Shown: positions 1 to 4,974 of the stretch, one piece after another
How positions within the stretch are numbered: the first letter of the stretch is position 1
Layout of the letters: every line of letters starts with the position of its first letter
Source of the DNA: a virus
Taxonomy: Duplodnaviria; Heunggongvirae; Uroviricota; Caudoviricetes
Virus record (IMG/VR): IMGVR_UViG_2684622552_000003
Direction: 5' to 3' (one strand)
Length of the DNA: 4,974 nucleotides
Program-made: the position numbers and the translations under genes
Notes under the pieces: model-generated
What the model was told of the DNA's origin: nothing
What the model saw: only the letters and a program-made list of their open reading frames with translations
Database searches by the model: none

Positions 1-1074
1 CAGCCGAGTAATGATGCGTCCGGCTATCTGGATTTTTTCAAAGGAGAGATAGGGAAAACACATCTGGCCCAGGAGCTGTGGACACAAATTGATAACGGTC
101 AGCTTGCCCCGGATCTGGCTGAAATCAGGACATCCATTACGAATGTCAGCAATGAAATCACCGAGACCGTTAACAAGACACTGAAAGACCAGAGTGCAGC
201 GATCCAGCAGATACAGAAGGTTCAGGTTGACACCAGTAATAACCTGAACAGTATGTGGGCTGTGAAGCTGCAACAGATGAAGGATGGACGCCTTTATATT
301 GCGGGTATCGGTGCCGGTATTGAGAATACCCCGGACGGCATGCAGAGTCAGGTGCTTCTGGCTGCAGACCGGGTGGCATTTATTAACCCGGCGAATGGTA
401 ACACCACTCCTGCACTGGTCACACAGGGCGGACAGACGTTTATTAATGAGGCGCTGATCAAGTTCCTTATTGCTCCCACGATTACCAGTGGTGGTAATCC
501 TCCGGCATTCTCCCTGACACCTGACGGCAAGCTGACTGCTAAAAATGCGGATATCAGTGGCAGTGTGAATGCGAACGCCGGGACGCTCAACAATGTCACG
601 ATTAATGAGAACTGTCTGATAAAAGGAAAACTGTCTGCCAGTCAGATTGAGGGCGATATTGTCAAAGCGGTGGGAAAGGCTTTTCCACATGATCCGCGCG
701 AATCAGAATTTAAACCGTGGCCGTCAGGTACGATTACTGTGAGGATAGATGATGATCAAAAATATGACAGACAAATTGTCATTCCTGCTGTTGCATTTCG
801 TGGGGCGAAGCACCGGCAGGCATCCACAAACAGTGAATATTATTCATCCTGTCGTCTTGTTGTAAAAAAGAATGGTTCTGTAATTTATGACAAATCGACC
901 AACGATGTTACAGCCATTTACACAGGTATCATGGATATGCCAGCCGGTTCTGGAGGAATAACTCTTGAGTTTTCAGTTTCTGCGTCAAACGGGAATTATT
1001 ATCCTTCAGCGACTATCAGCGATTTGCTTGTGGTCATTATGAAAAAATCCACAGCTGGTATCAGTATCAGCTGA
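1..1074 (+). CDS. J: Central tail fibre / host specificity protein J, C-terminal ~358 codons (5'-partial; start lies upstream of the window)
   Basis: Frame 1 is open from base 1, with no stop before the TGA at 1072-1074; the ORF track only reports it from the first internal Met at 253. The translation (…[41 protein letters not shown]…[45 protein letters not shown]…[18 protein letters not shown]) closely resembles the receptor-binding C-terminus of lambda gpJ as I recall it. Confidence 0.9.
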
Positions 1075-1093
1075 ATGTTTAAAACCCAAACCG

Positions 1094-1117
1094 GGCGCCA
1101 GAAATGGCGCCTTTTTT
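1094..1117 (+). terminator. Rho-independent terminator downstream of J
   Basis: Perfect 6-bp GC stem GGCGCC (1094-1099) / GGCGCC (1106-1111) with a 6-nt loop AGAAAT, followed directly by a T6 run (1112-1117). It lies 20 nt after the J stop codon. Confidence 0.65.
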
Positions 1118-1129
1118 ATTGCAGAAAAG

Positions 1130-1136
1130 TGAGAGG
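1130..1136 (+). promoter_or_regulatory. Shine-Dalgarno sequence for lom
   Basis: GAGAGG at 1131-1136, 5 nt upstream of the ATG at 1142. Confidence 0.5.
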
Positions 1137-1141
1137 TAATT

Positions 1142-1213
1142 ATGCGTAAAGTATGTGCAATTCTTTTGTCCGCAGCAGTATTCCTGACCGTATCGGGTAC
1201 GACAGTGAGTGCA
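1142..1213 (+). other. Sec signal peptide of Lom (24 aa, predicted cleavage after VSA)
   Basis: Basic N-terminus (MRK), hydrophobic core (VCAILLSAAVFLTV), and a small-residue VSA motif before AEHQ. The cleavage site is judged by eye, not by a predictor. Confidence 0.6.
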
Positions 1214-1741
1214 GCAGAACACCAGAGCACATTAAGCGCAGGATATATTCATGCTCATACGAAAATGCCAGGCGGTGATAATCTGAATGGTATTAACGTG
1301 AAATACCGTTATGAATTTACGGACACGCTTGGGATGGTGACGTCATTCAGTTATGCCAACGCCGAAGATGAGCAAAAAACGCATTACAGCGATACCCGCT
1401 GGCATGAAGATTCCGTTCGTAACCGCTGGTTCAGCGTGATGGCGGGGCCGTCTGTACGCGTGAATGAATGGTTCAGCGCATATGCGATGGCGGGTGTGGC
1501 TTACAGCCGTGTTTCGACTTTCTCCGGGGATTATCTCCGCGTAACTGACAACAAGGGGAAAACGCACGATGTGCTGACCGGAAGTGATGATGGTCGCCAC
1601 AGTAACACGTCTCTGGCGTGGGGGGCTGGCGTGCAGTTTAACCCGACCGAATCCGTGGCCATTGATATTGCTTATGAAGGCTCCGGCAGTGGTGACTGGC
1701 GCACTGACGGTTTCATCGTGGGTGTCGGTTATAAATTCTGA
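1142..1741 (+). CDS. lom: Lom: Ail/Lom/OmpX-family outer-membrane beta-barrel protein (prophage moron, lysogenic-conversion type), 199 aa
   Basis: Complete ORF from ATG 1142 to TGA 1739-1741. It has an N-terminal signal peptide (MRKVCAILLSAAVFLTVSGTTVSA|AEHQ) and the C-terminal signature …SLAWGAGVQFNPTESVAIDIAYEGSGSGDWRTDGFIVGVGYKF with a terminal aromatic residue, typical of an OM beta-barrel and near-identical to the lambda Lom C-terminus as I recall it. Its position between J and stf matches lambda and Rac. Confidence 0.93.
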   Translation: MRKVCAILLSAAVFLTVSGTTVSAAEHQSTLSAGYIHAHTKMPGGDNLNGINVKYRYEFTDTLGMVTSFSYANAEDEQKTHYSDTRWHEDSVRNRWFSVMAGPSVRVNEWFSAYAMAGVAYSRVSTFSGDYLRVTDNKGKTHDVLTGSDDGRHSNTSLAWGAGVQFNPTESVAIDIAYEGSGSGDWRTDGFIVGVGYKF

Positions 1742-1767
1742 TTAGCCAGGTAACACAGTGTTATGAC

Positions 1768-1794
1768 AGCCCGCCGGTTCAGGCGGGCTTTTTT
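1768..1794 (+). terminator. Rho-independent terminator downstream of lom
   Basis: 8-bp stem AGCCCGCC (1768-1775) / GGCGGGCT (1782-1789) with a 6-nt loop GGTTCA, followed by a T-run (1789-1794). It begins 27 nt after the lom stop codon. Confidence 0.75.
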
Positions 1795-1800
1795 GTGGGG
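1795..1800 (+). promoter_or_regulatory. Shine-Dalgarno sequence for stf
   Basis: GTGGGG at 1795-1800, 5 nt upstream of the ATG at 1806. Confidence 0.4.
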
Positions 1801-1805
1801 TGAAT

Positions 1806-4800
1806 ATGGCAGTAAAGATTTCAGGTGTACTGAAAGACGGCACAGGGAAACCGGTACAGAACTGCACCATTCAGCTGAAGGCAAAACGTAACAGTACCAC
1901 GGTCGTGGTGAACACGCTGGCCTCAGAAAATCCGGATGAAGCCGGGCGTTACAGCATGGACGTTGAGTACGGTCAGTACAGCGCTATTCTGATGGTGGAA
2001 GGATTCCCGCCGTCACATGCCGGGACCATCACCGTGTATGAGGATTCAAAGCCGGGGACGCTGAATGATTTTCTCGGTGCCATGACGGAGGATGATGCCC
2101 GTCCGGAGGCACTGCGCCGTTTTGAACTGATGGTGGAAGAGGTGGCGCGTAACGCGTCCGCAGTGGCACAGAACACGGCAGCCGCGAAGAAGTCAGCCAG
2201 CGATGCCAGCACATCTGCCAGTGAGGCGGCAACCCATGCGACTGATGCCGCAGGCTCAGCACGCGCAGCCAGCACGTCCGCCGGACAGGCCGCATCGTCT
2301 GCTCAGTCAGCATCTTCCAGCGCAGGAACGGCATCAACAAAGGCCACGGAAGCGTCAAAAAGTGCTGCCGCTGCAGAGTCCTCAAAAAGCGCGGCGGCCA
2401 CCAGTGCCGGTGCGGCAAAAACGTCAGAAACGAATGCGGCAGCGTCACAACAATCAGCCGCCACTTCTGCATCCACCGCGACCACGAAAGCGTCAGAAGC
2501 TGCCTCCTCAGCCAGGGATGCGTCGGCTTCAAAAGAGGCGGCAAAATCATCAGAAACGAGCGCAGCCTCGAGCGCCAGTAGTTCCGCTTCCTCGGCAACG
2601 GCGGCAGGCAATTCCGCGAAAGCGGCAAAAACGTCCGAGACGAACGCTAAGTCTTCTGAAACGGCAGCGGAACAGAGTGCCTCCGCAGCAGCAGACTCAA
2701 AAACAGCGGCTGCATCATCTGCCAGCGCCGCGTCAACAAGTGCCGGGCAGGCCTCAGCCAGTGCCACCGCTGCCGGAAAGTCGGCAGAAAGTGCCGCATC
2801 GTCTGCTTCAACAGCCACAACGAAGGCTGGCGAAGCCACTGAACAGGCCAGCGCAGCAGCGAATTCTGCTTCCGCAGCGAAGACATCCGAAACGAACGCG
2901 AAAGCGTCGGAAACCAGCGCAGAATCCTCAAAGACGGCTGCCGCATCGTCAGCCAGTTCGGCGGCGTCATCGGCATCATCTGCGTCTGCTTCAAAAGATG
3001 AGGCGACCAGACAGGCGTCAGCGGCGGCAGAGAGTGCGTCAACGGCATCCACGAAGGCGACAGAGACGGCAGGAAGTGCGACGGAGGCAGCTCAGAGCAA
3101 AAATGCGGCTGAATCCGCGGCAACGCGCGCCGAGACAGCTGCAAAACGGGCAGAGGATATTGCATCTGCCGTGGCGCTTGAGGATGCAAGCACGACGAAA
3201 AAAGGGATAGTACAGCTCAGCAGTGAGACCAGCAGCGAATCTGATACGCTCGCAGCAACACCGAAAGCGGTAAAGGCTGCAAACGACAACGCTGAAACAC
3301 GCCTTCGGAAAAACCAGAACGGGGCAGATATACCTGATAAAGACACCTTCGTAAAAAATATTGGCGCAGCGAAAGCTGCCAGCGGCAATATCAGCATCGG
3401 AGGAGACAGCAATAACTGGACGACGGCGCAATTTATCGAGTGGCTGGAGTCTAAGGGGGCGTTCAATCATTCATACTGGATGTGTAAAGGCTCATGGGCT
3501 TACGCTGCCAATAAAATCATCACGGATACCGGTTGTGGGAATATACAACTTTCTGGCGCTGTAGTTGAGGTTATGGGGGGTCGAGAGGCTATGACTATTC
3601 GCATCACCACCCCCACGACCGCAACGAACGGCGGAACCGTCAAGGCACAATTTACCTACATCAACCACGGTGACAATTATGCGCCAGGCTGGAGACGGGA
3701 CTTTAATCGAGCTGGTGATTCAATGTCAGGCCAGTTAACTTTGGCGGATATGTCACAGCCATTAAGAACACCAGGTGGTGGCATATTTGCCAATGATGGC
3801 AACTTGTATATCAATAAACCGGGTTTCGCTGGATGGATTGATGCGCTCTTTTTGAAATTAACAGGAGGCACAATAACCGGGTCGCTTACCGTTAATGGTG
3901 GCATTAAGGGTAATGCTTCAACGGCTACGAAGCTTCAAACGCCAATAAATATTAATGGTGTTAAGTTTGATGGCTCAGGTGACATCAACATTAATACCTT
4001 AGTGTCCAGAGGTATGGTGGCCGCATTAAGTGGCAATACACAAGGCACCCCAGGCGTTCAGATGTATGAAGCGTATAAAAATGGCTACCCCACGACTTAC
4101 GGCAATGTGCTTCATATGAAAGGTGCGAATGCTGCAGGAGAGGGTGAATTGCTTATCGGCTGGAGTGGTACAAGCGGTGCCCATGCTCCGGCATTTATTC
4201 GTTCACGACGGGATGCTACCGACGCAAACTGGTCGCTATGGGATCAGCTTTACACAACGGCTTATCCTCCTTCAGAGCTTTATCCTGCAGGGGCACCGAT
4301 ACCGTGGCCATCAGACACAATTCCATCTGGTTATGCTCTGATGCAGGGGCAGACTTTTGATAAATCAGCATATCCGAAACTTGCAACCGCTTACCCATCT
4401 GGTGTGATCCCTGATCTGCGTGGATGGACAATTAAGGGTAAACCCGCCAGTGGTCGCGCTGTATTGTCTCAGGAACAGGATGGTATTAAATCGCATACCC
4501 ACAGTGCCAGTGCATCCAGTACGGATTTGGGGACGAAAACAACCAGTTCGTTTGATTATGGTACTAAGTCCACGAATAACACCGGGGCGCATACACATAG
4601 TATTAGCGGGACAGCAAATAGTGCAGGTGGGCACCAACACCAGAGTTCTGGACCATATGCGAATTCTAATAGAACTGCACTCTTTCCTAACGGTTATACC
4701 CAGGTTTCAGTCACAAACGCACCAGTTGTACCACAGGAATCTGGCTCAGGTACGAGCCGTATATCAGGGAAGACATCATCAGATGGAGCACATACCCACT

Positions 4801-4974
4801 CATTGTCTGGTACTGCCGCATCTGCAGGGGCACACGCACATACTGTCGGTATTGGTGCCCATGCACACACTGTGGCGCTGGGTGCACATGGACACACCAT
4901 CACCGTTAACGCTGCTGGTAACGCGGAAAACACCGTCAAAAACATCGCATTTAACTATATTGTGAGGCTTGCAT
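1806..4974 (+). CDS. stf: Side tail fibre protein Stf (StfR-like long form), 1056 codons in the window; 3'-partial only in that the stop codon begins at the final base 4974
   Basis: My own codon-by-codon translation of frame 3 from ATG 1806 shows no stop through GCA at 4971-4973. This ORF is not in the supplied track, presumably because it lacks an in-window stop. The N-terminus [37 protein letters not shown]…[16 protein letters not shown] and the C-terminus …[10 protein letters not shown]…[33 protein letters not shown]…GIGAHAHTV…[28 protein letters not shown] match lambda Stf and Rac StfR as I recall them. The final residues RLA are the normal Stf C-terminus, so the gene ends 2 nt beyond the window. 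Confidence 0.9.
2163..3170 (+). repeat. In-frame periodic coding repeat within stf: 24 consecutive 14-codon (42-nt) units, Ala/Ser/Thr-rich, Ala at position 1 in 22 of 24 units
   Basis: Cutting the Stf translation into 14-mers from [14 protein letters not shown] (codon at 2163) gives 24 units, for example [14 protein letters not shown] / [14 protein letters not shown] / [14 protein letters not shown] / [14 protein letters not shown] / [14 protein letters not shown] / [14 protein letters not shown]. At nucleotide level the near-identical motif GC(A/G)AA(A/G)ACaTC(A/C)GA(A/G)ACGA recurs at 2415, 2541, 2625 and 2877, and the spacings of 126, 84 and 252 nt are all multiples of 42. Confidence 0.85.

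Follow-up and report, generated by a model that had tools for sequence, protein, structure and literature searches.

The 4974-bp window analysed here, which is the entire contig JZWN02000014.1 of Escherichia fergusonii GTA-EF03, very probably (at a probability of roughly 0.9) carries a complete stf (side tail fibre gene) belonging to a lambda-like prophage of this strain, in the order J - lom - stf (- tfa) and with a product built from five or six modules. Support for a complete gene came from its 1056-codon frame, from purifying selection on that frame and from complete genomes with 98.8% identity, where a gene of the same length precedes tfa, and functional side tail fibres are probably encoded by this prophage. 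The gene is real and intact but ordinary, and has already been annotated in related genomes. Since the window is the whole contig, downstream extension in the GTA-EF03 assembly was impossible and the 98.8%-identical locus L006 (E. fergusonii CP057104.1) served as a stand-in; tfa and the remainder of the prophage lie off the GTA-EF03 contig and were seen only in near-identical genomes.

Table 1. Features of the window and modules of the predicted Stf protein (aa, residues of Stf).
Feature	Position	Strand	Remarks
Gene J, 3' end (central tail fibre / tip attachment protein)	1..1074	+	last 357 codons and stop, including C-terminal receptor-binding domain
lom, Ail/Lom outer-membrane beta-barrel protein, 199 aa	1142..1741	+	Pfam PF06316, full length, E 4.9e-123
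Intrinsic-terminator-like hairpin and T-run, between lom and stf	1768..1799	+	terminator scan
stf coding sequence, 1056 codons	1806..4973	+	open frame 3; base 4974 is the T of a presumed TAA
StfN domain, aa 1-94	1806..2087	+	PF08400; PDB 9e7m/9mgh
Ala/Ser-rich proximal rod, aa 105-455	2118..3170	+	50 consecutive heptads, consensus xAxxSAx, no stutter
Conserved junction segment, aa 456-513, KKGIVQLSS...	3171..3344	+	first module junction at 3' end
Mu S' / P7 Sv / P2-like tail fibre domain, aa 514-636	3345..3713	+	PDB 8ju3
Shaft/knob module, aa 637-824	3714..4277	+	sub-modules 637-731 and 732-824
Phage tail collar domain, then T4 gp37-type receptor-binding needle, aa 825-1056	4278..4973	+	PF07484, PDB 2xgf
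Variable loop between HxH motifs 3 and 4, aa 946-995	4641..4790	+	counterpart of gp37 specificity region

Reading frame, neighbouring genes and selection

Translation of positions 1806-4974 gave 1056 sense codons and zero stops with a single T (base 4974) remaining after codon 1056, which agreed with the preliminary description of frame 3 as open and uninterrupted for 1056 codons from ATG 1806. The nearest in-frame stop upstream of stf is a TGA at 1764-1766, and the GTG at 1800 is a second in-frame start candidate; ATG 1806 yields MAVKISG, the start of both lambda Stf and StfR and position 1 of Pfam PF08400. At the 3' end, close relatives all read ...GTGAGGCTTGCA TAATG, where the TAA overlaps the ATG of tfa. 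L006 was 98.83% identical over all 4974 bases with zero gaps and continues GCA-TAATG into tfa (13171-13746), a 191-aa Caudo_TAP gene, and the overlap of stf stop and tfa start was also seen in CH4799, P276M and lambda. Judging from these relatives, a stop codon and tfa are likely to follow base 4973 in GTA-EF03. Database proteins of exactly 1056 aa numbered 12 (95-99% identity), and a search of NCBIfam found no family match for the whole 1056-aa protein.

stf is absent from the ORF list because the gene runs off the contig end, so that a caller needing an in-window stop misses it, as had been pointed out. The largest ORF listed within the stf region (+ strand, 2203-3210, 335 aa) is an out-of-frame artefact; a further spurious ORF lies in the rod region (- strand, 2303-3052), and another (- strand, 1973-2275) was called as a gene in a public collection. 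The same collection already calls stf on this contig, and relatives at 99% identity are named in RefSeq. The case is mainly an annotation point: a caller demanding an in-window stop loses the largest gene of the contig and may report spurious Ala/Ser-rich rod ORFs in its place.

The genes J (1-1074), lom (1142-1741) and stf (from 1806) all lie on the + strand in an order that matches lambda, Rac, CH4799 and L006, which places stf within the late tail operon right behind J and lom, the position occupied by lambdoid Stf/StfR genes. The J segment, called as a gene on the contig, matched Pfam PF09327 and PF12421 and showed 53% identity to the C-terminus of lambda J. The hairpin between lom and stf has a stem of 8 bp with 7 GC pairs and is followed by TTTTTGTGGG (terminator scan).

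The dN/dS of stf was 0.28 in comparison to L006 (26 nucleotide differences, 12 of them non-synonymous), 0.19-0.20 to CH4799 and 0.13 to K-12 stfR, indicating across several divergence levels that the frame has been maintained under continued purifying selection. This outcome bears on the alternative that stf, like Rac stfR, is left over from a defective prophage and is decaying, being open by chance or inactivated only recently elsewhere, so that no fibre is made. Such decay could be argued from the 93% identity of the N-terminal 521 aa to StfR of the cryptic (defective) prophage Rac, from the Rac right-end genes (a pin-like resolvase, ynaE and ynaM) that stf relatives also have, from strain P276M, where a 5'-truncated copy and a frameshifted tfa lie in a DLP12-like remnant, and from the contig itself, which shows the J end, lom and stf alone. 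However, the frame is stop-free over 3168 nt while the other frames of the region have stops, the tail module around the allele is intact in complete E. fergusonii genomes (G/T, H, M, L, K, I, J, lom, stf, tfa) and the 10 kb upstream are free of pseudogenes, and related stf genes are present in cultured lambdoid phages. Together with the selection on the frame, these results make a decaying remnant distinctly unlikely.

Modules of the Stf protein

The complete stf was found to be mosaic, as had been suggested, with at least five modules whose nearest relatives differ from module to module; PDB relatives were found for four of them (9e7m, 5yvq/8ju3, 2xgf and 9cuy). The StfN domain of lambdoid Stf/StfR proteins was identified at the N-terminus, where PF08400 matched aa 1-134 (E 7.2e-71; 237 bits against a cut-off of 26.6) and aa 1-94 matched PDB 9e7m/9mgh 'Tail fiber protein' (E 2.9e-51), 9e7m being the chain of the lambda Stf N-domain. 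In Ur-lambda, StfN forms a dodecameric collar anchoring four fibre trimers at the gpV/gpM junction (PMC12617516).

The long proximal rod of this group of proteins is represented by the 50 unbroken heptads, with a lag-7 autocorrelation of 0.42 (z = 10), z = 8-10 at every further multiple of 7 through 56 and Ala at one register position in 45 of the 50. This periodicity, considered alongside the lambda model, in which the rod is assigned as a coiled coil (PMC12617516), suggests that the rod is a trimeric coiled coil and provides the estimate of its length. Tandem DNA repeats were rejected as the origin of the rod length, as TRF gave one weak 21-bp array of 1.9 copies and the periodicity is at the protein level.

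The conserved segment at aa 456-513 is common to StfR, lambda, Mu S and a phage-plasmid fibre, and PDB 5yvq / 8ju3 (Mu S) matched aa 437-524. DNA alignment showed AACCAGAA.GG.GC.GATAT.CC in 5/5 sequences, with similarity to CH4799 and StfR ending just after it, and junctions were mapped at the DNA level to the NGADIPDK linker (~3340) and the GDSMSG motif (~3720). The Mu S'-type domain was matched by PDB 8ju3 over aa 495-637 (E 7e-66) and tblastn put its identity to Mu S', P7 Sv and PSP3 gp19 at ~75%; StfR, lambda Stf and CH4799 Stf lack this domain, identity to the last being broken at 3344-3721 of the window. The phage-plasmid fibre was 86% identical over aa 461-694.

The shaft/knob module showed 98% identity to CH4799 Stf, 65% to P7 Sv and 55% to the SSU5 fibre, and its sub-module at aa 732-830 was ~72% identical to the 980-1024-aa Stf classes. 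A PDB sequence search with aa 637-830 gave no match at E < 1. An AF2 monomer model of the module (58-sequence alignment) reached a pLDDT of 64 and a pTM of 0.41, a low confidence of the kind to be expected when a trimeric fibre is modelled as a monomer, and its comparison to the PDB by Foldseek returned none at E < 0.3. The top non-significant Foldseek matches were T4 gp34 and R-pyocin fibres.

At the C-terminal tip, PF07484 covers aa 829-876 and PDB 2xgf (T4 gp37 tip) matched aa 825-1056 (E 1.5e-78). Seven HxH motifs lie along the needle at aa 897, 929, 943, 996, 1010, 1019 and 1028, each aligned to an HxH of T4, and iron coordination by these motifs is predicted from the sequence. For T4 gp37 itself, seven iron sites are reported to have been described in the paper on 2xgf. 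The ~215-aa C-terminal homology described for the T4 gp37 / lambda Stf tip family (Magaziner and Salmond 2022, PMC9659904) was found here together with the C-terminal ending of the family. The loop at aa 946-995, whose gp37 equivalent sets receptor specificity (PMC9659904), was unlike any characterised fibre compared: its counterparts in lambda, StfR, T4 and the Salmonella 1040-aa class are all different, alignments to the first three break there, and identity to the Salmonella class is 94.6% as far as aa 945, beyond which that class diverges and is 16 aa shorter.

Comparison with known fibre systems

RefSeq proteins of E. fergusonii and E. coli named 'prophage tail fiber N-terminal domain-containing protein' (clusters P0001-P0012, e.g. 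CP057104.1) are likewise 1056 aa long and 95-99% identical, have their modules in the identical order, occupy the corresponding place between J-lom and tfa, and show point differences only. Ten 1040-aa proteins have the same architecture as the 1056-aa class, and one of these proteins occurs on 847 Salmonella contigs.

The placement of the protein nearer to the StfR class held in comparison to Rac StfR (E. coli K-12, b1372, 1120 aa), as the first 521 aa align gap-free at 92.7% identity, and StfN and the 50-heptad rod are equally long in the two proteins. Rac StfR also has the collar and seven-HxH tip, and the tfa-pin-ynaE-ynaM neighbourhood is common to Rac and the stf relatives. In contrast, the central 300 aa of StfR are unrelated, a different shaft segment and the Mu S'-type domain taking the place of its aa 522 to ~765 here, its tip loop is different and GTA-EF03 Stf is 64 aa shorter.

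For lambda, insertion of one C into NC_001416 restored a 774-aa ORF, in line with the length and the frameshift split described for Stf of lambda PaPa (orf-401 + orf-314), and the frameshift site is without counterpart in GTA-EF03 stf. The resemblance of both ends to the 774-aa Ur-lambda Stf was also substantiated, with 85.5% identity over aa 1-304, including a matching StfN, and ~68-89% in the C-terminal blocks; the heptad rod, the KKGIVQLSS junction, the collar, the HxH tip with the same ending and the stop overlapping tfa are common to both. The differences are that lambda has 35 heptads in comparison to 50, making its rod 15 heptads (exactly 105 aa) shorter for lack of the part equivalent to aa 305-409 of the window protein, that the lambda hinge and distal segment at aa 394-528 (SPALTGTPTAPTA...) are replaced here by 328 aa of other modules, and that lambda has eight HxH motifs instead of seven and a different tip loop.

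The T4 gp37 tip (2xgf) aligned through chain residues 28-242 to aa 825-1056, with 7/7 HxH in register and an identical C-terminal end, whereas the loop between HxH 3 and 4 is ~16 aa longer than that of gp37 and unrelated in sequence, and the rest of gp37 is non-homologous. The chaperones also differ, being gp38/gp57A in T4 and Tfa in lambdoid phages (PMC9659904).

As regards the Mu S' (PDB 8ju3) / P7 Sv / P2-like H fibres, the variable part of Mu G(-) starts with a stretch ~75% identical to aa 495-637, but the domain is internal here and not in an invertible cassette, and both the gix site and the distal receptor-binding part of S' are absent. Because the protein resembles Mu S' and relatives carry a resolvase gene, we considered whether stf could belong, as one arm, to a host-range switch that works by DNA inversion (as in Mu G, P1 C and e14 P), its Mu S'-like part being the invertible cassette; Mu S' and P7 Sv both come from invertible segments, and the Pin-like resolvase gene directly follows tfa in relatives. 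However, a search of the window for gix/pix-like sites (AAACCNNGGTTT with <=2 mismatches) gave 3 matches in comparison to 1.9 expected and zero at the junction, the gix sequence of Mu falls opposite a gap when aligned to the window, and neither CH4799 nor K-12 has inverted repeats that join stf with the tfa-pin interval. The fibre gene showed no 26-bp gix/cix/pix site with an inverted copy, and no second, opposite fibre end with its chaperone was found: L006 has no second, inverted stf'/tfa' set, and L006 and CH4799 each have a single stf-tfa pair and then the resolvase. Without crossover site, inverted repeats or second cassette, this highly improbable invertible segment was ruled out.

That reads from several prophage fibre genes were stitched into one short contig might be suspected of a stand-alone 4974-bp contig in a 29-contig short-read draft with repeated prophage genes (J, stf/tfa junction) at its ends, but such an assembly artefact is next to impossible and was ruled out by gap-free colinear matches (98.8% over 4974 bases) in two independent complete E. 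fergusonii chromosomes, as well as a Logan assembly, and the same architecture recurs in twelve distinct 1056-aa and ten 1040-aa proteins.

Proposed fibre and receptor contact

Mosaic tail fibres are textbook knowledge and the stf finding raises no new question; the gene is a clean natural example of modular fibre design, and its junctions show natural splice points. Chimeric lambda Stf proteins built for DNA delivery exploit this modular design (PMC11338833).

A model of the fibre encoded by the complete stf was based on the Ur-lambda and T4 gp37 structures, published Stf roles being found in PMC12617516, PMC11338833, PMC12312913 and PMC9659904. One fibre would consist of three Stf chains, whose StfN domains (aa 1-94) would clamp the tail tube at the gpV/gpM junction, and the 50-heptad Ala/Ser coiled coil would form a proximal rod ~15 nm longer than that of lambda, as 105 extra residues are counted at an assumed ~0.15 nm each. 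After the conserved junction, the Mu S'-type domain and then the shaft/knob module would follow, and the fibre would end in the collar and a putatively iron-binding HxH needle, with folding aided by Tfa, the chaperone encoded downstream. The loop at the tip (aa 946-995) may touch a surface receptor, either an OmpC-type porin or the LPS core, and this contact could provide a fast, reversible first adsorption ahead of J binding its own receptor. The mosaic probably originated from recombination at short conserved linkers common to lambdoid, Mu/P1/P2-like and SSU5-like fibre genes.

A more speculative interpretation, which we regard as rather doubtful, is that the combination of the 50-heptad rod, Mu S'-type domain and gp37-type needle targets a receptor other than K-12-type OmpC, with the heptad-quantised rod acting as a ruler for O-antigen or capsule thickness. 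The needle in this combination is the one with the private 50-residue loop, which was found mainly in E. fergusonii.

Reading frame and gene neighbourhood of stf

Translation of the window from ATG 1806 to base 4974 gave 1056 sense codons and zero stops, so that the open frame claimed in the preliminary description was correct as written, with the window ending in ...GTG AGG CTT GCA T and base 4974 remaining as a lone T after the last codon. The nearest closure 5' of this frame is a TGA at 1764–1766, and the ATG is preceded by a Shine-Dalgarno-like GGGGTG and opens MAVKISG..., a start common to lambda Stf and to StfR, the Rac prophage fibre of K-12. It had also been claimed that an ORF caller would miss the gene, and the frame is indeed absent from the mechanical ORF list of the window because it runs off the window end.

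The window coincides with the entire contig JZWN02000014.1 (4974 bases; assembly GCA_000968895.2) from the 29-contig draft of Escherichia fergusonii GTA-EF03, a ground-beef strain, and near-identical loci served to read beyond its end. Alignment with a locus in the complete E. fergusonii chromosome CP057104.1 (L006) was gapless from end to end of the window (98.83% identity over 4974 bases), and L006 encodes a 99%-identical protein (P0002). After GCA this locus reads TAATGGCATTC, where a TAA stop shares bases with the ATG start of a tail fibre assembly (tfa) gene (Caudo_TAP, 191 aa), and the TAATG junction also occurs in E. coli CH4799 (the otherwise closest E. coli stf), E. coli P276M and lambda. 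Additionally, twelve database clusters of exactly 1056 aa showed 95–99% identity to the stf product. Based on the L006 continuation, the shared junctions and these clusters, we infer with high confidence that the stf stop is TAA, with its first T alone within the window. Nei-Gojobori dN/dS values in the stf frame were 0.28 against L006, 0.19–0.20 against CH4799 (two colinear parts) and 0.13 against K-12 stfR (N-terminal 510 codons), indicating at the sequence level that the frame is under purifying selection at several divergence depths.

Features of the window and of the stf product
Feature	Position	Strand	Evidence or remark
J, last 357 codons	window 5' end	+	PF09327, PF12421
Terminator-like hairpin and T-run	1093–1112		directly after J
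lom	between J and stf	+	PF06316, E 5e-123
Terminator-like hairpin and T-run	1768–1789		directly after lom, 5' of ATG 1806
stf	1806–4973	+	PF08400 'prophage tail fibre N-terminal' (E 7e-71), PF07484 phage tail collar domain
Antisense ORF in rod	1973–2275	−
Antisense ORF in rod	2029–2628	−
Out-of-frame ORF within stf, in rod	2203–3210	+	335 aa, among largest ORFs listed in region
Antisense ORF within stf, in rod	2303–3052	−	249 aa, among largest ORFs listed in region
Ala/Ser-rich rod	aa 105–455 (2118–3170)	+	50 consecutive heptads, xAxxSAx, register unbroken
Junction segment KKGIVQLSS...	aa 456–513		conserved, common to Mu S (5yvq, 8ju3)
Collar domain and needle	aa 825–1056		T4 gp37 tip 2xgf, E 1.5e-78
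Loop between HxH motifs 3 and 4	aa 946–995		differs from lambda, StfR and T4

At L006 the 10 kb upstream is taken up by a tail module of lambda type without breaks (T, H, M, L, K, I, J, lom), and the downstream order is tfa, a Pin-like resolvase, ynaE, ynaM, a dinI-like gene and then host prfC. Judged from sequence, the L006 region belongs to a lambdoid prophage whose right end resembles that of Rac, and the gene at window 1806 is stf. The two hairpins flank lom, which is therefore bracketed by terminators as it is in lambda, and stf expression presumably relies on antiterminated late transcription. The stf of strain GTA-EF03 could alternatively be a decaying remnant, as only 5 kb of its prophage is visible and in P276M the copy is truncated and its tfa broken, but this is improbable given the intact stf frame, the dN/dS range of 0.13–0.28 and sister genomes in which the tail module is intact.

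In every close relative the gene after tfa encodes a Pin-like resolvase (L001 9853–10443, L006 13844–14434, L003 8085–8675), perhaps an orphan invertase like that of Rac. In J, the receptor-binding C-terminus (window 643–1071) showed at most 70% identity to any phage record, and identity to lambda J was ~53% over the whole visible C-terminal part; use of LamB as in lambda is improbable for this central fibre.

N-terminal domain and heptad rod

Residues 1–94 of the stf product matched the solved lambda Stf N-domain (PDB 9e7m/9mgh, E 2.9e-51), bearing out the N-terminal likeness proposed earlier. In Ur-lambda, which has the unsplit fibre, four trimeric fibres are anchored at the gpV/gpM junction by a collar of twelve StfN-type domains (PMC12617516). 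The preliminary description had put lambda Stf at about 774 aa, split by a frameshift into orf-401 and orf-314, and Rac StfR at about 1.1 kaa. Both figures held, as one C inserted at AAAGCCC^ACTGG of NC_001416 fuses the two lambda ORFs into one of 774 aa, where R393 and S528 have the numbering given for the Ur-lambda protein (PMC11338833), and K-12 StfR has 1120 aa.

Autocorrelation of residues along the rod had peaks at multiples of 7 and nowhere else (lag 7: 0.42, z = 10; up to lag 56: z = 8–10), and Ala occupied one register position in 45 of the 50 heptads. In this stretch, global alignment against reconstructed Ur-lambda Stf required a single gap, where lambda lacks 105 residues or exactly 15 heptads, while StfR aligned to aa 1–521 gaplessly at 92.7% identity. 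The lambda difference suggests that rod length varies by whole heptads, and by analogy with the lambda counterpart, modelled as a proximal trimeric coiled coil (PMC12617516), the rod would be ~15 nm longer than lambda's at ~0.15 nm per residue. The long other-frame and antisense ORFs inside the rod are by-products of GCN/TCN codon bias, to which the annotated orf206b of lambda can be likened; that at 1973–2275 is called as a gene on JZWN02000014.1 in the public collection.

Central modules and their junctions

The block aa 514–636 resembles the beginning of Mu S', P7 Sv and P2-like fibres at ~75% identity and matched a solved structure, that of the Mu fibre (8ju3, E 7e-66). StfR, lambda Stf and CH4799 Stf all lack it. 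DNA identity to CH4799 ends at window 3343 and restarts at 3722, and the following shaft/knob module (aa 637–824) showed 98% identity to CH4799 Stf and 55–65% relatedness to the SSU5 fibre and P7 Sv, with ~72% identity to 980–1024-aa Stf classes in its second half (aa 732–830). No solved relative of aa 637–824 was found by sequence search, and a weak AF2 monomer model of this region (pLDDT 64) gave no significant fold match. A five-way DNA alignment of the window, CH4799, K-12 stfR, Mu S' and a phage-plasmid fibre revealed a conserved core encoding QNGADIP, with the window being of StfR/CH4799 type up to GATAAAGA and of Mu S'/plasmid type from ACCTTC..AAAAATATTGG onward. The mosaic nature claimed for the gene is thus substantiated by modules with Mu S', CH4799 and T4 gp37 relatives and by DNA-level junctions near 3343 and 3722. 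Fibre genes of unrelated phages are said, by Haggard-Ljungquist in 1992 and Sandmeier in 1994, to recombine at short conserved linkers, and in this classical account such linkers would be the recombination sites that produced the mosaic.

The phage-plasmid p2017-01-4CC_1 fibre showed 86% identity over aa 461–694 before diverging, and may have donated or received the central block. Downstream of this 1129-aa fibre (L010 1344–4733; NZ_AP027746.1, a large plasmid), a 'receptor-recognizing protein' is encoded separately. In P7 Sv (AF503408.1 38310–39332) the counterpart of aa 679–818 lies N-terminal to that of aa 521–635, the reverse of the order in the window.

The likeness of the central module to Mu S' and the resolvase of relatives prompted a test for an invertible host-range cassette, which was rejected, as no gix/pix-like site was found in the window (Mu gix aligns to a gap there in the five-way alignment), no suitable inverted repeats in relatives and no second fibre cassette at L006. 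An assembly chimera was excluded by colinear matches in complete genomes.

Fibre tip and proposed function

Comparison of the translation with T4 gp37, as the preliminary description had suggested, matched its tip to the collar domain and needle, with all seven HxH motifs in register and an identical C-terminus; StfR likewise has seven such motifs and Ur-lambda eight. The loop between the third and fourth motifs is the counterpart of the region that determines specificity in gp37-type tips (PMC9659904). No other region separates the stf product from a 1040-aa class found on 847 Salmonella contigs, which has 94.6% identity up to aa 945.

By homology, three chains would form one fibre, clamped to the tail by the StfN domains, projected outward by the Ala/Ser coiled coil and lengthened by the Mu S'-type and shaft/knob modules, with an HxH needle folded with the help of Tfa. 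The tip loop may then bind a surface receptor reversibly and so speed adsorption ahead of J action. Ur-lambda (OmpC; PMC12617516) and Gifsy-1 (LPS core Gal II; PMC12312913) behave in this way, with reversible side-fibre binding before J, and it is by analogy that we infer the trimer state, dimensions, chaperone dependence and receptor of the fibre. The sequence itself, its homologous matches, the heptad periodicity and the purifying selection are shown directly.

The stf observation is real and correctly interpreted, but ordinary. Tail fibre mosaicism is a long-established theme, an exact-sequence look-up found the identical 1056-aa protein already called on JZWN02000014.1 in the public collection (that record only), and 99% relatives are already named in RefSeq. 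What it yields is an annotation caveat, a precise module map and a rod-length difference of exactly 15 heptads relative to lambda.

The 5'-truncated P276M copy of this allele (L004 5573–7982; NZ_CP044293.1), equivalent to window 2912–4974 at 99.3% identity, is annotated as a 601-aa 'phage tail protein' and belongs to a DLP12-like remnant adjoining ompT and envY, in which tfa is frameshifted. Two tail fibre clusters (P0026 and P0162) are labelled 'short-chain fatty acid transporter' in NCBI records, an evident misannotation.

Follow-up and report, generated by a model that had tools for sequence, protein, structure and literature searches.

A heptad array in a lambdoid side tail fibre gene and its probable coiled-coil rod

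We analysed a 4,974-nt stretch of viral DNA from the IMG/VR record IMGVR_UViG_2684622552_000003 (hereafter, the window), which carries the 3′ end of the gpJ gene followed by lom and stf, in the order J-lom-stf and all on one strand (Table 1). The stf frame is open through position 4973, with its stop codon lying past the window edge. Within the predicted protein, the Pfam profile PF08400 (phage_tail_N) matched aa 1-134 over its full length (E = 7.2e-71; 236.9 bits against a gathering cutoff of 26.6) and PF07484 (Collar) matched aa 829-876, while no Pfam family covered aa 135-828. Comparison with the PDB revealed matches to chain Ta of 9e7m (tail fiber protein, 94 aa) at aa 1-94 (phmmer, E = 2.9e-51), to the Mu tail fiber protein S (5yvq) at aa 437-524 (E = 1e-16) and to the long tail fiber protein P37 (2xgf) at aa 825-1056 (E = 7.5e-79). 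Based on PF08400, the J-lom-stf order and the matches to 9e7m, 2xgf and Mu gpS, the gene is, judged by its sequence, a lambdoid side tail fibre of the Stf/StfR family. The protein also contains a long Ala/Ser-rich array, which no deposited atomic model covers: sequence matches in the PDB are confined to aa 1-94 and to the part from aa 437 on. Several long alternative-frame ORFs overlie the array (2203-3210 on the plus strand and 2303-3052 on the minus strand, among others), and we rejected these as genes, considering them stop-poor by-products of GCN/TCN/ACN codon bias.

Matches are abundant in Escherichia coli, with 4182 of 5426 complete genomes containing one, at 8834 places in all, and the best-covering genome spanning 92% of the window at 97.6% identity. 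The best protein matches showed 91-96% identity over aa 1-500, and an E. albertii allele also has 1056 aa. In the Rac prophage of K-12 MG1655, the array of stfR (H48) is colinear with that of the window, without any indel and at 92.5% nucleotide identity. Compared with the window allele, StfR and those annotated as 'prophage tail fiber N-terminal domain-containing protein' differ only in their distal modules (tip types and total length). The array is thus genuine but commonplace, as K-12 and the majority of other E. coli genomes carry it too, and the coiled-coil rod of Stf is already known.

Table 1. Features of the window, with amino-acid positions referring to Stf
Feature	Coordinates	Strand	Basis
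gpJ tail tip/central fibre gene, 3′ end (context gene)	1..1074	+	PF12421 (Ig_GpJ_C), E = 2e-39; PF09327, E = 7e-31
lom, Ail/Lom outer-membrane beta-barrel (context gene)	1142..1741	+	PF06316, E = 4.9e-123
stf, side tail fibre gene	1806..4973	+	1056-codon open frame
N-terminal collar domain, aa 1-91; anchors the fibre at the tail tube/tip junction	1806..2078	+	limits from Ur-lambda (PMC12617516)
Flexible linker, aa 92-101	2079..2108	+	homology to lambda Stf (linker aa 92-101, Yu et al. 2025)
First four heptads, conventional hydrophobics at the core (L103, F106, M109, V110, V113, V120)	2100..2183	+	register listing
Probable Ala/Ser rod, uninterrupted A-x-x-S-A-x-x array, aa 113-457, ~49 heptads; contains 2163-3170	2142..3176	+	periodicity, HMM, AF2 helix
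AKTSETNA copy 1, starting at heptad position a	2415..2438	+	repeat family D4
AKSSETSA, a variant and not exact AKTSETNA	2541..2564	+	family D4, 83% nt identity to copy 1
AKTSETNA copy 2; mosaic breakpoints towards other fibre types recur, in phase, at its 3′ end	2625..2648	+	
15-heptad block, aa 309-413 (105 aa), missing from lambda-type alleles	2730..3044	+	alignment to L063
AKTSETNA copy 3	2877..2900	+	family D4, 72% nt identity
Last two heptads, larger hydrophobics back (I452, V456, L458); conserved C-terminal rod anchor	3150..3191	+	
GIVQLSS motif, aa 467-473; opens a conserved tail-fibre segment common to Mu gpS	3204..3224	+	
T4 gp37-like receptor-binding needle tip, His-x-His repeats, aa 825-1056	4278..4973	+	PDB 2xgf

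An earlier note, made from the letters alone, had described positions 2163-3170 as exactly 24 units of 42 nt (14 residues) with Ala at the first position of 22. That count is correct, and the region is indeed 1008 nt long and in frame with the 1056-aa ORF, but the true repeat is 7 residues (21 nt) and not 14 (42 nt), giving 48 heptads of the pattern A-x-x-S-A-x-x with Ala at position a in 45/48, Ser at d in 37/48 and Ala at e in 34/48. Stacked as 14-mers, the two halves share one column profile (Ala at positions 1 and 8 in 22/24 and 23/24 units, Ser at 4 and 11 in 18/24 and 19/24, and Ala at 5 and 12 in 16/24 and 18/24). Odd and even heptads were indistinguishable (chi-square p 0.11-0.66), and in 27% of permutations of heptad order the column entropy of the 14-mers was no higher than that observed (p = 0.27). 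Moreover, heptad differences between relatives and the window include odd values (-15, -29 and -31), which cannot be whole 14-mers.

Spectral measures agree with a period of seven. Amino-acid self-identity at lag 7 was 0.432 (z = 9.8 against residue shuffles), which bears out the view that the region is not random Ala/Ser bias: the phasing is real and far beyond what composition would yield by chance. All multiples of lag 7 were likewise high in this measure (z 6.9-9.8), with lag 14 the weakest among them. Fourier power at a period of 14 aa was at background (Ala 24 and Ser 8, against medians of 30 and 35), compared with 1324 (Ala) and 1018 (Ser) at 7 aa and 3338 (Ala) at 3.5 aa. The 42-nt peak that had been predicted appears in the autocorrelation (z = 3.9, with z = 6.0 at lag 21, against codon shuffles) but not in the nucleotide Fourier spectrum, where period 42 reached 566 (median 488) and the power was greater at periods 21 (4240) and 10.5 (5977). 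Ala at position a is encoded by all four codons (GCG 15, GCA 14, GCC 12 and GCT 4), which indicates a constraint on the protein rather than on a DNA repeat. An AKTSETNA sub-motif reported at four sites is exact at three of them (2415, 2625 and 2877), with the site at 2541 being a variant.

Starting at aa 99 (nt 2100), the heptad register stays in phase until about aa 459 (nt 3182), equivalent to ~49-51 heptads, and a heptad HMM calls the array at aa 114-457 without a phase shift. Its core is small, partly polar and atypical for a coiled coil, with Ser at d, Ala at a and e and almost no large hydrophobics over ~340 aa; canonical hydrophobics occupy core positions in the flanking heptads only. 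The first four heptads may form an N-terminal nucleation clamp of the coiled coil, and the C-terminal anchor keeps its position in 75 of 78 closely related alleles. Upstream, the linker region aligns with the lambda-type allele without gaps.

Array length is nearly invariant among close relatives and may fall into discrete classes over the wider family. In the same 78 alleles, all from IMG/VR, 75 had an identical anchor-to-anchor spacing of 339 aa, and the exceptions were one allele of -105 aa, one of +4 aa (L021) and one of -3 aa (L035), the last two reflecting small indels at SAST/SAS micro-repeats. C-terminal modules varied despite this constancy, with complete alleles totalling 652-1194 aa. 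Using GIVQLSS as the C-terminal anchor, the distance from F106 was congruent modulo 7 in 20 of 25 diverse representatives and not in the other 5; heptad differences relative to the window ranged from -46 to 0, including -15, -16, -29, -31, -32 and -46. By HMM, arrays of the wider family contained 3 to 49 heptads, which may form classes of about 3, 17-20, 33-34 and 49 in the sample. Phages 2H10, Turner and the PhiR29 series are examples with a 49-heptad Stf. The alignment of stf alleles with a count of units, proposed in the earlier note, thus upheld its expectation that rod length varies with repeat number, relatives differing by whole heptads.

The difference between the two main length classes is explained by one 15-heptad block. 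Global alignment to a lambda-type allele (L063) contained a single 105-aa gap (15 × 7), on either side of which the two arrays align residue for residue, and the match to lambda records is split in two and 315 nt shorter, as is one further match (H66). Distal to the array, the middle part of the window allele (Mu gpS-like, aa 495-637) is different and longer, giving a total of 1056 aa compared with 767 aa in the lambda-type allele. A second kind of junction was seen in Stf fibres with an S74-peptidase/pyocin-knob tip (such as E. coli elppa6, L118; and IMG/VR L068), in which the N-domain and array are identical up to the AKTSETNA ending at aa 281 (copy 2) and which, beyond nt ~2648, continue in heptad phase with a different array, shorter and of SETNAK type, and end in an unrelated tip. 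Matches to four other sequences (H40 and H67-H69) also end at this copy, at ~2644-2648.

We considered whether the array is a slippage-prone DNA tandem repeat, as the earlier note had suggested, and behaves as a hypervariable locus at which fibre length changes often between close prophages. The range of 3 to 49 heptads over the wider family and the two micro-repeat indels are what such a locus would produce, but we judge it very unlikely, and any proneness to slippage is at best weakly supported and not at the level of the unit. TRF, run at a low threshold, picked up just two trivial rows (periods 9 and 21, ~2 copies each) and no array of 21 or 42 nt; DNA identity between units averaged 43% (46% for adjacent units); and the longest exact repeat inside the array was 15 nt. 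The identical spacing in 75 of 78 alleles whose totals differ so widely also speaks against frequent slippage, as does the fact that, among the E. coli matches listed, nearly all are single colinear pieces. A super-repeat or recent internal duplication behind the extra 15 heptads was likewise rejected: over blocks of five heptads, the top diagonals (24, 16 and 12 heptads apart) reached a nucleotide identity of 0.62, within the shuffled-order null (maximum 0.607 ± 0.021, top 0.695). Chi sites (GCTGGTGG) were absent from both strands of the window. The length classes have instead probably arisen by rare in-phase recombination or deletion.

Structural evidence points to a helical rod. In an AF2 monomer model, DSSP assigned helix to aa 100-299 and 308-457 and no strand over the array, with a mean pLDDT of 69 and values of mostly 70-87 over the first half, so that of the two folds previously put forward, a coiled coil is supported by helix and heptads alike and a beta-helical shaft is not. 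Across 66 unique colinear alleles, polymorphic columns made up 14% of a, 14% of d and 12% of e positions but 41% of b, 49% of c, 45% of f and 37% of g, so that polymorphism in the core is lower by a factor of three to four than at the other heptad positions. Ur-lambda Stf has the same collar domain (PDB 9e7m, N-domain), J-lom-stf context and gp37-like C-terminal end as the window allele. Yu et al. (2025, Sci Adv, PMC12617516) divide it into a collar at aa 1-91, a linker at 92-101, a proximal coiled coil at 102-393 and a hinge at 394-422. By cryo-EM, three of its linkers join three collar domains to one trimeric bundle and 12 N-domains make four fibres, and by cryo-ET/cryo-EM the lambda homologue is a straight rod moving as a rigid body (PMC12617516). 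The region very probably encodes the alpha-helical coiled-coil rod that forms the proximal part of a side tail fibre of the lambdoid Stf/StfR family, and the lambda structure suggests, by homology, that its packing would be parallel and trimeric (PMC12617516).

In the mechanism we propose, ~49-51 consecutive heptads would form one unbroken helix per chain, with small residues at a (Ala), d (Ser) and e (Ala) and variable polar residues at b, c, f and g, and three such chains would lie in parallel, by homology to Ur-lambda Stf. The rod would start just past the N-terminal collar domain and a short linker and would carry the hinge, distal shaft and gp37-like receptor-binding tip away from the tail, with short stretches of ordinary hydrophobic core at both array ends probably clamping the register. 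Heptad number would set rod length: ~358 helical residues at ~0.148 nm per residue predict a rod of ~53 nm, ~15-16 nm longer than that of a lambda-type allele with 15 fewer heptads.

Small residues at a, d and e are typical of Ala-rich tetrameric silk coiled coils and of Alacoil packing, and this likeness, together with a fold-back of the AF2 monomer at a low-confidence break (aa 300-307), could indicate a helical bundle of different topology around the same core, either an antiparallel Alacoil-like fold-back or a higher-order assembly. We regard such a bundle as very unlikely. AF3 also folds back full-length lambda Stf, but that prediction is inconsistent with cryo-ET (Yu et al. 2025, PMC12617516), and both the resolved joining of three linkers to one bundle and the assembly of 12 N-domains into four fibres count against it. 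The AF2 break falls where the lambda-type rows of the alignment have their gap (aa 309) and is therefore probably an artefact.

Less probable still is a disordered, low-complexity Ala/Ser linker with no defined fold, whose periodicity would be a relic of ancient duplication. The composition is extreme (Ala 126, Ser 86 and Thr 39 of 336 residues), the lack of a Pfam family over aa 135-828 would fit, and the mean pLDDT is moderate, but a relic would have lost its phase, which is here unbroken over ~49 heptads. The low polymorphism of core positions, indels that keep the heptad frame and the rigid-body behaviour of the lambda homologue further disfavour a linker. A genuine 14-residue unit belonging to some other fibrous fold, for instance a triple beta-helix rather than a coiled coil, can be dismissed as exceedingly improbable: the clean 14-mer columns and the lag-42 peak fit it, but beyond the background Fourier power and indistinguishable heptads described above, the model is helix and not strand, the dominant periods are 3.5 and 7 rather than the period-2 alternation of a triple beta-helix, and its Gly/Pro turns are missing, with 0 Pro and 9 Gly in 336 residues.

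The probable coiled-coil rod would work like other Ala-rich coiled coils. The alanine zipper of Lpp is one of these, and in it, as in the Stf array, small core residues replace Leu, Ile or Val. The same holds for honeybee silk, an Ala-rich heterotetrameric coiled coil (PMC12284834, PMC6403662) that differs from the Stf array in oligomeric state; the Stf array is set apart by its Ser at d, and we draw these likenesses as analogies, claiming no sequence kinship. Tentatively, the rod might define its own 'small-core' type among trimeric coiled coils, with Ala at a and e, Ser at d and hydrophobic end clamps, that also acts as a discrete length-class ruler, setting the reach of the side fibre relative to the central gpJ fibre, and that offers conserved in-phase motifs such as AKTSETNA as splice points for distal modules, although we think this somewhat less probable than its contrary. 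Such a reading is compatible with the known coiled-coil assignment, to which it would contribute a rule at the sequence level and an observation on length classes, neither of which we found stated in the literature that we consulted.

Although this is otherwise a very common, ordinary prophage gene feature and the practical value is modest, the corrected unit of 7 rather than 14 residues matters for counting units and for designing in-frame chimeras. N-terminal parts of lambda Stf have already been fused to foreign tips for delivery vectors (PMC11338833), and natural junctions within the array keep heptad phase, which suggests that engineered junctions should do so too. For the family itself, the 49-heptad class (the window and K-12 StfR) and the 34-heptad class (lambda) are separated by one clean 15-heptad block, from which a proximal rod ~15 nm longer would be predicted for the former.

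The Ala/Ser-rich array of the side tail fibre protein Stf is phased, as an earlier note on this DNA had observed, but its unit is a heptad and not the 14-residue (42-nt) repeat proposed there. The array (2163-3170) does measure 1,008 nt, or 24 × 42, and Ala does open 22 of the 24 units. That it is not random Ala/Ser bias was borne out by phasing in excess of composition, with amino acid self-identity of 0.432 at lag 7 (z = 9.8 against residue shuffles) and z of 6.9-9.8 at all multiples of 7 up to lag 70, the weakest of which was lag 14. Amino acid Fourier power was far above the median at periods 7 and 3.5 but at or below it at period 14. At the nucleotide level, the 42-nt autocorrelation peak expected by the note was present only as a multiple of 21, with no 42-nt spectral line (power 566 at period 42, 4,240 at period 21 and 5,977 at period 10.5; median, 488). 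The 14-mer is two equivalent heptads, its columns 1 and 8 (Ala), 4 and 11 (Ser) and 5 and 12 (Ala) being alike; odd and even heptads were statistically indistinguishable, and permuting heptad order left 14-mer stacking undegraded (p = 0.27). The heptad reads A-x-x-S-A-x-x, with Ala at position a in 45 of 48 units, Ser at d in 37 and Ala at e in 34. Its register can be followed from about aa 99, upstream of the noted coordinates, to about aa 459, and an HMM with seven phases, trained on this array, called aa 114-457 with zero phase shift. The sub-motif AKTSETNA occurs at 2415, 2625 and 2877, while the site at 2541 carries the variant AKSSETSA.

The window corresponds to the tail-fibre end of a lambda-like prophage. 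Judged by its PDB matches, Stf is a mosaic, its distal part included; aa 95-436 had no solved chain among these matches, and the array alone was matched by PHROG tail-fibre families. Alternative-frame ORFs over the array, including a 335-aa Arg/Gln/Pro-rich and a 249-aa Ala/Asp-rich one, were rejected as genes and are a by-product of GCN/TCN/ACN codon bias, with no stops over 1 kb in the +1 frame and one or two in two minus frames.

Features of the window and of the Stf protein
Feature	Window position	Stf residues	Match or remark
gpJ tip protein, C-terminal 357 residues	frame 1		PF12421, PF09327
Lom	1142-1741		PF06316, E=4.9e-123
stf, 1056-codon frame	1806 to final window base		translation ends ...[11 protein letters not shown]
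Prophage tail fibre N-terminal domain		1-134	PF08400, E=7.2e-71
N-terminal collar		1-94	PDB 9e7m, tail fiber protein, E=2.9e-51
Array	2163-3170	120-455	in frame
Mu tail fiber protein S match		437-524	PDB 5yvq, E=1e-16
Mu tail fiber protein S/S' match (best stretch)	3288-3716	495-637	PDB 8ju3, E=5.8e-83
T4 gp37 needle tip, His-x-His repeats	4278-4973	825-1056	PDB 2xgf, E=7.5e-79
Alternative-frame ORF (rejected)	2203-3210 (+)
Alternative-frame ORF (rejected)	2303-3052 (-)
Alternative-frame ORF (rejected)	2029-2628 (-)
Alternative-frame ORF (rejected)	2647-3189 (-)

Small apolar residues that recur every 7 positions, with a dominant 3.5 harmonic, mark an alpha-helical coiled coil. In an AlphaFold2 monomer model spanning aa 89-520 (25 homologues in the alignment), aa 100-299 and 308-457 are helical and the array contains no strand. 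The model folds back at aa 300-307 (nt 2703-2726), where the helix is broken and pLDDT falls below 50. These residues may be a real flexible point, but the break is probably an artefact, because it adjoins the alignment gap of the shorter lambda-type alleles at aa 309, the edge of the 15-heptad block that they lack. For full-length lambda Stf, AF3 shows the same fold-back problem, at odds with cryo-ET (Yu et al. 2025, PMC12617516). That study divides Stf of Ur-lambda into collar (aa 1-91), linker (92-101), proximal coiled coil (102-393) and hinge (394-422), and describes a proximal domain that moves as a rigid body and, by cryo-EM, one trimeric bundle linked to three collar domains by three linkers. 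This parts list applies here: between the window's array and that of a lambda-type allele, the residue-for-residue alignment is interrupted by a single 105-aa gap only, and the array is thereby identified as the proximal rod. The earlier interpretation is partly supported, in that the array is a coiled-coil shaft but not one of slippage-prone 42-nt units.

Variation among alleles followed the same register. Across 66 unique colinear sequences, polymorphic columns made up 14%, 14% and 12% at positions a, d and e, versus 41%, 49%, 45% and 37% at b, c, f and g, a pattern that would be expected of a buried a/d(/e) seam. All four Ala codons serve position a about evenly (GCG 15, GCA 14, GCC 12), and six Ser codons occur at d, so it is the protein, and not a DNA repeat, that is constrained. 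Among 80 IMG/VR loci with the same N-domain, 78 were scorable for anchor spacing, and the distance from MVEEVARNA to [13 protein letters not shown] was 339 aa, as in the window, in 75 of these, with total Stf lengths of 652-1194 aa.

We also surveyed 150 representatives (50% identity clusters) of proteins with the Stf N-domain, most of which carry the same heptad pattern after it. Array length among them varies between about 3 and 49 heptads, modes lie near 33-34 and 49, and phase shifts are nearly absent. The distance from F106 to GIVQLSS was congruent modulo 7 in 20 of the 25 representatives retaining GIVQLSS, with differences from the window of -46, -32, -31, -29, -16, -15 and 0 heptads. 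Length varies among relatives by whole heptads, which supports the suggestion that it is set by repeat number, and the odd differences exclude a 14-residue unit. Proneness to slippage found weak support: TRF found no 21- or 42-nt array in the window, DNA identity between heptad units was low (mean, 43%; neighbours, 46%), the longest exact repeat within the array was 15 nt and no internal block duplication rose above a shuffled-order null.

Length changes were of three kinds. The first separates the lambda class cleanly from that of the window, by 15 heptads. The second, small indels at SAST/SAS micro-repeats, is rare and was seen twice: SAST is duplicated in allele L021 (+4 aa at aa ~224), and one SAS is lost from allele L035 (-3 aa at aa ~393). 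Both indels produce the identical heptad phase shift, a coiled-coil 'stutter', and either genuine micro-slippage or errors of assembly could account for them. The third consists of mosaic junctions inside the array that preserve its heptad register. At ~2644-2648, just past the second AKTSETNA (2625-2648), lies a recurrent mosaic breakpoint where several matches from phages and E. coli stop. Up to this point, Stf of L068 (IMG/VR) and L118 (E. coli elppa6) is identical to the window's; it then switches, in phase, to another heptad array, of SETNAK type, and an S74-peptidase/pyocin-knob tip. RefSeq splits the continuous L118 frame (3207-6986) into a 'partial' Stf pseudogene and a separate CDS.

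The array represents a known domain in a protein that is itself known, and the allele falls in the most frequent length class. The array is colinear with that of annotated K-12 MG1655 stfR (92.5% identity) and has matches in 4,182 of 5,426 complete E. coli genomes, covering at least 80% in 3,577; the whole window occurs in none of them, the best covering 92% at 97.6% identity. The Stf allele of Escherichia albertii NBRC 107761 (L098) likewise comprises exactly 1056 aa, with an array of 49 heptads, and the window may accordingly derive from an Escherichia other than E. coli or from a strain outside those sampled. Separately, about 25 unrelated bacterial assemblies (L083-L097, L099, L100, L104, L107, L109, L112, L114 and L116), including Leeuwenhoekiella, Pseudomonas, Shewanella, Oceanobacillus, Kitasatospora and Desulfosporosinus, hold very low-coverage contigs with the same 90%-identical Stf N-terminus. 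Several are ~48.4-48.5 kb long, and the L083 ORF, at 401 aa, resembles the frameshifted orf-401 of laboratory lambda; these assemblies look contaminated by phage lambda DNA. The closest functional analogies, by resemblance only, are Ala-rich coiled coils such as that of honeybee silk (PMC12284834). Neither the explicit rule A-x-x-S-A-x-x, in which Ser at d gives an unusual core, nor the whole-heptad length classes are stated in the literature consulted; both are refinements and not a new kind of feature.

Most likely, three Stf chains associate along their length in a parallel rod of ~358 helical residues. At the coiled-coil rise of ~0.148 nm per residue, the rod would be ~53 nm long, some 15-16 nm longer than the lambda type. 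Ordinary hydrophobics occur in the first heptads (L103, F106, M109, V110, V113, V120) and the last (I452, V456, L458), and these flanking heptads may set the register of an otherwise Ala/Ser core. Such a rod would keep the hinge, distal shaft and gp37-like tip away from the tail, and the side fibres would thereby reach the cell ahead of gpJ, as has been described for Ur-lambda (PMC12617516).

Follow-up and report, generated by a model that had tools for sequence, protein, structure and literature searches.

Seven HxH motifs and a predicted metal-binding needle in the side tail fibre tip of a lambdoid prophage

Described HxH fibres and the stf locus

The needle of the bacteriophage T4 fibre protein gp37 (PDB code 2XGF) contains seven coordinated iron atoms along its length, with H929 belonging to a metal site, and the substitutions H929A and H931A each abolish plaque formation (PMC6957217). 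Domain D10 of gp37 comprises residues 811-881 plus 1010-1026, and the residues that contact the receptor are 933-953 (PMC6957217). Each octahedral iron site in 2XGF is built from three copies of an HxH motif (PMC6116203). The extensive similarity between the tips of lambda Stf and gp37 has already been published, as has the conservation of HxH in coliphage lambda, together with the description of seven iron ions held by paired histidines in the gp37 tip (PMC11705849). The R1/R2 pyocin fibres, P2 gpV, the apex of the phi92 spike and T4 gp12 also bring three HxH motifs together into an octahedral six-histidine site on a three-fold axis, although each has one such site rather than a column of seven (PMC6116203).

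The DNA analysed here, referred to as the window, is a stretch of 4974 nucleotides from a tailed virus (IMG/VR record IMGVR_UViG_2684622552_000003). Its + strand carries three genes in the order J - lom - stf.

nt 1-1074, + strand: 3' end of the central tail fibre gene J (C-terminus of gpJ; PHROG tail fibre/J families)
nt 1142-1741, + strand: lom (PHROG Lom, E = 4e-105)
nt 1806-4973, + strand: stf, side tail fibre gene, 1056 codons, open frame from ATG

The third gene is identified as stf, encoding the side tail fibre of a lambdoid prophage, since the protein combines the prophage tail fibre N-terminal family phage_tail_N (PF08400; residues 1-134, E = 7e-71) with a Collar domain (residues 829-876 by Pfam) and the gene order is that of phage lambda. 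Both marks of a lambda-type Stf, the PF08400 anchor and the position after J and lom, are thus present. On the + strand, frame 3 is open from an ATG at nt 1806 up to nt 4973, where the last complete codon of the window ends; the window closes with GCA T. The C-terminal 11 residues lie inside it, and the stop codon falls just past its end. Searches of the PDB matched residues 1-94 to a tail fibre N-terminal chain (PDB code 9E7M, E = 3e-51), residues 495-637 to the Mu fibre S/S' (PDB code 8JU3, E = 6e-83) and residues 825-1056 to the gp37 tip (PDB code 2XGF). Stf is accordingly a mosaic of a lambda Stf anchor, an Ala/Ser-rich shaft, a Mu fibre S/S' segment and a gp37-type tip. The low-complexity shaft also produces spurious long open reading frames on both strands.

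The closest complete genome is that of Escherichia coli CH4799, with 97.6% identity across 92% of the window, and its annotated prophage tail fibre is 94-98% identical to Stf. The best locus in the genome collection matched only nt 3722-4974, with 97.8% identity. In comparison with the Stf of Ur-lambda (orf-401/orf-314 in lambda PaPa), the position within J - lom - stf - tfa and the N-terminal anchor are shared and the tips are 67.6% identical. The two proteins differ in length (774 residues in Ur-lambda, 1056 here), the present one having a longer Ala/Ser-rich shaft and the Mu gpS-like middle segment; in addition, stf is frameshifted in lambda PaPa, whereas the reading frame is intact here. 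The side tail fibre of Escherichia phage mEp332 is 85.7% identical in its tip and the prophage fibres of CH4799 and Escherichia fergusonii are 98-99% identical, all with seven HxH motifs in the same places, but shaft length and middle modules differ (678 residues in mEp332 and 1124 in CH4799). Database names and a literature search gave no experimental characterization of the mEp332, CH4799 or E. fergusonii fibres.

The cognate chaperone gene tfa lies outside the window, which extends only to the final codon of stf. In CH4799, the fibre tip of which is 98% identical to that of Stf, an open reading frame of 191 residues directly follows stf, its start overlapping the stf stop codon; the best-matching locus of the genome collection likewise has a 191-residue open reading frame right after stf that overlaps the stop codon. 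The CH4799 protein shares 91% identity with lambda Tfa and 28% with T4 gp38 (E = 6e-17). By the example of these relatives, tfa presumably lies downstream of stf in this element, and a chaperone of the gp38/Tfa type would be needed here as it is for the gp37 tip.

The HxH motifs and their register with gp37

The initial annotation had described seven in-frame HxH motifs in the C-terminal tip of Stf and had quoted a 25-residue stretch as an example of their context; the stretch occurs in Stf and all seven motifs are present in the stf frame at the positions that had been claimed.

nt 4494-4502, + strand: HxH 1, HTH, aa 897-899
nt 4590-4598, + strand: HxH 2, HTH, aa 929-931
nt 4632-4640, + strand: HxH 3, HQH, aa 943-945
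nt 4791-4799, + strand: HxH 4, HTH, aa 996-998
nt 4833-4841, + strand: HxH 5, HAH, aa 1010-1012
nt 4860-4868, + strand: HxH 6, HAH, aa 1019-1021
nt 4887-4895, + strand: HxH 7, HGH, aa 1028-1030

All lie within the last 160 residues of Stf. Of the 20 histidines in the protein, 14 belong to these motifs, and the last 242 residues contain no others. Shuffling of the residues (n = 100 000) gave on average 0.36 HxH motifs in the whole of Stf and 0.74 in its C-terminal 242 residues; seven motifs arose in none of the 100 000 shuffles in the former case and in one of 100 000 in the latter, so that their number is far beyond chance. When the same DNA is read in its five remaining frames, each is closed, with 3-18 stops. 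A search for tandem or direct DNA repeats behind the motifs revealed none of note, and the repetition of HxH therefore exists at the protein level only.

When the C-terminal 316 residues of Stf were compared with all PDB chains using phmmer, the T4 gp37 tip (2XGF) was matched with E = 5e-80, query residues 85-316 aligning with chain residues 28-242, which correspond to gp37 residues 812-1026. The alignment reaches the C-terminus and is free of gaps at every HxH motif. In the same search, no homology of the tip to the other HxH-iron fibres and spikes was detected beyond the collar (short tail fibre, PDB code 9CUY, E = 2e-8). A tblastn comparison with T4 gave 62.1% identity at 100% coverage of the Stf tip (about 62% over 232 residues). 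When the tip was aligned with T4 gp37, lambda orf-314 and the mEp332 fibre using MAFFT, all 14 HxH histidines of Stf fell in columns that are histidine in every sequence aligned, their counterparts in gp37 being H883/885, H915/917, H929/931, H966/968, H980/982, H989/991 and H998/1000. The two histidines whose replacement by alanine prevents T4 from forming plaques, H929 and H931, thus correspond to Stf H943 and H945.

Comparison with the solved gp37 tip had been put forward as the check on the proposed likeness, and by HMMER and MAFFT alike all seven Stf motifs fall on HxH motifs of gp37. The figure of seven irons that had been given for the gp37 tip agrees with the published structure (PMC6957217), and the two homologies that had been assumed, between Stf and gp37 and between Tfa and gp38, are borne out by the 2XGF match and by the similarity of the CH4799 Tfa-like protein to gp38 given above. 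The aligned part of 2XGF has 14 histidines per chain, all of them within HxH motifs. As this is the number that seven iron ions with six ligands each demand of three chains, every aligned gp37 histidine is a ligand and the mapping onto Stf is one-to-one.

The intervals between successive motifs are 32, 14, 53, 14, 9 and 9 residues in Stf and 32, 14, 37, 14, 9 and 9 in gp37. The equality of all but the third indicates that the needle strands of the two proteins have the same length; the third interval spans the head, which at 53 residues against 37 is 16 residues longer in Stf. Pfam assigned the tip to Collar (PF07484, E = 4.9e-12) and to Phage_fiber (PF03335, E = 2.5e-7; 30.6 bits against a cut-off of 20, in five stretches). 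The latter family describes a 14-residue repeat with a GxHxHxxSGT unit, and the pairing of PF07484 with PF03335 is found in gp37 too.

Domain layout, conservation and the variable head

With the D10 boundaries carried over from gp37 by the MAFFT alignment, the tip can be divided as follows.

nt 4278-4490, + strand: first part of the collar (knob), aa 825-895, equivalent to gp37 811-881 (PF07484; 2XGF alignment)
nt 4491-4640, + strand: predicted descending strand of the needle with HxH 1-3, aa 896-945 (HxH alignment to gp37; PF03335)
nt 4641-4790, + strand: putative distal head (receptor-binding tip) subdomain, aa 946-995, hypervariable and 16 residues longer than that of T4
nt 4791-4922, + strand: predicted ascending strand of the needle with HxH 4-7, aa 996-1039 (HxH alignment to gp37)
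nt 4923-4973, + strand: second part of the collar and C-terminus, aa 1040-1056, equivalent to gp37 1010-1026

Residues 1040-1056, including the 16 that end the protein, are identical to those of lambda Stf, agree with gp37 at 14 of 17 positions and are invariant among homologues; the C-terminal motif NYIVRLA is retained in prophage tips with as little as 43% identity. The near-identical C-terminus, the paired Collar and Phage_fiber families and the seven motifs at homologous positions make the tip, at the level of sequence, an orthologue-grade relative of gp37 domains D10 (collar) and D11 (needle and head). It appears as an ordinary, close member of the gp37/Stf tip family, with every defining feature of that family that a sequence can reveal. 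The setting is another matter, since this tip sits on the side fibre of a siphovirus, anchored by an N-terminal domain of the lambda type, whereas gp37 forms the distal half-fibre of a myovirus.

Conservation was assessed with 120 database homologues of the tip having 55-99% identity, the nearest of which are proteins of E. fergusonii and E. coli with 95-99% identity. Each histidine column of the HxH motifs is kept in 118-120 of the 120 (at least 98%). Mean identity to Stf, taken per ten residues, drops to 0.28-0.51 across the head (aa 945-994) and is 0.8-1.0 elsewhere, which is the pattern expected when a hypervariable head is mounted on a constant scaffold. The position of the variable segment agrees with that of the receptor-contact residues 933-953 of gp37, which fall in the stretch equivalent to the Stf head. 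Modelling of a single chain of the 242-residue tip using AlphaFold2 (alignment of 21 sequences) gave a mean pLDDT of 44.9 and a pTM of 0.18; such low values for a monomer are expected if, as we infer, the tip is an obligately intertwined trimer.

The head is the only part of the tip that does not copy known biology, and what is new here is this particular protein with its distinct head. It is not only longer than that of T4 but also unrelated to it in sequence, and receptor specificity therefore probably differs from that of gp37. The receptor of T4 and of Ur-lambda is OmpC and/or LPS (PMC6957217 for T4; PMC12617516 for Ur-lambda, the Stf of which was modelled on OmpC). We raise only tentatively the idea that the enlarged head (aa 946-995) recognizes something other than these; it would then represent a new specificity class mounted on a conserved seven-iron scaffold, useful for engineering host range by fibre swapping. 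For the most part the significance of the analysis is one of annotation, in that the Stf tip can be split with confidence into collar, needle and head. For host-range engineering, the prediction is that the 14 histidines must stay untouched and that aa 946-995 is the segment to swap or mutate.

A predicted metal column and the length of the needle

These observations lead us to propose, with a probability of about 0.9, that nt 4278-4973 encode the receptor-binding tip of a lambdoid Stf, related to gp37 D10-D11 and forming a trimeric needle with six-histidine metal sites. By analogy with gp37, Tfa would help three Stf chains to trimerize and intertwine. The collar would be assembled from aa 825-895 and aa 1040-1056, and each chain would run down through aa 896-945, form the head with aa 946-995 and return through aa 996-1039, the three together giving a thin six-stranded antiparallel needle of Gly, Ala, Ser and Thr. 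Such a needle would have no ordinary hydrophobic core, and ions would take its place: at each of seven axial levels, one HxH motif per chain would face inward and six imidazoles would hold one metal octahedrally. The ion would most likely be Fe(II), as in T4. A column of seven ions would pin the three chains into a rigid, very stable spike, which would hold out the hypervariable head towards a receptor in the outer membrane. The trimer fold, the occupancy of the sites and the identity of the metal are in this proposal all carried over from gp37.

The needle fold might be kept with a different ion, such as zinc, nickel or cobalt, or with sites that are partly occupied. HxH alone does not fix the identity of a metal, nothing else in the Stf sequence specifies one, and the HxH site of T4 gp12 was crystallized with zinc, though after refolding in a zinc salt (PMC6116203). 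All of the natively purified HxH structures cited, namely gp37, P2 gpV, the phi92 spike and the R1/R2 pyocin fibres and spike, nevertheless contain iron (PMC6116203), and a tip that is 62% identical to gp37, with the same ligand geometry in its sequence, makes another ion improbable here. Less likely still is a role of the iron as bait for a host siderophore-iron receptor rather than as a purely structural element, the `Ferrojan' or `Trojan horse' idea that recurs in the literature on HxH-bearing fibres (PMC11705849). The HxH histidines of Stf are invariant and the head is variable, as befits a scaffold rather than a surface used for recognition, and the irons of gp37 lie on the axis of its core. 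In the 2XGF structure they are reportedly buried. Moreover, the receptor contacts of gp37 are made by surface residues of the head and its receptors are OmpC and LPS (PMC6957217), OmpC also being the receptor used in modelling Ur-lambda Stf (PMC12617516); the bait role is accordingly very doubtful for this fibre.

The surroundings of the motifs are simple and rich in Gly, Ala, Ser and Thr, which could make HxH a by-product, with no specific role, of a low-complexity tail of His, Gly and Ala. We give this reading almost no credence: seven motifs occur in at most one of 100 000 shuffles, all 14 histidines are in register with gp37 ligands, and the histidines are conserved in at least 98% of the 120 homologues, with 93% paired as HxH in tips down to 43% identity. 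An origin by chance or composition is effectively refuted by the shuffles, the register and the conservation. The metal-column needle remains our preferred reading, and how its length varies among relatives is considered below.

With each bacterial species represented by a single genome, a scan yielded 53 distinct complete prophage tips with at least 43% identity, mostly from Enterobacterales. HxH motifs hold 656 of the 705 histidines (93%) in these tips. The number of motifs per tip ranges from four to eight, and tip length increases by about 19 residues for each motif (Spearman coefficient of 0.94 over the 53 tips). Ur-lambda Stf supplies an example, with eight motifs in contrast to the seven of the present Stf and of T4: its extra unit is the nine-residue GAHQHPVVI on the ascending strand, paired with a ten-residue duplication, SFDYGTKTTG, on the descending strand. 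The tracking of length with motif number fits such paired insertions, since a needle built as a down-and-up hairpin must grow on both strands when it gains one metal layer. Taken together, the tips suggest that needle length behaves as a modular ruler of four to eight HxH motifs, with about 19 residues per site added as paired insertions on both strands; such a ruler agrees with the published structure and is probably implicit in it.

The Stf tip is also present on shorter, unrelated fibres. In addition, an exact copy of the lambda tip was encountered on low-coverage contigs in many supposed genomes of unrelated bacteria, which indicates contamination with lambda DNA.

Mosaic architecture of Stf and its gene neighbourhood

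The order of genes in the window is that of phage lambda, in which J and then Lom precede stf. Upstream of stf lie

1-1074, central tail fibre/host-specificity protein J, C-terminal 357 residues
1142-1741, Lom, complete at 199 residues, an Ail/Lom outer-membrane β-barrel

In the closest Escherichia coli genome (CH4799, L082), a recombinase-family gene follows the chaperone gene tfa on the opposite strand (8853-9443, - strand), a position occupied by Pin-type invertases in fibre regions of the e14/Rac type.

The window Stf (1806-4973, + strand) is a four-part mosaic comprising

residues 1-94, anchor of the lambda-Stf type, matching the N-terminal chain of a tail fibre (PDB code 9E7M; E = 3e-51)
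residues ~135-470, low-complexity shaft rich in Ala, Ser and Thr
residues 445-637, middle segment, matching the tail fibre S/S' of phage Mu (PDB code 8JU3, E = 6e-83; also 5YVQ)
residues 825-1056, tip, matching the tip of T4 gp37

The Ala/Ser-rich shaft DNA (window 2029-3210) also gives rise to long uninterrupted ORFs, both in the remaining frames and on the complementary strand:

2203-3210, + strand, 335 residues, rich in Arg, Pro and Gln
2303-3052, - strand, 249 residues
2029-2628, - strand, 199 residues

Base composition almost certainly accounts for these additional ORFs, which may be likened to orf206b, annotated within stf of phage lambda, and they are best regarded as artefacts.

Horizontal exchange indicated for the tip

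The tip recurs at 95-100% amino-acid identity on much shorter, unrelated fibres of 539 residues (locus L004 of the genome collection, 3110-4729) and 403 residues (database protein P0004), and the nucleotide similarity between L004 and the window begins only at window position 3722. These observations indicate that the tip has moved between fibres as a module by horizontal exchange.

Number of HxH motifs and length of the needle

Across 53 distinct prophage tips (L004-L081), the number of HxH motifs ranges from four to eight, with ∼19 residues of additional tip length per motif (Spearman coefficient 0.94); the motifs hold 93% of all tip histidines. The eighth site of lambda is paired with insertions of ten residues in the descending strand and nine in the ascending strand of the needle. 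T4 gp37 (L001) possesses an eighth motif, HYH 742 (residues 742-744), located upstream of the crystallized fragment. The window Stf lacks a counterpart of this motif, as neither its His 770 nor its His 793 belongs to a pair.

Identical copies of the lambda stf tip, with eight HxH motifs and 68% identity to the query, occur (L009-L020 and L051) on low-coverage contigs, several of them ∼48.5 kb in length, in assemblies labelled Chromatium, Pseudomonas, Shewanella, Neobacillus, Paenibacillus, Kitasatospora, Bradyrhizobium and others. These copies most likely represent contamination of the assemblies with lambda DNA.
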